Shown here: positions 1 through 64,000 of the stretch, one piece after another
How the letters are laid out: every line of letters starts with the position of its first letter
Numbering within the stretch: the first letter of the stretch is position 1
Assembly (NCBI GenBank): GCA_038061995.1
Contig: JBBTYA010000001.1
Span: forward strand, 10,441 to 74,440
Origin: Patescibacteria group bacterium
GTDB lineage: Bacteria; Patescibacteriota; Minisyncoccia; 2-02-FULL-40-12; GWA2-44-9
Direction: 5' to 3'
DNA length: 64,000 nucleotides
Notes under the pieces: generated by a model
Told to the model about the DNA's origin: nothing
Databases searched by the model: none
What the model saw: only the letters and a program-made list of their open reading frames with translations
Made by a program: the position numbers and the translations under genes

Positions 1-55
1 TTTTTTGTATCTTGTTGCGGGCTTGCCCGCCGTAGATCCGCTTCCATGGATCGAA

Positions 56-128
56 GGCGGGGGCGCCAGGATTTGAACCTGGATACCTGGTTTTGGAGAC
101 CAGAGTCCTACCGTTGAACGACACCCCC
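56..128 (-). tRNA. tRNA-Trp (anticodon CCA); 3' end encodes CC then U, not a full CCA
   Basis: Cloverleaf read by hand on the reverse complement. Acceptor stem is GGGGGTG/CGCCCCC, T-arm is CCAGGTTCAAATCCTGG, and the anticodon loop CTCCAAA gives CCA. Confidence 0.8.
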
Positions 129-167
129 ATGACAAAGACCTGCGCACGGGTGCACAGGCTTTGTAAA

Positions 168-332
168 CTAGCCGGTCAGTTTTGCTTCTTTGTGAATCGT
201 CCGCTTTTTGCAAGAAGAGCAGAACTTTCGTAACTCAATCTTTCGCTCTACTTTCTTCTTGTTTTTCGACGTGTAGTAATTGGCCTCTTTACACACGGCG
301 CACTTCAGACGAATAAGGTTGTCTTGTGACAT
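168..332 (-). CDS. rpmG: 50S ribosomal protein L33
   Basis: The translation MSQDNLIRLKCAVCKEANYYTSKNKKK...CSSCKKRTIHKEAKL shows the L33 zinc-ribbon signature. The internal ATG at 332 was preferred over the track start at 386. Confidence 0.85.
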   Translation of the reverse strand: MSQDNLIRLKCAVCKEANYYTSKNKKKVERKIELRKFCSSCKKRTIHKEAKLTG

Positions 333-361
333 ATATGTAATTACGGTTATGACGAACCGTG

Positions 362-433
362 AGCCGACGGTGAGAATTGAACTCACGACCTACTCCTTAC
401 CATGGAGTTGCTCTACCTCTGAGCTACGTCGGC
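362..433 (-). tRNA. tRNA-Thr (anticodon GGT); no encoded CCA
   Basis: Acceptor stem GCCGACG/CGTCGGC, D-arm TAGCTCAGAGGTAGAGC, anticodon loop ATGGTAA and T-loop GTTCAATTC. Confidence 0.8.
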
Positions 434-452
434 ATGCTTCCCTTCTCCTCAC

Positions 453-595
453 TGTGGGGGCGGTAGGCTCTCCTTCGCCTCTCGACTTGCCGTCGCAAGT
501 CTCGGGCTAGGCACCGACTCGCGATCGCATAAGCTTTTGCGATACCGCTCCGTCGTTCGAATCCCACCGCTTCAGAACGACGATGATTTTTTACA
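453..595. other. Unresolved structured segment between tRNA-Thr(GGT) and tRNA-Tyr. It holds an exact 15-nt copy of the tRNA-Tyr 3' end (tgtgggggcggtagg), GC hairpins, and a + strand hairpin followed by a U-run. By E. coli-like synteny this is where a tRNA-Gly would be expected, but no cloverleaf could be folded.
   Basis: The 15-mer at 453-467 is identical to 623-637. There is a perfect 7-bp hairpin cgacttgc/gcaagtc and an 8-bp hairpin ccgtcgttc...gaacgacg followed by ATGATTTTTT. No T-arm or anticodon arm could be found on either strand. Confidence 0.25.
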
Positions 596-623
596 TGCCT
601 CAAGGCATCTAAAAAATACATTG

Positions 624-708
624 TGGGGGCGGTAGGATTCGAACCTACGTAGGCCGATCGGCCGACAGATTTACAGTCTGTTGTGATTGACCACTCCACC
701 ACACCCCC
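624..708 (-). tRNA. tRNA-Tyr (anticodon GTA), class II with a long variable arm; no encoded CCA
   Basis: Acceptor stem GGGGGTG/CGCCCCC, anticodon stem-loop ACAGA-CTGTAAA-TCTGT, long variable arm CGGCCGATCGGCC and T-arm GTAGGTTCGAATCCTAC. Confidence 0.85.
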
Positions 709-724
709 ATGTAATGAACTGCGG

Positions 725-796
725 AGCCGGCGGTCGGGATTGAACCGACGACCTACTGTTTACAAAACAGTTGCTCTACCACTGAGCTACGCCGGC
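725..796 (-). tRNA. tRNA-Thr (anticodon TGT)
   Basis: Acceptor stem GCCGGCG/CGCCGGC, anticodon stem-loop ACTGT-TTTGTAA-ACAGT and T-arm GTCGGTTCAATCCCGAC. Confidence 0.8.
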
Positions 797-841
797 GCAT
801 TCGTAGAGCACGAAGAAGTATAGCGTATCTAACCCAATTCT

Positions 842-1483
842 TCAATTCACATTCCCCTGCGAAAGCGCCTCGAGACCCGCCCGCAAACCAGCATGTGTTG
901 AATCTAATTTGAGCCCTGCTTCAAACGCTTCACGAGCATCCTGTGGCTGTTCCAGCTCTGCATAGACAGAGCCGATCTGCTCATAGAGCTCAACATTCTT
1001 TGGGGCACGTGCGATCGCAATAATGAGTTCTTGCTCACGCGCAATAAGCTCATCACGACGCGCTACTACAGGATCAACAACTGGCACATCTTCTACAGTA
1101 CTCCCTTCGCCTTCTGATTGCGCTTCTCCATCTTCAGGTGCCACAGGATCAGTGCTCAAGTGCCCTTCAGTCACGCCTGGGGCACGCATCGTGCGTAAAG
1201 TTGAAATAGTGCGCGTGCTTAGCGTATCAAGTCGCATCACCGCGACACGGAATGTGCGCATCATTTTCTCCAATTCGTGAGTTAAGATTGTACGAAATGG
1301 GATCGCCCGCACCGCTCCCACAAAGCTAATAGCTTCTGGGAACATGGCGTGAAACCATGTTTCATGCTCTTCTTCATGGAGCGCTGGATCAAGTTTTTTG
1401 AGGTACGGAATTTTGCGTGAAACCACCCACGCGATGCTTGCGCACGCGAGAAGAGCAATAGCAATGAGAATAAGAATACTCAC
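842..1483 (-). CDS. Hypothetical membrane-anchored protein with an N-terminal TM helix and a C-terminal TPR-like helical region
   Basis: 213-aa ORF. The N-terminus is hydrophobic (ILILIAIALLACASIAWVV) and there is an acidic linker. No family was recognised. Confidence 0.4.
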   Translation of the reverse strand: MSILILIAIALLACASIAWVVSRKIPYLKKLDPALHEEEHETWFHAMFPEAISFVGAVRAIPFRTILTHELEKMMRTFRVAVMRLDTLSTRTISTLRTMRAPGVTEGHLSTDPVAPEDGEAQSEGEGSTVEDVPVVDPVVARRDELIAREQELIIAIARAPKNVELYEQIGSVYAELEQPQDAREAFEAGLKLDSTHAGLRAGLEALSQGNVN

Positions 1484-1485
1484 AA

Positions 1486-1938
1486 TTACACTTCAAGCAG
1501 GGAGAACGAATCGAGCTGGATATTCTCCCCTAGTTTGCCGACTGCTTGGGTTATAGCGTCGCGCACCTTCATGCTTGGATCACGAATAAATTCCTGATCT
1601 AGCAACTCTTCTTGCGAGGAAGGCTTCATCGCCGCAACATGCATCGCAAGCTCTTTCGTCAGCGTTTGGAACTCTGGGTTTCGTGCTACGAAATCTGTTT
1701 CGCAACGCACGAGCACCATCGCGGCCACTTTGCCATTCGTATGCACGTAGGCACCAATGCCGCCTTCCGTGGTTGCGCGATCAGCTTTCTTCGCAGCTGC
1801 GGAAGCGCCAAACGCTTTGAGCGCTTCACGAGCTTTTACTACATCACCGCTCGCATCAGAGAGCGCTTTCTTGATCTCTCCAAATGAGAGTCCCGTTTCA
1901 TCACGAAGCGCTTTGATTGTCTGGATATCGTCTGCCAT
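1486..1938 (-). CDS. tsf: Elongation factor Ts (short form)
   Basis: The translation MADDIQTIKALRDETGLSFGEIKKAL...LVRCETDFVARN matches the EF-Ts UBA-like N-terminus and core. An AGGAGG Shine-Dalgarno sequence lies 5 nt upstream of the ATG at 1938. The track start at 1968 was rejected. Confidence 0.85.
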   Translation of the reverse strand: MADDIQTIKALRDETGLSFGEIKKALSDASGDVVKAREALKAFGASAAAKKADRATTEGGIGAYVHTNGKVAAMVLVRCETDFVARNPEFQTLTKELAMHVAAMKPSSQEELLDQEFIRDPSMKVRDAITQAVGKLGENIQLDSFSLLEV

Positions 1939-1968
1939 AAGCCTCCTCTTCACCTGCAGGCGAGACAA

Positions 1969-2661
1969 CTAGCGAACGAGCAATTGTTCGCGAATCGTGT
2001 TCAGCAACAGGTCAACAGAAATTTTCGAACGATCGTTTGCCGGGATCGCGACGGCGATGTCGCGAGGGTTTGAGTCAGTATTCGCAATAGCAATCACAGG
2101 AACATTCATGCGTGCTGATTCACTCACCGCAAGCTTCCCTTCTTTCAGTGATGCAACGAATACGAGATCCGGCATGCGCGTGAGGCGCTTGAGGCCGCCG
2201 AAGCGATCCTGCATTTTCGCGAGCTCGCGGCGCATGCGCACTTGCTCGTGTTTTGCATATTTCTCAAGGCCACCTTCCGCTGCCATCTTTTCTAATTCCT
2301 CAAGCTTGCGCACGCGACTGTTAATCACCTTGAAATTGGTGAGCGTGCCGCCAAGCCATCGGGTGAGTACGTACGGCATCTGCACTTCGTCGGCAATGGC
2401 ACGAATGCCCTCTTCCGCTTGCTTAGTCGCCGCAACGAAGAGCACAAGCTTCCCGCTTGTAAGTGCGGTTTTGAGCTCTTCAGCTGCTGCGATCAGCTTC
2501 TCCTGCGTTTTTAGGAGATCGATAATGCAGATACCATCTTTCACAGTAAACAAGAATTCATCCATACCTGGATGAAACACTGTGCGCTTGCGTCCGAAGT
2601 GCATGCCTGCTTTCAGCATGTCCTCGTAAGCCAAAATGGTGTTTGTTGTATCTAATGCCAT
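1969..2661 (-). CDS. rpsB: 30S ribosomal protein S2
   Basis: The translation MHFGRKRTVFHPGMDEF...VLFVAATKQA...VPVIAIANTDSNP shows S2 family motifs. The rpsB-tsf arrangement is conserved. Confidence 0.9.
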   Translation of the reverse strand: MALDTTNTILAYEDMLKAGMHFGRKRTVFHPGMDEFLFTVKDGICIIDLLKTQEKLIAAAEELKTALTSGKLVLFVAATKQAEEGIRAIADEVQMPYVLTRWLGGTLTNFKVINSRVRKLEELEKMAAEGGLEKYAKHEQVRMRRELAKMQDRFGGLKRLTRMPDLVFVASLKEGKLAVSESARMNVPVIAIANTDSNPRDIAVAIPANDRSKISVDLLLNTIREQLLVR

Positions 2662-2771
2662 AATAAATATGAAGCCCGATTAGGATAGCAGAGAAAGACC
2701 CCTAAAGTCAACGCTGGGGGCTAGACAGAGGGGCTCCCCCGTGATACCCTGAATCGCACATAAATCCATAT

Positions 2772-3011
2772 ATGAAGACTGATATTCATCCAACGTACTA
2801 CCCCGCCGCCAAGGTAACTTGCGCTTGCGGCAATACCTTTGTTACTGGCTCTACGAAAGAGTCCTTGTCTGCTTCCATCTGTGACAAGTGTCACCCGTTC
2901 TATACGGGGAAAGAAAAGATCGTAGACACTCGCGGTCGCGTTGAAAAGTTCAAAAAGCGCCTGGAGAAAACGACAGCTGCCAAGACGGGAGCAAAAACCA
3001 AGAAGAAATAA
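2772..3011 (+). CDS. rpmE: 50S ribosomal protein L31
   Basis: The translation [11 protein letters not shown]...CACGNTF...[11 protein letters not shown] shows the L31 family signature. Confidence 0.85.
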
Positions 3012-3026
3012 GCACAAAAGCTCCCT

Positions 3027-3863
3027 ATGGGAGCTTTTGCTTTTTGCAACATTCCTATGAATTACGATTGGAAACAGTATCAAACATCACAAAAGGTTCA
3101 TACGCCTAGCAACCCCACAGACGAGGCGATCGTTGAAATTCGCGCTGGTGCCGGTGGGCAGGAAGCTGCAATCTTTGCGGGCGACCTTTTCTCTATGTAT
3201 CGCAAACACGCCCAGAACAAAGGCTGGCGTTTTGAAATCCTTGATACTGCCCTCGGAGACTCTGGAGGATATAAGAACGTCTCCTTTGAAGTCCGTGGTA
3301 AGAATGCCTTTAAAGACATGCGCTATGAATCTGGCGTGCATCGCGTACAGCGAGTTCCCGACACTGAACGCAGTGGCCGCGTCCACACCTCAACCGCCAC
3401 CGTTGCGGTCCTCCCTATCGCCTCAGAGCAAGAAGTGAGTATCCGCCAAGACGAGATCGAACTCACCTTCTCGCGCGCCGGTGGTCCTGGTGGTCAGAAC
3501 GTCAACAAGGTTGAAACCGCAGTCCGCATCCTACATAAGCCAACGGGCATCGTGATCTCCTGTCGCCAAGAACGAAGCCAGCACGGCAATCGCGAGAAAG
3601 CTATGGAGATGCTTCGCACAAAGATTGCCGAGCTCAAGCGCGTTGAAGCAACGGGTAACATTACCGAGGAACGCCGCAAGCAGATCGGCACTGGAGATCG
3701 CTCCGAGAAAATTCGCACTTACAACTTCCCCCAAGACCGCATCACCGACCACCGTATTAAAAAGAACTGGGGCAACATCGAGCGTATTCTTGCTGGCAAC
3801 ATGGATGCTATCTTTGAAGCTATGCAAGAAGGTATGACAAACCCCGATCAACCTACGCAGTAA
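3027..3863 (+). CDS. prfA: Peptide chain release factor 1 homolog, N-terminally short (278 aa), with a PDT tripeptide in place of the usual PAT/PVT
   Basis: Aligns to E. coli RF1 from about residue 108 onward: [34 protein letters not shown] and [15 protein letters not shown]. It carries the GGQ motif ([12 protein letters not shown]) and [12 protein letters not shown]. An in-frame TAA at 3009-3011 excludes any longer N-terminus. Confidence 0.8.
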
Positions 3864-3888
3864 CCTTCCCTACCCTCTTATATCCTTT

Positions 3889-4347
3889 ATGAATGTTGCC
3901 GACTCCCCAGAGATTCTCAAAAGCCCCATCTTTACTCCTCGCCCCGGGTGGCGCCGCTTCTTCCCTGCGTGGGCAGTGATTGGTGCGCTCGTTTTTATTA
4001 CCGCTGCAGTCATTCTTTTTTCTCGTGCAGAAAATACTGATGTGGATAACATGGCGTCTCCAACACCAGACACAACGGACACATTCTCTATTACTATTGA
4101 ACGTGGCGATGGCCCCCTCCATGTTGCACGAAAAGCAGTAACTACCGTTACCCCGCTTCTCTCTATTTCTGTAGATCCAGCAATCCTTCTTCTTGCAGAG
4201 ATGCGTATCGCACAAGAGCTTCCCCTGCTACTCATTCCGGAAGCGCAATATACATTCACCACCTCACACGTCCTCTCCGTTATTTCAGAGACGGCTCAAA
4301 CCATTACGCCCAAACAACGTCAGTCCCTCGCCCCGTATTTGAAATAA
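3889..4347 (+). CDS. Hypothetical protein with one predicted TM helix
   Basis: 152-aa ORF with the hydrophobic segment AWAVIGALVFITAAVILF. No family was recognised. Confidence 0.35.
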   Translation: MNVADSPEILKSPIFTPRPGWRRFFPAWAVIGALVFITAAVILFSRAENTDVDNMASPTPDTTDTFSITIERGDGPLHVARKAVTTVTPLLSISVDPAILLLAEMRIAQELPLLLIPEAQYTFTTSHVLSVISETAQTITPKQRQSLAPYLK

Positions 4348-4366
4348 ATAAGAAGAGCTTGTAGGA

Positions 4367-4501
4367 GGGATGGGTGTTATTTTCACTACCCTCTCGCAGC
4401 CCGAACAGTAAAGATTGCTCTATAACATAAGGTGAGGGCGAGTAGGAGCGCGAGCATTCGCAGGATGCTCGACGCGTGGTAGGGAAAGTAACACCCATCC
4501 C
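4367..4501 (+). repeat. Structured repeat family, copy A. It has 18-bp inverted-repeat arms (gggatgggtgttattttc / gaaagtaacacccatccc) around a conserved core (cctctcgcagcccgaac ... ggtgagggcgag ... a hairpin with loop tcgcagga).
   Basis: Shares the core motifs with the copies at 5332-5484, 21560-21696 and 27891-28021. Its arms are specific to this copy but self-complementary. Confidence 0.5.
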
Positions 4502-4518
4502 GATTGATTTTATAAAAC

Positions 4519-4546
4519 AAAACACGCCCATCGGGACGTGTTTTGT
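4519..4546. terminator. Bidirectional rho-independent terminator between the convergent genes 3889-4347 (+) and rplY (-)
   Basis: Stem aaaacacg/cgtgtttt with T-runs on both strands. Confidence 0.5.
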
Positions 4547-4560
4547 AATGAGTGAGAGGG

Positions 4561-5259
4561 TTACTCCTCCTTTGGAGCTTCCTCTGCTGCGCCTTCTTCG
4601 GCAACAGCTTCCTCGCCTTCTTCCTTCTCACGCTTGATCTCTTCAACAGCGGAGACGTCAGTGGTTGGCTCGGCAAGAGATGCATCGAGCTCTTCCTGGC
4701 TGATTGGTTCTTGGACGGTCGCCAAGATCTCATTTCCTTCTGCGCGGATCTCTGCTTTTTCAAGCTTGATGTCTTTTACCAAGATTTGGTCACCAAATGC
4801 TTTGAGCAACGAAAGATCTACCGAGATTTCTTGTGGCATCTCCTCAGGGAGTGCTTCCACTTCAACTTCGTTCAAGCCACGGACGAAGACTGCCTTGAGC
4901 TCCTCTACTGCGGAAGATTCGCCGACAAAGACGATTGGCACATTTGCGCGGATCTTCTGGTCGAGGCGTACTTTATGGAAATCAACGTGCATGATCGTGT
5001 CGGTGACTGGATCACGTGAGATGTCTTTTACAACGGTTGGGATTGCAGTGCCATCGATGGAGAGGTAGACGACTGCCGTTTCACCGGCCTTCTTAAATGC
5101 GCCATCAAATGCCTTTGCGGGCATTTCAATGCTCTGCGCCTCCATGCCTTGGCCATAGACCACGGCTGGGATCATGCCTTCGGCGCGAAGATGGCGAACT
5201 GCAGCCCCTGTTCGGGTGCGTGCGCTCGCCTGTAATTCGATTTTCTGTGCTTTTGCCAT
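4561..5259 (-). CDS. rplY: 50S ribosomal protein L25 / general stress protein Ctc
   Basis: The translation MAKAQKIELQASARTRTGAAVRHLRAEGMIPAVVYG...IMHVDFHKV shows the L25/Ctc fold signature and has an acidic C-terminal tail. The ATG at 5259 was preferred over the track start at 5406. Confidence 0.85.
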   Translation of the reverse strand: MAKAQKIELQASARTRTGAAVRHLRAEGMIPAVVYGQGMEAQSIEMPAKAFDGAFKKAGETAVVYLSIDGTAIPTVVKDISRDPVTDTIMHVDFHKVRLDQKIRANVPIVFVGESSAVEELKAVFVRGLNEVEVEALPEEMPQEISVDLSLLKAFGDQILVKDIKLEKAEIRAEGNEILATVQEPISQEELDASLAEPTTDVSAVEEIKREKEEGEEAVAEEGAAEEAPKEE

Positions 5260-5331
5260 AGTAGTATAGAGAGAATACGAAGCTCGGATATCGTACCAAA
5301 GCCAAGCCAAAAAGGCAAGAAGTCTCATCGG

Positions 5332-5484
5332 CAAAGAAGCCTTCGCATCCCTCCAGACACGCGTCTCATGCTTCCTGCGAGCATGAGCGCTCCCTCTCAC
5401 CCTCACCCAAGCTTCTGTACTAGAAGCTCGACCAAGCGGTTTGGGTTCCGAGAGGTCTTACGGGATTACGAAGGCTTCTTTTGG
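5332..5484 (-). repeat. Structured repeat family, copy D (minus orientation), in the 5' leader region of rplY
   Basis: Its reverse complement reads ...agacctctcggaacccaaaccgcttgg...gggtgagggtgagagggagcgctcatgctcgcaggaagcatgagac..., which is near-identical to copy B. Compensatory changes are ctcttgc/gcaagag in B versus ctcatgc/gcatgag here. Flanking 14-bp arms are caaagaagccttcg/cgaaggcttctttg. Confidence 0.55.
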
Positions 5485-5616
5485 GCTGGTTGCGCAACAT
5501 ATAAAAACGTTGTATAATAATAGTGCTGGGATGCTACGGCATCACCGGTGTGTCCGAATCAGCGCCTAAGGGTGCAATGGTGGGATACCCTTAACAATAA
5601 AGAAAGGACGTAGGCC

Positions 5617-6582
5617 ATGCTATTCATGCTCGGCGTGATTGGTGCTGCCGTCTTCTGCCTGGGAGGGCTAATCCGGGGGTTGGCTCGTAATTGGAGAAAC
5701 CTCCCCAACTTCGTCTGCAACAAGGTTGGCGGCGTGACCGCCTACTGCTCAGTAGAAGACTTCCGTGCTGGAAAGCGCATCCCTGGCGACATGGTAGTGG
5801 CTCCCGGCACCATCTCGTTCATCGAAAAGCCATGGTCAGGCATGCCATGCGCGGCCTATCTCATGAACGCGTCACCATGGCCCTTCTTCTACGGCGACGC
5901 AAAGAACGAGCCACAGCTCTTCGTGCCGTTCGCGTCGGAGCGACACATGCCATTCAAGGCTCAAGCCAGCGTCTTCAGCTTCGCCCCGAAGACGCTGGAA
6001 GAGCTCGAAAAGATGATCAGAGACAAGCGAGAGAGAAACACTCGCAATGATGCGCGCTTCCGTCTCCTCAAATTCGAGCGCAAGTTCGATGAGGAGATCT
6101 TCACAACAAGACTGGTTGCCTTCTTCCTCGTTTTGGTGGTGATAGCTGTCGGATCACTGAGAGGGCTCGACCGATGGGAGAAGGAGCGCCTCGCAGCACC
6201 GGCAGCGTTCTACACCACGACCGCCGGCTCCTCTGAGCTCACCGAGCATCGCGGGACCGAAGGCGATCTGCGAAAGCTGATCGTCTACGGAGGTATCAAC
6301 GATACCATCGTTGCAGGGCCGGTCACGGATATCATGGCTCTCGGCGGAGGACTTTCGTACGTCTGCGTCCGCGTGGGCTCCCCCGAGCGCAGAGAGTGTG
6401 GCTTCGGAGGCCTGGAGACGGTGGCCCAGAAGATCGGGCAGACCGCCTACATTCGCAAGAGCCTTGGGAAAAACTGGTTCGTGCCCAACAGCCCCGAAGG
6501 CTACAGTGATTCCGTCTCGTGGCTCATCACCAAGCCCGAGGCAAGAGCGCTCGCCGCGAAAGGCTACGCGCTCAAGGAGTAA
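5617..6582 (+). CDS. Hypothetical membrane protein
   Basis: 321-aa ORF with hydrophobic segments at the N-terminus and mid-protein (FFLVLVVIAVGSL). No family was recognised. Confidence 0.4.
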   Translation: MLFMLGVIGAAVFCLGGLIRGLARNWRNLPNFVCNKVGGVTAYCSVEDFRAGKRIPGDMVVAPGTISFIEKPWSGMPCAAYLMNASPWPFFYGDAKNEPQLFVPFASERHMPFKAQASVFSFAPKTLEELEKMIRDKRERNTRNDARFRLLKFERKFDEEIFTTRLVAFFLVLVVIAVGSLRGLDRWEKERLAAPAAFYTTTAGSSELTEHRGTEGDLRKLIVYGGINDTIVAGPVTDIMALGGGLSYVCVRVGSPERRECGFGGLETVAQKIGQTAYIRKSLGKNWFVPNSPEGYSDSVSWLITKPEARALAAKGYALKE

Positions 6583-6587
6583 TCCCC

Positions 6588-6625
6588 ACAGCCCCAGAGA
6601 AATCTTCTGATTTCTCTGGGGCTTC
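6588..6625 (+). terminator. Rho-independent terminator after the 5617-6582 ORF
   Basis: Stem ccccagagaaatc...gatttctctgggg followed by a T-rich tail. Confidence 0.5.
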
Positions 6626-6659
6626 TTCATTTATAAAGCTGAAAGCTGGCAGGGTATAC

Positions 6660-6694
6660 AAAAAGAGAGGCGCTTAAGCGCCTCTCTTTTTTCT
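6660..6694. terminator. Bidirectional terminator hairpin
   Basis: Stem aaaagagaggcgc ttaa gcgcctctctttttt, with an A-run on the 5' side and a T-run on the 3' side. Confidence 0.5.
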
Positions 6695-6709
6695 TACACA
6701 TACCACCCT

Positions 6710-7426
6710 CTAGAACCCTGAACGATTACGGCGCGAGGCGTTCCAGCGCCATGCTGCGAGCGCTACAAGAATAACTGCCGCCAGCACTCCCCACGTGCGA
6801 GTCGTAAGGCCGAGGAAGAATGCTGCCTGTGTAAGGTCAGGCGTTTCGCCCTCTGTTTCTGTTCCTACAGTATTACCTTCAAGTGGCGTTGGGCTTACTG
6901 ATGCCCCTGCAATTGCTCCTGCATCAGGTGACGCAGTTGCCGCTGCTGGAGCTGGCGTACGCACCGTAACTGCTACCGTGCTACCGCCAGTGAAAAGGTT
7001 TGCGTTCGTGCCATCAAGCATGAGTGTAGCGCCTGCTACTGCGATAGTTGCAGTGCCTGCCTGCTTTGCGCGAAAGGTTGCCGTACCTAATGCGCGAGGC
7101 GTGTTGAAGCCACCCGCGACACCGCCTGTTTTAATGAGTGCGCCTGTGGCGTTATCAATGGCATCATAGCCAGGTTGCGCTACGGGAAGCCATCCCGAAG
7201 CAAACGTGAAACCGGTTACTTCAAGAACTGCTGGATCAAACGAGACGTTTGCACGCGCTGTCGTAATGGTTGCGCCAGTTGGATTTGCGGTCACGGTAAC
7301 GGTGAAGCGCTGCCCGGTAGATACCGCACGTGATGCTTGGCCAAGCGAGATCGTTGCCGCATGTGCGGAAGTCGCCACAGCCCCCACTAATACAACCGCG
7401 AGAACGAAAGAATAAAGATGTTTCAT
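6710..7426 (-). CDS. Secreted cohesin-like beta-sandwich domain protein with a C-terminal TM anchor and a basic tail
   Basis: Signal peptide MKHLYSFVLAVVLVGAVATSAHA. Domain pattern RFTVTVTANPTG...VSFDPAVLEV...YDAIDNATGALIKTGG...GTATFRAKQAGTATIAV is cohesin-like. The C-terminus reads TPDLTQAAFFLGL...ILVALAAWRWNASRRNRSGF. Confidence 0.5.
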   Translation of the reverse strand: MKHLYSFVLAVVLVGAVATSAHAATISLGQASRAVSTGQRFTVTVTANPTGATITTARANVSFDPAVLEVTGFTFASGWLPVAQPGYDAIDNATGALIKTGGVAGGFNTPRALGTATFRAKQAGTATIAVAGATLMLDGTNANLFTGGSTVAVTVRTPAPAAATASPDAGAIAGASVSPTPLEGNTVGTETEGETPDLTQAAFFLGLTTRTWGVLAAVILVALAAWRWNASRRNRSGF

Positions 7427-7431
7427 AAAGA

Positions 7432-8109
7432 TTATACGCTCCAGTTAGTAAGCAAGAGATTAAAGTCGAAGATGTCTACCGTGCCGTCACCGGTGATATC
7501 GGCTGCACGGTTTGCTGGGTTCGGACCCCAGTTTGCCATCAAGAGGTTAAAGTCGAAGATGTCTACGCGACCATCACCGTTAATGTCGCCGCTACGTACT
7601 GCGTTGTTCGTCTGACCCGCAGTTGGCGTTGCGGTTGGAGTCGGTAATCCGCCACCCCCGCCTCCTCCACCTCCACCGCCCCCACCACCACCACCGGAAG
7701 GCGTGGGTGTTGGTGTGCTTGGTGCCGAAGAGCTAATGGTATACGAAAATGTAACCACCGTAGATGAAGCGCCGCCGCTATAGCATGCGATTGCCTTAAG
7801 CGTTGTGTTGCCACTAATACCAACAATGCCCGACGCGCCAGTGATAAGCGTGCCCGTGCTACACGTTGGCACTGTGCCGTCATCGGTGTAGCGAATGCTC
7901 TGTGCGCCAGATGCGCTCAAGGTCACACTTTGAGTCCCTATATAGCTTCCCGTGCTTGGGCTTGCTGTTGGTTCATTCACGAGCGTGCCGCCAATAGATT
8001 GACTCGTGACTGTATTTGGTTGATTGACCGTCCCCGTTACTTCCGACGCAAGTACTCCGGCGGGAACCGCCAGGAGTACTGCGAGGATAAGAGAAGAAGT
8101 GATACGCAT
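7432..8109 (-). CDS. Secreted dockerin-containing protein with a CHB_HEX_C-like (Fn3-like) domain, a 16-residue poly-Gly linker and two dockerin repeats
   Basis: Signal peptide present. IRYTDDGTVPTCSTGTL...LKAIACY matches the chitobiase/hexosaminidase C-terminal-like motif. G16 linker. The two repeats GDINGDGRVDIFDFNLLMANWG and ADITGDGTVDIFDFNLLLTNW match the dockerin calcium-binding pattern. Confidence 0.65.
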   Translation of the reverse strand: MRITSSLILAVLLAVPAGVLASEVTGTVNQPNTVTSQSIGGTLVNEPTASPSTGSYIGTQSVTLSASGAQSIRYTDDGTVPTCSTGTLITGASGIVGISGNTTLKAIACYSGGASSTVVTFSYTISSSAPSTPTPTPSGGGGGGGGGGGGGGGGLPTPTATPTAGQTNNAVRSGDINGDGRVDIFDFNLLMANWGPNPANRAADITGDGTVDIFDFNLLLTNWSV

Positions 8110-8114
8110 AGAGG

Positions 8115-11100
8115 TTAGAGACTTTGAATACCGTAGTCCGCGGAGTAGACGCCTCCTGCGGAGCCAGTCGGGATTTTAGCTTCCACGATAATGCGAATCT
8201 GGCGACCAGCAGTGTTTGCATCCAAGTCACCCGTCATGGTCATGGCGCCAGCGTAGGTGCCTGCCGCCGATACGGTGATAGCCGCACCGCTCGTTGCCGC
8301 ATTTGATGACTCGGCGCTGTAGTAGCGGATATTACTTGCCGCGACGATCGTGTTCGTGCCACTCACGAAATTACTGAATTGCATGGAGACACTCGCCTCA
8401 AGCGTTGGCACGGTTACATCGAAGAACCATTTCCAACCACTCGCATAGGTATCGTTCGCAATAGCGAAGGCACGAGAAGGGTCAGAGCTAATATTCGTCA
8501 CCTCAAGCGCCGCTGCACCTTCTGCTTCAGTGATAATACGAGAGTTGCTGGTTCCGCTCACATTACCCGCCGCATCTGTGGCGGTGACGGTAAATGTATT
8601 CGCTACGTTCTGCGTCAGTGGGGCGATGAACGACCAACTAGTAACACCTGTGGGCAGCGTGAGCGAACCAACCACTACACCGCCACGATAGATCGTGATG
8701 ATGCGTGCGCCATCAGTTGGAAGATCTGCGCCTGCAGTGCCACTCAACGTGTACGATGTCGCGTCTACTGAAGTATCGGCGCCACTAATCATTGGCGTTG
8801 CCGGAGCTGTTGTATCTCCAACAGTTGCTGCTTCGGTGATAGTGACTGTACTCGACGCTGTGCTGGTGTTGCCGACAACGTCCGAAGCCGTGGCAGAGAA
8901 GACGTTTGTCGTCCCCTGCGTCAGCGCAGTAAGGAATGACCACGTAGTCTGTCCTGCTGGTACTACCGTGGAACCAACGAGTGTTGCTCCATTAAGAATG
9001 CGGATCGTGCGAGCACCCCCGTCATCAGTCACCGTTCCCGCAAGGGTGTAGGTGTCTGCATCTACCGTTGCGGCGCCCGTGGTAAACACCGGAACTGCTG
9101 GTGCCGTGGTGTCGGGAGCTGTCGCCGATTCAGTGATCGTGACGGAGCTTGATGCTGCGCTTTCATTGCCGCTTACATCTGTCGACGTTGCAGAGAATGC
9201 ATTCGTCGTACTCTGGAGTAATGGCGATACGAATGACCAGGCAGTCTCACCTGCAGAGAGTGATAAAGATCCTACAACCGTTCCATTGCGACGGATAGTG
9301 ATCACGCGCACGCCGTCACTTGGGAGATCAGCGCCCGATGTACCCGTAATGGTATAGGAATCCGCATCAACGGTAATCGCGCCCGTAGTAATGACCGGAG
9401 TTGCTGGATCTGTCACGTCACCAATAGTAGCTGCTTCAGTAATGGTGATTGTGCTCGATGCACCACTCGTGTTGCCAGCGACATCTGATGCGGTTGCGGA
9501 AAATACATTAGCCGTATTCTGCGTCAACGCTGTGATGAGAGACCAGCTTGTCTGTCCGGCAGGTACAACCGTAGAACCAACGAGAGTCGCTCCGTTGTAG
9601 AGCTGGACAGTTCGTGCACCGCCATCGTTAGTCACTGTGCCCGCAAGGGTGTAGGTGTCTGCGTCAGTTGTTGCTACGCCTGTAGTGAACACTGGGACTG
9701 CTGGAGCGGTAGTATCAGCAACCGCAACTGTCGTAAAGGTGTTGTCGGTTGAGGTTACAGAGTTGGTAAGCGCGTCTGCTGATGTCACGCGGAAGTGATA
9801 TTCCGTTCCTGATGCCAAGCCAGAGATGGCAACCGAGTGGCTCGTTGCATTTGCGGTTATATCTACCGCGCTGGAAGAACCATAACTAGATGTGGTGCCA
9901 TACTCCACGTTTGATGTAGCGTTTTCATCGGTCGTCCACGTAATCGTGACGCCCGTGGTTGTGATGCTCGTCGCCTGGACGTTACTAATCACTGGAGCAT
10001 CGACATCAGTGCTGGCATTGTTCGTAATAACCACCGCGGCACTTGCGGCACTTGAATTACCAGAGGCATCGGTCGATGTTGCTGTGATGCTGTTGCCCGT
10101 ATCAAGCGAGAGGCCAACTACTACTGACCAACTTGTTTGACCAATAGGAAGCGTTACCTGGCCTGCGAGCGTTGCACCGTTGTAGACGCGAATCACGCGT
10201 TCAGAATCAGAAGGTGTATCCGCTGCCGCTGTTCCTAAAATCGTATATGTGCTTGCGGTTGTTGTCGCCACACCAGTGGTAATCGCTGGCACTGGAGGAG
10301 CAACGATATCGCTGGAATCAGCAACCGTAGTGAACTCGTACGAAGCCTTCGTAGTTGCGTCGAGCGCCGTTGCAAGCGCATTGCCAACGATGTCTTGCAC
10401 TCCCGTAGAAACTGCGACGTAGTACTGTGTTGCAAAACTCAAGTTGCTCGTTGGCATAATGTGAGCAACCTTATTGCCTTCAATCAGGGAGATAGAAGCT
10501 GGGATCACAGAGTCGTCGCTGTATTTGCGAAGCTCAATGGTTGTTGAGCTAATGGTTGATTCCATCATCTCTTCGTTGAACGTTACGGCGATGGAAGTGC
10601 TAATACCAACATTGGTTGCATTATCGGCAGGAGAGATGCTCACCACTGTTGGAGCAGTAACATCTGCTGAAGATGCTTCGGTGGTGAATTCCTGACTTAC
10701 TGCGGTGGTATATGCGGTGACATCATTTCCTGCCGCATCTTTGGCACCAGAGACCCAGATATAGTAGTTCGTGCTGTAATCCAATGCGGAGCTTGGGTTC
10801 AAGGTTGCAACAAGGCGGCTATCGCTCAACGTTACCACTACACCGGTCACATCAACATCACCCGCAACCAGCTTCAACTTCACAGTGTTGGAGTTTACCG
10901 TTGATGGATCCATGACTTCCGAAAATGTCACCGTTGGAGAGACTGCTACCGAAACGCCTGTTGCGTTATCTGCTGGTGTCTGCCCTGTTACTGTCGGCAC
11001 CGTGGTGTCTGGCTGAAGCGTGGTGAAGACAATTGCTTCCCATTGGCCAGTATTTCCACCTGCGTCCTGACAGCGCACATAGTAGGTATGCTGTGCCCCC

Positions 11101-14100
11101 GCGAGAAGACCCGAAAGTGCGTGCGAGTGACTTGTACCGCCCGTTGTGCCCATAGCAAGCATGGCACTATATACCGTGTTCACATTTGAATAACGGCACG
11201 TTGCAGTCTCATCCGTCGTTGCGGTGAGTGTTGCCGCTGTCGTGGTCACACCCGTTGCGCTTGCCGCGGTAATCACTGGGCCGGCGTTATCGATAGAACG
11301 CGTGTTGTTCGTTGCAGTTGCGTTCGCGTTACCCGCGAGGTCGGTCGCGGTAATCGTAACAGTTGCTGTGCCTTCCTCATCTTGTGCACCAGGAGTCTGC
11401 CAGTTGTAGGTCCACACCGTGTTTGAGGTCTTCGTCATGTTTACGGTTGCCGTGTCACCATCACCAGCAGTCGTAATTGTAATAGTTGGCTTACCAACCA
11501 AAGGTTCGTGGATTGCTTCGCTGAAGGTTGCAGTAATCACCACACCCTCAAACCAGCCGTAGGCTGCTTTATTTGGTGAATAGGTCAGAGCAACAGTTGG
11601 AGCAACAACATCGCCCGTGTTTGCTGTAGTACCCACTACTTCAGCACTTGAAAGGTAGTTGAGCGCGGCGTCGCGGATTTTACTTGCCGCTGGCGTTACG
11701 GCGATCACGTCTCCATTGCGAAGGTAGGTTGCAGTATCAGTGGCGCTTTCAGCAAGCGTAATAGTGAGCGCGCTTCCCGAATACGAGAAGTTCGCACCCG
11801 TAAGGTTAAGTGCTGTGCCATCTGGGCTTTCGATTGCCGAAAATTCATTTGTAGACCACGTACCGTCATGTGCAATCACCGGTTCGCTAAAGGTGATCAC
11901 AATAGTATCGTTCGCGCCCTGAATAGTTGCACCGACGATATTCCCAGCTGGGAGTGTTGGGATCACCGTATCCTTCAAGGCCGTGTCCGTACCTGCGGCG
12001 CTCGTGTTGCCAGCCGCATCTGTTTGCGTGATGCTCAAGGTGAGATCGAGATCATCATCAAGCGAAGAAACGTTAATGCCAGAGATAGAGATAGCACCAA
12101 GTCCATCAACAGTTCCTACGCCCGTTACTGCCGGCGTCAACGCGTTATCGTCATTAATAGACCATGCGAGTGAGGCATTCGCTTCGCCAGTGCCCGTGAT
12201 AGTCACCGCCGTTACGTTGCCAGCATTGATTGGGTCGAGGAGTGTTGGGATTGGAGCCGCTGGCGTGTTCGCGTCCACTGCAACCGTGTTTGCGGTCACG
12301 GTGGTATACGCCACATTCACGTTCCCTGCCGCATCCACGAGCGCAACGCTCGCGGGCACCGTTCCTGAAGCGCGGTCAGTGTTGCCCTCTACAATTGTGT
12401 AGGTTGCTGTGTACGTACCAGCGCCTGCATCGTTATACGCAGTCACCGCAACACCGTTCACCGTTACTGCGCTTGCCGTATATCCCGCCGCATCTGCGGT
12501 GATTGTGATGGTAACAGCATCGCCAACGCCATGGAGGCCGTTTGGAGACAGTACAATCGCACTCACCACTGGCTCTGTGGTATCCACTATAATTGCTGCG
12601 TTTGCCGCAAGGTTGGAACCGGGCACAAAGCTTGCCATCGCATTACTGGCAAGATCTGCTGCGGTGCCCGTGATGCCGGTGGTCGTAAGGTCTGCACTGT
12701 TCTCGCCATCAGCGATCGTGTAGTTGCATGAGCCACTCGTTGCGCTCGTGACTGCAAAAGAACACGAGCCGGTCGTGTCGAGGGTCACAATGAAGTTTAC
12801 TGAAGACGTGATCGCCTCTGAGAAGTTAACCGTGATGTTAATGACATCTGGGTTGTTATATGAGCCATTCGACGTTGTTGACGTCACCGATGTGATAACA
12901 GGATCGACATTATCTGTCGGCGTTATTGTCTGCCCGAGAGGCGAAATATTCCCCACCGAATCCTGCACACCATTCCCAAGGGCACTCATCGTAATCAACA
13001 GTGTATCACCAGTGCCAAATGCAGAGGTCGTGAGCGTAATCACCCCAGCAAGTTCTGAAGTTCCAGAAACGGTTACGCCAGCAACGGTAAAGTCAGAAGC
13101 GGCATCCGTTGTTCCGTTGAGATCCTCGCTGAACGTGACGTTGACAGTTGTCGTTGACGTGGTTTCCGCAGAGATCATCACCGGGCTAGCGCCATCAGTC
13201 TCCGCTTCATCGCCATTAGCAACCGATGCGAGAAGGTTGCCTGCAAGGTCAGCACCGCTTCCTGCCGTATACGTCACCTGCTTTACGTCCGTACCTACAA
13301 TTTCCGGAGCAATCGTAACGTCAAATGTGTTGTCATCTGCCGTTCCTGTGGTAATCCCCGTTGCCGCCGAGCCGCCGATCGTGAAATTGCCAGCAGAGAA
13401 CGTTGAGCCATCAACGGCCGCATCAAATACGATCGTTGCTGTGTCTACCGAACCATTTCCGTTTGCATCTTTTGTAGTAATGCTGGAAATCGTCGGGATC
13501 GTTTCGTCATAAGTAACTGAAGAGCTGTTCGTTGTTGCAGTAACAGCTGCTGCAGCCGCATTTCCGTTCACGTCAGAGAATGTAACCGAGAAAGGCACTA
13601 CGCCTTCCGCTTCTGTGCCAGCAAACGTGTAGGTAGCTGTCCAGTTCGTTGGGCCACCGGCTACAAGCGCGGGATTGCCAGCGATGGTGACCGTCGGCGC
13701 ACCAATACTCTCACTAGAGGTAAATGTAAGCGTGGCTACCGAACCAGTCTGCGCAAACGCCGTATTTACATGGTTTGAGGCGATAGAAACGCTGGTAAGC
13801 GTTGGACGGGTTCCGTCAATCGTAACCGTAACATCGGAACCACTCTGTGCGGCACTTACATTACGCGCATCCGCATGATCCCCCATAGTCACACCAGAAA
13901 TTTGAAGTGCGGAACTTTGGTCAGCACTTCCCGAAGCGACGGTATATGTTGCCGTATATGTAACACCGGAATCTAGCGTAACCCACGGTGTAAGAGCTGT
14001 TCCGTTGTATGAACCAGTAACAAGAGCGGCAGGTTCCGTCGTCGTTGCCGAAGCAGTAAAGGTAATCGAATCGCCAATCTGTAAAACGCCAGCCGGTGCT

Positions 14101-14576
14101 CCATCCGTTACAGATGAGGTGATGGTGTTCAATACTGGAGCTGTGTTGTCGATCTCAAAAGCTCCAGAGAAGCCGATAGGAGCTGCCTGCCCTGCGCGCC
14201 GCATAATGATTGAATACCCCGTATCATCCGTTGTCGGCCCCGCAAGTGTAGTTGCGGTGTTCCAACTATACACACCATCATTTGTCTCACTAAGAGCGAT
14301 AGTGGTCTCATTGTTTAAAGAGTCTCGCAGAAAAATATCAACGGTTTCCGGATCTGCCAAGGGGAGTGTCGTCCACGTGATATTGTGTGTACCACTCCAA
14401 ATTTCACCACCAGCTGGCGAGCCAACCGTAATGCCAGCAATCACCGCTTGCGCTGGAGCCAAAGGTACAAAAAAGCCGCCAAGGAGCATGAGGGCGGCGA
14501 GAACAGCAGCGCTGCGCGATCGCAACGTGCGAGGGGTAGTGACATTCGTGCGTGACAACATAAGTTCCGAATACAA
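8115..14576 (-). CDS. Giant (2153 aa) secreted cell-surface protein made of tandem Ig-like (Big-like) and fibronectin type III-like domains
   Basis: N-terminal signal peptide (AVLAALMLLGGFFVPLAPAQA). At least six ~100-aa repeats of the type TTAPAVPVFTTG...YTLAGT...NGATLVGS...SATASDVAGN, plus Fn3-like units (TITWTTDENATSNVEYG...YHFRVTS). Rich in Thr, Ser, Ala and Val. The start codon is ambiguous. Confidence 0.7.
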   Translation of the reverse strand: MYSELMLSRTNVTTPRTLRSRSAAVLAALMLLGGFFVPLAPAQAVIAGITVGSPAGGEIWSGTHNITWTTLPLADPETVDIFLRDSLNNETTIALSETNDGVYSWNTATTLAGPTTDDTGYSIIMRRAGQAAPIGFSGAFEIDNTAPVLNTITSSVTDGAPAGVLQIGDSITFTASATTTEPAALVTGSYNGTALTPWVTLDSGVTYTATYTVASGSADQSSALQISGVTMGDHADARNVSAAQSGSDVTVTIDGTRPTLTSVSIASNHVNTAFAQTGSVATLTFTSSESIGAPTVTIAGNPALVAGGPTNWTATYTFAGTEAEGVVPFSVTFSDVNGNAAAAAVTATTNSSSVTYDETIPTISSITTKDANGNGSVDTATIVFDAAVDGSTFSAGNFTIGGSAATGITTGTADDNTFDVTIAPEIVGTDVKQVTYTAGSGADLAGNLLASVANGDEAETDGASPVMISAETTSTTTVNVTFSEDLNGTTDAASDFTVAGVTVSGTSELAGVITLTTSAFGTGDTLLITMSALGNGVQDSVGNISPLGQTITPTDNVDPVITSVTSTTSNGSYNNPDVINITVNFSEAITSSVNFIVTLDTTGSCSFAVTSATSGSCNYTIADGENSADLTTTGITGTAADLASNAMASFVPGSNLAANAAIIVDTTEPVVSAIVLSPNGLHGVGDAVTITITADAAGYTASAVTVNGVAVTAYNDAGAGTYTATYTIVEGNTDRASGTVPASVALVDAAGNVNVAYTTVTANTVAVDANTPAAPIPTLLDPINAGNVTAVTITGTGEANASLAWSINDDNALTPAVTGVGTVDGLGAISISGINVSSLDDDLDLTLSITQTDAAGNTSAAGTDTALKDTVIPTLPAGNIVGATIQGANDTIVITFSEPVIAHDGTWSTNEFSAIESPDGTALNLTGANFSYSGSALTITLAESATDTATYLRNGDVIAVTPAASKIRDAALNYLSSAEVVGTTANTGDVVAPTVALTYSPNKAAYGWFEGVVITATFSEAIHEPLVGKPTITITTAGDGDTATVNMTKTSNTVWTYNWQTPGAQDEEGTATVTITATDLAGNANATATNNTRSIDNAGPVITAASATGVTTTAATLTATTDETATCRYSNVNTVYSAMLAMGTTGGTSHSHALSGLLAGAQHTYYVRCQDAGGNTGQWEAIVFTTLQPDTTVPTVTGQTPADNATGVSVAVSPTVTFSEVMDPSTVNSNTVKLKLVAGDVDVTGVVVTLSDSRLVATLNPSSALDYSTNYYIWVSGAKDAAGNDVTAYTTAVSQEFTTEASSADVTAPTVVSISPADNATNVGISTSIAVTFNEEMMESTISSTTIELRKYSDDSVIPASISLIEGNKVAHIMPTSNLSFATQYYVAVSTGVQDIVGNALATALDATTKASYEFTTVADSSDIVAPPVPAITTGVATTTASTYTILGTAAADTPSDSERVIRVYNGATLAGQVTLPIGQTSWSVVVGLSLDTGNSITATSTDASGNSSAASAAVVITNNASTDVDAPVISNVQATSITTTGVTITWTTDENATSNVEYGTTSSYGSSSAVDITANATSHSVAISGLASGTEYHFRVTSADALTNSVTSTDNTFTTVAVADTTAPAVPVFTTGVATTDADTYTLAGTVTNDGGARTVQLYNGATLVGSTVVPAGQTSWSLITALTQNTANVFSATASDVAGNTSGASSTITITEAATIGDVTDPATPVITTGAITVDADSYTITGTSGADLPSDGVRVITIRRNGTVVGSLSLSAGETAWSFVSPLLQSTTNAFSATSTDVSGNESAASSSVTITESATAPDTTAPAVPVFTTGAATVDADTYTLAGTVTDDGGARTIRILNGATLVGSTVVPAGQTTWSFLTALTQGTTNVFSATASDVVGNTSTASSTVTITEAATVGDTTAPATPMISGADTSVDATSYTLSGTAGADLPTDGARIITIYRGGVVVGSLTLPTGVTSWSFIAPLTQNVANTFTVTATDAAGNVSGTSNSRIITEAEGAAALEVTNISSDPSRAFAIANDTYASGWKWFFDVTVPTLEASVSMQFSNFVSGTNTIVAASNIRYYSAESSNAATSGAAITVSAAGTYAGAMTMTGDLDANTAGRQIRIIVEAKIPTGSAGGVYSADYGIQSL
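8700..10000. repeat. Intragenic tandem DNA repeats with a ~300-bp unit and a ~600-bp super-unit, encoding the repeated Ig-like domains near the C-terminus of the giant protein
   Basis: Repeat pairs b/d and c/e of the protein are ~85% identical. The + strand shadow ORFs in the track repeat near-identical peptides (e.g. ...VLPTTSEAVAEKTFVVPCVSAVRNDHVVCPAGTTVEPTSVAPL versus ...VLPATSDAVAENTLAVFCVNAVMRDQLVCPAGTTVEPTRVAPL). Confidence 0.6.
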
Positions 14577-14704
14577 ACCCGTGCGATAAACGATGCGTGC
14601 AACGGAATAGCATGCACCGCCACCTCAAAGGCGTTCATTAGTATTCCATCCTGTCTACTCTTTTATGTTTTCACTGTCAATGAATAGCGCGAAAGCCCAG
14701 CAAA

Positions 14705-14738
14705 AAAGGAAAACCGGGCCTCTCTGGACCCGGTTGTC
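14705..14738 (-). terminator. Rho-independent terminator downstream of the zinc-ribbon gene, which separates it from the giant gene
   Basis: Minus-strand stem ccgggtccagagaggcccgg followed by ttttcctttttt. Confidence 0.45.
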
Positions 14739-14745
14739 AGCCTCA

Positions 14746-14949
14746 CTATGAGGCAGGTTGCGCCGCCGCGAATTCGGCGGCATGCGCCCACAGCACTCCG
14801 CAGAAGGGGCACGCGCGAGCGTCGCCCTGCAGGCAATTCTCGCACTTGCTCCCGCTACACCGCGAACAGGAATACAGAAGGACTCCATCTTCCCCGCAGT
14901 GTGTACAGTTGCCCGCGTGCGTATGGGCGACTACCTTCTCGCTGGCCAT
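14746..14949 (-). CDS. Small Cys-rich protein with four CxxC motifs (double zinc ribbon)
   Basis: The translation MASEKVVAHTHAGNCTHCGEDGVLLYSCSRCSGSKCENCLQGDARACPFCGVLWAHAAEFAAAQPAS carries CTHC, CSRC, CENC and CPFC. It has its own terminator. Confidence 0.4.
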   Translation of the reverse strand: MASEKVVAHTHAGNCTHCGEDGVLLYSCSRCSGSKCENCLQGDARACPFCGVLWAHAAEFAAAQPAS

Positions 14950-15002
14950 CAGATCACCTCCTCTTCATGTATCTCGATTGGCCCTATCACTATACCACAA
15001 AA

Positions 15003-15857
15003 CTAAGAATTCGTGAAGATTCTCGTTTTGCGCTCTACGATCTCCTCTACCGCCGCGGCGGCATCAGCAAGATATTTATACGGCGTTGTTTCGTCTGGGT
15101 TCTCCGCGAGTTCTTCTTTCAGTTCTTTCTGATATGCAACCCGCAGTTCAGTATTAAAATGTACGTTCGAAACGCCCGCCGCTATCGCCGCTTTTATCTG
15201 CTCGTCAGGCAGTCCAGAAGCTCCATGGAGCACGTAAAACGGTTGTGGTGCAGCGGCAATAATGCGGGAAAAATGCTCAATATCAAGTTTTTCTTCTTGT
15301 TTGGTTACAATCCCGTGGATATTCCCAAACACTACAGCTAGGCGATCTACACCCGTTTTCGCTATAAAATCGGCCGCTTGCGCAGGTTGTGTATAGTCTT
15401 CTGCGCTAATAGAAATCTCCTCCTGTACCTGTGAAGCACCCTTAAGATAGCCGAGTTCCCCTTCTACGGTCACGGGACGCCCACACGCACGCGCATGCGC
15501 CACGACTGCCTGCACCGCCGCAACGTTCTCTTCATAGGAAAGGCGCGAGGTATCAATGATCACTGAATCATAGCCTGCATCAATAGCCATAGTGCACCGC
15601 TCTACGCTCTTGAAGTGATCGGCGTTTAAAAAGATGGGGAATGAAAGCTCTTTCTCCAGTGCGCGCACCAGCGCAACTGCTTCGGTAATGCCAATAAAAT
15701 CAGCTTCCTTTTCTGATGTTCCTACCATCACGCACGAAGCGCCCGCTCTGCGCGCACCCACAACAATAGCGCGCAACACATCTGCGGTCGCAAAGTTAAA
15801 ATGGCCGATGGCCTGCTGGCGCCCTCGCGCCTCGCGCATGTAGTCGTTGAGATGCAT
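15003..15857 (-). CDS. fba: Class II fructose-bisphosphate aldolase family protein
   Basis: FLNADH, HGASG and AAGVSNVHFNTE motifs of class II (zinc-dependent) FBA/tagatose-bisphosphate aldolase. Confidence 0.8.
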   Translation of the reverse strand: MHLNDYMREARGRQQAIGHFNFATADVLRAIVVGARRAGASCVMVGTSEKEADFIGITEAVALVRALEKELSFPIFLNADHFKSVERCTMAIDAGYDSVIIDTSRLSYEENVAAVQAVVAHARACGRPVTVEGELGYLKGASQVQEEISISAEDYTQPAQAADFIAKTGVDRLAVVFGNIHGIVTKQEEKLDIEHFSRIIAAAPQPFYVLHGASGLPDEQIKAAIAAGVSNVHFNTELRVAYQKELKEELAENPDETTPYKYLADAAAAVEEIVERKTRIFTNS

Positions 15858-15859
15858 GC

Positions 15860-17122
15860 CTATACTTCTACAGAACCTTTAATAATATTCTCCGTAAAGA
15901 GCTCATTCATTTTCTCGCGGCCGATATATTCACTAAAGAAACGGTTCCACAACGCCTCCTGATGATGATACGAATAGCGCATCATGCCTTTCACCACCGA
16001 AGACATCACTAAATCGATGAGGTTAAAACTTACAAACTTTTCATTCCCCGCAGAATCTTTAAAGAAATCCCCCACGGCATCGAGACCAGTCCAGTATCCG
16101 AGATCAAACGCTTCCTTTCCAAGCGCTCGCCCAACCTGGCCCAAGTCCTCACCTACTTTATACCAATGCTCTGCTTCTGGGTTAATGTGTGGTTCGCCCA
16201 AGCGCGGATCTGCTTCGGAATCTTTCGCGAGATACCGCTGGATGACACGCCACACCGCCTTTTTACCTTCGCTCGGCGCTGGGAGCGGCCCTTCAGACAC
16301 ATCACCGCGGAGCAGTGACTGTAGTTTTGTAACGAAATCAGCGTCTTTCATGTAGGTACGAAAACGCTCGGTGTAAAACGGCACTTCGTGCAGATAGTGC
16401 ATGAGAAGCGTAAACAAACGCAGTGTTTCACCCTGCGTATCAATCTTGAGCGGGATCACGAAAATCACGCCATACTCCTTTAAGTGGCTTACGTTGTGGT
16501 ACTTCTTCTCTAAAAATTTATCTGCGACGCCAAGCCATTTCGGGTCTAAGATTTTTACTTCAACTTCACGCTCTTCAAAATCTTCTGGTTTTAGCTCACT
16601 GTAGGCCAGGTCAAAAAACGCGTGCATCCAGCCGGTATCCTGCGTGAAGCGAAGTGCGCTCACCACAGACGCGAACCCCTCCTTTTCAACAAGAGTCGCA
16701 ATGTCACTATAGCCAAAGTGTTTGATAAGGTTCTCTGGCTTATATTTTTCCAACAGAGACACCACGCGCTCGCGCTTGATAAACATGCCGCGGGGCGGTG
16801 TGTACACCTTTAGTGCTACTTCACACAGCTTGCCACACACCAGAGACATCTCCGCAAGGTTTGGCTTGTCCAAAAGCTCGTAAAGCTGGGAATCAAGCTG
16901 AGCAAGACGCTTAATCAACGCTCCGTAGACCGTATCTGCCGCATCCGTGCGTGACAGGCCATGCTCTGCAAGAATGCGATCTACGAGTGTTTGGTTCTGT
17001 GAAAGGATCGCATCGATTGCGCCCGTCTTTCCTGTTGCCGCACTTAATTCCGCATCTGCTTTTTCGATAACCGCCGGTGTCGTGTGTAGCAAGCGTGCAA
17101 GTTGTGTGTGAGATTCTGCCAT
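15860..17122 (-). CDS. Hypothetical protein (~420 aa) with no recognised family
   Basis: Long ORF. The probable start is MAESHTQ at 17122, because the upstream 34 codons (MVSKSYVSGNSACG...) look non-coding. Confidence 0.45.
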   Translation of the reverse strand: MAESHTQLARLLHTTPAVIEKADAELSAATGKTGAIDAILSQNQTLVDRILAEHGLSRTDAADTVYGALIKRLAQLDSQLYELLDKPNLAEMSLVCGKLCEVALKVYTPPRGMFIKRERVVSLLEKYKPENLIKHFGYSDIATLVEKEGFASVVSALRFTQDTGWMHAFFDLAYSELKPEDFEEREVEVKILDPKWLGVADKFLEKKYHNVSHLKEYGVIFVIPLKIDTQGETLRLFTLLMHYLHEVPFYTERFRTYMKDADFVTKLQSLLRGDVSEGPLPAPSEGKKAVWRVIQRYLAKDSEADPRLGEPHINPEAEHWYKVGEDLGQVGRALGKEAFDLGYWTGLDAVGDFFKDSAGNEKFVSFNLIDLVMSSVVKGMMRYSYHHQEALWNRFFSEYIGREKMNELFTENIIKGSVEV

Positions 17123-17349
17123 ATGCCCATTCTCGCTGAAACAGCTTAAAGTACAAGGCCCGTGTGTGGGTATATCAAACAATCCACACGCACTATTGCC
17201 CGATACGTAAGACTTTGATACCACGCCTCCTTAAGTAGCGATGAAGCGCTCGGCACCGCTCGAATGCGTAGGCGGACCGAGTACGGCAGTCCCGCAGCAA
17301 AGGTCCTGCACGGTGAGAGATCACCTGTAGGGCACGGAGGAACACAGTT

Positions 17350-17433
17350 ATGTTCCGGCACGGCGAAGCGCGCGAGATGAAGTTCGAAGACGTGCGGCAC
17401 TTCGTGGACAAGGCGAAGGTCCAGAAGGGCTAG
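17350..17433 (+). CDS. Candidate small ORF of 27 aa with a strong Shine-Dalgarno sequence (GGAGGAA, 9 nt upstream), inside a GC-rich intergenic region
   Basis: Sequence cacGGAGGAAcacagttATG..., encoding MFRHGEAREMKFEDVRHFVDKAKVQKG. It is followed by a 10-bp perfect hairpin at 17452-17476 and a terminator at 17538-17566. Confidence 0.25.
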   Translation: MFRHGEAREMKFEDVRHFVDKAKVQKG

Positions 17434-17537
17434 CACCGCGGCTGAAGACGAAAAGATGTGGGGGCCACAAGCCCCCACATCCCCCTCCACTACCGTTCTT
17501 TACAGAATCACAGCGCGCCACACGGCGCACAACAAGG

Positions 17538-17566
17538 GGCCTCGCGGAAACGCTCGAGGCCTTTTT
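17538..17566 (+). terminator. Rho-independent terminator (+ strand)
   Basis: Stem ggcctcg cggaaacgct cgaggcc followed by ttttt. Confidence 0.4.
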
Positions 17567-17618
17567 CATACCTAAAACTGCCTATTTTCCTTGCTTTTTT
17601 CGGCTATATTCGTGGTTG

Positions 17619-17648
17619 TTGACATATATAGTGGAAATGTGATAGTAT
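17619..17648 (+). promoter_or_regulatory. Sigma70-like promoter (TTGACA, then 17-18 nt, then TAGTAT/ATAGTA)
   Basis: Sequence TTGACAtatatagtggaaatgtgaTAGTATatata. It lies upstream of a ~550-nt terminator-delimited unit. Confidence 0.4.
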
Positions 17649-17838
17649 ATATACAGTTCCGTAAAAACCAATAGCGCGGGCCGGGCCACATTGGCCGCCC
17701 GCACACAAGAAAAACCCGTTGCGCAAAATCGCCCCGCTCGGCCGACCCCCTCGATGGGCTCGCGCGCCGACAAGGCACACGCGCAGCATGTCCGCTTGTA
17801 AGAGCGCTGGAAACGCCTTACGAGCAAGGAGAAGCGCT

Positions 17839-17940
17839 ATGCACGCTCACTCCCCGCCCGTCGCGGGAACCCTGGAGAAGAAATTCAAGTTCGACTTCGA
17901 CAAGGGCCTGGCCGGCGACAACGGCACCCTCCTGAAGTAG
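17839..17940 (+). CDS. Candidate small ORF of 33 aa with a Shine-Dalgarno sequence (AGGAGA, 6 nt upstream), inside the promoter-to-terminator unit 17619-18212
   Basis: Sequence caAGGAGAagcgctATG..., encoding MHAHSPPVAGTLEKKFKFDFDKGLAGDNGTLLK. The track shows a longer 73-aa in-frame version starting at 17719. Confidence 0.3.
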   Translation: MHAHSPPVAGTLEKKFKFDFDKGLAGDNGTLLK

Positions 17941-18179
17941 GGCGTCGGCGCCTCCGCTCGTAACCCCCCACTCCGCCATCGTTCCACGACGGGACGAAAG
18001 AGAGATCGGGGGGAACCGGCAACCACAGTCGGCGTAGAGCGTTTCCGAAGGCATTTCTGAAGGTGCCCAAGGAGAAGCCTACGCAGAGAAAGGACTAAGA
18101 ACCGCCACCCACCGCAGCCCTGGCACGGCAGGCACCGCCCCCACACGGGGAGCGCGCCCAAGAGTGGGTTGACCAACAA

Positions 18180-18212
18180 GGGGCTCCGACACATCGGAGC
18201 CCCTCTTTTATT
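18180..18212 (+). terminator. Rho-independent terminator (+ strand)
   Basis: Stem ggggctccg acacat cggagcccc followed by tcttttatt. Confidence 0.45.
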
Positions 18213-18229
18213 ACTCCAAAACGCGGGAA

Positions 18230-18258
18230 TTGACAGTTGTTATAAAAGACAGTATACT
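18230..18258 (+). promoter_or_regulatory. Sigma70-like promoter (TTGACA, 17 nt, TATACT) heading a ~300-nt ORF-less unit that ends at the 18531-18573 terminator
   Basis: Sequence TTGACAgttgttataaaagacagTATACT. Confidence 0.4.
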
Positions 18259-18530
18259 CTTTTTAGCACTTTTCATCCGTCATCCCCATCGCCCCCCCAC
18301 GCAGGTTTCAGCAATCTTCGTGGGGCCAGCCCCTTTTGACTCCTAAAGGGCCGATTCGTGTGCATAGTCTTTCTCCAGGCAAAGGTGCACACGCCATGCA
18401 GCCGTCCGAAGGTCGGCAAAGAAGGAATCGAGAGAGCCCCCTCTCTTGAACGTCTCTGCATGGTCCCGCTGATGCGCAAAGCAAACGCATCAGACCTCCT
18501 TTCGCGGCGCTTGCCGCACGTCGCCGTTCG

Positions 18531-18573
18531 CCCCTCGTGTAATCCGGGATATCACGAGGGGCTTTTTCTTTTT
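18531..18573 (+). terminator. Rho-independent terminator (+ strand)
   Basis: Stem cccctcgtg ... cacgagggg followed by ctttttcttttt. Confidence 0.45.
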
Positions 18574-19555
18574 ATAAACTCGACACCTTCACGGGCACCA
18601 ATGGCCACGGACCCCAATTCCCTTTCGTGAGGATGCCTTTCTTTGCACCGAATTCAGTAACTACCGATGATGCATTTGCAGTGCCAAACTGAATCGCTTT
18701 TGCGATATCTCCAGAGCGCGCATATTCACATACAAACCCAGAGCTGAAGGCATCACCCGCCCCCGTGCGCTCCACTACCGGCGATGCGGGCACGCTCGCT
18801 GTATATACTTTTTTCCCATCAGAGACAGAAACGCCGTTCGGCCCTTTCGTGAGTACAAAAATACCGTCGATGAGGCGATCCATAGTTTCAAAAATGTCTT
18901 TCTCGTTTTGATATGGGATGCCCAAAAAATCAGCAGCTTCTTCTTGATTCATAATCACCACGGAAAAGTGTTTCAGCAGTGGCTTAAGCTTTTCTAAACC
19001 ATGCGCAAGCTCTTTTCCGCCCGGATTGATGGCGAGCTGGATCTTATTGTCACGCGCCCAGAGCGTCGTTGTTTCGAGAACTTCCCAGCTTCCGCCTAGA
19101 CTACTTACAAATGCCCACGTAGATTGAAGGCGGTCGTAGGGAATACCCACGGTTGTGAAGTGTTGCCCCTCACCCTTGTAGGAAAGAATGGTGCGCTCTC
19201 CGTCTTCGTTTACGAGCACCACAGAATAAGCGGTCATGCCATCGTCGTGAGTCAGCACATATTTCGGATCCACGCCTTCTTTGCGCAACACATCAAGAAT
19301 ATCTCGGCCGTTCGCATCATGCCCCACCACGCCAATAAACGCCGTGTTCAAACCTTGACGCGCAAACGTAACTGCCGTGTTCGTTCCCCCACCACCAGAA
19401 GCGAGAACGATCTCGGGTACTTCAATTTTTGAGCCAAGACCAAATGCAAGCCCCCGCTTTTCGGGAAATGCGTCGTTCTGTATTATGAGCGGCGAACGAA
19501 GCTTTAGAAAAGTATCTTGTGTTGCGGATCCAAATACAATGATGTCGTACTGCAT
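18572..19555 (-). CDS. PfkB-family carbohydrate kinase (ribokinase-like)
   Basis: GAGDAF motif near the C-terminus and the ribokinase-like fold signature (DIIVFGSATQD..., GGGGTNTAVTFARQG). Confidence 0.8.
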   Translation of the reverse strand: MQYDIIVFGSATQDTFLKLRSPLIIQNDAFPEKRGLAFGLGSKIEVPEIVLASGGGGTNTAVTFARQGLNTAFIGVVGHDANGRDILDVLRKEGVDPKYVLTHDDGMTAYSVVLVNEDGERTILSYKGEGQHFTTVGIPYDRLQSTWAFVSSLGGSWEVLETTTLWARDNKIQLAINPGGKELAHGLEKLKPLLKHFSVVIMNQEEAADFLGIPYQNEKDIFETMDRLIDGIFVLTKGPNGVSVSDGKKVYTASVPASPVVERTGAGDAFSSGFVCEYARSGDIAKAIQFGTANASSVVTEFGAKKGILTKGNWGPWPLVPVKVSSL

Positions 19556-19557
19556 GA

Positions 19558-20178
19558 TTAAGAAAAGTCTGAAAGTGCTTTAAGGGGATCCTCGCTATGC
19601 ATAATATAACTACCGCATGCGGCTTCCGCGCATCCTGCTTCAGAAAGCGTTTTCACGGTTTCTGGCGTGACGCCACCATCAGCCATCAGCGGCATGTGCG
19701 TGTGCGCCTTATGGAATACGGCGATGCGCTCTACTACCTGCGGGAGAAACGGGGCTCCATATGTCCCGGGATGCACGGTCATAAACTGGACTCCCTGCGC
19801 ATGCATCACCAGTTCTTCGTGTGTAGCGGTGTCGGTGTCAGGATTGAACGCAATCCACGGCCGCTTCCCTGATTCTACCACGCGAGCGATGAGCGCAGAG
19901 GATATATCTGTTGACTCTGCGTGCATGATGATGCGGTCCGTGCGCGTTGCGAGCCATGCGGCAAGAACATCACTCACGTGAGAGACCATGAGATGCACAT
20001 CAATCGCAACGCCTTCGGGGATGCATGCGATCTCCTCAACGCCTCGCACAGTGTGCGTAGGAACCAGTGTGCCATCAGCGATATCAATGTGGATACGCTG
20101 GGTATGCCCCGCTACGTTGCCCCACAACTGCTGAAACTCTTCAGGGCTCTGCGCGAGAATGGCTGGGATAATAATCAT
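19558..20178 (-). CDS. rpe: Ribulose-phosphate 3-epimerase-like protein
   Basis: IHIDIADGTLVP, MTVHPG and MADGGV motifs of the RPE TIM-barrel family. Confidence 0.7.
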   Translation of the reverse strand: MIIIPAILAQSPEEFQQLWGNVAGHTQRIHIDIADGTLVPTHTVRGVEEIACIPEGVAIDVHLMVSHVSDVLAAWLATRTDRIIMHAESTDISSALIARVVESGKRPWIAFNPDTDTATHEELVMHAQGVQFMTVHPGTYGAPFLPQVVERIAVFHKAHTHMPLMADGGVTPETVKTLSEAGCAEAACGSYIMHSEDPLKALSDFS

Positions 20179-20593
20179 GAAAGTTTCGCGATGCGTCGCA
20201 CATGACGTGCATCGCCAGAAAATGGCGTTTCTAAAAAGGCCTGAACATACGTGATTGCCTCTTCTTGGGTCATACTATCTGCGCCAAGCGCGAGTGCGTT
20301 CACGTCGTCATCGGTGCGCATTTCTCGCACATGCTCGAGCGAGCGCGGCAAACCACAGCGGATATGTGGCGCACGGTTGAGTGCAATATCCATACCGACT
20401 CCCGTACCACAGAGGGCAATGATGCGATCATCTGTTCCCGCTTTTTCACGGGCGAGAATGGCGAAATCGGGATAATCATCATCTTTATTCAACTCTTTGG
20501 CGCCAAGATCTTCAAACGCAATATTCTGCTTGTGAAGCCACGCAGAAATCGCATCTTTCAATAAAAATCCACGATGATCTGCAATGAGATAGA
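20175..20593 (-). CDS. rpiB: Ribose-5-phosphate isomerase B (RpiB/LacAB family)
   Basis: IALCGTGVGMDIALNR motif. The ATG at 20593 (MLYLIADHRGF) was preferred over the track start at 20648. Confidence 0.8.
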
Positions 20594-20599
20594 GCATGG

Positions 20600-21523
20600 T
20601 TATGATTGCCGATTGAGATACTGAACCGCAGTAAGCGCTGCGATGCACCCCTGTCCAGCCGCAATGACAATCTGGTTAAACGGCACATTCGTCACGTCAC
20701 CTGCCGCAAAAAGACCAGAAACGTTTGTAGCACAATGCGCATCAACAACAATCTGCCCGATAGCATCCTTTTCTACTTCAGAAGGAACAACTGAAGAATT
20801 CGGGATGTTGCCAATGTGCACAAAGACTCCTTCTACGTCGAGTACGTGCTCCACGCCTTCCGCATCTTTATATGCGAGGTGCTTTACAAATTGGTCTCCC
20901 TCAATACGTGTGGTGAGCGCATTATACAGTATGGTTACGTTCTGCTTCTTTTGCAGGTTCTCAATGAGCATCTGATCCCCCTTAAAAGCGGTGTTCTTAT
21001 TGATAACGTACACATGCGATGCAATATCAGCGAGCATGAGGGCAGATTCAAGCGCGGAGTTCCCTCCACCAACAGTTGCGGTGATTTTGCCACTAAAAAT
21101 GGGGCCATCACACGTGGTGCAATAGCTTACTCCCTTATTACGAAATTCCTTTTCTCCGGGCACTCCCAGCTCGCGAGGATGGACGCCCGTAGCTACAATC
21201 ACCGCGCGAGATTGGAAAGAAAGCGCCTCGTCGCCTCGCTTGGCGCTTACGGTAAAAATACCATCGGTGCCCTTTACAATACTTTCAACCAGTACACCGT
21301 CTTCTGTAGGAGCCTTATAGAAATCAAGGTGATCCTTAAATTGCTTGGCGAGCGCAAAGCCATCGGTTTGTTGCACGCCGGGCCAGTTACCGACCTCGCC
21401 GGATGTTGCCACCTCGCCGCCAAATTCCTTTGCCACCACTACAAAGTTTAAACCGCGACGAGCCGCATAAATACCCGCAGTAATAGCCGCCGCCGAACCG
21501 CCAATAATCGTTAAATCTCGCAT
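20600..21523 (-). CDS. trxB: Thioredoxin-disulfide reductase
   Basis: FAD and NAD(P) Rossmann motifs (IIGGSAAAITAGIYAARRG, GGGNSALE), the redox motif CTTCDGP, and FAAGDV. Confidence 0.85.
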   Translation of the reverse strand: MRDLTIIGGSAAAITAGIYAARRGLNFVVVAKEFGGEVATSGEVGNWPGVQQTDGFALAKQFKDHLDFYKAPTEDGVLVESIVKGTDGIFTVSAKRGDEALSFQSRAVIVATGVHPRELGVPGEKEFRNKGVSYCTTCDGPIFSGKITATVGGGNSALESALMLADIASHVYVINKNTAFKGDQMLIENLQKKQNVTILYNALTTRIEGDQFVKHLAYKDAEGVEHVLDVEGVFVHIGNIPNSSVVPSEVEKDAIGQIVVDAHCATNVSGLFAAGDVTNVPFNQIVIAAGQGCIAALTAVQYLNRQS

Positions 21524-21559
21524 AGTAATGCCAGTATAGCATAGTGCTTAATATATCTT

Positions 21560-21696
21560 AAGAATACGAGATGTTGTTCTGGAGAGCCTCTCGGAGCCCG
21601 AACCGCTCGGACGAGCGAAGCTCGGGTGAGGGCGAGAGGGAGTGCTCTTGCTCGCAGGAAGCAAGAGACACGTGCTCGGAAGAACAATGTCTCGTA
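21560..21696 (+). repeat. Structured repeat family, copy B. It has 21-22-bp inverted arms (aagaatacgagatgttgttct / agaacaatgtctcgtattctt) plus a U-run, and sits in the 5' leader of the glutaredoxin gene.
   Basis: Core gagcctctcggagcccgaaccgctcgg...gggtgagggcgagagggag...gctcttgc tcgcaggaa gcaagagac. Confidence 0.55.
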
Positions 21697-21741
21697 TTCT
21701 TTTTTGTTGTCGCTGGCCCAGTTGTGCTATACTCGTTACCT

Positions 21742-21975
21742 ATGCCAAAGATCACTATTTATTCAACCCCCTGGTGTGGCTACTGCAAGCAAGCAAAAGA
21801 GTATTTCCAAACAAAAGGATGGGAGTTTACTGAAAAAGACGTGCAGGCAGACACTGTCGCTCGCGAAGAGATGATCAACAAAACCGGCCAACTTGGCGTT
21901 CCGGTCATTGATGTCAATGGAAAGATAATCATCGGCTTTGATCGCCCGAAAATCGATCAATACGCCGCATCGTAA
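21742..21975 (+). CDS. Glutaredoxin-like protein (NrdH/Grx family, CGYC active site)
   Basis: The translation MPKITIYSTPWCGYCKQAKEYFQTKGWEFTEKDV...GVPVIDVNGKIIIGF. The start was placed at the internal ATG. Confidence 0.75.
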   Translation: MPKITIYSTPWCGYCKQAKEYFQTKGWEFTEKDVQADTVAREEMINKTGQLGVPVIDVNGKIIIGFDRPKIDQYAAS

Positions 21976-21978
21976 CCC

Positions 21979-22587
21979 ATGTCTCAAGAACCTAAACCAC
22001 TTCCCTACACCTCTTTGGATGGAATTTCAGAAAAGACACTCGCGATCCACCACGATAAGCTGTATGCGGGATACGTTGCGAAGCTCAATGAAATTCTTCC
22101 TAAGTTTAAAGAGCTGCGTTTGGCGGGCAAGTTACAAGGAAATGCGACATATAGCGAACTTCGGGCCCTTAAGGACGCGGAAACATTTGCAACCAATGGA
22201 GTCTACCTACATGAGTGGTATTTTGATGGTCTCGGTGGTTCCGGGAACCCAGCCGAAGCACCAGAGCTCTCAAAAGCATTAACCGAAAAATGGGATTCAA
22301 TCGAGGTAGCGATAAAATCTTTTTCGGAATGCGCGATGGCCGCGCGAGGCTGGGCCGTACTGGCATGGGATACAAAAGTTGGACGCCTCAAACAGTATAA
22401 CGCTGATGCCCACAACCAGGGCGGCATCTGGGGCTGTTTGCCTATTATTGTGCTCGACGTCTACGAACACGCCTACTTCATCGACTACGGTTCAGATAAA
22501 GCAGCGTATATTGCAGCCTTCTGGAAAAACTTCAATTGGAAAGTTGCCGAGGAGCTCTACGTAAAAGCCCGCGACATCCGCCTATAA
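21979..22587 (+). CDS. sodA: Fe/Mn superoxide dismutase
   Basis: KLYAGYVAKLN, LHEWYF and DVYEHAYFIDYG motifs of the Fe/Mn-SOD family. Confidence 0.85.
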   Translation: MSQEPKPLPYTSLDGISEKTLAIHHDKLYAGYVAKLNEILPKFKELRLAGKLQGNATYSELRALKDAETFATNGVYLHEWYFDGLGGSGNPAEAPELSKALTEKWDSIEVAIKSFSECAMAARGWAVLAWDTKVGRLKQYNADAHNQGGIWGCLPIIVLDVYEHAYFIDYGSDKAAYIAAFWKNFNWKVAEELYVKARDIRL

Positions 22588-22589
22588 GC

Positions 22590-23987
22590 TTAGCGCCACG
22601 TGCTCAACCACATGCGCGCAGAGAATGTCTGCTCACTAAGGGGTAATCCATAGGTGATGGGCGCAAAATAGACAAATACGATACACGCAAGCACGCCAAG
22701 CGCCACGAGTGTGCGGCGCGATATGTTCGCCTTATCACACACATACCCCATCGCCAGAAGTGCGAAGAGTAACGCAGGGAAATAGTGGTACAAGAACATG
22801 ACGCGCGAAATTCCCACAAACGGCAACAATGAAATGCCGTAGCCAGCCACAATAAAGAGTGCGGGAAATGTGCGCTGTTGGGGATCTCGTAACGTAAAGA
22901 AAAGGAATAAGATCGCCGTACTACTTCCCCACCACACGATAGGATTACCTACCAAATAAATCTTGTGCTGCTCGCCGGGACGGTCACTCGTCTGCTGATC
23001 GCTGTTCCAATAAAAAATACTGCGTGTCATGAGTGGCCACGAGTACCACGGGCTTCCGTAGGGATGCGTGGCAGTAAGGCGCGCGTTCGCACGATACATT
23101 TCGATATTGAGCTCAACAATGCTTGCCAGCATGCCCTTCGGTGTCAGCGTTGGGTCCTCTGATGCTGCGTTTCCTTGAAGGCGTGCCTGAAATTCACGGC
23201 TCATGAACGCATCGCCCGGGCCAGTATTCGGGAGGAGTGAAAGGTGCACCCAAAAGATAGCCGCGTAGAGCGCAACCGGAACAACAGTAAAGAATGAAAG
23301 ATCCCGAAACGAAAGTGCACGTTCCTTGCTGGCAACCAGCACACCCTCCGCCTTCGCCCGCCATAGCTGGCTTCGGCGGACACAGTCCGCAAGAAGCGCG
23401 AGCAGTAAGAATGCGCCACCGGTCCATTTGATTGATGCGGCTAAGGCACCAAAGATACTCATGCCCACGATAAAGCGCCATTGTGTAGTCTGACGGAAAC
23501 GAAGATACATGCAGAGCGTCAAGATGCCAAAGAGGAGCAAGAACGCATCTAAGAGGATAAACCGAGACTGCACCACCAGCGCGCTTTCAACCGCCGCGGC
23601 CACCCCCACAAGCGCGGCGTAGGGAGTGCGTATACCTAACAGGCGTGCGAGCCAAAAAAGCGCGAGCGGAATGAGTGTGCCCGCAAGCGTGGGAAGAAAA
23701 CGAAGTGCTTTGTATGAATCGTCGGGATAGGCATCCCCAATATTGGCGAAGCCAAACTCTGGCTTAAAGCCAGCAAGCTTCCCGAATCCTGCGATGAGCA
23801 GCTTCCCCAGTGGTGGGTGAATGTCGAAGTAGTACTCACCTGTTGCATAGCCAGAGATGAATTTTCCAAAATGCACCTCATCAAATACGGTTTCATTCGG
23901 CGCCCCAAACATGAACCAATGCGTTGCAATGCTCAGGAGGGCAATGAGCGCGAGCGCGCGTTTGTCGGTTATCATGTAACGCATCAT
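22590..23987 (-). CDS. Dolichyl-phosphate-mannose-protein mannosyltransferase (PMT/GT39) family membrane glycosyltransferase
   Basis: DEVHFGKF and HPPLGKLLIAG motifs with multiple TM segments. The start was placed at MMRYM (23987). Confidence 0.7.
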   Translation of the reverse strand: MMRYMITDKRALALIALLSIATHWFMFGAPNETVFDEVHFGKFISGYATGEYYFDIHPPLGKLLIAGFGKLAGFKPEFGFANIGDAYPDDSYKALRFLPTLAGTLIPLALFWLARLLGIRTPYAALVGVAAAVESALVVQSRFILLDAFLLLFGILTLCMYLRFRQTTQWRFIVGMSIFGALAASIKWTGGAFLLLALLADCVRRSQLWRAKAEGVLVASKERALSFRDLSFFTVVPVALYAAIFWVHLSLLPNTGPGDAFMSREFQARLQGNAASEDPTLTPKGMLASIVELNIEMYRANARLTATHPYGSPWYSWPLMTRSIFYWNSDQQTSDRPGEQHKIYLVGNPIVWWGSSTAILFLFFTLRDPQQRTFPALFIVAGYGISLLPFVGISRVMFLYHYFPALLFALLAMGYVCDKANISRRTLVALGVLACIVFVYFAPITYGLPLSEQTFSARMWLSTWR

Positions 23988-24061
23988 AGCGTGGAGTGCG
24001 TTCTGTATGCAAGAAAAAGGCCCGCGCCCACACAAGGTGGACACGGGCTGGTGGTGGAGCG

Positions 24062-24769
24062 CTACGCGGCGACCGGCTTTTCTTCCGCACGCGGAAGCTC
24101 GAAGATGAGATAGCGGCCGGGCCCCCAAGACGCGTTGTATTTCAAGTCCTGGAACCAGATCTCGCCAGACATGTGGCGATACATGATCATGAACAGAGAG
24201 TTGCTCAGCGGTTCCGAGGCGATGGTGTGGGATGGCTCCTGGTAGATGGGCCCCGTGTAGTTCTTGTGCGTCATGAGCGCAAGCGCGACCTCTGGCCTAC
24301 AGGGGCGCAAGCCCAGGCGCACCGCACGCTCCAACACTTCCGCATATGAGCGCTGACTCATCCCACGACACCCCAGGCGCGTGCTGCCAACGAGCATGAG
24401 ATCGCATGGCGTCGACTCGGTCGCGATCGGGATGGACTCGAGCGCCGAAAGAGCGGTGGCCAAGATGCAATCACCACGGCCCATGGCTTTCAGGGCGGCC
24501 CGATACTCTCCGAGGCTTTGGTATTCGCCCAGAGTGACGGTCATCCAGACCTCAGGCTTGAGCGTGATCTGAGGCAGCCTGAGTGCGGTGCGAACCGCAT
24601 CCCGCGTCCAGCCATCGATCTCGTCCCAGGGCTTGTCCACTTCCATCAGATCCGTGAGGATGCCGGAGCTCTTCAGGTCCTGCAACCAGTCGCCACTCCT
24701 GTTGCGTCTCTCCAACGTCTCGAGGGCATCTCTGATCTGCTTACCGGAAACGTCTTTCGAAGGGTCCAT
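24062..24769 (-). CDS. Hypothetical protein
   Basis: 235-aa ORF with no recognised motifs. Confidence 0.35.
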   Translation of the reverse strand: MDPSKDVSGKQIRDALETLERRNRSGDWLQDLKSSGILTDLMEVDKPWDEIDGWTRDAVRTALRLPQITLKPEVWMTVTLGEYQSLGEYRAALKAMGRGDCILATALSALESIPIATESTPCDLMLVGSTRLGCRGMSQRSYAEVLERAVRLGLRPCRPEVALALMTHKNYTGPIYQEPSHTIASEPLSNSLFMIMYRHMSGEIWFQDLKYNASWGPGRYLIFELPRAEEKPVAA

Positions 24770-24830
24770 AGGGACTCCTTATATCTACTCTCTTGTGAGG
24801 TAGCACGACATGCTAGCGGACCACCGCGGT

Positions 24831-24880
24831 GATAGTCATAGCCACAAATGTTCGGAAAAGCGCTTGTGGCTATGACTATC
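24831..24880. promoter_or_regulatory. Perfect 17-bp inverted repeat with a 16-nt loop, in the divergent promoter region upstream of tgt; a candidate operator
   Basis: Arms gatagtcatagccacaa and ttgtggctatgactatc. Confidence 0.4.
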
Positions 24881-24994
24881 GCGTGGAGATATGGCAAAGA
24901 ACTAATGGGCACAGGTATACAGGAAATAGAGAAAAACGGCAAGCTGTCACCCCTTTCCTTTTCCCTTGTTTTGCAATACAATTGGAAACCATCT

Positions 24995-26323
24995 ATGTCA
25001 AGAAAGCGGCGCACCCCCACGAAAGGAACGTTCACTATTACAGCGCACGATCACCACTCCAAGGCGCGCGTTGGCATGCTCACAACGCCGCACGGCATCG
25101 TAGAAACCCCCGCGTACGTTATTGTGGGCACACGGGGCTTTGTACGCGCACTCAAGCCAACTGATATTGCAAAAACAAACACGCACCTCATCATCGCCAA
25201 TGCCTACCACTTATGGGATGCCGCCCTCACTCGCCCATCAACAAAAAACAGTACATTCCTTACACGCTCACTCAAACAATCAATCCCCACCATGACGGAC
25301 AGCGGCGGATTTCAAGTATTCTCCTTTGGGGCGGCGCGCGAACATAACGTAGGGAAAGTATTAGAGCGTCCTCGTCGAGCCGTAGGTGAAAAAAGTGCAG
25401 TGATTATTACGGAAGAGGGTGTCGCGTTTACAGATCCCACGGGTAAAGAGCGCACGTTAACACCCGAGCTCTCTATGCAGATTCAGGAAGCCATTGGTGC
25501 TGATATGATTTTTGCATTTGATGAATGCACATCGCCACTGCATAATCGCGTCCACACTCGCGACGCGATGCATCGCACCCATCGCTGGTTGCAGCGGTGT
25601 CTTACCGAAAAAATAACGCGCCCCCTCATGGAGCGTCAAATGATTTATGGCATTGTGCAGGGTGGACGTTTTCAAGATCTGCGCGCACAAAGCGCGCGAC
25701 ATGTAGGGAGCACTGCGGTTGATGGCATCGGCATTGGTGGCTCGTTTGGGAAAGAAGAAATGCGCGCGACACTCGACGCAATCATGCCACACCTCCCCGA
25801 AGAAAAGCCGCGACACCTGCTAGGTATCGGGCGCATCGAAGATATTTTTGATGCCGTTGCCGCCGGTGTTGATACATTCGATTGCGTCATCCCTACCCGC
25901 GAAGCACGTCATGGACGCATTTGGACAACGGATGGCCCTATCGATATCCGTTCTGCACGCTGGCGTGCGAGCACCGCACGCCTCTCACCTCGTTGCACCT
26001 GTCCTGCATGTGTCATAGGCACTACCCGCAGTACGCTCTGTGCACTATTCCGCCTTGATACCCACTTCCCCGCAACCGAAAGCCAGGCTCAGCGCCTGGC
26101 TACGATGCATAACATTTGGTTTTTCCAAAAGCTTGTTACGGATATGCGTACCGCAATTCGTAAAGGTACCTTTACGCAGTTTCAGAAGCGCTACCTGGCG
26201 CGCCTGCATCAGGGGCAGTCGTATCGTGCTCAGGCTTCTTCCCGCGAGCAATCCGCTCAGAGAACACGTAGTAGAACAAAATCTCTAAAATCCCGAACGT
26301 ATTCACCACCAAAAGGGCGATGA
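24995..26323 (+). CDS. tgt: Queuine tRNA-ribosyltransferase with a basic C-terminal extension
   Basis: TITAHDHHSKARVGMLTTPHGIVETPAYVIVGT, DSGGFQVFS, and the zinc site CTCPAC...H. The ATG at 24995 was chosen over the track start at 24848. Confidence 0.8.
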   Translation: MSRKRRTPTKGTFTITAHDHHSKARVGMLTTPHGIVETPAYVIVGTRGFVRALKPTDIAKTNTHLIIANAYHLWDAALTRPSTKNSTFLTRSLKQSIPTMTDSGGFQVFSFGAAREHNVGKVLERPRRAVGEKSAVIITEEGVAFTDPTGKERTLTPELSMQIQEAIGADMIFAFDECTSPLHNRVHTRDAMHRTHRWLQRCLTEKITRPLMERQMIYGIVQGGRFQDLRAQSARHVGSTAVDGIGIGGSFGKEEMRATLDAIMPHLPEEKPRHLLGIGRIEDIFDAVAAGVDTFDCVIPTREARHGRIWTTDGPIDIRSARWRASTARLSPRCTCPACVIGTTRSTLCALFRLDTHFPATESQAQRLATMHNIWFFQKLVTDMRTAIRKGTFTQFQKRYLARLHQGQSYRAQASSREQSAQRTRSRTKSLKSRTYSPPKGR

Positions 26324-26468
26324 ACCACCACTTCGCACTGAGACGGGCGGCCTTCCAAAGCGCAAGGCCTTTCCATACAAATACCCACACAAACGCCGCT
26401 AGAATGATCCAATCAAAGGAGAAAGGAAAGCTTAAGAGGCTCTCGTAGGAGAATGGGTTTTGAGTCAT
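26172..26468 (-). CDS. Small membrane protein (2 TM helices); overlaps the tgt 3' end by ~150 nt
   Basis: 98-aa ORF with two hydrophobic helices. Confidence 0.35.
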   Translation of the reverse strand: MTQNPFSYESLLSFPFSFDWIILAAFVWVFVWKGLALWKAARLSAKWWFIALLVVNTFGILEILFYYVFSERIARGKKPEHDTTAPDAGAPGSASETA

Positions 26469-26487
26469 ATTTCCTAGTATATCACAC

Positions 26488-26841
26488 TTATTCCTTTGAC
26501 AAGAGGTCTAGCTCGTGGCGAATCTCAGCAAGAATATCGGCCGGAATAGGGATCGTATCGCGCACGGGGCTGACCCCAGGATAGCGCCACGCGGTGATGA
26601 CCACCTTTCTCCCCCTCATGGAGTCTTGTCGATACATCACCCAGATCTCTGTTGGCTTTTTAGGAGTCCCCGCCTTCTGCATAACGCCTACCGCCCCCGG
26701 GACTACACTCTCTTCCATACGTGCAGGAGAACGCATCACCCGTTTCACGCGATCAGCCGAAAGCGCATAGTGCTGCATCTTGCGCACCACGTGTGCCGTC
26801 CATCGATATTTGGCATCATTTTTAGGAAGATTAAAACGCAT
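26488..26841 (-). CDS. Hypothetical protein
   Basis: 117-aa ORF. No family was recognised. Confidence 0.35.
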   Translation of the reverse strand: MRFNLPKNDAKYRWTAHVVRKMQHYALSADRVKRVMRSPARMEESVVPGAVGVMQKAGTPKKPTEIWVMYRQDSMRGRKVVITAWRYPGVSPVRDTIPIPADILAEIRHELDLLSKE

Positions 26842-26842
26842 A

Positions 26843-27361
26843 CTACCACTCTACCCCTTTTACTCCCTTTTTTCCGTCTTGATAGGGATGTTTTATTTCT
26901 TTTATCTCACTCACAATATCAGCACGATCAATTAGTGATTGCGACGCATCGCGACCTGTGAGCATAAGATCCATGCCCTTGGGGAGCGCATCGACAAGAG
27001 CTTCAACTTCTGCGAGTTCAAGGAGTCCGAGCGCGAGCGCGTTGTGTACTTCATCTAAAATAAGCATGTCCCACGCACCGCTTTCCATTTCTGTGCGCGC
27101 GAGTGCAAGACCGGCGCGAGCGGCTTCAATATGTTCTTCACGCGGTAGCGTATCTCCTAAGATACCTACAAACCCCTTCCCTGTTTTTATGATTTTAAAA
27201 TCGGGCGCAAGGCGTTGAAATGATTCGTCTTCACCCGAGCGCCATGGTCCTTTAATAAACTGCACCATGAGCACTTTGCGGCCATCGCCAACGGCGCGCA
27301 ATGCCTGCCCCAGCGAGCTTGTGGTCTTGCCCTTTCCATTCCCCGTAATGAGCAAAATCAT
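26843..27361 (-). CDS. cobO: Cob(I)yrinic acid a,c-diamide adenosyltransferase (CobO/BtuR family)
   Basis: MILLITGNGKGKTTSSLG P-loop and DEVHNALALGLL motif. Confidence 0.75.
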   Translation of the reverse strand: MILLITGNGKGKTTSSLGQALRAVGDGRKVLMVQFIKGPWRSGEDESFQRLAPDFKIIKTGKGFVGILGDTLPREEHIEAARAGLALARTEMESGAWDMLILDEVHNALALGLLELAEVEALVDALPKGMDLMLTGRDASQSLIDRADIVSEIKEIKHPYQDGKKGVKGVEW

Positions 27362-27461
27362 GTGCCGCAATCCTAGCATAGAGCCCACAAACGGTCACGA
27401 AAAAAGAAACGGCTCCGCCCACTATGAGTGGACGAGGCCTTCACGTACACCGGCGCAGGCT

Positions 27462-27809
27462 CTAGTCGTGGAACCCGCACATCAGAGCGGCGCGTTCTGC
27501 CGGAGTGAGCTTCGCGAGAGCCTTCTCTCGAAGCTTTGCCTCGGCTTCGGGGTTCTTGCTGATCTCGACGATCTGCGGAGTAAGAACGTAGCGGCCATCC
27601 GACAGCTTCAGAGCGAGCGTAGGCTTCACTTTACCGTCAGGACCCGAGTACCCGAGCCCGCTCGCGCCGAGTACCGCATCGTGATGCGTGAGGTGATACG
27701 AAGCAACGTAACTTCCTTCGTACGTTTCGGCAATCGCAGCGAAGATGGTGACAACTTCGGCAACCACTTGGTCGCCTTCAGCGAGTGGCTTCTTCTTCTC
27801 TTGGTCCAT
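27462..27809 (-). CDS. Hypothetical protein
   Basis: 115-aa ORF. Confidence 0.35.
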   Translation of the reverse strand: MDQEKKKPLAEGDQVVAEVVTIFAAIAETYEGSYVASYHLTHHDAVLGASGLGYSGPDGKVKPTLALKLSDGRYVLTPQIVEISKNPEAEAKLREKALAKLTPAERAALMCGFHD

Positions 27810-27890
27810 TTGAGCCTCCGCGCATGATGTACCACGATTTCAAAACACACGCAAGAATACATAGATGATCTAGATAATTAAAGAAATAAC

Positions 27891-28021
27891 GTGCGATATT
27901 CCCCTGAAGACCATTCGGAGCCCGAGCGGGCAGGGTGTCTCCGTAAGGAGACGAGCGAGGGCGAGTGAGACCGCGCGGTCCCGCTGGGACCGCGACGGGA
28001 GTCGGAAGGGGGATGTCGCAC
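27891..28021 (+). repeat. Structured repeat family, copy C (divergent variant). It has 13-14-bp inverted arms (gtgcgatattcccc / ggggatgtcgcac) around a core cattcggagcccgagcgg...gagcgagggcgagtgag.
   Basis: Shares the 11-mer tcggagcccga and the gacgagcga...gggcgag motifs with copy B. It lacks the tcgcagga hairpin and instead holds other GC hairpins (gtctccgtaaggagac, ggtcccgctgggacc). Confidence 0.45.
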
Positions 28022-28044
28022 GGATTTCGGGGGATTCTGCGCAA

Positions 28045-28075
28045 CATAAAACACCCCTTGCGGGGTGCTTTATGA
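28045..28075 (-). terminator. Rho-independent terminator after the RRM protein gene
   Basis: Minus-strand stem caccccgcaaggggtg followed by ttttatgtt. Confidence 0.45.
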
Positions 28076-28082
28076 CTAGTTC

Positions 28083-28394
28083 TTAGTAGGACGAGCGACG
28101 ACCTCCACCGAAGCCACCTGCTCCGCCTGCGCGGGGTGGGCGTGCTTCCATAGGGCGTGCTTCGTTGACGGTGAGTGCGCGGCCATCGAGTTCCTTACCG
28201 TGCCACATTTCGATTGCCTTTGCAGCCTCGTCATCCGAGCTCATCTCCACGAAACCGAAGCCCTTGGAGCGGCCGGACATCTTATCGATGATGACTTGAG
28301 CTGAAGCAACTGTTCCAGATTGCGCGAACGCATCACGGAGAGTGCTGTCAGTCGTATCATACGACAAGTTACCTACATATAAACGCTTTGCCAT
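28083..28394 (-). CDS. RNA-binding protein with an RRM domain and a Gly/Arg-rich tail
   Basis: RNP2 LYVGNL and RNP1 KGFGFVEM. Confidence 0.8.
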   Translation of the reverse strand: MAKRLYVGNLSYDTTDSTLRDAFAQSGTVASAQVIIDKMSGRSKGFGFVEMSSDDEAAKAIEMWHGKELDGRALTVNEARPMEARPPRAGGAGGFGGGRRSSY

Positions 28395-28557
28395 ACTGTG
28401 CGCGTTTTCCGATCGTCTTCTTCTTCAGAAGGCCTCAGAAAACACGAATTGTTTTTTATTACCGTAGGGTTGACCTTCTCGTCGAGCCCCCTACGTAATC
28501 GCAGGCTGCTACCGCGAGAGTTCCTACACAATCCCCAGTATATCACGAACGGCGACT

Positions 28558-30399
28558 TTACGCAAGCGCCTCTTTTTGGACGCGGCGGGCCTTATCGCGT
28601 TCTGTGCGAGAAAGATAGCGTTTTCGCATGCGAATACGCTCTGGGGTAAGCTCTAAAAGCTCATCATCTTCGATGAAATCAAGGGCCTGCTCCAAGCTCA
28701 TCAGCACTGGAGGCGCCAGGATAGTAACCCCATCGGAGCTCTTCGAGCGCATGTTGGTAAGCTCTTTACCCTTTGTCACATTAATCTCTAAATCTTCACG
28801 GCGACTGTTGAGACCAACAATCATGCCTTCGTATACTTTTTCACCAGGGCCCACAAAGGTACTTCCGCGACCTTGCGCGACTTCGAGTCCAAAAGCGACC
28901 GCCTGTCCCGCTTCTGATGCGATAAGCACACCATTGCGATCGCGTGCGAGCGCTTCTCCTACTGGGCGAAATTCAGAGAACATTGTGTTCATTACGATCG
29001 TCCCCTTCGTAGCGGTCATCAAAATGTTACGCAAACCAAGGAAGGCACGCGTTGGCATGAGATACACCATACGGCTATAGCCGTTGTCGTGGTTGATAAT
29101 GTTCGTCAGCTCTGCGCGACGCTTGCCGAATTCAGTAGTGATCGTGCCTACATACTCTTCAGGGACATCAACAGTAACCTCTTCTACAGGCTCCTTGAGC
29201 ACGCCGTCCATTTCTTTAAAAATAACTTCTGGCTTTGACACCTGCATTTCGAAACCTTCACGACGAAGCGTCTCCAAAAATACTGAGAGGTGTAATTCTC
29301 CACGGCCCGAGAGTACATATTCACCATTTCCCAAAGGATTCAAACGCATACCTACGTTCGTTTCGAGCTCACGCTCAAGACGCTCACTGATCTGGCGAGA
29401 TGTAACAAATTTCCCCTCCTGCCCCATGAACGGAGACGTGTTTGGGCCTAGGGTAATACGGAGGGTTGGCTCCTCAATAGCAATGCTGGGAAGTGGTTCT
29501 GGGTTGGATATGTCAGTGATAGTCCAACTGATGTGCGCTTCGGGAACACCGGTCACTGCAATGATATCTCCCGCGAAAGCTTCCGTTACCTCAGCTCGCT
29601 TGAGGCCTTGAAACACAAACACTTTTTCAATGGTGCTTACGTGCTGCTTACCTGTGGCGTCGATAATAGCGACGCGCTGGCCCGCACGGGCTGTGCCGCG
29701 AGCAAGGCGACCGATTGCATAGCGGCCTTGATACGTATCACGATCAAGTGCGGCAACCAGCATTTGCAGCGTGCCCGATACATCGGCTTTCGGAGCTGGG
29801 ATGTGCGCGACGATTGCATCAAACAGGGGCACAAGGCTCCCTTCGCTTTGGCGTTCCTCTGCGGTTGGGACGTGATCCCACGCCTTACCCTCACGACCGA
29901 TAGCATACACGATAGGAAAATCGAGGTGGGATTCGTTGTGTGCAAGCTGCAAGAACAGGTTCGTGGTTTCATCAATAGTACGAGGAATATCTGCGCCTGG
30001 TTTGTCGATTTTATTGACCACCACAATAACCTTTAAGCCAAGCTCGAGCGCTTTCTTTAATACAAACTTTGTCTGTGGCATGGGGCCTTCTTGCGCATCC
30101 ACAAGAAGGATAGCGCCGTCTGCCATGTTCAGCGTGCGCTCTACTTCGCCTCCGAAATCAGCGTGGCCTGGAGTGTCTACAATATTAATTTTGGTATCAC
30201 CGTACATGACGGCCGTGTTTTTGGCGAGAATAGTAATACCACGCTCACGCTCAAGCTCATTTGAATCCATAATGAGGTCTTGGCTCAACTCCTCTGCTTT
30301 TGCGTGGAAAGTGCCAGCCTGCTTAAGCAAAAAGTCCACGAGCGTCGTTTTGCCGTGGTCAACGTGTGCGATGATAGCGATGTTGCGAATTGGTTGCAT
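28558..30399 (-). CDS. typA: Translational GTPase TypA/BipA
   Basis: IRNIAIIAHVDHGKTT, DTPGHADF, NKID, and the EF-G-like domains II-V. The start was taken at ATG 30399 (MQPIRN), because the track's longer start is a TTG that overlaps a hairpin and T-run. Confidence 0.9.
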   Translation of the reverse strand: MQPIRNIAIIAHVDHGKTTLVDFLLKQAGTFHAKAEELSQDLIMDSNELERERGITILAKNTAVMYGDTKINIVDTPGHADFGGEVERTLNMADGAILLVDAQEGPMPQTKFVLKKALELGLKVIVVVNKIDKPGADIPRTIDETTNLFLQLAHNESHLDFPIVYAIGREGKAWDHVPTAEERQSEGSLVPLFDAIVAHIPAPKADVSGTLQMLVAALDRDTYQGRYAIGRLARGTARAGQRVAIIDATGKQHVSTIEKVFVFQGLKRAEVTEAFAGDIIAVTGVPEAHISWTITDISNPEPLPSIAIEEPTLRITLGPNTSPFMGQEGKFVTSRQISERLERELETNVGMRLNPLGNGEYVLSGRGELHLSVFLETLRREGFEMQVSKPEVIFKEMDGVLKEPVEEVTVDVPEEYVGTITTEFGKRRAELTNIINHDNGYSRMVYLMPTRAFLGLRNILMTATKGTIVMNTMFSEFRPVGEALARDRNGVLIASEAGQAVAFGLEVAQGRGSTFVGPGEKVYEGMIVGLNSRREDLEINVTKGKELTNMRSKSSDGVTILAPPVLMSLEQALDFIEDDELLELTPERIRMRKRYLSRTERDKARRVQKEALA

Positions 30400-30458
30400 T
30401 TCGAATAAAAAACCGCCGCGGGCGGGTCTTGCCAATACGAACTACAGTATACCATACT

Positions 30459-30492
30459 TCTTGAAAAAGACGAGGGGGCGTGTCCTATGCCC
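30459..30492 (-). terminator. Rho-independent terminator after the small membrane protein gene
   Basis: Stem gagggggc gtgtcctat gccccctc followed by tcttttt on the minus strand. Confidence 0.45.
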
Positions 30493-30504
30493 CCTCTCCT
30501 GAGC

Positions 30505-30669
30505 CTAACCCTTTCGGATCGCGTGCGTCAGTAGCCCAACCCCGCACACGAAACATGCAAGTGCAACCGTGTTGGAAAGTTGCAGGTCGCATGCGATGAA
30601 CATGCCAAGGCTGAAGCACACGAGACCGAAGCCAAGAACGCCACGTCGCTTGTAGAGCGCAAGCTTCAT
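30505..30669 (-). CDS. Small hydrophobic protein of 54 aa with a Shine-Dalgarno sequence
   Basis: GGAGGTG lies 5 nt upstream of the ATG. The translation is MKLALYKRRGVLGFGLVCFSLGMFIACDLQLSNTVALACFVCGVGLLTHAIRKG. It falls below the track's 60-aa cutoff. Confidence 0.35.
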   Translation of the reverse strand: MKLALYKRRGVLGFGLVCFSLGMFIACDLQLSNTVALACFVCGVGLLTHAIRKG

Positions 30670-30718
30670 ATCCCCACCTCCGCGCGTCTAGTATGCCAGA
30701 AGTCTGCTAGAGCGCAAC

Positions 30719-32341
30719 TTAGCTCTTTTTAATGTGATCCAGGGCGTACTGCCACGAGCCGCCTACCTTTTTCCCTGGGTTGAAGATATTGTGCGGGTCG
30801 AATATTTCTTTTGTGCGACGGAACAGCGCATAGACCTGCTTCCCATACATCTCTTCGACAAACGGCGTGCGGATAATGCCGTCGTTATGCTCTGCGGTAA
30901 TAGAACCGCCAAACTCGCGCACCAACGTATACACCTTTGATGAAAGCTCTTGAATGGCAATTTGTGTTTTAGGATCTTGCAGCTTCATGAGAGGAATAAT
31001 ATGAAAATTGCCGTTTCCAATATGCCCCACCATTGAGTAGGTGAGTTGATAGGGCTCAAGCATTGCAGTGAGTTGTGGCAAAAAATCTGCGAGGCGTTCT
31101 GACGGAACAATAATATCATCGATAAAAGGCACCGTTTGTCGTCCACGGATGTGGTGACGTAGTAGATTAAAGCTCTCGCGCCGAATCGTCCAATATTTCT
31201 TTGCCTCGTTCGCACTCTGTGTCATGCGCGTGCGAATACCAAGGGAGCGCAGACTCTTTTCTGCAGCCTGTGCGGGTGCGAGTGCCTCTGCGTCGGTGTC
31301 ACCAGAGAACTCAGCCAACACCACTAAGCGTGGCACGCCATGCGTAAGAAGCATCCACGCCTCCGGAATAAATTGGAGCCCCAGCGAAATAATATTGCGC
31401 GCACCTAAGAGCTGGACAAATTCCGGCATGAAGCGCAGCGCCAGCATAAACGTCTTATCATCATAGGATTCAAGGCTCTCTGGCGCATGCGCACGAAGCG
31501 CACCCACAACACCAGCCACGTCCGCGAGGTTGTCGATGAACGAAACGAGCAGTCGGCTAAACGGTTTTGGCTTTATGAGATCAAATGTTGTTTCGGTAAT
31601 GATGCCCAGCGTCCCCTGAGCACCCACCAGCACTTTTGCGGGATTAAATGTTTCACCATCCCACACGCGCCACAGTTGATACCCTGAGGAATTTTTTGAA
31701 ACCTTTGGACGTGCCTGCGCGATGAGATCTGCATTGTGCGTCACGAGCTCATACAGAGCACGGTAGAGATCGCCTTCAAAGTTTTTTTGCGTAAGCTTCT
31801 CCTGAAGCGCATCCCCCTTTATGGGACCAAGTTCATATTCGTTTCCATCAGAAAGCACAGCACGCACTGAATGCACGTAGTCTGCTGTTTGGCCATAGGT
31901 CAGACTCTTTTCTCCTCCTGCATTATTTGAAACCATACCTCCTATAGCACATAGCTCTCGCGATGCGGGATACGTTGGCATGATAAGTCCATGAGCCAAT
32001 GTTACTTTTTCAAAGTCACGATAAAAAACCCCCGGCATTGCCGTTGCTTGATTGCCGCGCACCACGGGCGTGGCACGAAACCCTGGCTTCATATCAAGGA
32101 CAATAGATGAAGAAAGGGGTCCGCCGCTCATGCACGTTCCTGCGGCTCGAGCGGTCAAAGAAACTCCTGCATGCTCCCGTGCATACTGCACCAGCTTTTG
32201 TACATCAGCGCTATCGCTCGGAGCTACAACAACCTCGGGCATCACTTGAAAAATACTCGCATCGCGACTTGCGATTTCACGAGATTCAGTATCAGTGGCA
32301 ACGGTACCGCGCACAAGTGAACGGAGGTCTTCAGCGAGCAT
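30719..32341 (-). CDS. FAD-linked oxidase (GlcD / D-lactate dehydrogenase family; FAD_binding_4 plus a C-terminal oxidase domain)
   Basis: PCMH-type FAD-binding region (VVAPSDSADVQKLVQYAREHAGVSLTARAAGTCMSGG) and C-terminal domain motifs. Confidence 0.75.
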   Translation of the reverse strand: MLAEDLRSLVRGTVATDTESREIASRDASIFQVMPEVVVAPSDSADVQKLVQYAREHAGVSLTARAAGTCMSGGPLSSSIVLDMKPGFRATPVVRGNQATAMPGVFYRDFEKVTLAHGLIMPTYPASRELCAIGGMVSNNAGGEKSLTYGQTADYVHSVRAVLSDGNEYELGPIKGDALQEKLTQKNFEGDLYRALYELVTHNADLIAQARPKVSKNSSGYQLWRVWDGETFNPAKVLVGAQGTLGIITETTFDLIKPKPFSRLLVSFIDNLADVAGVVGALRAHAPESLESYDDKTFMLALRFMPEFVQLLGARNIISLGLQFIPEAWMLLTHGVPRLVVLAEFSGDTDAEALAPAQAAEKSLRSLGIRTRMTQSANEAKKYWTIRRESFNLLRHHIRGRQTVPFIDDIIVPSERLADFLPQLTAMLEPYQLTYSMVGHIGNGNFHIIPLMKLQDPKTQIAIQELSSKVYTLVREFGGSITAEHNDGIIRTPFVEEMYGKQVYALFRRTKEIFDPHNIFNPGKKVGGSWQYALDHIKKS

Positions 32342-32819
32342 GGGAAGAATCTTGCCGCCAAGGACGGACAGTCGCTCCCGCGACTACCATACTTGCCGCA
32401 ACAAGTACAAGATTTTTTATAACAAATTCCCCTTCGACAGTCAGCGCAAAGAGTGACTCGCGCATAAACAGCGCTGGAGCAGATGCGAGGGCGATAAATG
32501 TTCCCAACATCTCTATCCAAAGCAACGCGAACACGAATCGCAACGCACGCTTGGTGAGTAAACCAATCCCCACAACAATTTCAAAGAGGCCGAGAATGAC
32601 CAAAAACTGCTCTAACGGAAGGAGTGTGTATGCGCTCTGTACCACATATCCAACAGGAGACATACCAAGAACCTTTAAGAGGCCGAACCATAGAAACACG
32701 ATACCGAGAGATATTCGCAGCAGAGACACGCCGTAGCGTTGGAGCCACTGCAGAATTTGCGCATCAATAGATTGCAGGAAGGCGTTATGCATGCGGTTGC
32801 GTAGGCGACTCTGTGTCAT
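32331..32819 (-). CDS. DoxX-family membrane protein
   Basis: Four hydrophobic helices and a LRISLGIVFLWFGLLK motif. The start is uncertain: 32819 or 32792. Confidence 0.6.
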   Translation of the reverse strand: MTQSRLRNRMHNAFLQSIDAQILQWLQRYGVSLLRISLGIVFLWFGLLKVLGMSPVGYVVQSAYTLLPLEQFLVILGLFEIVVGIGLLTKRALRFVFALLWIEMLGTFIALASAPALFMRESLFALTVEGEFVIKNLVLVAASMVVAGATVRPWRQDSSHAR

Positions 32820-33336
32820 TCTCGTCGGGCGCGTCTTTCTTCTCCTCCAGTGCATGGGGCACTGATGGAGCGCGTGGTTCGCGTTGCAATACAATAATAC
32901 CCACCACAATAAAGAGTACCGGCCAGATCACCGACCACTGAAACCATGCGAGTGAAAAGAACTCACGCAAGAAGGCAAGCGCACCCAAGGCGATGAACCC
33001 AACGCCTAAGAGCGTGCGGCGCTTGAGAATTTCCCGCTCACGCGCGCGCAAACGATCTGCAACGTCTTGAGCCCCAGAGCGCACTTCTTCAACAAAAGCG
33101 TGGACACGATCTTTCAAGGGCTCGCCCATACCGTGTTCTGCGTCTTGGAGTGGCAAGATGAACATGAGCGCAAGATAGAGCAAGACGGTAAACCCAAAAT
33201 CACCCACAACTGCGAGGATAATGAAGAGGAGGCGGATAAAAACAGGATCGAGATCAAAATACTCGCCCAACCCGCCCGCGACTCCACCGAATATTTTATT
33301 GACTCGCGACCGACGTAATGGTTGATGATTACTCAT
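32785..33336 (-). CDS. PspC-domain membrane protein
   Basis: N-terminal LRRSRVNKIFGGVAGGLGEYFDLDPVFIRLLFIILAV, matching the PspC domain. Confidence 0.7.
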   Translation of the reverse strand: MSNHQPLRRSRVNKIFGGVAGGLGEYFDLDPVFIRLLFIILAVVGDFGFTVLLYLALMFILPLQDAEHGMGEPLKDRVHAFVEEVRSGAQDVADRLRAREREILKRRTLLGVGFIALGALAFLREFFSLAWFQWSVIWPVLFIVVGIIVLQREPRAPSVPHALEEKKDAPDENDTESPTQPHA

Positions 33337-33337
33337 A

Positions 33338-34495
33338 TTAAGATGCTATTGTGCGTTTGAGCCAAATGGCGCGGTACCATACCATCGCGATACCACCGAA
33401 TACCGCGCACCGCATTGCCAATTGCGCCAGCCCGCCAAGCACTGGGATAAAGCCGATAACGCCTATAGTGAGTATACCAAGAGGAATAGTGTACCACGCG
33501 ATTGCGCCAAGAGGTTCTTTCCTTATGAGGTGCATGACAATAGTCCCCCATGCGACGGGAGCGAGTAATGACGTGACGACCCAGAAGAGCGCGTACATAA
33601 GTACCGCCATAACACTTATCGGAAGGCCGACAAGGATGATGGCGCACAAAAGGGCACCCAATGGAATGAGAACAATGGCTCCGATGCCACGCACCACAGA
33701 CCAACCCTTGCCCGCGAACGTTGCGTGCAGAATATCATGAGTGATGCGCGGAAATACATAAACAAATGCGTACGCCGCCACAAGCCACATGAGTACCTTC
33801 AGCGCTATGAGAGCGCCGAAAAGCGCGCCCGCAAGCGCGACAACTGTTTTCTCATCGGGAAGCGCGGCGGCACTGCGAGTATAGATCACCTCTTGTGCTA
33901 AGCGCGCGGACGGGTCAACCTCCGCAGGGCGAGGGCCGCGATACTCGATGCGTTGCCCAAGCACCGCACCCGCACCTATAGCAAAACGATCAGCCCTCAC
34001 AAACACCGGTCCATCAATAATGCCATTCACGGTCATATTCCCTCCTGTCATACGAAGACCGCCCATCACGCGGCCGTCGATGGTAATCGATCCTCCGGCC
34101 GCAAGCACGCTCCCAGAAATAGTTGCATCGCGTGCAATGTGTACCTGTCCACCAGCGATAGCAAGGTCACCCTTCACTACTCCCGTGATAACGGTCGTGC
34201 CCCCAAGAATGCGGATGTCATCGCCGACCGTTCCTGCGATTGTGACGGTGCCGCCAGCAGCAAGCACATCATCACGAACAGCGCCGCCAATACTTACCGT
34301 ACCGCCGACAACCGAAACATCACCGTTCACCGTCGCGCTCACGCTCACCGTACCGCCGACTCCATATACATCTTCATTCACTGGCTGAAGTGGCGCAAGA
34401 ACATATGACTCGCCAGCTCCTATTGTGGCAGCTATTGCAGAGTACGGGACGAAAAGAATCGCGAGAGCGCTTACGAAGATAAAAAATCGTTTCAT
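33338..34495 (-). CDS. Polymer-forming cytoskeletal (bactofilin/CcmA-like beta-helix) protein with a signal peptide and a C-terminal polytopic membrane domain
   Basis: Repeated GDVSVVGGTVSIGG / GGTVTIAGTVGDD beta-helical repeats, then several TM helices. Confidence 0.5.
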   Translation of the reverse strand: MKRFFIFVSALAILFVPYSAIAATIGAGESYVLAPLQPVNEDVYGVGGTVSVSATVNGDVSVVGGTVSIGGAVRDDVLAAGGTVTIAGTVGDDIRILGGTTVITGVVKGDLAIAGGQVHIARDATISGSVLAAGGSITIDGRVMGGLRMTGGNMTVNGIIDGPVFVRADRFAIGAGAVLGQRIEYRGPRPAEVDPSARLAQEVIYTRSAAALPDEKTVVALAGALFGALIALKVLMWLVAAYAFVYVFPRITHDILHATFAGKGWSVVRGIGAIVLIPLGALLCAIILVGLPISVMAVLMYALFWVVTSLLAPVAWGTIVMHLIRKEPLGAIAWYTIPLGILTIGVIGFIPVLGGLAQLAMRCAVFGGIAMVWYRAIWLKRTIAS

Positions 34496-34541
34496 ATACC
34501 ACCCATTGTACGCCACGAAACGGCGCAACTCAATACACAGC

Positions 34542-35030
34542 CTAGGCCTCAGTCCTCAGATGACGATAGTGTTGACTCCACACCGCAAGCCAAACACCAA
34601 AAAGAAGCGAGGAGGTGAGCGCTGATCCCATGCAGTAGATGCAAATAGCGTCGATGATAAAAAGCTGAAGCACAATAAGATAGAGCGTAAACACCATGCC
34701 TATAGGGGTTACAAAGAGCGCAACAGAGAGCGGCGCCGATGTTCTCTTATGGAAGCTGACGAGTGCAGAAATCACAAAAAACGCGTAGTAGAACGCACCG
34801 AGTAAGGCAACGGGGATCGGCCCGATAGCCGCGTAGGCACTCGAAGTTACCGTTTCACAGCCCTCAAGAATACTGCAGGGCGGAACTCGGTTTATAAAGT
34901 GCATCAGTGTAAGGTAGAACGCATCGAGAAAACCGAGAAAGGCGATAATGATTACGGAGCCGACAATAGCGCGCGAAACCGTTGGCGCCTTTTCTGCATA
35001 TGCGTGATAGGTACGAATGATGTTATTCAT
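34542..35030 (-). CDS. Vitamin K epoxide reductase (VKOR) family protein
   Basis: CSILEGC and CIYC redox motifs within TM helices. The start was placed at MNNIIRTY. Confidence 0.7.
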   Translation of the reverse strand: MNNIIRTYHAYAEKAPTVSRAIVGSVIIIAFLGFLDAFYLTLMHFINRVPPCSILEGCETVTSSAYAAIGPIPVALLGAFYYAFFVISALVSFHKRTSAPLSVALFVTPIGMVFTLYLIVLQLFIIDAICIYCMGSALTSSLLFGVWLAVWSQHYRHLRTEA

Positions 35031-36264
35031 AACGAAGTGCTTCCATGGGACTCTTGAGTGCAGCCTGGCGTGCGGGGAAGAGGCCGAAGATAAGACCGAT
35101 GCCAGCTGAAACAAGTACGCCCATTACCATACCTGAAACTGGCAAGATAAATGGCATAGCAATGCCTGCGAATGTCCGCGCCGCAAACGCAGCAAAATAA
35201 CTCAGTGAGAGGCCAATAGCAATGCCGAGAATGCCCCCTGCAACCGTAAGAATAACTGCTTCGGTCAAGAATTGTAAGAGAATGTCATTGTTCTTTGCGC
35301 CAAGAGCTTTGCGTAGACCAATTTCACGCGTGCGCTCCGTCACGGAGACGAGCATGATGTTCATAATCCCCACGCCACCCACCACCAGAGAGATGCCGGC
35401 AACAGATGCGAGCAATAGCGTGAGAACGCTCGTAATGGTGCTGAATGTATCTGCGATCTCCGTTGGTGTTTGCACAAAGAAATCATCTTTTTCAGGGTCA
35501 GTAATATTGTGCATGTCCCGCAACGTTGCTTCGATGTCCTTCACCACCGCATCCATTGTTTCAGGGCTCGAAGCGGTCACGGCGATGCGTTGGATGTACG
35601 AAAAACCAAGGATATATGTTTGCGCGGTTGTATAGGGCATGACAATCGCGTCATCAAAATCAACAAATGGAGATTGCCCCTTATCTCCCAGCACACCAAT
35701 CACTCGCACCGATGAATCTTTCAGTTTTATTTTTTCACCAATGGCTGTAGACGACCCAAAGAGCTCTTTGGCAACATCTTTCCCGATAACTGCAATTTGA
35801 GAACGCTCACGAACATCGTAATCATCAAACATCATGCCCGCAGAAAGATCGAGGTTATAGAGCGGCACGAGAGCATCTGTCCCGCCAAGAACAGTTGCGG
35901 TGAATGCTTCTGAGCCATACGAGGCAACTGCGGGACCAAACACAAATGGCACCACACGAGTTGCGTCAGGAACATTTGATTTCTTACGTAAGGCTTCGAG
36001 ATCACGCTCTTTCAGCGAGTCGTCGAGAATGGTAAAGCCAAATCCATTTGGCCCACTCGGCTCACGACCAGGGATCACAAACACGTTTTGAGCGCCCAAG
36101 CCCTGCACTTCACCAAGAATAAGTCCTTCGGCGCTCTGCCCGATAGAGGTAACAAGCGTTATGGATGAGATACCGATCACGATACCTAAAATAGTTAAAA
36201 AGGAGCGCGACTTGTGTGTCGAGAGCCCCCGAAGCGCCATAGATAGTGTGTCGTGAAGAAGCAT
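35023..36264 (-). CDS. ABC transporter permease (MacB-like, FtsX domain)
   Basis: N-terminal TM helix, a large periplasmic domain, and the C-terminal FtsX four-helix bundle (RKALGAKNNDILLQFLTEAVILT). Confidence 0.8.
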   Translation of the reverse strand: MLLHDTLSMALRGLSTHKSRSFLTILGIVIGISSITLVTSIGQSAEGLILGEVQGLGAQNVFVIPGREPSGPNGFGFTILDDSLKERDLEALRKKSNVPDATRVVPFVFGPAVASYGSEAFTATVLGGTDALVPLYNLDLSAGMMFDDYDVRERSQIAVIGKDVAKELFGSSTAIGEKIKLKDSSVRVIGVLGDKGQSPFVDFDDAIVMPYTTAQTYILGFSYIQRIAVTASSPETMDAVVKDIEATLRDMHNITDPEKDDFFVQTPTEIADTFSTITSVLTLLLASVAGISLVVGGVGIMNIMLVSVTERTREIGLRKALGAKNNDILLQFLTEAVILTVAGGILGIAIGLSLSYFAAFAARTFAGIAMPFILPVSGMVMGVLVSAGIGLIFGLFPARQAALKSPMEALRYE

Positions 36265-36268
36265 AAAA

Positions 36269-36994
36269 TTACTTTTCAAATCCTTGCTCGGCGATAATGC
36301 GTCGTTTATCGATAACGCGATCTTCTTCAATCATACCGTCGCGAATGGATACCATGCGTTTTGCCGCCATCGCCACATATGATTCATGTGTGACCAGCAC
36401 AATAGTGTTGCCCTGGTCATTGAGATCTTGCAAGAAGCGCATGATCACTTCACCTGAACGAGAATCTAAGCTGCCCGTTGGTTCATCGGCAAAAATAACG
36501 CGAGGAGAATTGACAAGCGCGCGTGCGATTGCAACGCGTTGCTTCTGACCTCCAGACAGTTTTGCGGCTGCAAAATCGGAACGATTCGTAAGCCCCACTA
36601 AATCCACCATCGCCTGAGCGCGCTGGGTTCGCACGGGCTCAGGAACACCAGCATAGATGAGTGGCATTTTTACATTTTCAAGAACTGACTGGCGTGGCAT
36701 GAGATTAAATGCCTGAAATACAAAGCCCAGCATTTCGTTGCGCACCTGCGCAAGCTCTCCGTCAGAAAACGAAGTGAGGTTCTTACCCGCCAAGCGGTAC
36801 GTCCCTTTGGTAGGGCGATCAAGACACCCCAGGATCTGAAGCAACGTTGACTTTCCAGAGCCAGAGGGGCCAACAATTGCCACAAACTCCCCCTCCTTAA
36901 TAGTGAGATCAACGCTTGCCAAACCGACCGTTGTTACATCTTGTTCACGGTACTCTTTTCCAAGACCACGAACTTCGATGATAGGTGTTGCCAT
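36269..36994 (-). CDS. ABC transporter ATP-binding protein (MacB/LolD-like)
   Basis: Walker A GPSGSGKST, ABC signature LSGGQKQRVAIARAL, and Walker B IFADEPTGSLD. Confidence 0.85.
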   Translation of the reverse strand: MATPIIEVRGLGKEYREQDVTTVGLASVDLTIKEGEFVAIVGPSGSGKSTLLQILGCLDRPTKGTYRLAGKNLTSFSDGELAQVRNEMLGFVFQAFNLMPRQSVLENVKMPLIYAGVPEPVRTQRAQAMVDLVGLTNRSDFAAAKLSGGQKQRVAIARALVNSPRVIFADEPTGSLDSRSGEVIMRFLQDLNDQGNTIVLVTHESYVAMAAKRMVSIRDGMIEEDRVIDKRRIIAEQGFEK

Positions 36995-36998
36995 GCCT

Positions 36999-38663
36999 TT
37001 AATCAGTCACGATCACATCACCTTCTTCAAGGCCAGAGAGAACTTCTGTGCGGCCGTCGGAGCCGCGAAGTCCTGTTTCTATAGCCACCTCAAATATGCT
37101 CGCTCCTGCTCGCTCCTCAAAGAGAGGCAGCGACGCAAAGCGCTCGGGAAGATCTCCCGTGACGCGCACACGAACCAGTTTTTTGCCTTCTTTCGTAATA
37201 ATATCGCGCGTAGGAACGAAGAGCACTCCTGTGCGCGCATCGGTTTGAATGTCTATGTCCGCCGTTAATCCAGGCAAGATATCATCATGCTGTTCGTCAA
37301 ATTGGAGTGTCACGCGATATGTTGCGACACTCTCCTGCACTTGCGCTGCGGGATCGATGTGCACGACATGCGCAGGAATTTGGCGCTCTTGGCCGTATGC
37401 GTCGAGTACCACGCGCGCAACATCTCCGATTTGTACTTTCGTAATATCAGCCTCTGAAATGGCGGCCTCTATTTCAAATCGCGCGTCACTAATCAGCGAT
37501 ACTGCAGATGTTTGTGGCTGAACAATTTGTCCACGCTCTACATCTACCGAAGTAATCGTACCTGCAAAGGGAGCGGTAAGTGTAAACTTACTCAATTGCG
37601 CTTCAACGAGCGCGAGATTCGCTTGTGCCTGCTCAAGCTGTGCTCGTGCGACTTGCACGTCAAAAGATTCTGCCGGAGCCTCTCCCTGCGCAAGGCGCGT
37701 GCGCGCATCACGCACCGTATTCTCTGCCGTCACCACTGATTGGCGTTGCGTTGTCACAAGCTTCAACTGTGCCGCAACTGTATCGAGCTCTGCAGTAACT
37801 GCAGCACGATCAGTAGCAGTGGCATCAGGTGCGCTTGAAAGCCTTCCCTGCATGAGCTGTAACGCACGTTGCGTTGCTTCAAGTGAGCGCTGGACCGACT
37901 CAAGATACATGGTGAGATCGTCGCTATTCTGTGCCGCAGTAATCTGCCCGCGAAGACCTCCGGTTAAGGAGAGGAAATACCACGCCTGCGTGCGCCCAAG
38001 GTTCCCTTCACCTATCAGCATCTGCAATGCGGTTGATTTCGCATCTGCAAGAGGGCCGGCATCAACACTTGATCCTGCGAAATAGGTATATTGAATATCG
38101 GTAAACGTTTCAAAAGAGTTCAAAGCCGACTGCACTGCAGTTGAAAGGATGCTATAGGTCCCGGAACCTTTCGTCTCTGAAAGAGTACGCTCTGCATTCG
38201 CGAGCGTTGTTTTAAGTACGTCAATATCTTCGGTACGCTTTCCTGCAAGCAATTGATCAAGCTTTGCTTGGGATGCTTTTACAGTGGCTACTTCACGTTG
38301 ACGTTGCGCAATCAGTTCGCCGCCATCTATACGTACGAGTACCTGGCCAGCGCGAACAGCGTCACCAACTCCGACGGGAATGCTTATCACCCGCCCTGAC
38401 CGCTCAAATGCGAGATCCACTGCCTCAGCAGCTTCTACGCGTCCCGTCACGCTTACCTCTTGAACAATATCACCACGCTGCACCACCAAAAGGCCAGCGT
38501 TGCTCTCTTCCTCCCCGCCGGATATAAGAGAAAGTACAATAAAAGCACCAATAATACCTGCGAGAGAACGCCACGGATGATGCTTCATCCACGGCCACAA
38601 TGCTTGGAAAAACCCACGCATACGAGAGAGAAATACAGTAAACATAGGATGCGAAATATACAA
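36999..38663 (-). CDS. HlyD/MacA-family periplasmic adaptor subunit with a long coiled-coil
   Basis: N-terminal TM helix, a biotin-lipoyl-like beta region (VTGRVEAAEAVDLAFERSGRV), and an extended coiled-coil. Confidence 0.7.
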   Translation of the reverse strand: MYISHPMFTVFLSRMRGFFQALWPWMKHHPWRSLAGIIGAFIVLSLISGGEEESNAGLLVVQRGDIVQEVSVTGRVEAAEAVDLAFERSGRVISIPVGVGDAVRAGQVLVRIDGGELIAQRQREVATVKASQAKLDQLLAGKRTEDIDVLKTTLANAERTLSETKGSGTYSILSTAVQSALNSFETFTDIQYTYFAGSSVDAGPLADAKSTALQMLIGEGNLGRTQAWYFLSLTGGLRGQITAAQNSDDLTMYLESVQRSLEATQRALQLMQGRLSSAPDATATDRAAVTAELDTVAAQLKLVTTQRQSVVTAENTVRDARTRLAQGEAPAESFDVQVARAQLEQAQANLALVEAQLSKFTLTAPFAGTITSVDVERGQIVQPQTSAVSLISDARFEIEAAISEADITKVQIGDVARVVLDAYGQERQIPAHVVHIDPAAQVQESVATYRVTLQFDEQHDDILPGLTADIDIQTDARTGVLFVPTRDIITKEGKKLVRVRVTGDLPERFASLPLFEERAGASIFEVAIETGLRGSDGRTEVLSGLEEGDVIVTD

Positions 38664-38680
38664 AAAAAAATCAGCTTACG

Positions 38681-39562
38681 TCAACGCGCCGCATGCGCCT
38701 CAAGTACAGTAGAAACCAGAGCATCTGAACCCTTCTGCCCCTTGTAAACCGCCGCAATACACTCGAGAAATGGGAGCCGTATATGTGCTTGCTGCGCAGA
38801 CGAGTGCATAGAGAGGAGCGCACGAATGCCCTCACTGCCCGCTGGGATATCTTCACCGTCAGCAAGTGCTCTTCCAATGCGTGCGTGGCCCGTATCGCCG
38901 CTAAAAGCTGTGGCGATCAGATCCGCAACACTCGCAGTGAAAAGCGCGTGATCATCGCGCGATGGTGCAAATACATCCATCTCGTGAATAGCGCACGCAC
39001 TCGCGAGTCCAGCGACATTCCATCCCGCGAGAGCGCGCACGGCACTCACGCCGATTGCGTACACATTTTTGAGCGCATTGCGACGTGCAACAACATCAAT
39101 CTGTTTCGTCCACGCAACAGTGATACCACCGGTCGCCAGAGATGCTCGCACGGCGATCGCGGTACTTTCTTCATCACTACCAACTATAAGCATGGTTGGG
39201 GCGCCCGCACGCACTTCTTCAGCAATACATGCACCACCAAGAATTCCCCAAGCACGATGCTTCACGAATATGCGTGCAGCAATTTCATCGGGGCGCCTAT
39301 CGCGATCGATACCTTTTGTAGCAATACAAATCGCCGCACTCTCCGGAGTACATGACGCCACAGTTTCTAGTGCGCCAACAAGACCACCCGACGGCACACA
39401 TACATACACAAGCTCTGCTGCTGCAAGTGCTTCTTCGCATGTTGCGTGCGTGCGGGGTTTCGTCGGCGTCGCGTCCCAGAGAGAGAGCGCATGCTCGCCA
39501 GCCCGCACAGCGTGTGCGAGAGCGCTTCCCAACTCCCCCGTACCAATAATAGTAACGCGCAT
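38681..39562 (-). CDS. gpsA: NAD(P)H-dependent glycerol-3-phosphate dehydrogenase-like protein
   Basis: N-terminal Rossmann motif VTIIGTGELGSALA and a GpsA-like core. Confidence 0.65.
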   Translation of the reverse strand: MRVTIIGTGELGSALAHAVRAGEHALSLWDATPTKPRTHATCEEALAAAELVYVCVPSGGLVGALETVASCTPESAAICIATKGIDRDRRPDEIAARIFVKHRAWGILGGACIAEEVRAGAPTMLIVGSDEESTAIAVRASLATGGITVAWTKQIDVVARRNALKNVYAIGVSAVRALAGWNVAGLASACAIHEMDVFAPSRDDHALFTASVADLIATAFSGDTGHARIGRALADGEDIPAGSEGIRALLSMHSSAQQAHIRLPFLECIAAVYKGQKGSDALVSTVLEAHAAR

Positions 39563-39610
39563 AAATAAGGAGACCTTGCTCTTCCTCCTAGTATACCACT
39601 ACACTACAGC

Positions 39611-40636
39611 ATGCCTGATGATATCCTCGCCCCATACGACTACACCCTTCCCGAAGAGCTCATCGCGAAGCGGCCAGCGTCACCACGTGACGCCGCTCGC
39701 CTTCTTGTCTATACCGCGGCACAGAAAGGTATAACCGATACCATCTTTTCTCGTATAGAATCCTTTCTGCCCCATGACGCGCTTATAGTCCTCAATGATA
39801 CGCGCGTGCTCCCCGCGCGCGTACATTTCACGAAGAGTACGGGAGGAGCCGTTGCACTTCTCTATATCTCTCATACAGACAGCGCATCTCTCTGGTGGTC
39901 ACCAAAGCCGCTACGCCCGGGCGAAAAGCTTAGTTGCGGCCCATATTCTCTCTCGGTGATCGAACGCTCTCCGGATGGCTACACCTGCTCACTCCCAACA
40001 GCTCCGGAAGAACTATTCACTTTTTTGGAAACATACGGTACCACCCCACTTCCTCCCTATATAAAAAACACGCCTCTCTCAGAAGAAGAGGCGCGTACTG
40101 AGTATCAAACAGTATTTGCACAAACGCGAGGATCAGTAGCTGCGCCGACAGCATCACTCCATTTCACGCCAGAGTTACTTCATACCATTAAAAAAACGCA
40201 TGAAGTTATTTCCGTCACTCTGCACGTGAATCGTGGCACATTCGCACCAGTAAGCGAATTGCAGCTCGCCCAAAACGCACTGCACAGCGAGTGGTATCAC
40301 GTGAGTCAGCCAGCTATCAATGCAATTCGCACTGCGCGAGATACCGGGCGACCGATCATCGCCGTGGGCACAACCGTTATCAGGGTATTAGAAACAATTG
40401 CACGCGATGAGCGATGGGAAGCACACAGCGGTACGACAGATATCTTTATTCGCCCGCCACAGCGCCTCCAGCTTGTCACCGGATGCGTGACAAATTTTCA
40501 TGTGCCACGCTCCAGTCTTTTAATGCTGATTGCGACTATGACGGGACGAGGTGAGCTCATGCGCATCTACACGCACGCAATTGCAGAACACTATCGTTTC
40601 TTCTCGTTTGGAGACGCCATGCTCATTCTCCCTTAG
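39611..40636 (+). CDS. queA: S-adenosylmethionine:tRNA ribosyltransferase-isomerase
   Basis: YDYTLPEELIAKRPASPRD start, and the VGTTVIRVLE and THAIAEHYRFFSFGDAML motifs. Confidence 0.85.
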   Translation: MPDDILAPYDYTLPEELIAKRPASPRDAARLLVYTAAQKGITDTIFSRIESFLPHDALIVLNDTRVLPARVHFTKSTGGAVALLYISHTDSASLWWSPKPLRPGEKLSCGPYSLSVIERSPDGYTCSLPTAPEELFTFLETYGTTPLPPYIKNTPLSEEEARTEYQTVFAQTRGSVAAPTASLHFTPELLHTIKKTHEVISVTLHVNRGTFAPVSELQLAQNALHSEWYHVSQPAINAIRTARDTGRPIIAVGTTVIRVLETIARDERWEAHSGTTDIFIRPPQRLQLVTGCVTNFHVPRSSLLMLIATMTGRGELMRIYTHAIAEHYRFFSFGDAMLILP

Positions 40637-42315
40637 AGAGTTGGGGCTGGAGAAAGTGTCGGGGATGGGAACAGCGCATCACGAATAGGAATCAGTTCTG
40701 GAAGCAATGCAACGCCAGCGCGCTCAAGGAAGAGAATATGCTCACGAGCCTCATCGATACGGCCTGTCTGCGCTGTTAGTAGTGCGAGACCTTGATGCGC
40801 GAATGAGTACCACGGATTGATGGCAAGCGCCTGGCGCCAAAGTTGTTCCGCCCCCGCTTCCTTTCCTTGGAACAAAAGTGTGATCGCGAGATTGTGATAC
40901 GCGGGAGGAAATCCTGGGTTTCGCTCTATCTCTTTAGCAAATGCATCTTGCGCGGCAGGAATATTATGCATAAACAGATATACAGACCCAATGTTGTTCC
41001 ACACACGCTTTGCTTCTGGGTGTAACGCGAGTGCGCGTTGGTGTAAAAAGAGTGCTTGTCCTACATTGCGCTTGCGGAAAAATTCTGTACCGAGACCGTC
41101 TTGTGCGCGAGCAAGGCCAGGAGATTGCGCAGCGGCAAGCGTCCAATACGTTTCGCTATCTTTAAACGCCGGCAAACGCTGTACCGTGTGAAAAGCGAAG
41201 AACACTGCAACGACAACCAGCGCTCCACGTGCAATCATGAGTGGCTTTCGCGGGAGAAGACGCACTAAACTAAGCGCTGCGATCATAATGCCTACCATTG
41301 GCATGTAGAGGCGATTCTCGAAAAAGACCTGGCGCGCAGTTGGCTCGTTCGTCACGAGCGACGGAAGCAGAAAGAGCACAAACCACACGAATCCAAATTG
41401 TGCGAGCTGTGTTTTCTTTCGAAAGACAATAATGGTGATAAGCGCACCGAGCGCCAACACGCCACCAATGATCATATTCGTAGGATCGCCCGTTGGCATA
41501 AGCGCTAAACGAACAGGAACCACTGCTTTCGTGATGTATTCCAAAAAGGCACCGCCTGATCGCAGTACAGAGAGGATCGCCTCACCAAAGGAAAGTGTTT
41601 GAACATGTGCCAGTGCTAATGTACGAGCGATGGCGTAGAGTATCCAACCACCAACCCAGACAATGCCTTCTGAAAGTGTGAACGCAGTGCGCCAATGCCA
41701 GCGACGCACTAGTACCACGTACGCATAGGCGACTAGTGGCAACACCACGGCGTATTCTTTCGCACCGAGCGCAATGATCCAGAATAGTGCGTGCGCAAAA
41801 AGATACCAGCGCTTCTGCGTGTGGGTATAGCGAATAAAGAACCAAAAACTCGCCAAGAGAGGAATAGCAGCGAGAATGTCATTTCGCCCAGGCACCCATG
41901 CCACTGCGGGCACCAGTGCAGGATGCGCGGCAAATGCGAGTGCGCCACCGAGCGCGGCCCATGGACCGAAACTCAACGCGCGCAACACGGCAAGTACAAG
42001 CAGGGCCCCCATAGCATGGAGCGCGATGTTCATACCGTGGTACCACAGTGGACGCTCGCCAGCGATATGCGCATCTACCATGAAGGAGAGCGTTTGCACG
42101 GGACGATAGAACACCGAGCGACCAAAAGGATACGCCGTATCAGTTGTAAACGCTTTTGGTACGTTTTCTATACTCTGTAAGAAACTTTGACGATCAATAA
42201 TCAGTTCATCTTCATCAAAATGAACAAAATTAAAACGAAGCGCCTGCGCATAGAGTGCGCAGACACATATGAGAAGCACAGCAACCTGTACCTTCCCTGA
42301 AGGCAAGTACCGCAT
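40633..42315 (-). CDS. Polytopic membrane protein with C-terminal TPR repeats (possible ArnT/PMT_2-like glycosyltransferase)
   Basis: More than 10 TM helices at the N-terminus, and C-terminal TPR motifs (ALHPEAKRVWNNIGSVY..., AYHNLAITLLFQG). Confidence 0.55.
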   Translation of the reverse strand: MRYLPSGKVQVAVLLICVCALYAQALRFNFVHFDEDELIIDRQSFLQSIENVPKAFTTDTAYPFGRSVFYRPVQTLSFMVDAHIAGERPLWYHGMNIALHAMGALLVLAVLRALSFGPWAALGGALAFAAHPALVPAVAWVPGRNDILAAIPLLASFWFFIRYTHTQKRWYLFAHALFWIIALGAKEYAVVLPLVAYAYVVLVRRWHWRTAFTLSEGIVWVGGWILYAIARTLALAHVQTLSFGEAILSVLRSGGAFLEYITKAVVPVRLALMPTGDPTNMIIGGVLALGALITIIVFRKKTQLAQFGFVWFVLFLLPSLVTNEPTARQVFFENRLYMPMVGIMIAALSLVRLLPRKPLMIARGALVVVAVFFAFHTVQRLPAFKDSETYWTLAAAQSPGLARAQDGLGTEFFRKRNVGQALFLHQRALALHPEAKRVWNNIGSVYLFMHNIPAAQDAFAKEIERNPGFPPAYHNLAITLLFQGKEAGAEQLWRQALAINPWYSFAHQGLALLTAQTGRIDEAREHILFLERAGVALLPELIPIRDALFPSPTLSPAPTL

Positions 42316-42349
42316 GGATTTTTACTCTAGCATGGCGTCCTAAAAAAGC

Positions 42350-42602
42350 AATAAAAAATGAACGCCCCCACGATCTCTCGTGGGGGCTGGGGTTGTTCTC
42401 GGCTACCGCGCTAGCGGTAGCCGGCGGGCAACCCCTTCTCGGGGCTCCAGGCACCCAGCTTCTCGCTGGGCCGGAGCCAGGGGGCCGCGGGGGCCGCCTG
42501 GTGCGTGCCCCGCGTGATGCACGCGGGGGTACGGCGCGTCGGCTTGTGAACCATAGTTCACCTCCTGTCTTTAATTATAGCACGTAATAGTATAAAAGTC
42601 AA
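42350..42602 (-). promoter_or_regulatory. Compact expression unit. It consists of a canonical promoter (TTGACT, 17 nt, TATAAT), a perfect Shine-Dalgarno sequence (AGGAGGTGA), a 47-codon GC-rich ORF (42411-42554) made of consecutive perfect hairpins, and a rho-independent terminator. It lies 35-60 nt upstream of the TPR membrane gene. It is either a candidate structured leader/ncRNA or a small protein gene.
   Basis: The -35 is at 42597-42602 and the -10 at 42574-42579. ATG is at 42554 and the stop TAG at 42411. The peptide is MVHKPTRRTPACITRGTHQAAPAAPWLRPSEKLGAWSPEKGLPAGYR. The RNA folds into 9-10-bp perfect stems (cccccgcgtg/cacgcgggg, cggctaccgc/gcggtagccg). The terminator is cccccacga...tcgtggggg plus TTTTTT. 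Confidence 0.4.
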
Positions 42603-42609
42603 CTCCTCT

Positions 42610-43212
42610 TTACGGGCGGTTTACGAGGAGAGAAAAGGGGTTTAATGCCTCTCGGCGCAGATACATCCCTAGGTGAAGGTGCGGTGGTGTTGTCACCGCA
42701 TTGCCCGTATTACCCACAAATCCAATCACTGTATCAGTGGTCACCCACTGCCCTGCCGCTATACCTTCGGCAGATCTATCGAGGTGAGCGTAGTAATAGC
42801 GAAGTCCTCCCGCACCAGCGATCCACACTGTGTTGCCGCCCAGCTCTCGATCTTCTTGAACGCGCACAACGTATCCCTTCGTTGCAGAAAAAATAGGCGT
42901 TCCACGAGATGCAAAAATATCTTGCCCTTCATGCCCGCGATCTTCACCGCGAGGCGCACCCCATGTATCGCTCACTTGGCGCACTGAAACGCCATAGACA
43001 GGCATCACCAACACTGCATCAGGTTCCTGCGCGCTTAAGCGTGCAAGCTTCAAAGGAAACGTGATACGGAATAAAAAAGAGTCTATATACTCTGCAATGC
43101 GTAACGTAGCGTCGGGATGCGTTTCAGGAAAGCGTACTATAAAAAACGCGCCCCAGATAAGCGCGACTACAGCGATACAGGTACCAGCAAAAAGAATGAA
43201 CCGTTGCTGCAT
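42610..43212 (-). CDS. M23-family metallopeptidase
   Basis: HEGQDIF, YAHLD and GNTGNAVTTPPHLHLG motifs (HxxxD ... HxH). Confidence 0.75.
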   Translation of the reverse strand: MQQRFILFAGTCIAVVALIWGAFFIVRFPETHPDATLRIAEYIDSFLFRITFPLKLARLSAQEPDAVLVMPVYGVSVRQVSDTWGAPRGEDRGHEGQDIFASRGTPIFSATKGYVVRVQEDRELGGNTVWIAGAGGLRYYYAHLDRSAEGIAAGQWVTTDTVIGFVGNTGNAVTTPPHLHLGMYLRREALNPFSLLVNRP

Positions 43213-43221
43213 GTCACAGTA

Positions 43222-43740
43222 TTATAACGTACGGCTGTCATATGCCCAATGAAGAAGCGCCTGGCGCTGTTTCGGACGGCATGTAACATCTCCCGCCTTG
43301 CAGTTTTTGCGCACTTGCGCGACGTGGCGCCGAATTGCCTTCCAGCGCTTGATCTGCCGTGCATCTTCTTCTGGCATGCGACGGCCCATATAATACCGAC
43401 AGTACCACTGAAACCACCCGCGAGGATCATCGGGGTGGATCCACCCCTTCTTCTGCCAGACAGAAAGCGGTTGGCTCGCCCGAACCTTAAAAAAGTTTAT
43501 CGAGGGATCATGCCTTTCGGGAGAAAGCTTCGCGTGCATGAACCAATCTGCAGGAAACTCATCACGACAATCGGTCATGTATTTTCCTCCAAAGACACCA
43601 AGTGCGAGCATCTCCTTTGGCGAAAGGCCTGGCGTAAAAACGGGATCAAACTGTTTGCCCATTGGCGCAACGCACCCATATGAATACCCGCGTTGCATTT
43701 TGTCATGCACAACAATCATGCGCTTGGAGACCATACTCAC
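43222..43740 (-). CDS. Hypothetical protein with a W/Y-rich conserved block (GWFQWYCRYYMGRR...IKRWK)
   Basis: 172-aa ORF. The motif was noted but the family is not recalled with confidence. Confidence 0.4.
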   Translation of the reverse strand: MSMVSKRMIVVHDKMQRGYSYGCVAPMGKQFDPVFTPGLSPKEMLALGVFGGKYMTDCRDEFPADWFMHAKLSPERHDPSINFFKVRASQPLSVWQKKGWIHPDDPRGWFQWYCRYYMGRRMPEEDARQIKRWKAIRRHVAQVRKNCKAGDVTCRPKQRQALLHWAYDSRTL

Positions 43741-44117
43741 TATTGGAAAGCGACAGAAAAACTATACATCCCCATAGCACAGACACCGCGCATAGTCGTG
43801 CCGGGAGTCTGCGCTGGAACAGGAATACGCGTTTCACCAGACATTGGCAGGTTCGCACGATACTCGAGAGCTGGAATAGTGAGGGCGCCTGAACAGTCAA
43901 AAGTCCCCTGAGTTATTACGTTAAAGACAGTTGGTAGATTCGCAGATGCCATGGTCTGACGCGGAGCATAGCCACCCTTCGCATAAATAGTAACCACCTG
44001 CACGCCATCAACGACGGCCACATTGTTCTCGTATGATTGGTTATCCCCGCGCGAGAAAAGAAGAGAACCCGCTACTAATGCTATCGCGGCCACCATGGCG
44101 CCAATAATTAATTTCAT
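43740..44117 (-). CDS. Hypothetical secreted/periplasmic protein
   Basis: N-terminal hydrophobic helix (MKLIIGAMVAAIALVAGSLLF), then a domain with Cys/Met residues. Confidence 0.35.
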   Translation of the reverse strand: MKLIIGAMVAAIALVAGSLLFSRGDNQSYENNVAVVDGVQVVTIYAKGGYAPRQTMASANLPTVFNVITQGTFDCSGALTIPALEYRANLPMSGETRIPVPAQTPGTTMRGVCAMGMYSFSVAFQ

Positions 44118-44147
44118 AACAGTGTATCGAGTGTAGCACGACAACCA

Positions 44148-45167
44148 CTAAAAGCCGAGGATCGGTGGCAGTACACCGAGGGCAACCATGCTATTGATCG
44201 CGTTTAGGATGCCGAAGAATAATACGACCAGCCCAGCGGTTTTAAAGAAAACGCTCGACTGCTTCTTTGTACGCACCCCCAGAGACCCGAAGCTCAAGAG
44301 CGCCAATACTGGCAACGTACCGAGCGCAAAGAAAAGCATAGTGAGCCCACCCGCCATAAACCCTCCCACAGATAACGTATAGATCTGCATTGACTGTGTA
44401 AAACCGCACGGCAAGAAGAACGTTGCAACACCCGCAACAAGGGGAAAGATGGAGCTGTGGAGAGCCCGCGTTTTTTGCACCGATGCACCGAAGAATGCTG
44501 GAAGTGACGGTTGTAGTTTACGCGCCCAAGGAAATACATCAAGTAAATTAAGTCCGAGGATCATGAGCACCAGCGCTACGATCATCCCCAAGAGGAACGT
44601 CCCCGTAGCTCCGAGCTGGAACGATGCGCCAACCATACCGATCACACCCCCAAGGACAAAGAAGGAAATAAGGCGCCCTACATGAAATAGAAGCTGCGGT
44701 CGCATCTTCTCACCCTCTTGAGCAAAGTGCGTTGAGAGCGAGAGCACGAGGCCACCAACGACCGCCATACATGTTGAGATAGATGCGATAGCACCAATAA
44801 GAAATGCGGTGCCATACCCTACCTCTGATGCATTTACCCAATTCACCACTCCCATACTCTGTAAAAGAATAAACACTCCAACAAAGATACCCGCGAATGG
44901 GAGCGCGAGCGCAAAATCACCCCATCGCGCCTGGTGCGCTTCCTGAACAAGCGAAACGGTGTATCCATGCGGTTGCATCACCGCAGTAAGGTCTTCGGCG
45001 ATATGCTGCGGTTGCTTGTCACCGAAATCACCGGTAACGGTAATAGTCTTTGTATCAAGCGATGCACGTATGTGTGAGACTTCAGGCAACTCCCCTATAA
45101 GCGTTTCTGACAAAGCAGCGCAAGATTTGCAACGCATGCCATTAAGGTGAAATGTGTATGTACTCAT
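44148..45167 (-). CDS. Heavy-metal-associated (HMA) domain fused to a DsbD/CcdA-like thiol-disulfide transmembrane permease
   Basis: N-terminal HMA motif GMRCKSCA, then about six TM helices with Cys residues in TM segments (STCMAVVGG, FFLPCGFTQ). Confidence 0.6.
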   Translation of the reverse strand: MSTYTFHLNGMRCKSCAALSETLIGELPEVSHIRASLDTKTITVTGDFGDKQPQHIAEDLTAVMQPHGYTVSLVQEAHQARWGDFALALPFAGIFVGVFILLQSMGVVNWVNASEVGYGTAFLIGAIASISTCMAVVGGLVLSLSTHFAQEGEKMRPQLLFHVGRLISFFVLGGVIGMVGASFQLGATGTFLLGMIVALVLMILGLNLLDVFPWARKLQPSLPAFFGASVQKTRALHSSIFPLVAGVATFFLPCGFTQSMQIYTLSVGGFMAGGLTMLFFALGTLPVLALLSFGSLGVRTKKQSSVFFKTAGLVVLFFGILNAINSMVALGVLPPILGF

Positions 45168-45168
45168 T

Positions 45169-45438
45169 TTATTTTCGCTTCAAACGATATACGGTTAATA
45201 TCTCTTCCTGCGCCTTCTGTGTCTGCCCTGCGCGGATTTGCTCTACGACACAGGTGTTTAAATGCCCCTCCAGCAATAGGTCTTCGACGCGAGAAAGCCC
45301 CTGTTTTACGGCCGATGTTTGCGCAATAACGTCGATACAATAGACGCCCTTCTCCACGAGGTCTTGCAAGCCACGCACCTGACCTTCAATAATTTTGAGG
45401 CGGCGTACTATAGAATGTATGTTTGGTATGCGTGTCAT
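45169..45438 (-). CDS. csoR: CsoR/RcnR-family metal-sensing transcriptional repressor
   Basis: 89 aa with the Cys, His, Cys pattern of the CsoR family (YCIDVIAQ...LEGHLNTCV). Confidence 0.75.
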   Translation of the reverse strand: MTRIPNIHSIVRRLKIIEGQVRGLQDLVEKGVYCIDVIAQTSAVKQGLSRVEDLLLEGHLNTCVVEQIRAGQTQKAQEEILTVYRLKRK

Positions 45439-45449
45439 AGATACGGTGT

Positions 45450-45635
45450 ATGAAAAGTGAGGGATGAGGCCGTATAAACGACCCCACCCCTCGTGTTAGG
45501 GAGCAGCTCGAACGAGAGCTACTCCCTGGTACCGCAGCCCTCTTCGCAGTGGGCCACGGCCCGAAGGAACCACTTGCAGCGCATGGTGCACCTCCTTTCA
45601 CATTCCAGTATACCCCCCTGGGGTATCTATGTCAA
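45450..45635 (-). promoter_or_regulatory. Leader unit upstream of csoR. It consists of a canonical promoter (TTGACA, 17 nt, TATACT), a Shine-Dalgarno sequence (AAGGAGGTG), a 21-codon Cys-containing ORF (45519-45584) and a terminator-like hairpin ~10 nt before the csoR start.
   Basis: The -35 is at 45630-45635 and the -10 at 45607-45612. The peptide is MRCKWFLRAVAHCEEGCGTRE. A hairpin gggagtagctc/gagctgctccc is followed by gaggg...ccctc and TTTTCAT. Confidence 0.35.
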
Positions 45636-46115
45636 TAGGCTGTTCAGTTGATAAATGCTCCAGTTTAGATATGCCGCAAAACTCACCCACGCGATGTAGG
45701 GCACAAGCAAAAGCGTCGCAGTGCGTGAAATAGGGTAAAACGCACGCATAGTTGCAAGAATCGCAATGATTAAAAAGAGAATCTCAATGAACGCGGCCCC
45801 GGGATTTCGCAGGCCAAAAAACACAATGGACCAGAGCGTATTAAGCCCGAGCTGAATAAGAAAGATGCCGAGCGCTACACGAACATCCTGCCGACGCATT
45901 CCCCTTTCCCACACCAACCATACTGCAATGCCCATGAGAAAAAAGAGGGTGACCCACACGGGGCCGAACACCCAGCTTGGCGGCGCGAACGCTGGCCTTA
46001 AGAGATACACGTACCAGCTCGAGATGGCATTCACCGTAAAGAACGATCCGAGAATTCCAGCGAGTTGAGAAGCGCTAATAGTAATAACGAGTCGGAGAAA
46101 TGAGTTACGCTTCAT
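45627..46115 (-). CDS. tspO: TspO/MBR (tryptophan-rich sensory protein) family membrane protein
   Basis: Five TM helices with PPSWVFGPVWVTLFFLMGIAVWLVW. Confidence 0.8.
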   Translation of the reverse strand: MKRNSFLRLVITISASQLAGILGSFFTVNAISSWYVYLLRPAFAPPSWVFGPVWVTLFFLMGIAVWLVWERGMRRQDVRVALGIFLIQLGLNTLWSIVFFGLRNPGAAFIEILFLIIAILATMRAFYPISRTATLLLVPYIAWVSFAAYLNWSIYQLNSLLT

Positions 46116-46162
46116 TACACACTAGTATACCACTGAATATGCTACAGCACATAAGAAAACAC

Positions 46163-46190
46163 AAAAACCGCGCAGTGCGCGGCTCTCATG
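46163..46190 (-). terminator. Rho-independent terminator after rpmH
   Basis: Minus-strand stem ccgcgca ctg tgcgcgg followed by tttttgtgtttt. Confidence 0.45.
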
Positions 46191-46203
46191 AGTGTAAAAA
46201 CGT

Positions 46204-46332
46204 TATTTCGATTTCTTTGTCTTGCGTGCGGCAAGCATTGCGTGCTTGATCGCCATGCGCTTACTCGTCTTGTGAGAGCGAGGTTTATTTTTAAGTGAAT
46301 TGTGCCCAAGGGCGCCACGTCGTTTTGCCATA
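46204..46332 (-). CDS. rpmH: 50S ribosomal protein L34 (42 aa; below the ORF-track cutoff)
   Basis: The translation MAKRRGALGHNSLKNKPRSHKTSKRMAIKHAMLAARKTKKSK aligns with the L34 consensus ...SxLKRxRSHGFRARMATKxGRxVLAARRxKGR. A TATGAT -10 element lies 8 nt upstream of the ATG. Confidence 0.6.
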
Positions 46333-46470
46333 GAAAAGCATCATACGGTATTTTCCAAAAAATTACCAGTATAAAAAGATGGGGGCCCACAGTAATGGTA
46401 TTAGTAGCACCACGGCTGCGTGGAAGTGATTCATTGACACGGGTGGCATGCGGCGCACAATGGAAGTACT

Positions 46471-47127
46471 GTGGTCATCTCAATCTCAAAACGCACAATC
46501 ACACTCTTACTCATCGGCTTTGGTATTGTTACATATTTCACCACTCAGTTCTGGCCGCTACCAGAGACTCTCTTATTAGACGTACCTTTCACTAACCAAG
46601 CTCCGACGGGCATGTGGGACCGCAACGAAGACTGTGAAGAAGCAAGTATTGCGATGGCACAAGCATATCTCTCCGGCGACACGGAAAATCTACTACCATC
46701 TGCGGGGGCAACGTCCTATATCAGTAGGTTGCGCGCATGGAAACAGGCAAATATTGGCTACAATGCCGACACTGGCGCATATGCAACCTCTCGTATGGCG
46801 GAAGGTGCGTTTGGTATTACCGTGAAGCAAATTCATAATTATACCGAAACTGATCTGAAGCGTGCGCTAGCTAAGAACCACGTTGTGCTATTACCGATTG
46901 ATGCACGCATGCTGGGGGCGCAATCGTATACGAACTCCGGTCCCACCTACCACATGGTTGTTGTGCGAGGATACACCGCCACCCACTTCATCGTGAATGA
47001 CCCCGGTACCACAGGTGGCAATGGCGTAGAGTATTCGTTTGACACCCTTTTTGCAGCAGCAGCGGACTGGAATAATGCTGCAAAAATTATGGACTCGACA
47101 ATCAAGGTCGCCCTTATCCTTTCTTGA
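46471..47127 (+). CDS. Peptidase C39-like (papain-fold, BtrH-like) domain protein with an N-terminal TM helix
   Basis: Catalytic-type Cys context NEDCEEASIAMAQAYL and a His near HMVVVRGYTA. N-terminal hydrophobic helix. Confidence 0.5.
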   Translation: MVISISKRTITLLLIGFGIVTYFTTQFWPLPETLLLDVPFTNQAPTGMWDRNEDCEEASIAMAQAYLSGDTENLLPSAGATSYISRLRAWKQANIGYNADTGAYATSRMAEGAFGITVKQIHNYTETDLKRALAKNHVVLLPIDARMLGAQSYTNSGPTYHMVVVRGYTATHFIVNDPGTTGGNGVEYSFDTLFAAAADWNNAAKIMDSTIKVALILS

Positions 47128-47206
47128 TGAAGTGAAGCTATATACAGTCCCCACATATAAGCGCACACTATAGGAGAGTAAGGAAGGTCATTAACATCTT
47201 AACTAT

Positions 47207-47569
47207 ATGGATTCATCATACAGCTCTTCGACCACGAAACCCATATACCGAGGTACTCAAATTATCTGGTATGTGTTCGGGACAGTAGAGATACTGCTCG
47301 CATTTCGGTTTGTTTTGAAGCTACTGGGGGCCAACCCCGGCGCCGGATTTACAAATGCGGTGTATAACATAACACACGTCTTCGTATCTCCGTTTCTCAA
47401 CGTCTTTCGCGTTACCCAGGCCTCGGGTAGCACGCTCGAGTGGACAACATTACTCGCAATGCTGGTGTATTGGGTGCTGGCAGTCGCCATCATCCAACTA
47501 TTCCTCATGGGGAAAACCGTATCAACACCGGAAGCTGCGGATAAATTAAACAACCAAGAAAACAAATAA
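47207..47569 (+). CDS. YggT-like small integral membrane protein
   Basis: Two hydrophobic helices with a YggT-like pattern. Low certainty. Confidence 0.35.
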
Positions 47570-47570
47570 T

Positions 47571-47819
47571 ATGAGCATTATACTTTGGATAGTATTCGGT
47601 GCGTTAGCAGGGTGGATCGCATCTATGGTCATGGGCACCAACGCACAACAGGGAGCAATCGCGAATATCGTTATCGGTATTCTCGGAGCTGTTATTGGAG
47701 GCTTTGTCGTATCGTCTTTTGGCGGTTCTGGATCTACGGGCTTCAATCTGTATAGCCTCCTTGTGGCGGTTCTCGGTGCAGTGATCCTCATCTGGCTGAT
47801 ACGATTACTCAAGCGCTAG
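47571..47819 (+). CDS. GlsB/YeaQ/YmgE-family (transglycosylase-associated) stress membrane protein
   Basis: [17 protein letters not shown]...[16 protein letters not shown] signature. Confidence 0.75.
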
Positions 47820-47845
47820 AAAGCAGCCATGCTCTCTAACATAAA

Positions 47846-47872
47846 ACGACCCACGTGGGTCGTTTTATTGCA
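47846..47872 (+). terminator. Rho-independent terminator after the yeaQ-like gene
   Basis: Stem aaacgacccac gtgggtcgttt followed by tatt. Confidence 0.5.
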
Positions 47873-47889
47873 TTCTATATAGAAAATGT

Positions 47890-48212
47890 AAAGAAAAAGG
47901 GCCCCGATGCGTTGGGGCCCAGAACGACAGCAACCCTACCAGGGCGTAACACTGAGAACTCCACAACGGTGAAGCCCTCCTTCTCGGCATTCAGCCAGTT
48001 GAGCTCTCACTGGCCTGAGGCTTGAAGTCGCCTCCGTAGCTTCGGTAGCGAGTTTTCGCATTTAGGAACCTTAGCTAACGGTCTGGGTTTACGTCTCAGC
48101 GATGTGCTGCTGAAAAAAGGTACGAACGATCCTCCCTCTCGTCTCTATACGAACCAGTCCCAAAACCTCGGCTTCTGGTATGCCCTAGCTTGGGTAGAGA
48201 CTTTCAGGCTGC
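47890..48212 (-). ncRNA. Candidate ~320-nt GC-rich structured ncRNA of unknown class, with no ORF, delimited by a promoter (TTGACG, 17 nt, TAAACT at 48220-48248) and a rho-independent terminator (47898-47921)
   Basis: No ORF of 60 aa or more on either strand. Promoter and terminator geometry are good. Internal hairpins include GCCAGUGAGAGCUCAACUGGC. The tests made for RNase P P4 (GGAAAGUCCGG), the tmRNA termini and the SRP domain IV motif were negative. Confidence 0.35.
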
Positions 48213-48247
48213 CACGACAAGTTTAGTACACTCAGAAAAATCGTCAA

Positions 48248-48273
48248 GAAAAAGCGACGGTCGAAACCGTCGC
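48248..48273 (-). terminator. Rho-independent terminator after the island gene 48391-48669
   Basis: Minus-strand stem gcgacgg tttcga ccgtcgc followed by tttttc. Confidence 0.4.
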
Positions 48274-48390
48274 CTGCAGGCCTCCTGGTTTTTACACCAT
48301 CAGCCCGCCGAAGTAGCGATGCTCACCGAGCACCGTCCCGGCAGGAACAGCCAGTCTCCCTCAATGTGTAATGTGGCTCCAAAACAAGGA

Positions 48391-48669
48391 CTACTGGATC
48401 TCCTTTCTCTTAGTAAGAACGTCTTCGGCCTTTTTAGAAAGTCCGAGGTCTCCAGTAAGATCGATTAGTTGATTATCCGATAAGAATATTAGTCCCTCGG
48501 ACAACTCCGCTTCAACTTTTATTTTTTCTTCCAAGTCTTCTGAAGACACATTTTGAACATTTATCTTATCACCGGGCATGGCTTCATAGGCTCGAATAGA
48601 AGTCTTCCTTAGAAGCTCCTTATACCTTTTAAATAGCGCTTGATATTTTTTTACAGAATTTATATCCAT
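48391..48669 (-). CDS. Hypothetical Lys/Glu-rich small protein (AT-rich island gene 4 of 4)
   Basis: 92-aa ORF in a segment whose GC is visibly lower than its flanks. Confidence 0.35.
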   Translation of the reverse strand: MDINSVKKYQALFKRYKELLRKTSIRAYEAMPGDKINVQNVSSEDLEEKIKVEAELSEGLIFLSDNQLIDLTGDLGLSKKAEDVLTKRKEIQ

Positions 48670-48672
48670 TAC

Positions 48673-49236
48673 TTATTTTCTTACCCACACCTGTTGTCGA
48701 GTATTAATTGTTGACCAATCATAGGCAGAAATATAGGTTTGGCTCCCTTTAAGTTTAGCTCCATTTTCTGTTAACTTCATTAAGAAAGCGCCTTTGCCCA
48801 TATTATTACTATCTCTAGCCTTACTATTACACATAAGTATGGTGTCAACGAAAGTACCTTCAAACTCAAACAACTTTCTACACTTTTCACCACTAGGTTG
48901 TTTTGTTAAAAGTAACTCTCCATAAATCTTATTCCCTTGTTGGTTTAAAATTACTGTTGATTCTGAGTCCGGCCCAACCACATACTCACCTCCCTCAATC
49001 GTTGCCGCATATCCAAGCCATTCCCCACGTATATTAATACCCTTGTAAATTAAATTCTGATACCAGGGAAGTACTATTTTTCTAAAAATAGAGATTGTAA
49101 ACCCAATAATAACGTAGGTTATTATACCAGCCACTACGCCCAAAAAAAGATTTACAGCTGCATAATTTATGTATGCATTCATAGAAGCCATCGGCTCCGA
49201 GTCGTAAACGACGTTAGAACTATTGCGCAACAGCAA
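48673..49236 (-). CDS. Hypothetical membrane-anchored protein (island gene 3 of 4)
   Basis: 187 aa with one N-terminal TM helix (LFLGVVAGIITYVIIGFTISIF) and then a soluble domain. Confidence 0.35.
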   Translation of the reverse strand: MLLRNSSNVVYDSEPMASMNAYINYAAVNLFLGVVAGIITYVIIGFTISIFRKIVLPWYQNLIYKGINIRGEWLGYAATIEGGEYVVGPDSESTVILNQQGNKIYGELLLTKQPSGEKCRKLFEFEGTFVDTILMCNSKARDSNNMGKGAFLMKLTENGAKLKGSQTYISAYDWSTINTRQQVWVRK

Positions 49237-49268
49237 AATCGGTATATCTACATTCCTGATTTAAGGAA

Positions 49269-49463
49269 TTATCCTACTCTCATCAGCGCTCCTAATGCAT
49301 CAGCCCAGAGTTGGTCGTAATCTTTACTTCTTGAAATAAAAATTCTTGAGCCGTCTTTCTTCATGCCCCAAATCTCCAAATCCTGTCGGATTAAAGCCAT
49401 ATCCTTTTGGAGTGCCAAAAGCACTGCTTCCTCTTTATCTTTTTGTCGCTGTTCTTCGGTCAT
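49269..49463 (-). CDS. Hypothetical small protein (island gene 2 of 4)
   Basis: 64-aa ORF. Confidence 0.3.
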   Translation of the reverse strand: MTEEQRQKDKEEAVLLALQKDMALIRQDLEIWGMKKDGSRIFISRSKDYDQLWADALGALMRVG

Positions 49464-49469
49464 TATATT

Positions 49470-50060
49470 TTACCCCACGGGGCTACTCACTATTATCTTT
49501 AATAGCTCATCAAGAATAAGTGGATATTCTTTTATGTTATCGCTTCCTCCTATATGCCCCTTGCCTTTTACCACAATCGTTTTAGCTCCTAACCTATCTT
49601 CGAATAAATCCTTGTTCTCCAATGGAACATATGGGTCATTATCTGAAAAAATAGCTGTTATGTGATTAATAGTATGTTTTACTTTTTCATTATTCATCGG
49701 AGTATCAAGCCACGGTTGAGCGGTTTGCTTATCTTTTTCATCATCAAAAGCATCGTCGGTAAGAGTGTACCAGCCAGCCACCGCCACAACGCCACCTACT
49801 TTTGTATGAGCTTTTTCTAAGTATCTTAAAATAGTTTGGACTCCTATGCTATGGCCAACAAAATAGGTGTTCTCGTCTGGAGTTTCGACTAGATTATCTA
49901 GAAAGGAAACCCATGTATCTATTTTGGGAGCTTCTGCCTCTGGCATTAATGGAACCTCTGCCTGTATCCCTCGTTTTTCTAACTCTTCTTCCAGCCATAA
50001 AAACCAGCACTCCTCTGGATAGCCAGCCCAGCCGTGGATGATATAGACTCGTTTTAACAT
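49470..50060 (-). CDS. Alpha/beta-hydrolase (YdeN/RBBP9-like serine hydrolase) (island gene 1 of 4)
   Basis: IIHGWAG and the GHSIG nucleophile elbow, with a later His. Confidence 0.6.
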   Translation of the reverse strand: MLKRVYIIHGWAGYPEECWFLWLEEELEKRGIQAEVPLMPEAEAPKIDTWVSFLDNLVETPDENTYFVGHSIGVQTILRYLEKAHTKVGGVVAVAGWYTLTDDAFDDEKDKQTAQPWLDTPMNNEKVKHTINHITAIFSDNDPYVPLENKDLFEDRLGAKTIVVKGKGHIGGSDNIKEYPLILDELLKIIVSSPVG

Positions 50061-50253
50061 AAAACCTATCTTATCATTTTTTACTCAAAAGTTCTAACGT
50101 CCACAAAGGGTCAAAGCAAAACACCGCAGAAGATGCGGTGTTTTGGAACTGCTCCGAGTCTTTGGGGGTATTAGAAAGTATTATCTCCTATCTTCAGTGC
50201 ACCATAATTGATGAACTAAAGAACGGAGTAGGTCAACAAGCGGACCTGCAACG

Positions 50254-50529
50254 CTATCCTAGTGCGGGGATTAGCACCCTCCAGAGAGTGATAGCAGCCA
50301 TAAGGAATGGCACTACCACCCCGAAGAATGCGACAAACTTCTTGAAACCGGAAGTCTCTAAAAACGCCTTGCTCCATGTCACGAACACGAAGCCGTTAAT
50401 ACAGAGCTGAAGCAAACCTGCGAGCAGATTAGCTCCCACGAACAGGTTCGTACAGTTGGCGATCAAGAAGAACGAAAGTCCAGCTAAACCAGAAGCGGCC
50501 ATGAGCCTTGAGTTCTTATCCAATTGCAC
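50254..50529 (-). CDS. Hypothetical small membrane protein
   Basis: 91-aa hydrophobic ORF between the island and the tRNA. Confidence 0.3.
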   Translation of the reverse strand: MQLDKNSRLMAASGLAGLSFFLIANCTNLFVGANLLAGLLQLCINGFVFVTWSKAFLETSGFKKFVAFFGVVVPFLMAAITLWRVLIPALG

Positions 50530-50575
50530 CCTCCAAAAAACATAATACCACTTTTGTGGTATTATGTCAATAATC

Positions 50576-50854
50576 TGGCTCCGCGGGTAGGACTCGAACC
50601 TACAACCCTCTCGTTACACGAATTCCAGTATTTTCATACCGGCGTGGACTATATCTTCACCATATCGCATATGCGACACAGGCGTTCTGGTATCTAGTCT
50701 CTACGGCGCCCCCGCCGAGGCGGGGTTCCCACGGTATTACCTCTCGTAAAAAACGAAGGGGCTTCACCGTTATCCCAGAAAGTTTCAATGCGCCTTTCGA
50801 CGCAAAGCTGCGTTTATCTCACAGCGAGACGCTCTACCATTGAGCTACCGCGGA
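50576..50854 (-). tRNA. tRNA-Asn (anticodon GTT) interrupted by a ~204-nt group I intron (50617-50820) in the anticodon loop between positions 35 and 36. It encodes the 3' CCA.
   Basis: The 5' exon TCCGCGGTAGCTCAATGGTAGAGCGTCTCGCTGT and the 3' exon TAACGAGAGGGTTGTAGGTTCGAGTCCTACCCGCGGAGCCA join to a canonical cloverleaf. The intron carries group I conserved elements: the S-like AAGATATAGTCC and the R-like GTAGAGACTAGATACC. The internal guide sequence GCAGC pairs with exon GCUGU, giving a U.G pair at the 5' splice site. The intron ends with G. Confidence 0.7.
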
Positions 50855-51177
50855 ATATTTTTTGTATAAGTGCTTGGAATCTTTCTTACCTTTGCGTGTA
50901 TCTCTCGATGACAATTTGCACACACCAGAATGCATTTATCAGCTTCCGCCTTTATCTTTTCTAGAGATCGCGTAAGCCCCCGAGCTGAAAGCCCGAACTC
51001 TTTCTGATGCGCGACTACGTGATGCAGATCAAGGGCCCAAATAGACCGCTTATATCCGCAAAACACACACGCACCACCTCTATATGCCACAACGAGAGAT
51101 CGAAGCTTGCGCCTTCGCGCTGCAACAGCCTTTTTGAGATACTCAGCTCGATCGCGATAGGTTCTCACATCTGGCAT
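50845..51177 (-). CDS. HNH endonuclease, free-standing, immediately upstream of the intron-containing tRNA
   Basis: CVFCGY...LDLHHV...CANCHREIH HNH zinc-finger motifs. The start was placed at MPDVRTY (51177), which has a TATACT element 9 nt upstream. Confidence 0.6.
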   Translation of the reverse strand: MPDVRTYRDRAEYLKKAVAARRRKLRSLVVAYRGGACVFCGYKRSIWALDLHHVVAHQKEFGLSARGLTRSLEKIKAEADKCILVCANCHREIHAKVRKIPSTYTKNIPR

Positions 51178-51259
51178 ATACACTGTAGTATACCACAAAA
51201 CCCCATGCCTGAGAACCCTATCGCAACCAAGTATATTGAGGATAGCCCCAAAAAGCAAC

Positions 51260-52486
51260 CTAATACCCCTTCAGGCGCTCGACGTTCTCATGCTGGCGGA
51301 TCTTTTCGAGTGCCTTTGCTTCAATCTGACGAATGCGTTCGCGGGTGACGTTGAACACCTTCCCCACTTCTTCTAACGTGTGGGTGACACCGTCCGTAAG
51401 GCCAAAGCGCATGTCGAGGATCTTTTGCTCACGCTGGGAAAGATCTCCGATGATTTCATCAATATACTTCTTGAGAATCTTGCGGCCGGCAGAAACGTCG
51501 GGCCCCAAAGCATTCTCATCAGGAATGAAATCCTCCAGGTGGCTATCTTCATCTTTTCCATCTCCCACTGGGGTTTCAAGTGAAATAGTATCTTGAGAGA
51601 TCTTAATAATGTGGCGCACCTTGTCTACATCCATATCCATTTCTGCGGCAACTTCTTCTGGCAGTGGATCGCGGCCCAACTCTTGCACGAGACGGCGTAC
51701 CACCTGCTGATATTTATTGATGGTTTCCACCATGTGCACGGGAATGCGGATCGTACGTGCTTGGTCTGCGAGTGCGCGAGTAATCGCCTGACGAATCCAC
51801 CACGTAGCATAGGTAGAGAACTTGAAGCCTTTGCGGAAGTCGAATTTCTCAACCGCTTTAAAGAGACCGATGTTTCCTTCCTGGATGAGATCGAGTAATG
51901 AGAGGTTCGCCGAACGCCCCACATATTTCTTTGCGACAGAAACAACGAGACGCAAGTTCGAAAGCGCAAGCTTTTGGCGCGCTGATTCATCATTGCGCTC
52001 GATGCGCTTGGCAAGCTCAATCTCCTCTTCGCCTTTCAACAGAGGGTACTTTCCAATCTCGCGGAGATACATCTGCACTGAATCTGAAGAAGAACCTTCG
52101 CTGAATTCATCTTCGATTTTCTTTTTCTGTTCGTACTCTTTTGCTGCCGTTTCTTCAAAGACGCTTACTGATTCAATAACGGTAACGTTTTCACCTTCAA
52201 GGCGCTCGTAGAGTGCTTCAAGACCCACGATATCTTGTTCGATGGTGGGGAATGCACTTAAAATTTCTGCCTGCGTGACAAAGCCGCGAGTCTTGCCGCG
52301 TTCAATGAGTGCGAGCGTAGCGCTCTCGCTCATCACCTCTGGCTTTTTACGCGGGGAGCGTGCGACGCTCTTCTTTTTCTTCACTGCTGAACGTGCAGGC
52401 ACGTGGCGCGCTGGTTTGCGTGCACGAGACTTTGTCGGCGCACGACGAGGAGTTGCAACTTTCTTTTTCTTTTTTGGAGTTGGCAT
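51260..52486 (-). CDS. rpoD: RNA polymerase sigma factor RpoD (sigma70)
   Basis: Regions 1.2 to 4 are present: [24 protein letters not shown], and the region 4 HTH. The N-terminus is Lys-rich. Confidence 0.9.
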
Positions 52487-52494
52487 ACGAAAAA

Positions 52495-54276
52495 TTAAAC
52501 GGAAAACAGAGCGAGCTGTTGCGTGAGCGTTGCCGCACGACCGGCGAGGGTTTGAATTTCCTCGGCGCTCTTGCGAGCTTCCGCATCACGAATTGCTGAT
52601 TCAAGATCACGAAGTTGAGAACGAACAAGCTCAGTGTGTGCACGAGCCAGCATTGCTCGGAAGAAAAGTGGGAGCTCTCTTTCACTCACACCATCCCACA
52701 CGTCGTGCGCACGCATGTAGAGCGCATCAAGCGAAAATCGAGATTCAGGATCAATGAGCGTAAAAGCATCTGGGGCTCGGAGAGATTCTGGGGTACTTCG
52801 CGAAATGGCAAGAAGCGCATCGCGAAGCACGGGATCCACGGTCGCTTTCATGAGCATGGGTTCTTCAGCTGCAACTATCGTTGGATAGACAAACGCGAAG
52901 GTAAGCAGCGCGTCATCAAGGGCGCTCCCTCGTAATGCCGCTGGCGCAGCTACTGGCGTTGCGGGCACTTCAGGGCGGGTGTAGGCGTCAAGATCATCGC
53001 GCACATTCGCGAGGTCTGCGCGCACCGCAGCCTCATCGCTCCGCACGAGTTGAGCCACTCGCTTTGTCCAGTGATCTTGCTCCACACGACTCGCCATGCG
53101 ACGAATCATAGGAGCGAGAAGGGCTAACGCCTCTTTCTTTCCTTCAGCGGTGGCAAGGGGCAAGGTTGCTTCTGCGCGCGCGATGTAGAAGTCCATGATA
53201 GGCTGTGCATCTTTCGCAACAGCGAGCCATGCCTCATTACCCTGCTCACGCACGTAGTCGGCCGGATCCTTCATGTGCTCACCGCTTAATCGCAATGCAC
53301 GAACAGTGAACTCTTGCGCAAGAGCGAGCCCGATGCCACGCCGGAGCGCCTGCTCACCTGCTTGGTCTGCATCGAAGCAGAAATCGATAGTCTGCGTGTA
53401 ACGATGGATTAGCTTGAGCTGTTGCGGTGTCAGTGCCGTGCCCGAAGTAGCAATAGTATTCGTTGCACCTGCTTGGTGCGACATAATCACATCCATATTC
53501 CCTTCCACCACAATGCACGAGCCAACGCTACGAATAGCGAGTCGTGCCTTATCAAGACCGAAGAGAATGGAGCCTTTTTCGTAGAGTGCCGTTTGCGGTG
53601 TGTTGATGTACTTCGCACCCACATCATCAGCGCCCGGTAAGACGCGAGCCGTAAACGCTACGATGCGGCCGTTCACATCAGCGATGGGAAACGTGATACG
53701 TCCACGGAAGCGGTCATAGGAACGACCCTCTTTAGGAACGGCGAGACCGCTCGCAATCACCTCTTGGCGCGTATAGCCACACGATGTGAGATAGGTTGAG
53801 AGCGCGTGCCAATCGTTGGGCGCATAGCCAATACGGAAGAGGCGAATTGTTTCGTCGGTCAAGCCACGATCGCGAAGGTACGCGAGCGCGCGTGCTCCCG
53901 CAGTACCATTCCAGAGCTGTGCTTCAAAGAACTTCGTGGTGCGCTCATGGATATCCAAGAGCCGCGTCTTTTCGGAATGCTGTTGGTGTTGTGTATGCTC
54001 GAGCGTGACGCCCGCCTTCTGCGCAAGCATGCGGAGCGCCTCGGGAAATTCCACTCCCTCGATATCCTGCACAAACGAAAACATGTCGCCCCCTTTTGAA
54101 CACCCAAAGCAATGCCATGATTGGCGCTCGGGAGAAATATAAAATGATGGGGTCTTCTCGTTGTGAAACGGACAACGCGCTTTGAAATTGACGCCGGAGC
54201 GCTGAATCTGGATGTATCCAGTAATCACGTCGACAATGTCGAGTCGTGACTTAATATCGGCAACATGGTCCGGCAT
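52495..54276 (-). CDS. dnaG: DNA primase
   Basis: CHC2 zinc finger [30 protein letters not shown] and the TOPRIM domain (IVVEGNMDV). The dnaG-rpoD operon order is conserved. Confidence 0.9.
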
Positions 54277-54391
54277 TGGGCATTCCCTCCCACCCCTGCC
54301 ACCTAAGACGCAGAAAAGGAGTGCGAACGGCTTCGCCTCCTTGGTGACACTGGGTTAGGTATAGTGTACCACGAAACAAGACAAGTGCAAC

Positions 54392-55189
54392 CTACTCGTT
54401 AGTAGCATCAGTGGGCACAACGTATTCGGTAATAGCTGCAAGTTTGGCAAGTGTAATCGGCTGCATTTCAACACCCAGTTGATCGCTCCGAAGAATCACC
54501 TGTACATCTTCTAGACTGCCGCCTTGCGCCTCACCTACGATGCGCGAGATACGCCAAGGAATGTTCTTGATAATCACCTCGCGACCTTCCATCTTTTCTG
54601 GAAGCGATACGAGCGACGCGCTCTCGGCGGCGATAGAGCGAATATCAGACTCAAACATTTTGGTAGTACGCCCCCCGATCACCTCTTCAAGCATAACGAC
54701 AAATTTCTTCTTCTTTTGAGAATCACTTTCTCCCGGATCTTCAGATAACACGGGGATCCCACGTGCATCGCGCTCATACCCAATCACGCGCCACTGCCCA
54801 TCATTATCACCCGTAGCAAGAATTTCTGGGTCCGTGATCTCTACGACTTCTCCATCATGAAATTTCTCAACACTAGGTACATTAATGGTTGTCTCGCCAC
54901 TTTCTTCAAAGCCACCGAGTTTATATTCCTTTGTAGTGCCGTCATCCTCTACTACTGCTTCTGGCGGTAGAGGATTCGTAAGCTCTGCTTCAGGAAGCAC
55001 GCGTTCAGTTTGCCCACCTACGTCGCTTTGTTTGATATCTAAGTCTGCCATAGTTCCCATAGTATGAATGATCCCCGCCACGCCGTCAAAGCAGCGTATC
55101 TTGCGGCACGAGAAGCTTGCGAAATACATCAGTCGCAAGGCGCGCGCCGTTGATGGCGCGGTGTACTTCGGGTTCTGGCGGGATACCAA
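54392..55189 (-). CDS. Hypothetical acidic protein
   Basis: ORF with no recognised family. The true start is probably the internal MGTMADLD. Confidence 0.35.
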   Translation of the reverse strand: MVSRQNPKYTAPSTARALRLMYFASFSCRKIRCFDGVAGIIHTMGTMADLDIKQSDVGGQTERVLPEAELTNPLPPEAVVEDDGTTKEYKLGGFEESGETTINVPSVEKFHDGEVVEITDPEILATGDNDGQWRVIGYERDARGIPVLSEDPGESDSQKKKKFVVMLEEVIGGRTTKMFESDIRSIAAESASLVSLPEKMEGREVIIKNIPWRISRIVGEAQGGSLEDVQVILRSDQLGVEMQPITLAKLAAITEYVVPTDATNE

Positions 55190-55643
55190 GCTCTTCGGCC
55201 ATACTACTTAAACGGAATTTTACACTGTTTTTGTGACGCATTTTTTCCCACGCGATGCTGGGAATATCAATAGGATGGTAGTCTAAGAAATCACGTACGC
55301 CCGTTGAGCGAAATGCCTCTTCGATAAATTTCCAGTCGAAAGTAATGTTCCATGCACAAAAAATTGCATCGCGCGTCTTGGCGCTATACTGCTTCATGGC
55401 ATCAGCGAGTGGCACAGCATTTACCCATTGCTCGGGTACATACCCATTCACCTTGAGCGCTCCCGCCTCTGCGGTTTCGATATGCGCCGGCTGTACTTTG
55501 AGATCCAGCTCGTCAATCACGCGGAATGTTTTCTGATCCACAACCACAAGGCCTATTTCGATGATCTCATGGCGGCGCACATCAAGACCCGTGGTTTCAA
55601 CATCGGTAATCGCAAACGGTTTATCAAAAAAAGAATCTGCCAT
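55086..55643 (-). CDS. DEDDh 3'-5' exonuclease (DnaQ/epsilon-like)
   Basis: Exo I FAITDVETTGLD, an Exo II region, and Exo III YHPIDIPSIAWE...HRAINGARLATDVF. Confidence 0.7.
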   Translation of the reverse strand: MADSFFDKPFAITDVETTGLDVRRHEIIEIGLVVVDQKTFRVIDELDLKVQPAHIETAEAGALKVNGYVPEQWVNAVPLADAMKQYSAKTRDAIFCAWNITFDWKFIEEAFRSTGVRDFLDYHPIDIPSIAWEKMRHKNSVKFRLSSMAEELGIPPEPEVHRAINGARLATDVFRKLLVPQDTLL

Positions 55644-55647
55644 AGTG

Positions 55648-55731
55648 CGGAGGGTGTAGGATTCGAACCTACGAGGGCTTTCGCCCACCTGTTTTCAAGA
55701 CAGGCGCCTTAAACCACTCGGCCAACCCTCC
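55648..55731 (-). tRNA. tRNA-Ser (anticodon TGA), class II with a long variable arm
   Basis: Acceptor stem GGAGGGT/ACCCTCC, D-arm GCCGAGTGGTTTAAGGC, anticodon loop CTTGAAA and T-arm GTAGGTTCGAATCCTAC. Confidence 0.8.
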
Positions 55732-55744
55732 AATAAAACTGTGA

Positions 55745-55828
55745 GCCTGCGTGGTTCCTGGGCCCTTGTTTAGGGCCCGCCCATTCCTCCACGCATTCGG
55801 AATGGGCCCACTCGGCCAACCCTCCAAT
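55745..55828. repeat. Partial duplicate of the tRNA-Ser 5' end (20 nt, cactcggccaaccctccaat) and of its upstream flank, plus two GC hairpins
   Basis: 55809-55828 duplicates 55715-55734. ccaataaaactg is also repeated at 55731-55742 and 55848-55859. Confidence 0.4.
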
Positions 55829-55879
55829 CAACAACTCTCCAATAAAACTGATGGATTCTAGCAATAAAAACGCCGTTCT

Positions 55880-56803
55880 TCAAGCAGTTTCGCGAGGGTA
55901 ATCCATGCCCCGCAATGCGCGAACACGGTCAGCAACGGGAGGATGCGTCATGAAAAGTTTCGTAAACCATGAGAGCGCGTCCTTACCCTTAAATGGGTTT
56001 GCGAGAAAGAGGTGTGCTGTTGCGTTGTGTGCGTTAGGCATAGGCGCGCTGTCAGCGCCTATTTTTTCTAGCGCGCTCGCAAGGCCCTCGGGATAGCGCG
56101 TGAGAAGTGCTCCCGATGCATCGGCGAGATACTCACGCTTGCGAGAAACAGCTAAACGAATAAGGGTTGCGGCAATAGGCGCAAGAATCGCGGCAATGAG
56201 CGCGACAACGAGCAACACAGCGCCACCCTGCTTATTATTATCCGAAGAGCGCCCGTGTAAACCAGCGCGCAATCCAATGTCAGCGAGAATAGAGATAACG
56301 CCCGCAAGTACAACCGCAACGGTTCCTACTAACATATCTCGATTTCCAATGTGTGACAGCTCATGCGCAAGCACTCCCTCAAGCTCGTTATCATCGAGCT
56401 TCTCGAGCGCACCACGCGTTACCGCAACTGCCGCCTTTTGCGGATTACGTCCCGTGGCAAAAGCGTTAATCTGTGCGCCCGGGATGATATAAAGCCGAGG
56501 CATCGGCAAACCTGCAGTGATAGAAAGATTCTCTACCATGCGATGCAGGCGTACGTTCTCTTCACGCGACACTGGGCGCGCGCCCGACATACGCAACGCA
56601 ATGCGATCTGAAAACCAGAACGCAATAATATTACTCCCCGTACTAAAGAGCACGGCAACGTAGAGAATCTCTGGCGCTTGGAACGCTTGGCTAAAGAGAA
56701 AGCCGATACCGATCACAAACACGAGGAAGCCCGACATGAGCATCCACGTCGTGCGAATGTTGCCGTCACGATGTTCGTACAGCGTTTGTGCCATAGGTAT
56801 CAC
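55880..56803 (-). CDS. htpX: Protease HtpX (M48 zinc metalloprotease)
   Basis: HELSHIGNRDM HExxH motif and N-terminal TM helices. Confidence 0.85.
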   Translation of the reverse strand: MIPMAQTLYEHRDGNIRTTWMLMSGFLVFVIGIGFLFSQAFQAPEILYVAVLFSTGSNIIAFWFSDRIALRMSGARPVSREENVRLHRMVENLSITAGLPMPRLYIIPGAQINAFATGRNPQKAAVAVTRGALEKLDDNELEGVLAHELSHIGNRDMLVGTVAVVLAGVISILADIGLRAGLHGRSSDNNKQGGAVLLVVALIAAILAPIAATLIRLAVSRKREYLADASGALLTRYPEGLASALEKIGADSAPMPNAHNATAHLFLANPFKGKDALSWFTKLFMTHPPVADRVRALRGMDYPRETA

Positions 56804-57348
56804 TAGAATGCTACCTTCACGTTCTCACGCTGAGCTGCGTCTTCGATTTCGAAGAATTCTTCCTTCTTGAAGCTAAACAGGTTCGCAATGATGTTCGAGG
56901 GGAATTGCTCCACTTTTGTGTTGAGCGACATCACTGTTGAGTTGTAGAAACGACGTGCGGCCTGGATCTTATCTTCTGTATCAGTGAGTTCGTCCTGCAA
57001 TTTCGTGAATGACTCAACTGCGCGAAGCTGCGGATATGCTTCGGAGAGTGCAAAGAGTGATTTCAATGCTCCAGAGAGTTGGTTCTCAGCCGCACCATGC
57101 TCAGCAACACTTTTTGCCTGCATTGCCTGCGAGCGCGCTTGAATAACGCGGTCTAGCGTTCCTTGCTCATGCGCTGCGTATCCCTTCACCGTTTCTACAA
57201 GGTTAGGAATGAGGTCGTAGCGACGCTTGAGTTGTACATCAATATCAGACCACGCCTCTTTCACGCGATTACGAAGCGTGACAAAACCGTTATAGGAGAG
57301 GGCAAACCATACTGCGATGACTACGAGAATAATAATAGGCCACATCAT
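56803..57348 (-). CDS. lemA: LemA-family protein
   Basis: N-terminal TM helix and the LemA signature NGFVTLRNRVKEAWSDIDVQLKRRYDLIPNLV. Confidence 0.8.
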   Translation of the reverse strand: MMWPIIILVVIAVWFALSYNGFVTLRNRVKEAWSDIDVQLKRRYDLIPNLVETVKGYAAHEQGTLDRVIQARSQAMQAKSVAEHGAAENQLSGALKSLFALSEAYPQLRAVESFTKLQDELTDTEDKIQAARRFYNSTVMSLNTKVEQFPSNIIANLFSFKKEEFFEIEDAAQRENVKVAF

Positions 57349-57419
57349 TGCTCAAATGCGCTCTGTCACAAAGCGTGTTATGCGCTCACAGTATAGCAAC
57401 CACGTGCTACAACGCAAGC

Positions 57420-57456
57420 AATCAAAAGGGAGCCATGTGGCTCCCTTTTGATTGCT
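57420..57456 (-). terminator. Rho-independent terminator after groEL
   Basis: Stem caatcaaaagggagcc atg tggctcccttttgattg. Confidence 0.5.
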
Positions 57457-57469
57457 TCACCTAACGTTC

Positions 57470-59402
<1,933 letters not shown>

Positions 59403-59469
59403 AGTCGCAGAAACGACGGCGGGCGGTACGGTGCGCGGCTCTCCCCGCACAATGCCGCCAGCCATTGAA

Positions 59470-59496
59470 TTAGCAGTTGCACTACGAGAGTGCTAA
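59470..59496. promoter_or_regulatory. CIRCE operator (HrcA binding site) upstream of groES
   Basis: TTAGCAgTt-N9-GAGTGCTAA against the consensus TTAGCACTC-N9-GAGTGCTAA. It sits directly downstream of a TTGACA, 17 nt, TAGAAT promoter at 59504-59532 (minus strand). Confidence 0.7.
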
Positions 59497-59528
59497 CGAG
59501 AGCATTCTAGGCAAGACGCGAGAGAGTG

Positions 59529-60479
59529 TCAAGCGATCTCGCATGCGTCTGACCCAAGACCAGAATCTGGAGCGCGCACTACTATCCCCGCCGAATCACA
59601 AAACGCTTCGTAGCGCTTGAGAATGGCGCCTTCTTGTGAGCGCGGGTGGAATTCTAATACACGATGAGTCGCCTGGATTCTTCCCCGCCCTACCGTTGCT
59701 ACGCCGCGAGCAATGCGGCCCACTTGAATGCGTTGCGCAAAAGGTTCTGCAAAGAAAAGAGCAAGCTCGAAGAAACGCTTTACCCACACCGAAAGGCGAG
59801 ATACGCGCACGACTCGCTGTGGTGAATGGGGCGCACGATACGCTAGATACTTCCCCATCCATGCCTGATGGTGTATCCATTGCTGTGCATAGGCAGCACC
59901 ATACACGGGCACCATGTGCGCGTAGACCCACGCAGTGTAGATACTCTGATGGCGCAGCGCGCTCCCATCATCAACAATCCAGTGGTTCATGCATAGCTTG
60001 TCTGGCGCGCGCACATCGTGCGCCGCTCGCCGAACGCCCGATAGCGATGTAAGCACTAGCGCACAGAAGCGCGCAGAAAATATGTGTCCGGGCATTACTA
60101 AGCACACCACATCAACGTCGCCATCTGCGTCACTTGCGTCATAAGCGAGCGAACCACTCACCCACACTACACGGATCCACGGCACCCACGCCAGCACTTG
60201 CAGGGCGCGCAATGCATGCAACCACTTTACCCGAGTAAGCGCCGCGCGTGATTCGTACTCTTCGATAAGCGCCCGAGTTTCAGGTCTGATACCAAAGCGC
60301 CCATGCCATGAGGAGATCACACCGCGGGCAGCAAGGTTCTCAACTCCAAGCACCACAGCATCAAGAGAGCGGGGACACTGTACGCGTTCTGCAATGCCAC
60401 TAAGAGTAAGTGGAAAACCCACACTCTGCCCATAGGCAATAGCGCGAAGAATATCCTCTTCGAGGGACGGAAATGCCAT
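59529..60479 (-). CDS. Nucleotidyltransferase-fold (Pol-beta superfamily) domain protein
   Basis: GSLAYDASDADGDVDVVCLV, a GS...D.D motif. The start is uncertain: the track gives 60521. Confidence 0.4.
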   Translation of the reverse strand: MAFPSLEEDILRAIAYGQSVGFPLTLSGIAERVQCPRSLDAVVLGVENLAARGVISSWHGRFGIRPETRALIEEYESRAALTRVKWLHALRALQVLAWVPWIRVVWVSGSLAYDASDADGDVDVVCLVMPGHIFSARFCALVLTSLSGVRRAAHDVRAPDKLCMNHWIVDDGSALRHQSIYTAWVYAHMVPVYGAAYAQQWIHHQAWMGKYLAYRAPHSPQRVVRVSRLSVWVKRFFELALFFAEPFAQRIQVGRIARGVATVGRGRIQATHRVLEFHPRSQEGAILKRYEAFCDSAGIVVRAPDSGLGSDACEIA

Positions 60480-60564
60480 GCCTCCAGCATACCGTACCCA
60501 TTCATTTTCGCCATGCCCCAAGGATTGATTTTCTTAAAAAAGACGGTATAATAATCACCTTCGT

Positions 60565-61842
60565 ATGACACCGGCCCAGCTCACGACACTCATTCGCACC
60601 GCACCTCGCACCCCGGGTGTCTATCGCTTTTTGCACGGGAAAAAACCGCTCTATATAGGAAAGGCCACGCAACTACGCTCACGTCTTGCGTCATATGCCC
60701 GCGCCGGCGACCCACGCATTGCGTATATGGTCTCACAAGCAACAAAAGTAACATGGGAAGAACTCCAATCACCCATTGAAGCGCTCATTGAGGAAGCGCG
60801 ACTCATTAAAAAACTGAAGCCCCACTACAACATCGTTATGCGCGATGATAAGCAGTACCTTTTTGTTGAAATAACTGAGGAGGCATTCCCGCGCATCATC
60901 GTTACTCATCAGCCATCTCGCGCAGATGCCCTTGGACCGTTCACTGATTCTGGCGCGCTGAAACAGACACTCCGTATCTTGCGCACTCTTTTCCCGTACT
61001 GCACCTGCACACAAAAACACTACGTGCGCTGTCTCAACGCGCATATTGGCAAATGCCTTGGTGTTTGTTGCTTGAGAGAAACGGACGGAGTCGATACAAA
61101 GCCATACCGACGCAACATCCAGTCGATCGTAGGCATCTTGAGCGGTAAACGCACATCAGTACTCGCTACGCTCACCCGCACCATGAAACGCGCTGCGAAA
61201 GCAGGCGCGCTTGAAGACGCCCTCGCACTACAGAAAACGATTGATCACATGGAGCGCATCTTTGCGCATGCCCAGATTCATGCGCGCCTTCAACCCGTAG
61301 CACACAGCGACGCCCTCGCCGCACTACAGAAAACGCTCAGACTCCCCAAGCCACCAGTACGCATTGAGGGCTACGACATCGCACACATGCAGGGGGCCTA
61401 TGCGACTGGCTCATTGGTCGTATTTAAAGAAGGCGCACCGTGTAAGAACGCCTACCGTAAATTCCGCATCCATGCGAGCGGAAAGCCCGACGATACCGCG
61501 ATGCTCACCGAAGTACTCACCCGGCGCCTCGCCCATCGCCCCGGCGTGGCGCGCGGAGCAAACGCGTGGGAACTTCCGGATTGCATCGTTGTTGACGGAG
61601 GCAAGGCGCAGTATAACGCCGTGCGCGCAGTGCTTGAAAAGCAAGGGCTTACGATCCCCGTTATCGCTTTCACAAAAGATGAGCGGCATGTGGGTAGCCA
61701 CCTCACCACATCGCGAGGCGTCCTCCCTCTCCCCACACTCCCTCGCGACGTACAAACGCTGGTAAGCCACATAGATAATGAAGCCCACCGGTTCGCTATT
61801 CAGTATTATCGGAGCCTTCACCTCAAGGGGCAGCGTGGTTGA
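60565..61842 (+). CDS. uvrC: UvrC-like excinuclease (GIY-YIG N-terminal domain), shorter than canonical UvrC
   Basis: GIY-YIG GVYRFLHGKKPLYIGKATQLRSRLASY, the UvrC Cys-rich region, and a central domain. No obvious C-terminal HhH was found in 425 aa. Confidence 0.55.
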   Translation: MTPAQLTTLIRTAPRTPGVYRFLHGKKPLYIGKATQLRSRLASYARAGDPRIAYMVSQATKVTWEELQSPIEALIEEARLIKKLKPHYNIVMRDDKQYLFVEITEEAFPRIIVTHQPSRADALGPFTDSGALKQTLRILRTLFPYCTCTQKHYVRCLNAHIGKCLGVCCLRETDGVDTKPYRRNIQSIVGILSGKRTSVLATLTRTMKRAAKAGALEDALALQKTIDHMERIFAHAQIHARLQPVAHSDALAALQKTLRLPKPPVRIEGYDIAHMQGAYATGSLVVFKEGAPCKNAYRKFRIHASGKPDDTAMLTEVLTRRLAHRPGVARGANAWELPDCIVVDGGKAQYNAVRAVLEKQGLTIPVIAFTKDERHVGSHLTTSRGVLPLPTLPRDVQTLVSHIDNEAHRFAIQYYRSLHLKGQRG

Positions 61843-61878
61843 AGCACGACAGGGAATGTGCTAGGATAGCCACTGCTT

Positions 61879-62229
61879 ATGATCATTCGCTTTGCAACGC
61901 GAACGGTAGTAAATGCGCTCGGCCTCTACGTGGCAGCCCTCTTTATTCCGGGCTTTTCCATCTCGGCAAGCGCGTCGATCTACCTCCTTGCAGGCGCAGT
62001 GCTTACCATCCTCCACGGAGTGATTAGGCCGATCATGACGTTCATTTCATTTCCCCTCATCATTGTCACGTTTGGGCTTTTTAGTATCATTATCAACGCC
62101 CTTCTCCTTGGCATTGTCGATTGGAAGTTCGCCGCTATCGAAAGCACAAGCGCGTGGTCACTCATTGGCGCGACTCTCATCGTCTCGCTCGTAAATCTCG
62201 CACTTGCACGTATGGAACGCACCGTCTAA
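61879..62229 (+). CDS. Small membrane protein (DUF360 / phage-holin-4-like, 4 TM helices)
   Basis: Four hydrophobic helices with a GVIRPIM...IIINALLLGIVDW pattern. Confidence 0.45.
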   Translation: MIIRFATRTVVNALGLYVAALFIPGFSISASASIYLLAGAVLTILHGVIRPIMTFISFPLIIVTFGLFSIIINALLLGIVDWKFAAIESTSAWSLIGATLIVSLVNLALARMERTV

Positions 62230-62242
62230 TATCTCACTACCT

Positions 62243-62461
62243 ATGGAAACCATTCTCTCCTACGCACATATTGCAGTATCAGTCCTCCTGGTCATTGGCA
62301 TCCTCATGCAGCAACGCGGAGGCGGCCTTTCTTCCGTCATGGGGGCTGGCGCTATGGAATACGCTACAAAGCGTGGCGCAGAGCACACTATCTATATCGC
62401 CACCATTGTGTTTGCCGTTCTCTTCGTCGGAATCTCGATCGCACGCATTGCGCTGAGCTAA
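62243..62461 (+). CDS. secG: Preprotein translocase subunit SecG
   Basis: METILSYAHIAVSVLLVIGILMQQRGGGLSSVMG signature. The internal ATG at 62243 was used. Confidence 0.75.
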   Translation: METILSYAHIAVSVLLVIGILMQQRGGGLSSVMGAGAMEYATKRGAEHTIYIATIVFAVLFVGISIARIALS

Positions 62462-62479
62462 GCGCGACGTGCTTTTCGC

Positions 62480-63990
62480 ATGCCACATAACGAACACCAG
62501 TTAGACGACTTCTTTTCCGCGCCTGCACCACAGACGGCGGGAGCTCCCTCTGAGCGCGAAGGCGATCCTGTCGCGGCACGCATTTTCTGGCGCCAACGAT
62601 TCCGTCTTCTTCCAAAAGTCCTCTCATTCCGCGAACGCTACAGCATCGCAGCTCTCGCACTTGTTGTTATCGCAAGTATCGCACTCATTCCCGTCGCACT
62701 GTGGCGATCTTCTACAGTTGTTGGCGCCGACACCGGCGGTTCATTTACTGAAGGCATTCTCGGCGAGCCTCGTTTTATTAACCCCGTACTTTCGTATGCG
62801 AATGAAGTAGATCGCGATCTTGAAACGCTTCTCTTTTCGGGGCTTCTCTCTTTTGATACCCAAGGAAACCTCATCCCCGATCTCGCGAAAACATTCCCAG
62901 AGATTTCAAGTGACGGGCTGAACTATACCGTCTACTTAAAAGAACACGCGCTCTGGCACGACGGTAAACCCGTTACCGCAGATGACGTCTTATTCACTAT
63001 TGAAACGATCCAAAACCCTGATTTTGGAAGCCCGTTACGCATCGCGTGGCAGGGAGTTACCGTTGAAAAAGTAAATGAATTCGCGGTGATGTTTAAGCTG
63101 AAAACAGCATACGCACAATTCCCCAACACGCTTACTGTTGGTCTTATCCCAAAGCACATCTGGCAAGACATTCGGCCCGCATCATTTGCGCTTCATGATC
63201 TCAATACACGCCCTGTCGGCGCTGGGCCCTATCGCTTTGAGAAACTTGAGAAAGATAGCGTGGGGCGCATCTCGTCATACACGGTACGTGCATTTGAAGA
63301 CTTTCATGCGGGTCGCCCTTATATCGATCGCGTGACAATACAATTCTTCCAAAGTGAAGATGCGCTCATCGACGCATTCAAACGTCGCCAGATCGATAGC
63401 ATCGCCGGAATTTCTCCAAAAGCCCAGAAGGAGATCGGGTCACCACGACGCATCACCTATGCCGACACAAGCATCCCTCGTTACTTTGCAGTTTTCTTTA
63501 ACCAGAGCCGTAGCGCGCTCATTGCCGACAGAAATGTGCGCCTTGCGCTTTCACATGCAACCGATCGCGATGCGCTTATCACCGATGTCCTGCATGGCAA
63601 AGGCGTATCCGTTGATCGCCCGTTTGTTGAAAGTGTTCTTTCTATTCCAGACGACGTTGCCGCTCCAGCATTTGATCCAGAAAAAGCGAAAGCAGTACTC
63701 ACCGCCGATGGATGGGCGCTCGGAAATGATGGCATCTTTGCAAAGCGCGGCACGCGGCTATCTCTTACGCTCACCACCAGCACGCAGCCGGAGCTTGCTG
63801 ACGTAGCGCAACGCATCGCGACACAGTGGCGCACTGCGGGGGTAGAACTTACCGTTTCTTCGCTCTCGTTTGTTCAGTTGCAACAAGCTATTAAGGATCG
63901 TTCCTATGACATGCTTCTCTTTGGAGTGGTAATGAGTTTGGATCCCGATCCATTCCCAGTCTGGCACTCATCGCAAAAGCGTGAGCCGGG
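62480..63990 (+). CDS. ABC transporter substrate-binding protein, family 5 (peptide/nickel, OppA/DppA-like); C-terminally truncated by the window end
   Basis: N-terminal TM/signal anchor and SBP_bac_5 motifs (GGSFTEGILGEPRFINP, YTVYLKEHALWHDGKPVTADDVLFT). The ORF is open to position 63990 and is absent from the track because it runs off the end. Confidence 0.7.
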
Positions 63991-64000
63991 CGCAAATATC

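What the first reader, a model, noticed from the sequence alone, without database searches (positions are those of the whole stretch)
42350..42602. Textbook promoter, SD, 47-codon hairpin-rich ORF and terminator cassette immediately upstream of the TPR membrane/glycosyltransferase gene
The cassette combines TTGACT, 17 nt, TATAAT with AGGAGGTGAACT-ATG and an intrinsic terminator. Together these are the strongest expression signals seen in the window, but the product is only 47 codons. The coding RNA is ~75% GC and folds into successive perfect 9-10-bp hairpins, which is unusual for a protein-coding sequence. The terminator ends ~35 nt before the start of the downstream 560-aa TPR membrane protein gene. 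The cassette could be a transcription-attenuation or riboswitch-like leader, possibly with a leader peptide, that controls the downstream gene. It could instead be an independent small RNA or micropeptide gene. The architecture is the same as the csoR leader unit at 45450-45635.
Basis: seen in the sequence. Interest (0 to 1): 0.6.

Follow-up and report, generated by a model that had tools for sequence, protein, structure and literature searches.

The report
Orphan GC-rich small gene, not a leader
The cassette is a real, self-contained small gene (strong promoter, ribosome-binding site, 47-codon reading frame, terminator) found only in one small clade of groundwater Patescibacteria; its sequence looks both protein-coding and constrained as a folded RNA, and it does not act as a control leader for the neighbouring gene.

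Summary
It comprises TTGACT-17-(TG)TATAAT, AGGAGGTG-6 nt-ATG, a 47-codon ORF at 76% G+C, nested hairpins and a 10-bp terminator that ends 35 nt before the TPR gene. The leader or riboswitch reading is not supported. The TPR gene has its own conserved leaderless-type promoter after the terminator. A sister lineage lacks the cassette but keeps that promoter. The terminator has no competing antiterminator, and Rfam gives no match. The unit is present and constrained in two lineages whose synonymous sites are saturated (cassette 87.6% identical; flanking pS 0.6-0.75). Coding signals: G+C by codon position is 31/32/44 of 47 (P=0.002), 12 of 25 substitutions are synonymous (P=0.012), and the SD and ATG are kept while the spacer changes. 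RNA-level signals: pS in the ORF is only 0.17, and five pairs show compensatory changes, in the start-site hairpin, the stop-codon hairpin and the terminator. No homologue was found anywhere else. Best reading: an independent small-protein gene on a highly structured mRNA, possibly a dual-function RNA. A pure sRNA remains a live rival. In this window, strong SD sequences occur almost only on such small-ORF cassettes (1 of 52 long genes has one). Interest is modest.

The parts
42574..42602 (-). Sigma-70-type promoter: -35 TTGACT (42602-42597), 17-nt spacer ending in TGc (extended -10), -10 TATAAT (42579-42574). It starts 7 nt after the M23 stop codon.
   Evidence: 11 of 12 matches plus TG, tied best in the window. 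The hexamers are invariant in the three variants while the spacer varies.
42552..42566 (-). Shine-Dalgarno AGGAGGTG (9-nt match to the canonical anti-SD), a 6-nt spacer and the ATG start codon.
   Evidence: The SD and ATG are invariant. The spacer changes (TGAACT, TGGCAT, TGAGCCAT), giving a spacing of 6 to 8 nt.
42546..42561 (-). Start-site hairpin H0: GTGAAC-TATG-GTTCAC. It encloses the 3' end of the SD and the AUG.
   Evidence: One compensatory pair changes A-U to G-C in L009. The 2-nt insertion in L012 lengthens the stem to 7 bp.
42411..42554 (-). 47-codon ORF plus TAG: MVHKPTRRTPACITRGTHQAAPAAPWLRPSEKLGAWSPEKGLPAGYR.
   Evidence: The frame, length and stop are kept in all 3 variants. G+C by codon position is 31/32/44 of 47 (P = 0.0023). 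12 of 25 substitutions are synonymous (P = 0.012). pN/pS is 0.22-0.55 in this frame and 0.95-2.1 in the other two.
42443..42528 (-). ORF-internal hairpins: H1 CCCCGCGTG-CAT-CACGCGGGG (42528-42508), H2 (about 42501-42477) and H3 GGCTCCGG/CCCAGC-GAGAA-GCTGGG/CCTGGAGCC (42478-42443).
   Evidence: The stems are almost invariant across lineages whose flanking synonymous sites are saturated. Invariant pairs give no covariation information.
42389..42435 (-). Stop-codon hairpin H5: GGGGTTG..GGCTACCGC-TAGC-GCGGTAGCC..CAACCCC. The TAG stop codon lies in the tetraloop.
   Evidence: helix 7. Two pairs show changes on both sides, and most changes in L012 keep pairing through G-U.
42353..42387 (-). Intrinsic terminator: 10-bp stem (8 G-C), a GNRA loop (GAGA, or GCGA in relatives), then GUUCAUUUUUU. 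It also ends M23 transcripts, because M23 has no terminator of its own.
   Evidence: Two compensatory pairs (helix 8). Pairing probability above 0.99. In L005 a different, simple terminator follows M23 instead.
42313..42351 (-). Not part of the cassette: the TPR gene's own promoter, TTGCTT (42351-42346), 16 nt, TGc-TAGAGT (42329-42324), 8 nt, ATG (42315). This is the spacing expected for a leaderless mRNA.
   Evidence: Read directly from the sequence. Conserved in cassette-bearing and cassette-free relatives.
42610..43212 (-). Upstream neighbour: membrane-anchored M23 peptidase gene, with a TATAAT 8 nt before its ATG. Its transcripts must run into the cassette.

Best explanation
The cassette is a stand-alone transcription unit of about 215 nt in an uncultured groundwater Patescibacteria (Paceibacterota/Parcubacteria) genome. 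A near-consensus promoter drives an mRNA whose 5' end carries a perfect Shine-Dalgarno sequence and an AUG. Ribosomes translate a 47-residue, Pro/Arg/Ala-rich peptide that is predicted to be unfolded. A small conserved hairpin over the SD 3' end and the AUG tunes initiation. The very G+C-rich stems inside the ORF, the hairpin that holds the stop codon in its loop, and the terminator make the RNA compact and are themselves under selection. The transcript is therefore a structured mRNA and possibly a dual-function RNA. The terminator also ends transcripts of the upstream M23 peptidase gene. The downstream TPR/glycosyltransferase-like gene is transcribed separately from its own promoter. Shown here: the signals, their conservation, the independence from the TPR gene, the codon-phase signals and the nucleotide-level constraint. 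Inferred: that the promoter fires, that the ORF is translated, and what the peptide or RNA does. The role is unknown. The unit is accessory, not housekeeping, because a sister lineage lacks it.
For: Signals. Independence from the TPR gene: the TPR promoter is conserved with and without the cassette, and there is no antiterminator. Age and constraint: there are three lineages at about 78% nucleotide identity. The cassette is present in A (the window) and B (CP129474, L012, L013) and absent in C (L005, L004). Flanking pS between A and B is 0.60-0.75, yet the cassette is 87.6% identical. The spacers expected to be free are near saturation: 5 of 7 positions between the stop codon and the -35, and 4 of 6 between the SD and the ATG. 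This argues for old vertical inheritance with selection rather than recent transfer. Coding: G+C by codon position is 31/32/44 of 47 (P = 0.0023). All 12 two-fold codons end in G or C. 12 of 25 substitutions are synonymous against 25% expected (P = 0.012). pN/pS is 0.22-0.55 in frame and about 1-2 out of frame. There are no indels in the ORF, while a 2-nt indel lies just upstream of the ATG. RNA level: pS in the ORF is 0.17 against 0.6 in M23 (P = 4e-6). Five pairs have changes on both sides (2 of 500 shuffles reach this). Five of the six stem changes in L012 keep or gain pairing. Genome context: other small ORFs in the window have the same promoter-SD-ORF-terminator layout and clearly protein-like products. 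These include a 54-aa and an 89-aa membrane peptide and a 67-aa Cys-rich zinc-ribbon-like protein.
Against: Only three distinct sequence variants exist, so every statistic rests on about 25 substitutions. No protein homologue was found among 1.84 billion representatives: the two hits are repetitive artefacts, a fish immunoglobulin heavy chain and a repeat protein. Pfam and PHROGs give nothing. AlphaFold2 gives no secondary structure (pLDDT 66, pTM 0.17). All three forward frames are open in this G+C-rich stretch, so the open frame alone means nothing. pN/pS of about 0.5 between A and B is weak purifying selection for a protein. Gene callers did not call this ORF; one called a 78-aa antisense ORF instead. 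Parcubacteria often lack the anti-SD motif (PMC9297842), and I could not read this organism's 16S rRNA 3' end.
Confidence: 0.5

Rival explanations
1. It is a non-coding small RNA. The transcript is the product. The ORF is incidental to the G+C-rich sequence. The 5' AGGAGGUG is a stabilising or ribosome-binding 5' element, or simply part of the 5' stem.
For: Nucleotide-level constraint goes well beyond what a protein needs: pS is 0.17 against 0.6-0.75 in the flanks. There are compensatory changes in three helices. The long ORF-internal stems are invariant. The whole transcript has z = -7. There is no protein homologue and no predicted fold. All frames are open.
Against: The three-base G+C periodicity is in phase with the SD-ATG frame (P = 0.0023) and there is an excess of synonymous changes (P = 0.012). 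The SD and ATG are kept at a workable spacing while the spacer between them turns over. Covariation lies only at the start-site hairpin, the stop-codon hairpin and the terminator, which are ordinary mRNA features. There is no Rfam match.
Confidence: 0.25
2. It is a cis-acting leader (leader-peptide attenuator or riboswitch). The strong promoter feeds the TPR gene through regulated read-through of the terminator.
For: The layout, promoter-SD-short ORF-hairpins-terminator directly upstream of a gene, resembles classical attenuators. The similar csoR unit in the same window really does sit in a leader position. The first 5 nt after the terminator stem (GUUCA) hold only two U, so some read-through is conceivable.
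Against: The TPR gene has its own promoter after the terminator, and this promoter is conserved in relatives that lack the cassette. Read-through RNA would give the TPR gene a leader of more than 250 nt, without an SD, in place of its leaderless-type start. There is no mutually exclusive antiterminator: the terminator's 5' arm stays unpaired when the 3' arm is absent or blocked, and the terminator survives every ribosome position tested. The ORF has no run of any single amino-acid codon. There is no Rfam match.
Confidence: 0.07
3. It is a functionless remnant of foreign high-G+C DNA, for example a fragment of a gene from a high-G+C donor or a phage, that landed between M23 and the TPR gene and happens to sit behind a promoter.
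For: G+C at third codon positions is 0.94, against a mean of 0.51 and a maximum of 0.73 for 52 long genes. None of 14,558 47-codon windows in those genes reaches 0.9. The unit is an orphan. It is absent in one lineage. The neighbourhood is a recombination mosaic.
Against: The cassette is 87.6% identical between lineages with saturated synonymous sites, while its own spacers are saturated. The promoter hexamers, SD, ATG, stop codon and terminator are all kept, and the terminator shows compensatory changes. A neutral insert would have drifted towards the host's G+C content.
Confidence: 0.08
4. It is a small non-autonomous mobile element (MITE-like) carrying an outward-facing promoter part. It inserted at TGCT and created a hybrid promoter.
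For: There is a presence/absence polymorphism at one exact site. TGCT occurs at both junctions, and there is weak inverted similarity of the ends (ATAATTAAAGAC... versus ...GTTCATTTTTTAT), read. In L012 the cassette is 86-95% identical to L009 while the immediate flanks are 99-100% identical.
Against: There is a single copy in the 64-kb window, and none in about 200 kb of relatives' loci other than the orthologous site. No copies turned up in metagenome, viral, phage or plasmid searches. The terminal repeats are poor, and a 4-nt junction repeat in A+T-rich DNA is expected by chance. One gain or one loss on the three-lineage tree explains the distribution.
Confidence: 0.05

Closest known systems
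Dual-function (coding) small RNAs such as SgrS/SgrT, RNAIII/delta-haemolysin and SR1/SR1P (from general knowledge)
   Same: It is a short, strongly expressed, highly structured transcript with its own promoter and terminator. It carries a short SD-led ORF. Constraint is visible at both the codon level and the RNA level.
   Different: There is no sequence or family relationship. No base-pairing target or regulatory role is known. The ORF takes up two thirds of the transcript. The host is a Patescibacteria lineage in which such RNAs have not been described.
Leader-peptide transcription attenuators (trpL, hisL, pheL type; from general knowledge)
   Same: The order of parts is the same: promoter, SD, short ORF, stem-loops, and an intrinsic terminator just before a gene.
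   Different: There is no terminator/antiterminator alternative and no diagnostic codon run. The downstream gene has its own conserved promoter, and the unit is dispensable in a sister lineage.
The csoR leader unit of the same window (45436-45635, minus strand)
   Same: It has a strong promoter, a perfect SD 5-6 nt before an ATG, a short ORF with high third-position G+C (21 codons), conserved hairpins with compensatory changes, and a terminator-like hairpin. It also varies in presence among close relatives.
   Different: There is no sequence homology beyond the SD. The csoR unit lies between the only, CsoR-operator-bearing promoter and csoR, so it is a true 5' leader. Its ORF is Cys/His-rich (MRCKWFLRAVAHCEEGC).
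Other small SD-led genes of this window (54-aa and 89-aa membrane peptides; 67-aa Cys-rich protein)
   Same: The layout is the same: own promoter, strong SD, short ORF, own terminator, and third-position G+C above the host average.
   Different: Those products look like ordinary small proteins (transmembrane helices, CxxC pairs), and their mRNAs are far less G+C-rich and less structured (z = -1.7 and -3.6).
STAB-SD 5' mRNA stabiliser of Bacillus (cryIIIA; from general knowledge)
   Same: A perfect SD-like sequence lies within about 10 nt of the predicted 5' end of a stable-looking RNA.
   Different: In STAB-SD the SD is not followed by a start codon at a working distance. Here an ATG follows at 6-8 nt in all variants.

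Membership tests
Leader-peptide transcription attenuator | It lies in the 5' leader of the regulated operon, with no separate promoter between it and the gene. | tested here: not met
   TTGCTT-16-TGcTAGAGT, 8 nt before the TPR ATG, lies after the terminator. It is conserved in relatives with and without the cassette.
Leader-peptide transcription attenuator | It has mutually exclusive terminator and antiterminator structures coupled to ribosome position. | tested here: not met
   Constrained folds: the 5' arm stays unpaired in the nascent RNA and when the 3' arm is blocked. The terminator stays intact with a ribosome mid-ORF or at the stop codon. All helices are compatible at once.
Leader-peptide transcription attenuator | The leader ORF holds a run of codons for the sensed amino acid. 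| tested here: not met
   There is no tandem run of any residue in MVHKPTRRTPACITRGTHQAAPAAPWLRPSEKLGAWSPEKGLPAGYR.
Leader-peptide transcription attenuator | It ends in an intrinsic terminator. | tested here: met
   A 10-bp stem plus a U-run, maintained by two compensatory pairs.
Riboswitch or other curated cis-regulatory RNA (Rfam 15) | It matches a family covariance model. | tested here: not met
   No hit at the gathering threshold in the window. The best sub-threshold local hits are on the wrong strand or are miRNA models.
Protein-coding small gene | The start codon and ribosome-binding site are conserved in orthologues. | tested here: met
   AGGAGGTG and ATG are invariant, and the spacing is 6-8 nt although the spacer sequence changes.
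Protein-coding small gene | The substitution pattern and composition are in phase with the codons. | tested here: met
   12 of 25 substitutions are synonymous (P = 0.012). G+C is 31/32/44 of 47 by codon position (P = 0.0023). In-frame pN/pS is 0.22-0.55 against 0.95-2.1 out of frame. These figures rest on only 3 variants.
Protein-coding small gene | Homologous proteins or a predicted fold exist. | tested here: not met
   No true hit in 1.84 billion representatives, Pfam or PHROGs, or JGI and IMG/VR pattern scans. AlphaFold2 gives pLDDT 66 and no secondary structure.
Protein-coding small gene | The product is detected (translation). | not testable with these tools
   This needs metaproteomics or a reporter fusion.
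Trans-acting or dual-function small RNA | It is a discrete transcript with its own promoter and terminator. | tested here: met
   Shown by sequence signals only; no expression data are available.
Trans-acting or dual-function small RNA | Its structure is supported by covariation. | tested here: inconclusive
   5 of 69 pairs have changes on both sides (2 of 500 shuffles reach this), and 96.6% of cells are paired against 40-51% when the partners are slid. There are only 3 sequences, and the ORF-internal helices never vary.
Trans-acting or dual-function small RNA | It has a defined target or regulatory activity. | not tested
   Only 11-nt chance matches were found in the window. No systematic target search was made.
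MITE-like mobile element | Several copies occur at unrelated sites, with terminal inverted repeats and target-site duplication. | tested here: not met
   Only a single orthologous site is seen in all the sequence held, and no copies were found elsewhere. The end repeats are weak. The complete genome CP129474.1 could not be scanned.

The most novel reading that the evidence does not exclude
In this Parcubacteria lineage ordinary genes have essentially given up Shine-Dalgarno initiation: 1 of 52 long genes has an SD, and many have a -10 box placed for leaderless mRNAs. A perfect SD survives only on a handful of strongly promoted, G+C-rich small-ORF transcripts. The most novel reading not excluded is that this hyper-stable 215-nt RNA acts mainly on the ribosome itself. 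It would work as an abundant anti-SD/30S-binding RNA (a decoy, or a tag for a specialised ribosome pool) that partitions ribosomes between SD-led and leaderless translation, with the peptide secondary or absent.
Probability: 0.07. Interest if true: 0.7.

Novelty: new member of a known kind. Interest (0 to 1): 0.3.

Why it matters
Small proteins and small RNAs of Patescibacteria (CPR) are almost unstudied, and gene callers miss them. This ORF was never called, and one pipeline called a spurious antisense ORF instead. The cassette is a clean candidate for a dual-constraint (coding plus structural) transcript in an organism with a genome of about 0.6 Mb. The broader pattern may matter more than this one gene: strong SD sequences are confined to small-ORF cassettes, while normal genes lack an SD and often look leaderless. 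That pattern bears on how translation starts in Parcubacteria, where loss of the anti-SD motif has been reported (PMC9297842). For annotation, the practical result is that this is not a riboswitch or attenuator of the TPR/glycosyltransferase-like gene.

Tried and rejected
- Rfam gave nothing, either at the gathering threshold on the whole window or at a permissive E-value on the locus.
- ARAGORN found no tRNA or tmRNA here.
- A housekeeping RNA (SRP, 6S or RNase P RNA) was considered and rejected. There is no model match, no conserved SRP domain IV motif by eye, and the unit is absent from a sister lineage.
- The 47-aa peptide was searched against 1.84 billion protein representatives. The two hits are repeat-driven artefacts.
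- The 78-aa antisense ORF that a gene caller had predicted was searched against 5.8 billion clusters and matched only itself.
- Peptide-pattern scans of JGI metagenomes and IMG/VR found nothing.
- An exact 24-mer from hairpin H3 found nothing in metagenomes. The 17-mer gave 7 chance hits in viral contigs with no extended similarity.
- blastn against phage and plasmid collections gave nothing meaningful, only a 41-nt Streptomyces match.
- Homology between this cassette and the csoR unit was tested and rejected: only 8-mers match.
- Recent lateral transfer was considered as the cause of the A-B similarity and judged unlikely. The cassette's own free spacers are near saturation, and the flanks show no shared high-identity tract beyond about 70 nt of the M23 3' end.
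- Coding on the plus strand was rejected. The plus-strand frame whose third positions coincide with the G+C-rich phase has three stop codons and no start signals.
The single-sequence model is uninformative.
- I did not build a covariance model. Three near-identical sequences would find only what BLAST already finds.
- I could not obtain this organism's 16S rRNA 3' end or scan the complete genome CP129474.1.

Full report
**What is there.** The finding lies on the minus strand.
- The promoter TTGACT-17 nt-TATAAT occupies 42602-42574. It has a TG two bases before the -10 hexamer.
- With 11 of 12 matches plus the TG, it ties for the best promoter match in the whole window.
- AGGAGGTGAACTATG follows at 42566-42552.
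- The ORF runs from 42554 to the TAG at 42413-42411. It has 47 codons and 76% G+C.
- The 120-nt G+C maximum of the window (0.79) lies at 42355-42584.
- A 10-bp terminator stem (42387-42364) is followed by GTTCATTTTTT. The TPR gene's ATG is at 42315.
- The transcript 42567-42350 folds at -127.5 kcal/mol, z = -7.0. The ORF alone gives z = -2.7.
- So composition explains much of the hairpin richness inside the ORF. The excess comes mostly from the hairpin that holds the stop codon in its loop and from the terminator.

**Source and relatives.**
- The 560-aa TPR protein is encoded identically on contigs from Hainich groundwater metagenomes. NCBI names it as from a Patescibacteria group MAG.
- Its 90% identity cluster has six members, and I fetched the context of all of them.
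- No other TPR homologue exceeds 44% identity, so this small clade is all the comparative material available.
- Nucleotide identities define three lineages about 78% identical to each other:
  - A is the window.
  - B is CP129474.1 (a complete 615-kb Candidatus Paceibacterota genome) plus L012 and L013.
  - C is L005/L014 plus L004; these two are 87% identical to each other.
- The cassette fills the same 294-nt gap between M23 and the TPR gene in A and B.
- In L005 the M23 gene is followed by a simple terminator (GGAGCGGCGC-atatata-GCGCCCG-TTTTT) and then the TPR promoter.
- L004 lacks both M23 and the cassette.
- One gain or one loss explains this distribution.

**It is not a leader of the TPR gene.**
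- Downstream of the terminator, all genomes share TTGCTTTTTTAGGnnGCCATGCTAGAGTAAAAnnnCATG, with or without the cassette. This reads as a -35-like TTGCTT, 16 nt, TGc-TAGAGT, then 8 nt to the ATG.
- That spacing is the one seen at many genes of this window, where a TANNNT hexamer ends 5-10 nt before the start codon (14 of 52 long genes). It implies a leaderless or near-leaderless TPR mRNA.
- A read-through transcript would bury that ATG behind more than 250 nt of leader with no SD.
- Constrained folding finds no antiterminator. The terminator's 5' arm is unpaired in the nascent RNA and when the 3' arm is blocked.
- The terminator also persists with a ribosome placed mid-ORF or at the stop codon.
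- Rfam gives nothing.
- M23 has no terminator of its own, because the -35 starts 7 nt after its stop codon. The cassette's terminator therefore also ends M23 transcripts.

**It is under selection.**
- Between A and B the flanking genes have pS of 0.60-0.75 and nucleotide identity of 68-80%. The cassette is 87.6% identical over 258 nt.
- Divergence within the cassette is very uneven:
  - 5 of 7 positions differ between the M23 stop codon and the -35.
  - 4 of 6 positions differ in the SD-ATG spacer.
  - The hexamers, SD, ATG, long stretches of the ORF, the stop codon and the terminator stem are kept.
- This unevenness fits long vertical descent with purifying selection better than a recent transfer.
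- The flanks show no shared A-B tract apart from the last 70 nt or so of M23.
- L012 is a local mosaic. Its cassette is 86-95% identical to L009 while the immediate flanks are 99-100% identical. Its changes follow the same rules: they fall in spacers and loops, are synonymous, or keep pairing.

**Coding or RNA.** Both kinds of signal are present.

Signals for coding:
- G+C by codon position is 31, 32 and 44 of 47 (chi-square P = 0.0023), and all 12 two-fold codons end in G or C.
- No 47-codon window in 52 long genes of this window reaches a third-position G+C of 0.9.
- Of 25 substitutions on the three-sequence tree, 12 are synonymous against 25% expected (P = 0.012).
- pN/pS is 0.22-0.55 in the SD-ATG frame and 0.95-2.1 in the other two frames.
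- The only indel near the ORF, 2 nt in L012, lies just upstream of the ATG. It changes the SD-ATG spacing from 6 to 8 nt.

Signals for RNA-level constraint:
- pS within the ORF is 0.17. M23 has about 0.6 (P = 4e-6), and the last 20 M23 codons next door show six synonymous codon changes and no replacement.
- Five of 69 predicted pairs changed on both sides. Only 2 of 500 shuffles reach this. 96.6% of cells are paired, against 40-51% when the partners are slid.
- Five of the six stem substitutions in L012 keep or gain pairing.
- The covarying pairs lie in three helices: the hairpin over the SD 3' end and the AUG, the hairpin with the TAG in its loop, and the terminator.
- The ORF-internal helices never vary and so say nothing either way.

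Against a protein:
- There is no true homologue in 1.84 billion representatives, and none in Pfam or PHROGs.
- AlphaFold2 predicts no secondary structure.
- All three forward frames are open.
- pN/pS between A and B is only about 0.5.

**Genome context.**
- Only 1 of 52 long genes has an SD-like motif 4-18 nt upstream.
- Perfect SDs, up to GGAGGTGATC, sit on short ORFs that have their own promoter and terminator:
  - 14746-14949, 67 aa, Cys-rich
  - 30505-30669, 54 aa, membrane
  - 50254-50523, 89 aa, membrane, behind the other top-scoring promoter
  - 27462-27809, 115 aa, phrog_5370
  - 18308-18490, 60 aa
  - this cassette and the csoR leader ORF
- Several of these products are plainly protein-like. 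That raises the prior that the 47-codon ORF is also translated.
- A published survey found the anti-SD motif in only 48% of Parcubacteria (PMC9297842). I could not read this organism's 16S rRNA.
- Conservation of the SD across saturated lineages argues that it is used.

**Most likely mechanism.**
- The cassette is an independent, strongly transcribed, monocistronic small gene. Its product is a 47-residue Pro/Arg-rich peptide made by SD-dependent initiation.
- A conserved start-site hairpin tempers that initiation.
- G+C-rich stems, themselves selected, stabilise the mRNA. The transcript may therefore also work as an RNA (a dual-function RNA).
- My confidence is about 0.5 for a translated, structure-constrained transcript, 0.25 for a pure sRNA, 0.07 for a leader, 0.08 for a functionless foreign remnant and 0.05 for a MITE-like element.
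- The biological role of the peptide or RNA is not known. It is accessory, because lineage C lacks it.

**Comparison with known systems.**
- It works most like the dual-function small RNAs (SgrS/SgrT, RNAIII/hld, SR1/SR1P). It belongs to no known family.
- It shares the order of parts with leader-peptide attenuators. It fails three of their four defining features tested here.
- The csoR unit at 45436-45635 shares the architecture and is a true leader:
  - A CsoR-type operator, ATACCCCAGGGGGGTAT, overlaps its -10.
  - It holds a 21-codon Cys/His-rich ORF.
  - Four pairs show compensatory changes over four variants.
  - It is absent from CP129474, where csoR is leaderless.
  - It has no sequence homology to this cassette.

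**Limits.**
- There are only three distinct variants and no expression data.
- The anti-SD sequence is unknown.
- The complete genomes could not be scanned for further copies.

**Verdict.** This is a real and selected but orphan small gene. The leader interpretation is not supported, and interest is modest.

Noticed in passing
window 50576-50862 (minus strand): A tRNA gene appears to be split by a group I intron. The 5' half reads tccgcggtagctcaatggtagagcgtctcgctGTGag. Rfam Intron_gpI matches 50830-50625 at 44.5 bits (E = 3.6e-10, just under the gathering score of 50). The 3' half ends ggttcgagtcctacccgcggagcca. ARAGORN and the Rfam gathering-threshold scan both missed it.
   Followed up: partly
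whole window; e.g. 14746-14949, 18308-18490, 27462-27809, 30505-30669, 45519-45584, 50254-50523 (all minus strand): Translation signals fall into two classes. Only 1 of 52 long genes has an SD-like motif, and 14 of 52 have a -10-like TANNNT ending 5-10 nt before the start codon (leaderless type). Perfect SDs are found on small ORFs (21-115 codons) with their own promoters and terminators and above-average third-position G+C. This may relate to the reported frequent loss of the anti-SD motif in Parcubacteria (PMC9297842).
   Followed up: partly
window 45436-45635 (minus strand); L005 3497-3685: The csoR leader has a TTGACA-17-TATACT promoter with a CsoR-type operator, ATACCCCAGGGGGGTAT, over the -10. 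An AUG-UGA start-stop lies where a leaderless start would be. Then come an SD, a 21-codon ORF (MRCKWFLRAVAHCEEGC plus a variable tail) and three hairpins. Four pairs show compensatory changes across four variants. The last hairpin is terminator-like and abuts the csoR ATG. The whole unit is absent in CP129474.1, where csoR starts 6 nt after the -10. It could be a copper-related leader peptide or attenuator.
   Followed up: partly
window 43222-46115 versus L009, L012, L013 and L005: The copper-resistance neighbourhood (csoR, HMA-DsbD_2 membrane protein, cupredoxin-like protein, and a CopA P-type ATPase present or absent) is a recombination mosaic. CopA is present in L009 and L012 but absent in the window and L013. 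csoR alleles are only about 50-65% identical between genomes that are otherwise 98-99% identical.
   Followed up: partly
window 17200-18600 and 27890-28046: These are further G+C-rich (about 0.70), hairpin-rich stretches without convincing genes. The first holds an 11-of-12 promoter on the plus strand (18230-18258) and an SD-led 60-codon Cys-rich ORF. Neither has an Rfam match.
   Followed up: no
L008, L010, L011 (e.g. L008 5729-5965, minus strand of the locus): A gene caller predicted a 78-aa ORF antisense to the cassette in several assemblies. It has no homologue other than itself and is almost certainly spurious, a by-product of the absence of stop codons in G+C-rich sequence.
   Followed up: yes

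What the first reader, a model, noticed from the sequence alone, without database searches (positions are those of the whole stretch)
43740..46115. Metal-homeostasis module behind a Cys-containing leader peptide: promoter, SD and the 21-aa MRCKWFLRAVAHCEEGCGTRE, then csoR, an HMA-DsbD fusion and a periplasmic protein
On the minus strand, a perfect TTGACA, 17 nt, TATACT promoter and an AAGGAGGTG Shine-Dalgarno sequence drive a 21-codon ORF with three Cys residues. It is followed by a terminator-like hairpin whose U-tract ends ~10 nt before the csoR ATG. The operon then continues with a CsoR-family metal-sensing repressor, an HMA (GMRCKSCA) domain fused to a DsbD/CcdA-like permease, and a small periplasmic Cys/Met protein. 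A Cys-rich micro-ORF coupled to a terminator directly in front of a metalloregulator suggests that the operon is controlled by metal-dependent attenuation, or by a small metallochaperone-like peptide. An HMA domain fused to a DsbD-like reductant permease is also an uncommon architecture.
Basis: partly seen in the sequence, partly recalled or inferred. Interest (0 to 1): 0.55.

Follow-up and report, generated by a model that had tools for sequence, protein, structure and literature searches.

The report
CsoR copper operon with inserted leader
This is an ordinary copper-resistance operon of a groundwater CPR bacterium, switched by the CsoR repressor binding inside its own promoter; the Cys-containing mini-gene and hairpins in front of it are a one-off 168-base addition absent from all related genomes examined, with no sign of sensing metal.

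Summary
The interpretation mostly fails.

- **The switch was missed.** A CsoR operator (ATACCCCAGGGGGGTAT, TAC-N9-GTA) fills the promoter spacer.
- **The leader is unique to this lineage.** In 32 related CPR genomes the same promoter and operator sit 16-52 nt before the csoR ATG, which implies a leaderless or near-leaderless mRNA. Here the distance is 187 nt, so the micro-ORF and hairpins form a 168-nt insert. No copy was found elsewhere.
- **No attenuator logic.** The terminator-like hairpin forms whatever the ribosome position, its T-tract is weak, and the three Cys codons are scattered.
- **The fusion is common.** HMA-DsbD_2 has over 7,000 homologs and is almost always followed by the small protein, which is CupA-like (profile E = 2.8e-9; CxMxM kept in 77 of 77).
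- **One real difference.** The window lacks the copA ATPase that 54 of 80 relatives carry directly upstream of HMA-DsbD_2.

The ribosome-binding site may still work: 3 of the 4 AGGAGGTG sites in this SD-poor window precede small ORFs. Overall this is a lineage-specific variant of a known system, of modest interest.

The parts
45627..46115 (-). TspO/MBR family gene (162 aa). It looks leaderless (TATACT, 8 nt, then ATG), and its TAG stop codon lies immediately after the TTGACA -35 hexamer of the csoR promoter.
   Evidence: Pfam PF03073, E = 7e-50; sequence read; upstream context.
45607..45635 (-). Sigma-70-type promoter: TTGACA, 17 nt, TATACT.
   Evidence: 11 of 12 matches. The same TTGAC...TATA design is conserved upstream of csoR in the relatives.
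45610..45626 (-). CsoR operator ATACCCCAGGGGGGTAT (TAC-N9-GTA). It fills the promoter spacer and overlaps the first 3 nt of the -10 hexamer.
   Evidence: Only G-tract palindrome of this kind in the window, against 0.06-0.09 expected by chance. Found upstream of csoR in every relative that could be read. Matches the TAC-N9-GTA core of the published consensus ATATACCCCTNAGGGGTATAT (PMC3902906).
45439..45606 (-). Lineage-specific 168-nt leader between the -10 hexamer and the csoR ATG. It is 58% GC, against 52% for the window.
   Evidence: Absent from all relatives, where the operator starts 16-52 nt before the ATG. No other copy found by blastn, tblastx, covariance model or metagenome scans. No Rfam match.
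45589..45597 (-). Extended Shine-Dalgarno sequence AAGGAGGTG, placed a few nt after the expected transcription start.
   Evidence: Three of the four AGGAGGTG sites in the window precede an ATG by 4-5 nt.
45519..45584 (-). 21-codon ORF MRCKWFLRAVAHCEEGCGTRE plus TAG stop. GC3 is 0.86. The same frame stays open after the TAG and ends in a TGA that overlaps the csoR ATG.
   Evidence: Not called as a gene in the public assemblies.
45528..45562 (-). Hairpin H1 (-20.6 kcal/mol), inside the micro-ORF.
45498..45527 (-). Hairpin H2 (-22.2 kcal/mol); its 5' arm contains the TAG stop codon.
45453..45492 (-). Hairpin H3 (15 bp, -26.9 kcal/mol) followed by AC and a run of four T. Terminator-like, but with a weak T-tract.
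   Evidence: pattern hit. One search gives the energy and shows it is independent of ribosome position.
45169..45438 (-). csoR (89 aa), with the Cu(I)-type ligand set C34/H59/C63. No SD upstream.
   Evidence: Pfam PF02583, E = 5e-22. Best solved-structure matches are Cu(I) CsoRs 4M1P, 4ADZ and 2HH7, with the ligands aligned. NCBIfam best match is RicR at 2e-16, ahead of RcnR and FrmR.
44148..45167 (-). HMA-DsbD_2 membrane protein (339 aa): GMRCKSC motif in the N-terminal domain, about 7 TM helices, and conserved membrane Cys residues (STCMAV, LPCGFTQSM). Its ATG is 1 nt after the csoR stop.
43740..44117 (-). CupA-like cupredoxin protein (125 aa): N-terminal membrane anchor, C75, and C113-x-M115-x-M117.
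   Evidence: Family profile against PDB: CupA 2MRY/4F2E at E = 2.8e-9. CxMxM kept in 77 of 77 homologs. Invariant columns listed.
43222..43740 (-). 170-172-aa protein with no family match. Its start overlaps the stop of the CupA-like gene, so it is probably the last gene of the operon. Absent from the relatives.

Best explanation
The locus is a copper(I)-responsive operon: csoR, HMA-DsbD_2, a cupA-like gene and probably the 172-aa gene. Its switch is the CsoR repressor itself. Without copper, CsoR sits on the ATACCCCAGGGGGGTAT palindrome that occupies the spacer and the edge of the -10 hexamer, and so blocks RNA polymerase. Cu(I) binding to Cys34/His59/Cys63 releases it. In related CPR bacteria this promoter starts a leaderless or near-leaderless csoR mRNA. 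In this lineage a 168-nt GC-rich, hairpin-rich segment of unknown origin has been added between the -10 hexamer and the csoR ATG. I take it to be a constitutive structured 5' leader rather than a sensor. Its near-perfect SD probably loads ribosomes onto the 21-codon ORF. Its three stable hairpins form regardless of translation. H3, with its weak T-run, would at most cause partial, unregulated termination; that would damp operon output and also stop read-through from the TspO gene, which ends inside the promoter. The proteins probably pass Cu(I), or reducing power, from the cytoplasmic HMA domain through the Cys/Met-lined membrane domain to the CupA-like cupredoxin outside the membrane. Shown here: the sequence elements, operator conservation, absence of the leader in relatives, family assignments and structure predictions. 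Inferred: repression and derepression, the transcription start, translation of the micro-ORF, the effect of H3, the direction of copper or electron flow, and membrane topology.
For: Operator: unique in the window, with 0.06-0.09 matches expected by chance. It occurs 34 times in 519 kb of related loci, 33 of them 16-52 nt before an ORF start, nearly always csoR. It fits the TAC-N9-GTA core of the published consensus ATATACCCCTNAGGGGTATAT (PMC3902906). CsoR type: Cu(I) CsoR structures are the best matches and the C-H-C ligands align; RicR scores above RcnR and FrmR. Leader is lineage-specific: one search shows TTGACA, operator, TATAnT, then about 6-30 nt to the ATG in every relative, against 168 nt here; there is no other copy anywhere. 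Not an attenuator: H3 is intact under every ribosome mask; its tail ACTTTTCATA compares poorly with the T-runs of clear terminators in the window; no promoter is predicted between H3 and csoR. Yet the three genes are intact and conserved, so transcripts must pass H3. RBS plausibly functional: 3 of 4 AGGAGGTG sites precede small ORFs in a genome where 3 of 54 genes have a strong SD. Module: CupA-like by profile, E = 2.8e-9, with CxMxM in 77 of 77; a natural HMA-DsbD_2-cupredoxin fusion exists; copper-type HMA matches.
Against: There are no expression data, so the transcription start, termination at H3 and translation of the micro-ORF are all untested. The leader is a singleton, so neither conservation nor covariation can speak for or against a function. 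The degree of structure (z = -6.2; third of 5,108 windows) and a sister unit of the same build at 42609-42316 suggest the leader may be more than neutral baggage. The frame-0 continuation to an ATGA overlap with csoR, and the period-3 GC bias, hint at a coding origin instead. With the leader in place csoR has no SD and is no longer leaderless, so how it is translated is unexplained.
Confidence: 0.6

Rival explanations
1. The Cys-containing micro-ORF together with the H3 terminator forms a metal- or cysteine-responsive attenuator: ribosome behaviour on the ORF decides between termination and read-through into csoR.
For: The elements are present in the right order: promoter, SD, ORF with 3 Cys, hairpin plus T-run, then csoR. 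Cys-responsive leader ORFs exist in mycobacteria (bioRxiv 10.1101/834739). The RBS is probably functional.
Against: No alternative pairing competes with H3 under any ribosome position. The stop codon is 26 nt upstream of H3, and H2 lies between them. The Cys codons are scattered, not consecutive. csoR has no SD for a duplex to sequester. The whole leader is absent from all relatives, which regulate through the operator alone. The T-tract is weak.
Confidence: 0.07
2. The leader is the decayed remnant of a small gene of about 49 codons. That gene once sat between the promoter and csoR and was translationally coupled to csoR; a nonsense mutation (TAG at codon 22) has since truncated it.
For: Read through the TAG, the same frame stays open for 27 more codons and ends in a TGA overlapping the csoR ATG (cTATGA). 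The GC3 bias continues past the stop: 0.81 over 42 codons, against 0.55 and 0.52 at positions 1 and 2. A gene led by an SD is what one expects once the mRNA is no longer leaderless.
Against: An open frame ending in the ATGA overlap is expected about 13% of the time by chance (my estimate, recorded). The period-3 signal of the ORF alone gives p = 0.06. No relative has any gene at this position. There is no translated similarity to anything. Three perfect 11-15-bp hairpins are unusual for coding sequence.
Confidence: 0.12
3. The leader is a functional copper-induced small RNA or micropeptide unit. It would belong to a genome-specific class of SD-led, GC-rich, hairpin-embedded micro-ORFs, and has been placed under CsoR control.
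For: A second unit at 42609-42316 has the same build: strong promoter, AGGAGGTGaactATG, a 47-codon ORF with GC3 = 0.94 (p = 6e-4), stacked hairpins (z = -7.0) and a good terminator. Both units start with an SD a few nt after the expected transcription start.
Against: The two units share only the RBS segment (local score 21, against 16.8 +/- 2.3 for shuffles). The covariance model of the leader scores the other unit at E = 2.2. orf47 has no real protein homologs and no Rfam match. The peptides are dissimilar, and orf47's product looks like low-complexity sequence. There is no conservation evidence of any kind.
Confidence: 0.1
4. The leader is a miniature mobile or palindromic repeat element (MITE/REP-like) that landed by chance between the promoter and csoR.
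For: Its ends can pair (UGUGAAAG with CUUUUCAUA). Its GC content is above the genome's. The same window carries a four-copy structured repeat family, so such elements exist in this genome.
Against: There is no second copy in the 64-kb window, in 519 kb of related loci or in the JGI metagenome collection, by exact hairpin patterns. I saw no clear target-site duplication when reading the junctions. The rest of this genome could not be searched.
Confidence: 0.1

Closest known systems
CsoR-regulated cop operons of Gram-positive bacteria and actinobacteria (B. subtilis copZA, M. tuberculosis cso, Streptomyces lividans csoR/copZA)
   Same: A DUF156/CsoR repressor with the C-H-C Cu(I) site. Autoregulation. 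A G-tract pseudopalindrome with TAC-N9-GTA that overlaps the promoter; the S. lividans consensus ATATACCCCTNAGGGGTATAT is nearly the same sequence. Copper-handling genes lie downstream.
   Different: The usual partners CopZ and CopA are missing from the window. The cargo is instead HMA-DsbD_2 plus a CupA-like cupredoxin. A 168-nt structured leader with a micro-ORF separates the promoter from csoR.
The CPR-wide operon csoR - copA - HMA-DsbD_2 - cupA-like gene (loci L004-L083 fetched here)
   Same: The same promoter and operator design, orthologous csoR (56-76% identity in most loci), HMA-DsbD_2 (53-64%) and CupA-like gene (37-64%), in the same order.
   Different: Relatives have a leaderless or short-leader csoR, and 54 of 80 have a roughly 765-aa P1B ATPase directly upstream of HMA-DsbD_2. 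The window has the 168-nt leader, no copA anywhere in 64 kb, csoR abutting HMA-DsbD_2, and TspO co-directional upstream.
CupA, the membrane-anchored cupredoxin Cu(I) chaperone of Streptococcus pneumoniae (PDB 4F2E, 2MRY)
   Same: A single N-terminal TM helix plus a cupredoxin-like domain. The bridging Cys and the C-x-M-x-M ligands align. It is encoded in a copper-repressor operon.
   Different: Sequence similarity is remote (single-sequence E = 0.012; profile E = 2.8e-9). The domain here is probably outside the membrane, inferred from 7 TM helices and the C-terminal fusion in P0097, whereas CupA serves the cytoplasmic domain of CopA (PMC7558416). The partner here is HMA-DsbD_2, not a cupredoxin-bearing CopA.
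Polycysteine leaderless short ORFs acting as Cys-responsive attenuators in mycobacteria (Canestrari et al., bioRxiv 10.1101/834739)
   Same: A short Cys-containing ORF as the first cistron of an operon, in an organism rich in leaderless mRNAs.
   Different: The mycobacterial ORFs are leaderless, carry runs of consecutive Cys codons, control cysteine-metabolism genes, and act when a stalled ribosome opens a duplex that hides the downstream RBS. Here the ORF is SD-led, its 3 Cys are scattered, the downstream gene has no SD, and the folds show no ribosome-sensitive duplex.

Membership tests
CsoR/RcnR (DUF156, PF02583) repressors, Cu(I)-sensing CsoR subtype | Significant match to the family model over the whole helical-bundle domain | tested here: met
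   PF02583 at E = 5.2e-22, residues 9-82. PDB CsoR 4M1P at E = 2.7e-17.
CsoR/RcnR (DUF156, PF02583) repressors, Cu(I)-sensing CsoR subtype | x-C-H-C ligand fingerprint (Cys36, His61, Cys65 in M. tuberculosis CsoR) | tested here: met
   Window C34, H59 and C63 align with the YC...H-x3-C positions of 4M1P, 4ADZ and 2HH7. Which residues are the ligands in 2HH7 is from my own knowledge.
CsoR/RcnR (DUF156, PF02583) repressors, Cu(I)-sensing CsoR subtype | G-tract pseudopalindromic operator (TAC-N9-GTA) at its own promoter | tested here: met
   ATACCCCAGGGGGGTAT at 45610-45626, in the promoter spacer. Consensus from PMC3902906. Conserved in every relative that could be read.
CsoR/RcnR (DUF156, PF02583) repressors, Cu(I)-sensing CsoR subtype | Cu(I)-dependent release from DNA | not testable with these tools
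   Needs EMSA or ITC with purified protein.
Ribosome-mediated transcription attenuators (trp-leader type) | Mutually exclusive terminator and antiterminator pairings, chosen by ribosome position on the leader ORF | tested here: not met
   H3 persists under all six ribosome masks, and no competing helix appears.
Ribosome-mediated transcription attenuators (trp-leader type) | Intrinsic terminator (G+C-rich stem directly followed by a run of U) before the regulated gene | tested here: inconclusive
   The stem is strong (-26.9 kcal/mol), but the tail is AC-UUUU-CAUA, only just passing the scan rule and weaker than the tails of clear terminators in the window.
Ribosome-mediated transcription attenuators (trp-leader type) | Conservation of the leader ORF and its regulatory codons among relatives | tested here: not met
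   No relative has a leader; the operator starts 16-52 nt before the ATG.
Polycysteine sORF translational attenuators (mycobacteria) | A run of consecutive Cys codons, plus a duplex that sequesters the downstream RBS | tested here: not met
   Cys at codons 3, 13 and 17 only. csoR has no SD. The predicted folds show only a small local hairpin at the csoR start, not pairing with the leader. Criteria.
CupA-like cupredoxin Cu(I) chaperones | N-terminal TM anchor, cupredoxin-like domain, and bridging Cys plus C-x-M-x-M ligands | tested here: met
   One TM segment at residues 3-21. Profile against CupA at E = 2.8e-9, with both motifs aligned. C75, C113, M115 and M117 invariant. 77 of 77 homologs keep CxMxM. 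The fold itself was not modelled.
CupA-like cupredoxin Cu(I) chaperones | Cu(I) binding and transfer to a partner transporter | not testable with these tools
   Biochemical assay needed.
HMA-DsbD_2 fusion proteins (PF00403 + PF13386) | N-terminal GMxCxxC ferredoxin-like domain followed by a DsbD_2 membrane domain with one Cys in each half | tested here: met
   Pfam hits. C13, C16, C133 and C254 invariant across 25 sequences. More than 7,000 homologs.
Known RNA families (Rfam 15) | Covariance-model match of the leader to any curated family | tested here: not met
   No match in the leader at E <= 10. Only tRNAs reach gathering score in the whole window.

The most novel reading that the evidence does not exclude
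The leader and the sister unit at 42609-42316 belong to an undescribed class of transcription units in leaderless-dominated CPR genomes. Each has a minimal 5' end carrying a perfect AGGAGGTG, a short high-GC3 ORF threaded through stacked hairpins, and a terminal hairpin. Such units would act as dual-function RNAs or micropeptides. In this locus one of them has been put under CsoR control, so copper stress would induce a Cys-bearing micropeptide or a regulatory RNA ahead of the resistance genes.
Probability: 0.1. Interest if true: 0.6.

Novelty: new variant of a known kind. Interest (0 to 1): 0.27.

Why it matters
The main value is corrective. The locus does not reveal a new metal-sensing attenuator. 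It is regulated in the standard way, by a CsoR operator embedded in the promoter, and the domain fusion flagged as unusual is one of the commonest copper-module proteins in CPR bacteria. Three smaller points may interest specialists. (1) CPR bacteria share a very uniform, apparently leaderless, autoregulated csoR promoter, which is a clean case for studying leaderless regulation. (2) CupA-like cupredoxins, described in a review as limited to a few streptococci (PMC7558416), are the constant partner of HMA-DsbD_2 across CPR, and probably face outward. (3) This one lineage has lost copA from the operon and gained a structured leader carrying an SD. That is a natural experiment in converting a leaderless gene into a leadered one.

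Tried and rejected
- Rfam on the region at E <= 10, and on the whole window at gathering score: nothing in the leader.
- Other copies of the leader were sought with the repeat finder, blastn-short and tblastx against the window plus 83 loci, a covariance model of the three-hairpin core against the window and 519 kb of relatives, and two exact hairpin-pattern scans of the JGI metagenome collection. All found only the leader itself. The metagenome patterns required near-identical stems, and the source samples (ENA, Logan) are probably not in that collection, so those two negatives are weak.
- Closer relatives: the protein search found nothing between 64% and 100% identity, so no comparison at intermediate distance was possible. 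The strain variants L001 and L002 differ at 0 and 2 of 9,020 positions, which is uninformative.
- I considered a hybrid origin for the HMA domain, by deletion between the HMA domains of copA and HMA-DsbD_2. I rejected it because the window's N-terminus matches the HMA-DsbD_2 family consensus throughout.
- I considered an internal promoter that would give a leaderless csoR from within the leader. None is predicted, and no TAnnnT hexamer lies at the right distance.
- I considered that the MRCK shared by the micro-ORF and the GMRCKSC motif reflects a duplication. Only 4 residues match, similarity stops there, and I rated it chance (my estimate p of about 0.03-0.05).
- TAG recoding is rejected: TspO and the CupA-like gene both end in TAG.

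Full report
**Observation.**
- Promoter: TTGACA, 17 nt, TATACT at 45635-45607. It is the best promoter-like site in 43000-47000.
- Ribosome-binding site and ORF: AAGGAGGTG lies 5 nt upstream of the ATG of a 21-codon ORF at 45584-45519, MRCKWFLRAVAHCEEGCGTRE.
- Hairpin: a 15-bp hairpin at 45492-45459 with the tail ACTTTTCATA is the top terminator-like hit. Its T-run ends 14 nt before the csoR ATG.
- Genes, from Pfam: csoR at 45438-45169 (PF02583, E = 5e-22); a 339-aa HMA + DsbD_2 protein at 45167-44148; a weak Cupredoxin_1 match for the 125-aa protein at 44117-43740; and a TspO/MBR gene at 46115-45627 that the finding's coordinates include but its text does not mention.
- Source: public copies of the locus come from Hainich groundwater assemblies and are labelled Patescibacteria. 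The gene callers did not call the micro-ORF.

**The missed element.** Between the -35 and -10 hexamers lies ATACCCCAGGGGGGTAT (45626-45610).
- This is TAC-N9-GTA around G/C tracts. It fits the TAC-N9-GTA core of the CsoR type-2 consensus ATATACCCCTNAGGGGTATAT; the same paper shows that the TAC/GTA dyad is required for binding (PMC3902906).
- It is the only such site in the window, where 0.06-0.09 matches are expected by chance.

**Comparison with relatives.** I fetched 80 loci from different CPR species that encode HMA-DsbD_2 homologs of 53-64% identity.
- Thirty-four loci have a usable csoR hit upstream. Of these, 31 show a TACCCC..GGGGTA palindrome starting 16-52 nt (most often 27-28 nt) before the csoR ATG. 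Two had too little upstream sequence. One start was miscalled and was recovered.
- Across all 519 kb of these loci the motif occurs 34 times. Thirty-three of those lie directly before an ORF start, almost always csoR.
- Read directly, the design is uniform: TTGACA, the operator in the spacer, TATAnT, roughly 6-30 nt, then ATG. That implies a leaderless or very short-leader csoR mRNA.
- In the window the operator starts 187 nt before the csoR ATG. The 168 nt at 45606-45439, which carry the SD, the micro-ORF and all the hairpins, are therefore an addition specific to this lineage.

**Is the leader found anywhere else?** No.
- The repeat finder, blastn-short, tblastx, a covariance model of the three-hairpin core, and two hairpin-pattern scans of the metagenome collection return only the leader itself.
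- Rfam has no match.
- No relative closer than 64% exists in the protein database, and the strain variants are almost identical. Covariation or peptide conservation therefore cannot be assessed.

**Is the leader structured, and could it attenuate?** It is strongly structured, but it shows no attenuator logic.
- The MFE is -88.9 kcal/mol with z = -6.2, and it ranks third of 5,108 GC-corrected windows.
- There are three independent hairpins: H1 (-20.6 kcal/mol), H2 (-22.2) and H3 (-26.9). In addition the 5' end pairs with the T-run region.
- I refolded the transcript with 31 nt masked for a ribosome at the AUG, at each Cys codon and at the stop, and with the whole ORF masked. H3 was intact every time, so there is no antiterminator alternative.
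- The H3 tail (AC, four U, then CAUA) is much poorer than the tails of clear terminators in this window, such as those after the 42-aa gene, after orf67 and after orf47.
- No promoter is predicted between H3 and csoR. Yet csoR, HMA-DsbD_2 and the CupA-like gene are intact and keep all invariant residues. Transcripts must therefore pass H3.
- The known Cys-responsive leader ORFs in mycobacteria need consecutive Cys codons and a duplex that hides the next gene's RBS. Here the Cys codons are at positions 3, 13 and 17, and csoR has no SD.

**Is the micro-ORF translated?** Possibly.
- A crude survey of 54 long ORFs finds a strong SD in only 3, and a TAnnnT hexamer 3-16 nt before the ATG in 16 (TspO and the M23 peptidase are examples). 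This suggests mostly leaderless or SD-independent initiation. The start codons were taken as the longest ATG ORF, so these figures are rough.
- AAGGAGG occurs 10 times on this strand, mostly within genes.
- The full 8-mer AGGAGGTG occurs 4 times, and 3 of those precede an ATG by 4-5 nt. All three are in intergenic gaps and open small ORFs of 21, 47 and 67 codons. The RBS is thus likely to be real, and strong SDs seem to be used for small leadered ORFs.
- The 67-aa product looks like a Cys-rich zinc-ribbon protein.
- The 47-codon unit at 42609-42316 resembles the leader closely in build: TTGACT-17-TATAAT, AGGAGGTGaactATG, 75% GC, stacked hairpins (z = -7.0) and a good terminator. It has a strong period-3 bias (GC3 = 0.94, p = 6e-4).
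- However, orf47 has no real homologs and no Rfam match, and it shares nothing with the leader beyond the RBS segment.
- The leader ORF has GC3 = 0.86 (p = 0.06). Its frame, read past the TAG, stays open and ends in a TGA overlapping the csoR ATG. That is suggestive of a decayed coupled gene, but I estimate it would arise by chance about 13% of the time.

**The proteins.**
- CsoR aligns best with the Cu(I)-sensing CsoRs 4M1P, 4ADZ and 2HH7, with C34/H59/C63 at the ligand positions. NCBIfam ranks the copper sensor RicR above RcnR and FrmR.
- HMA-DsbD_2 has more than 7,000 homologs at E <= 1e-20, so it is not a rare architecture. Its invariant residues include the two HMA Cys and one Cys in each membrane half, in STCMAV and LPCGFTQSM. 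Only the HMA part matches solved structures, all of them copper chaperones or copper ATPases.
- The small protein follows HMA-DsbD_2 in nearly every relative. All 77 homologs keep C-x-M-x-M. A profile of the family hits S. pneumoniae CupA at E = 2.8e-9, and the cupredoxin domain of its CopA at 2.4e-4, with the ligand motifs aligned.
- One database protein, P0097, fuses the cupredoxin domain directly to the C-terminus of DsbD_2. Seven hydrophobic segments, with K+R counts alternating 6, 0, 2, 0, 4, 0, 3, 0 between loops, suggest N-in and C-out. The cupredoxin domain is therefore probably outside the membrane. This is an inference; no topology predictor was run.

**How the window differs from its relatives.**
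- Relatives carry csoR - copA (about 765 aa) - HMA-DsbD_2 - cupA-like. In 54 of 80, copA ends within 150 nt of HMA-DsbD_2, and about 20 more have it within 3 kb.
- The window has no copA in 64 kb, and csoR abuts HMA-DsbD_2 with a 1-nt gap.
- TspO, which neighbours the module in three relatives (divergent and upstream in two, downstream on the opposite strand in one), is co-directional here. Its stop codon lies directly after the -35 hexamer. The locus has clearly been rearranged in this lineage.

**Conclusion.**
- The best-supported mechanism is Cu(I)-CsoR derepression at an operator embedded in the promoter.
- The leader is a lineage-specific, constitutively structured 5' region of unknown origin. 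It may damp expression or insulate the operon from TspO read-through, and it may be translated. Nothing indicates that it senses metal.
- This is a new variant of a known kind of system, of modest interest.

Noticed in passing
window 4360-4510 (+), 21553-21708 (+), 5325-5480 (-), 27900-28040 (+): Four copies of a structured element of about 130-150 nt. They share a conserved core (CCTCTCGGAGCCCGAAC ... GGTGAGGGCGAGnGGGAG ... hairpin with loop YCGCWGGR) and have outer and inner stems whose sequences differ while pairing is kept: RNAalifold predicts 29 pairs, 18 of them with changes on both sides. There is no Rfam match. Two copies lie 3' of genes and two lie 5' of genes. This is a candidate undescribed CPR ncRNA or structured repeat family.
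   Followed up: partly
window 42316-42609 (-): A stand-alone unit with the same build as the leader: TTGACT-17-TATAAT, AGGAGGTGaactATG, a 47-codon ORF with 75% GC and GC3 = 0.94 (p = 6e-4), stacked hairpins (MFE -138 kcal/mol, z = -7.0), and a terminator CCCCCACGAGAGATCGTGGGGG followed by a T-run. No protein homologs and no Rfam family.
   Followed up: partly
window 14746-14949 (-): A 67-aa Cys-rich ORF (four CxxC-like pairs, zinc-ribbon-like) with its own -10 hexamer, an AGGAGGTG site 5 nt before the ATG, and a clean terminator. It is probably a real small protein. Only sub-threshold Pfam zinc-finger hits.
   Followed up: partly
whole window: Translation initiation looks mostly SD-independent or leaderless. 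Only 3 of 54 long ORFs have a strong SD, and many have TAnnnT 6-8 nt before the ATG (TspO at 46115 and the M23 peptidase at 43212, for example). Strong SDs cluster on small intergenic ORFs. The start codons were called crudely.
   Followed up: partly
loci L004-L083 and window 43740-44117: A CupA-like cupredoxin (invariant C...CxMxM) is the constant downstream partner of HMA-DsbD_2 across CPR phyla, and is fused to it in one protein (P0097). A review describes CupA as restricted to a few streptococci (PMC7558416). In CPR the domain is probably extracytoplasmic.
   Followed up: partly
window 6560-6740: The second most structured stretch of the window (z = -7.6). It holds two long perfect hairpins (AAAAAAGAGAGGCGCUUAAGCGCCUCUCUUUUU and GCCCCAGAGAAAUCAGAAGAUUUCUCUGGGGC) between convergent genes, and these are most simply read as bidirectional terminators.
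   Followed up: no
window 43222-43740 (-): A 170-172-aa protein with no Pfam or NCBIfam match. Its start overlaps the stop of the CupA-like gene. It is absent from all 80 related loci, so it is a lineage-specific addition to the 3' end of the operon.
   Followed up: partly
window 17122-18572: A stretch of about 1.4 kb in which my crude scan found no ATG-ORF of at least 120 aa. It contains an AAGGAGGTCTGATG site opening a 60-codon Cys-rich ORF (18490-18308) and a weak covariance-model hit (18133-18207, E of about 1).
   Followed up: no

What the first reader, a model, noticed from the sequence alone, without database searches (positions are those of the whole stretch)
47890..48248. Promoter- and terminator-delimited ~320-nt GC-rich RNA with no coding capacity
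A TTGACG, 17 nt, TAAACT promoter lies at 48220-48248 and a strong intrinsic terminator (gggcccc...ggggccc plus U-run) lies at ~47895. Together they bracket a ~320-nt GC-rich stretch on the minus strand that has no ORF. It sits between an AT-rich island and convergent + strand genes. The stretch holds several stable hairpins (e.g. GCCAGUGAGAGCUCAACUGGC-UGAAUG, which faintly resembles RNase P P18/J18-2). It lacks P4 (GGAAAGUCCGG), tmRNA termini and SRP domain IV motifs. In a small genome the essential ncRNAs (RNase P RNA, tmRNA, SRP RNA, 6S) must be somewhere. This may be a divergent version of one of them, or a novel ncRNA.
Basis: seen in the sequence. Interest (0 to 1): 0.5.

Follow-up and report, generated by a model that had tools for sequence, protein, structure and literature searches.

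The report
Probable highly divergent RNase P RNA
This unannotated, structured stretch in a tiny groundwater bacterium (Patescibacteria) is most likely its gene for RNase P RNA, the ribozyme that trims tRNA precursors, but it has diverged so far that standard RNA-family searches do not detect it.

Summary
The promoter match is no better than chance. The structured non-coding block is larger than described: 47895-48390, minus strand.

No Rfam family matches, even at E<=10. ARAGORN finds no tmRNA. A profile HMM and two covariance models, built here from 12 genuine rnpB genes, also fail to pick the locus out.

The locus does show the RNase P core layout in the right order:
- contiguous P1/P2 5' strands
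- GAAAGUC with the bulged U, pairing to AGGGCUU (a P4 pseudoknot with compensatory changes)
- P5
- AGGGCA
- CGUAAACCC
- an AA J5/15
- a P18-like hairpin
- UGAAUG abutting P2-3', then P4-3', then P1-3'

In a 20-feature count test it scores 9. Genuine rnpB genes score 16-19, the next-best site in the window scores 4, and none of 268,898 random anchors reached 9.

My best reading, at confidence ~0.7, is a very divergent rnpB of about 371 nt (47966-48336). It has an expanded ~120-nt P3 region.

I found no homologues, so there is no covariation evidence. This would be a new variant of a known kind.

The parts
47895..48390 (-). Whole non-coding, structured block between the GlsB-like gene (47571-47819, +) and the 92-aa ORF of the AT-rich island (48391-48669, -).
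   Evidence: ORF lists. Composition. Minus-strand MFE z-score -3.0 against -1.15 on the plus strand. A six-frame translation matches none of 5.8 billion proteins at E<=10.
47966..48336 (-). Proposed RNase P RNA (rnpB), from P1 5' strand to P1 3' strand, about 371 nt.
   Evidence: It is the only locus in the window that passes the RNase P core descriptor, which 12 of 12 genuine rnpB genes pass. It scores 9 of 20 canonical features, against a maximum of 8 in 268,898 random anchors. The constrained RNase P-like fold is -122.6 kcal/mol plus -6.7 for P4, against an unconstrained MFE of -133.9.
48331..48336 (-). P1 5' strand, ACGGUG. It pairs with CACCGU at 47966-47971.
   Evidence: Read from the sequence. 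Found by the descriptor scans.
48325..48330 (-). P2 5' strand, CUCGG(U), contiguous with P1. It pairs with (G)CCGAG at 47983-47988.
48206..48324 (-). Expanded 'P3' region of about 119 nt: several hairpins, two of them with UUCG loops, plus a U-rich linker. A canonical P3 is a single stem-loop.
   Evidence: Sequence and folds. This is the least canonical part of the model.
48252..48275 (-). Terminator-like hairpin inside the P3 region: 10-bp stem, UUCG loop, followed by UUUUUCUU.
   Evidence: Terminator scan.
48220..48247 (-).
   Evidence: Promoter scan: 9 of 12 matches, not above the shuffle expectation.
48193..48205 (-). CR-I / P4 5' strand, GAAAGUCUCUACC. It has the canonical AAAG-U(bulge)-C, followed by variant inner pairs.
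   Evidence: Motif position. P4 duplex AAG(U)CUCU(A)CC / GGAGGGCUU, -6.7 kcal/mol.
48181..48190 (-). P5 5' strand, AGCUA, followed by AGGGCA. The canonical J5/7 is AuAGGgcA.
   Evidence: (Rfam consensus).
48078..48180 (-). Reduced specificity-domain region. It contains one hairpin (48153-48179) where P8 and P9 would be, a P10/P11-like element (GG-UUC-GU...GU-AA-AC-CC), AUAGAGA (the canonical motif is ACAGARA), a P12-like hairpin and one further hairpin.
   Evidence: Threaded by hand against the RF00010 consensus. This is only partly canonical and is not statistically tested as a whole.
48085..48093 (-). CR-III-like motif, CGUAAACCC. The canonical form is gGcAAaCCCC, which contains the AA bulge of P11.
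48071..48077 (-). P5 3' strand, UAGCU, followed by the AA of J5/15.
48017..48070 (-). P15-like region: GGU...ACC enclosing the hairpin GCGA-AAAC-UCGC, followed by a further hairpin GAGGC...GCCUC. There is no GGU CCA-binding motif.
   Evidence: Folds. All five tRNA genes in the window lack an encoded CCA.
47994..48014 (-). P18-like hairpin, GCCAGU-GAGAGCUCA-ACUGGC. It has no GNRA tetraloop.
47972..47993 (-). J18/2 (UGAAUG), P2 3' strand (CCGAG), J2/4 (AA-GG) and P4 3' strand (AGGGCUU), in the canonical order.
47899..47965 (-). 3' trailer of about 45 nt, followed by the intrinsic terminator (47920-47899) and a U-run.
47841..47868 (.). Perfect palindromic hairpin, AAAACGACCCACGUGGGUCGUUUU. It looks like a bidirectional terminator shared with the convergent GlsB-like gene.
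   Evidence: Sequence. Self-match in blastn.

Best explanation
The block encodes the RNA subunit of RNase P (rnpB) of this Patescibacteria (Parcubacteria, Yanofskybacteria-like) genome, in a very divergent, reduced type-A-like form.

The inferred gene runs from about 48336 to 47966 on the minus strand (about 371 nt). It is followed by a 45-nt trailer and the strong terminator at 47920-47899.

Shown directly by the sequence:
- Contiguous P1 and P2 5' strands (ACGGUG|CUCGG).
- GAAAGUC with the universally bulged U.
- A P4 pseudoknot whose inner pairs have changed on both strands: canonical CCGG/CCGG has become CUCU/AGGG.
- P5 (AGCUA/UAGCU), with AGGGCA after its 5' strand and AA (J5/15) after its 3' strand.
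- A CGUAAACCC element with a matching GG-NNN-GU partner (P10/P11 geometry).
- A P15-like stem, a P18-like hairpin, and UGAAUG abutting P2-3'.
- Then AA, P4-3' and P1-3', in exactly the canonical order.

Inferred, not shown:
- The transcript folds this way.
- With the RnpA protein, it cleaves the 5' leaders of pre-tRNAs.
- The missing L15 GGU motif reflects tRNA genes that do not encode CCA.
- The ~120-nt region between P2 and J3/4 is an expansion of P3. The terminator-like hairpin and promoter-like hexamers inside it are either non-functional or make the RNA bipartite.
For: 1. Descriptor test. A descriptor of the RNase P core was built so that 12 of 12 genuine, phylogenetically diverse rnpB genes pass it (their RF00010 scores are 257-341 bits). 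It requires AA[AC]GUC, a P4 complement plus GC[UG]U, ARRA, the J18/2 motif abutting P2-3', nested P2/P1, and CR-III plus J5/15 plus P5. Exactly one site in the window passes, the GAAAGUC at 48205-48199 (-). In 2804 random 128-kb sequences the two halves passed at 0.0018 and 0.14 per sequence, and never together. No site passed in 831 kb of other real DNA.
2. Feature-count test. This scores 20 canonical features whether or not the candidate has them. Genuine rnpB genes score 16-19. The candidate scores 9. The next best site in the window scores 4. Among 268,898 random anchors the maximum was 8 (once), and none reached 9. In 293 real-DNA anchors the maximum was 5.
3. The P4 inner pairs, P5, P2 and P1 all differ in sequence from the canonical helices but still pair. 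That is the pattern expected of a maintained RNA, not of decay.
4. The structure signal is confined to the minus strand.
5. The RNase P-like fold is energetically competitive with the MFE.
6. The P1-to-P1 length of 371 nt is typical of rnpB.
7. No other rnpB is detectable in the 64-kb window or in a further 7.8 kb of the contig.
8. Precedent: 10 of 35 complete CPR genomes had RNase P RNAs missed at Rfam thresholds. Many of those lacked P13, P14, P16 and P17, and two-thirds lacked the CCA-binding motif (PMC8172020).
9. All five tRNA genes in the window lack an encoded CCA.
Against: 1. No probabilistic model sees it.
   - Rfam RF00010, RF00011 and the rest give nothing at E<=10 on 801-nt and 271-nt slices.
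   - An nhmmer profile of 12 real rnpB genes gives no hit even at E<=1000 on the candidate alone.
   - Two covariance models built here from real rnpB genes, trimmed of P13, P14 and P16-17, do not list the locus among their E<=10 hits in the window.
2. About half of the near-invariant type-A features are missing: AGG before AAAGUC, CGRRC after it, the P8 UAAC loop, separate P8 and P9, ACAGARA (here AUAGAGA), the J12/13 motif AAGGGUGAAA, RAGCAA, AGA before J18/2, ACA in J2/4, the GNRA loop of P18, and the final A of GGCUUA.
3. 'P3' would be about 120 nt long and multi-hairpinned. It would carry a canonical-looking intrinsic terminator followed by promoter-like hexamers.
4. Competing local helices exist: GUCUCUA/UAGAGAC plus CCCAAG/UUUGGG, and GGUGCUC/GAGCAUC.
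5. No homologue was found, so there is no covariation evidence.
6. I chose the descriptor ranges and feature definitions after seeing the candidate. The widened ranges are included in the null, but some freedom of choice remains uncorrected.
Confidence: 0.7

Rival explanations
1. It is a lineage-specific structured small RNA, or two adjacent ones, unrelated to RNase P. On this reading RNA-A (about 48390-48250) ends at the first terminator. RNA-B (about 48213-47895) starts at the promoter-like site and ends at the second terminator. This is essentially the reader's transcription unit. The function is unknown, and the RNase P-like motifs are coincidental.
For: - A terminator-like hairpin sits immediately before the promoter-like hexamers, and a second strong terminator follows. 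This looks like two tandem units.
- Both halves have negative z-scores on the minus strand (-3.3 and -2.4).
- Every probabilistic RNase P model fails.
- No homologues were found with RNase P-style anchors in 596 Gb of genomes or in the JGI metagenomes.
- RNA-B can close on itself (GGCAGC/GCUGUC).
Against: - Nine canonical RNase P features in the correct order and nesting were never reached by 268,898 random anchors or by other real DNA.
- The P1/P2 5' strands that complete the pseudoknot topology lie in 'RNA-A', which links the two halves.
- The promoter match is not above chance.
Confidence: 0.15
2. It is non-functional sequence. Either it is a decaying remnant of a former rnpB copy, or it is simply 3' UTR and terminator DNA left next to a horizontally acquired AT-rich island. 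On this reading the working RNase P RNA, or a protein-only RNase P, is encoded elsewhere in the genome.
For: - Many invariant RNase P nucleotides are lost.
- The block abuts an AT-rich, probably acquired island.
- Gene order around it is not shared with relatives.
- The locus was not found in relatives.
- Only about 72 kb of the genome could be inspected for another rnpB.
Against: - The helices are kept through changes on both strands (P4 inner pairs, P5, P2, P1). That is not the pattern of decay.
- The folding signal is strand-specific.
- These genomes are compact, and this is the longest gene-free stretch in this part of the window.
- The sequence is identical in independent assemblies from several samples. 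That only shows it is the same population.
Confidence: 0.1
3. It is another essential ncRNA in divergent form: tmRNA, SRP RNA or 6S RNA.
For: Only its size and its non-coding, structured nature.
Against: - ARAGORN finds no tmRNA.
- There is no tRNA-like acceptor/T-arm end and no tag reading frame ending in ..LAA in any frame.
- Rfam finds no tmRNA, SRP or 6S at E<=10.
- The predicted fold is multi-branched, not the long interrupted hairpin of 6S or SRP.
Confidence: 0.03

Closest known systems
Bacterial RNase P RNA, type A (Rfam RF00010; E. coli M1 RNA as reference)
   Same: - The order and nesting of P1, P2, P4 (a pseudoknot with a bulged U), P5, J5/15 AA, P15, P18, J18/2, then P2', P4' and P1'.
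- The motifs GAAAGUC, AGGGCA, GUAAACC, AAGG..CC.AAAU, UGAAUG, AGAA and GGCUU.
- The P10/P11 geometry: 2 bp, a 3-nt bulge, and an AA bulge.
- The length, about 371 nt.
   Different: - The inner P4 pairs are CUCU/AGGG instead of CCGG/CCGG.
- J3/4 reads CUG instead of AGG.
- P5 starts 8 nt after GUC instead of 4 nt.
- There are no recognisable separate P8 and P9 and no UAAC loop.
- There is no J12/13 AAGGGUGAAA, and no P13, P14, P16, P17 or P6.
- There is no GGU in L15 and no GNRA loop in P18.
- 'P3' is a ~120-nt multi-hairpin region.
- No covariance model or HMM built from canonical members detects it.
Diverged RNase P RNAs of Candidate Phyla Radiation genomes (Lui, Nielsen & Arkin 2021, PMC8172020)
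   Same: - The same superphylum.
- Missed by Rfam at curated thresholds.
- Loss of P13, P14, P16 and P17.
- Loss of the CCA-binding UGG/GGU motif in two-thirds of cases.
- Large helix extensions, and structures that needed manual refolding.
   Different: - Those RNAs were still recovered with RF00010 at a lowered threshold (5 bits), and the paper says they kept 'many conserved features'. This one gives no RF00010 match at E<=10.
- This one has an altered P4 core.
- The expansion is in P3, not P15, and it carries terminator- and promoter-like signals.
- I could not compare sequences directly, because none are given in the paper's text.
Reduced RNase P RNAs lacking conserved helices: the Mycoplasma fermentans P RNA without P12, and the archaeal Thermoproteaceae RNase P RNAs without P12. 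Both are cited as such in PMC8172020. My description of the Thermoproteaceae form as 'type T', with most of the specificity domain missing, is from memory.
   Same: They are precedent that a working P RNA can lose supposedly universal specificity-domain elements while keeping P1-P4 and the catalytic core.
   Different: They belong to different lineages and show different losses. None is known to me with a changed P4 inner helix plus an expanded P3.
Two-piece (permuted) tmRNAs and fragmented rRNAs. These are analogues for the novel reading only, cited from my own knowledge.
   Same: They are essential structured RNAs made as two pieces that assemble by base pairing. A break in a peripheral loop is tolerated.
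   Different: No natural split rnpB is known to me. Here the split is suggested only by a terminator-like hairpin followed by promoter-like hexamers.

Membership tests
Bacterial RNase P RNA type A (RF00010) | Scores with the family covariance model (gathering score 100 bits), or at least gives a sub-threshold match. | tested here: not met
   There is no RF00010 or RF00011 match at the gathering score, nor at E<=10 on 47700-48500 and 47955-48225. The only clan hit is a meaningless RNase_MRP alignment of 13.7 bits over the terminator. Custom CMs R1 and R2 and an nhmmer profile built from 12 real rnpB genes also miss the locus.
Bacterial RNase P RNA type A (RF00010) | P4 pseudoknot: A-A-A-G-U(bulged)-C plus inner pairs on the 5' side, paired to ...G-C-U-U on the 3' side about 150-440 nt downstream. 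| tested here: met
   GAAAGUCUCU(A)CC at 48205-48193 pairs with GGAGGGCUU at 47980-47972. The U is bulged at the canonical place, and the duplex energy is -6.7 kcal/mol. The inner pairs differ from the canonical ones on both strands.
Bacterial RNase P RNA type A (RF00010) | Contiguous P1 and P2 5' strands upstream of P3/P4, and a 3' end ordered J18/2, P2-3', J2/4, P4-3', P1-3'. | tested here: met
   ACGGUG|CUCGG(U) at 48336-48325 pairs with (G)CCGAG at 47988-47983 and CACCGU at 47971-47966. This is part of the descriptor that 12 of 12 real rnpB genes pass, and that passes at 0.0018 per 128 kb of random sequence.
Bacterial RNase P RNA type A (RF00010) | P3 is a single stem-loop directly between P2 and J3/4. 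| tested here: not met
   About 119 nt (48324-48206) lie between P2 and J3/4. They form several hairpins, including a terminator-like one, plus a U-rich linker. An alternative, weaker P1/P2 pairing (GACGG|UUUCG at 48271-48262) would give a shorter P3, but it competes with the 10-bp hairpin.
Bacterial RNase P RNA type A (RF00010) | CR-III (gGcAAaCCCC), P5 closing the specificity domain, and AA in J5/15. | tested here: met
   CGUAAACCC at 48093-48085. P5 is AGCUA (48190-48186) pairing with UAGCU (48077-48073), followed by AAGG. The spacings are 2-4 nt longer than canonical.
Bacterial RNase P RNA type A (RF00010) | Specificity-domain invariants: P8 with a UAAC loop, P9, the ACAGARA of J11/12, and the AAGGGUGAAA of J12/13. 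| tested here: not met
   All are absent in the feature test. AUAGAGA differs from ACAGAGA by one base. One hairpin (48179-48153) stands where P8 and P9 would be.
Bacterial RNase P RNA type A (RF00010) | P15/L15 with a GGU that pairs with the tRNA 3' CCA. | tested here: not met
   There is a short P15-like stem but no GGU on its 3' side. Two-thirds of CPR RNase P RNAs also lack this motif (PMC8172020). None of the five tRNA genes in the window encodes CCA.
Bacterial RNase P RNA type A (RF00010) | P18 hairpin with a GNRA loop, followed by J18/2 (AGAuGAAUG). | tested here: inconclusive
   There is a 6-bp hairpin at 48014-47994, immediately followed by UGAAUG. Its loop is 9 nt rather than a GNRA tetraloop, and the AGA is missing.
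Bacterial RNase P RNA type A (RF00010) | Conserved in related genomes, with compensatory changes in the helices. | tested here: inconclusive
   No homologue was retrieved.
- Identical copies only were found in the same population.
- Two collection-wide pattern scans returned only chance-level hits.
- Five syntenic look-ups in relatives lacked it (nhmmer on the fetched loci).
Bacterial RNase P RNA type A (RF00010) | It is the only RNase P RNA gene of the genome, and it cleaves pre-tRNA 5' leaders. | not testable with these tools
   Only the 64-kb window plus 7.8 kb could be searched, and no other rnpB was found there. Catalysis needs an experiment.
tmRNA | tRNA-like domain formed by the 5' and 3' ends, plus a tag-peptide reading frame. 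| tested here: not met
   ARAGORN finds none. Rfam finds none. No frame ends in an ..A-A tag.
SRP RNA / 6S RNA | For SRP RNA, the domain IV motif with a GNAR loop. For 6S RNA, a long interrupted hairpin with a central bubble. | tested here: not met
   No Rfam match at E<=10. The predicted fold is multi-branched.

The most novel reading that the evidence does not exclude
The RNase P RNA of this organism is made in two pieces. A 5' fragment would carry the P1 and P2 5' strands and end at the internal terminator (48252). A separately initiated 3' fragment would start at the promoter-like site (about 48213) and carry everything else. The two would assemble through P1 and P2. Alternatively, an intervening sequence in P3 is cut out after transcription. 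Either way this would be a natural split or fragmented bacterial ribozyme gene.
Probability: 0.1. Interest if true: 0.8.

Novelty: new variant of a known kind. Interest (0 to 1): 0.5.

Why it matters
RNase P RNA is used as a near-universal marker of genome completeness and as a model ribozyme. A working P RNA of this kind would widen the known sequence space of the catalytic core. It would have changed inner P4 pairs, would lack several 'invariant' specificity-domain elements, and would be invisible to RF00010 even at permissive thresholds. It would also explain some 'missing' rnpB genes in Patescibacteria genomes, and it would give a seed for a new covariance model. If the internal terminator and promoter are functional, it would be the first natural two-piece bacterial RNase P RNA that I am aware of.

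Tried and rejected
- Rfam at gathering score and at E<=10: nothing relevant.
- ARAGORN: no tmRNA.
- Exact-protein look-ups for the neighbouring genes: only identical copies of the locus, with 100% identity over 581 nt.
- Synteny through C39-peptidase homologues P0004, P0029 and P0006 and RpoD homologues P0122 and P0150: gene order is not conserved, and nhmmer with the candidate finds nothing.
- Genome-contig scan with TGAATG-N{4,8}-AAGGAGGGCTTCA: 22 hits, which is the number expected by chance. None is from Patescibacteria.
- Metagenome-contig scan with GAAAGTCT-N-CGTAAACC-N-GGGCTTC: 20 hits, all coding-like, with no nhmmer similarity.
- Six-frame translation used as a protein query, to catch pseudogenes or spurious ORF calls in relatives: nothing at E<=10.
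- blastn against the phage and plasmid collections: nothing meaningful.
- Self-blast for repeats within the window: none.
- Pfam and PADLOC on the island genes: no reverse transcriptase, TnpB/IscB, integrase or defence protein that would suggest a retron, omega-RNA or similar element.
- nhmmer profile and two trimmed covariance models built from 12 real rnpB genes: the candidate is not recovered.
- My first descriptors were too strict. They required GAATG or GTAAAC...AAAT, and only 6 of 12 and 1 of 12 genuine rnpB genes passed. I replaced them with descriptors that 12 of 12 pass.
- A weak nhmmer hit of the rnpB profile at 18277-18244, inside another GC-rich gene-poor stretch, was checked as a rival rnpB location. 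There is no RNase P signal there.
- An apparently ORF-poor stretch at 62457-63353 turned out to be part of a 594-aa SBP_bac_5 gene that runs off the end of the window.
Full report
**Context.** The window comes from a Patescibacteria (Parcubacteria) genome close to Candidatus Yanofskybacteria. It was assembled from Hainich groundwater. The neighbouring proteins are 100% identical to those of an NCBI 'Patescibacteria group bacterium' MAG, and the nearest other RpoD and C39-peptidase homologues are about 80% identical and labelled Yanofskybacteria.

The finding lies between two features:
- a + strand cluster of C39 peptidase, YggT-like and GlsB/Transgly_assoc genes, ending at 47819;
- an AT-rich block (GC 0.33-0.41, 48391 to about 50100) that carries four minus-strand ORFs. 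Only one has a Pfam match, a Ser_hydrolase.

**Checking the observation.** The strong terminator is real: 47920..47899, 7 G-C pairs plus a U-run. The TTGACG/TAAACT hexamers at 48247..48220 are also real. Their spacer is 16 nt, not 17, and a 9-of-12 match is no more frequent here than in shuffled sequence (6 found, 4.7 expected).

There is no supported ORF. A six-frame translation of 47880-48400 matches none of 5.8 billion proteins at E<=10.

Two things were missed. First, the non-coding block is really about 495 nt (47895-48390). It contains a second terminator-like hairpin (48275..48252: 10 bp, UUCG loop, U-run) directly upstream of the 'promoter'. Second, folding stability is strand-specific. 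The plus strand gives -0.5 to -1.2.

**Family searches are negative.**
- Rfam 15 at the gathering score finds only five tRNAs in the window.
- At E<=10 on 801-nt and 271-nt slices it finds only noise: terminator look-alikes and a meaningless 13.7-bit RNase_MRP alignment.
- ARAGORN finds no tmRNA.
- blastn against the phage and plasmid collections finds nothing.

**No homologues could be retrieved.**
- Contigs that carry the same neighbouring protein are 100% identical over the whole block, so they are the same population.
- Gene order is not conserved in relatives reached through C39 and RpoD homologues, and nhmmer with the candidate finds nothing there.
My patterns required about 19-23 exactly conserved bases, so these scans say little about divergent relatives.

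**Why I nevertheless read it as RNase P RNA.** Reading the minus strand from 48336, the elements of the bacterial RNase P core appear in canonical order and nesting.

| Element | Sequence | Coordinates / note |
|---|---|---|
| P1 | ACGGUG / CACCGU | 48336-48331 / 47971-47966 |
| P2 | CUCGG(U) / (G)CCGAG | 48330-48325 / 47988-47983; contiguous with P1 |
| 'P3' region | about 119 nt | 48324-48206 |
| CR-I | GAAAGUC, U at the universally bulged position | 48205-48199 |
| P4 | AAG(U)CUCU(A)CC / GGAGGGCUU | 3' strand at 47980-47972 |
| P5 | AGCUA / UAGCU | 48190-48186 / 48077-48073 |
| J5/7 | AGGGCA | follows the P5 5' strand; Rfam consensus AuAGGgcA |
| J5/15 | AA, then GG..CC.AAAU | follows the P5 3' strand; consensus CAAggccAAAUAGG |
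| CR-III | CGUAAACCC | 48093-48085; consensus gGcAAaCCCC |
| P10/P11 | upstream partner GG-UUC-GU | reproduces the 2 bp, 3-nt bulge and AA bulge |
| P15-like stem and P18-like hairpin | GCCAGU...ACUGGC | P18 at 48014-47994 |
| 3' end | UGAAUG, P2-3', AA, P4-3', P1-3' | 47993-47966 |

The inner P4 pairs differ from the canonical CCGG/CCGG on both strands yet still pair. The same holds for P5, P2 and P1. That is what a maintained RNA looks like, not a decaying one. P1 to P1 is 371 nt. With P1, P2 and P5 enforced and the P4 strands left free, the fold has -122.6 kcal/mol plus about -6.7 for P4. The unconstrained MFE is -133.9.

**Testing whether this is pareidolia.** I fetched 12 genuine, diverse type-A rnpB genes: Gamma-, Beta-, Alpha- and Epsilonproteobacteria, Clostridia and Actinomycetota. 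Their RF00010 scores are 257-341 bits.

My first descriptors were over-fitted to E. coli and were discarded.

A generalised descriptor that all 12 pass requires two halves:
- AA[AC]GUC; a P4 complement plus GC[UG]U; ARRA; the J18/2 motif abutting P2-3'; and nested 5-bp P2 and P1.
- CR-III, then 9-13 nt, then AA[GCU][GA], with a 4-bp P5.

Exactly one site in the window passes, and it is this one. In 2804 random 128-kb sequences the two halves occurred at 0.0018 and 0.14 per sequence, and never together. Nothing passed in 831 kb of other real DNA.

Because I had chosen which features to require, I then scored 20 canonical features regardless of whether the candidate has them:
- genuine rnpB genes score 16-19;
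- the candidate scores 9;
- the next best anchor in the window scores 4;
- among 268,898 random anchors the maximum was 8 (once), and none reached 9;
- 293 anchors in other real DNA reach at most 5.

The spacing tolerances were widened with the candidate in view: P3 up to 175 nt, a P5 offset of 0-9, and so on. The null used the same tolerances. Some freedom in how the features were defined remains uncorrected.

**Evidence against.** This must be stated as plainly as the evidence for.
- No probabilistic model sees the locus. Besides Rfam, an nhmmer profile of the 12 real genes finds nothing, even at E<=1000 on the candidate alone.
- Two covariance models built only from the real genes do not list it among their E<=10 hits, with filters off. 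These were trimmed of P13, P14, P16 and P17, which CPR P RNAs often lack according to PMC8172020.
- About half of the near-invariant features are absent: AGG of J3/4, CGRRC, the P8 UAAC loop, separate P8 and P9, J12/13 AAGGGUGAAA, RAGCAA, AGA of J18/2, ACA of J2/4, the P18 GNRA loop and the final A of GGCUUA.
- Competing local helices exist.
- The 'P3' region is abnormal. It is about 119 nt long with several hairpins. One of them looks like a working intrinsic terminator and is followed by the promoter-like hexamers.

**Known context.** Lui et al. (PMC8172020) reported that 10 of 35 complete CPR genomes had RNase P RNAs missed at Rfam thresholds. They also reported frequent loss of P13, P14, P16 and P17, loss of the CCA-binding motif in two-thirds of cases, large helix extensions and, in two genomes, loss of P12. 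The present RNA fits that pattern but is more extreme. The absence of a GGU motif is consistent with the five tRNA genes in the window, none of which encodes CCA. No other rnpB is detectable in the window or in 7.8 kb beyond its end. A weak profile hit inside another gene-poor GC-rich stretch (17490-18571) showed no RNase P signal on inspection.

**Verdict.**

| Reading | Confidence |
|---|---|
| Very divergent RNase P RNA gene at about 47966-48336 (-), with a 3' trailer and terminator | about 0.7 |
| Unrelated lineage-specific sRNA(s), as two tandem units | about 0.15 |
| Non-functional remnant or UTR | about 0.1 |
| tmRNA, SRP or 6S | about 0.03 |

The most novel reading not excluded is a naturally two-piece, or post-transcriptionally fragmented, RNase P RNA (about 0.1).

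Without homologues, transcript data or an activity assay this remains a well-supported hypothesis, not a demonstration.

Noticed in passing
window 17490-18571: A gene-poor, GC-rich stretch of about 1.1 kb with several terminator-like hairpins and no convincing ORF. Rfam at E<=10 gives only noise. The best hit is a sub-threshold type-P3 twister ribozyme match (21.9 bits against a gathering score of 39.9, E 0.15) at 18394-18463 (+).
   Followed up: partly
window 48391-50100: An AT-rich block (GC 0.33-0.41, against about 0.5 around it) with four minus-strand ORFs of 92, 187, 64 and 196 aa. Only the last has a Pfam match (Ser_hydrolase PF06821), and none matches PADLOC. It is probably horizontally acquired. 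The two related contigs examined downstream of rpoD (L029, L030) have a GGDEF gene and a tRNA after rpoD instead.
   Followed up: partly
window 50845-51258 (-): A 137-aa ORF with a weak HNH endonuclease match (Pfam E 0.004; PADLOC endonuclease effector models, E 1e-5) sits immediately downstream of rpoD. The relatives L029 and L030 lack it at that position.
   Followed up: no
window 56-796 and 55647-55731: None of the five tRNA genes (Trp, Thr-GGU, Tyr, Thr-UGU, Ser) encodes the 3' CCA. Four of them are clustered within 750 nt at the start of the window.
   Followed up: yes
window 47841-47868: A perfect 12-bp palindrome flanked by A- and T-runs (AAAACGACCCACGTGGGTCGTTTT). It lies between the GlsB-like gene and the RNA's own terminator and looks like a bidirectional terminator. 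The RNA would then be followed by two terminators in tandem.
   Followed up: no
window 48331-48337 and 48265-48271 (-): The P1/P2 5' strand sequence GACGGU recurs as the 5' arm of the internal terminator-like hairpin (GACGGUUUCG). This gives a second, weaker way to form P1/P2. It hints at a duplication or insertion of about 65 nt within the 5' part of the RNA.
   Followed up: partly
L066 20170-21278 (same contig, about 7 kb beyond the window end): A gene-free stretch of about 760 nt. It holds a reading frame that resembles, from memory only, the four-helix-bundle proteins found in 23S rRNA intervening sequences. It also holds two similar copies of about 130 nt of a GC-rich segment (TTGCGAGCAGAGCCGACGGAT...GTAGACGTAGCGGACGTACAGGT).
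   Followed up: no
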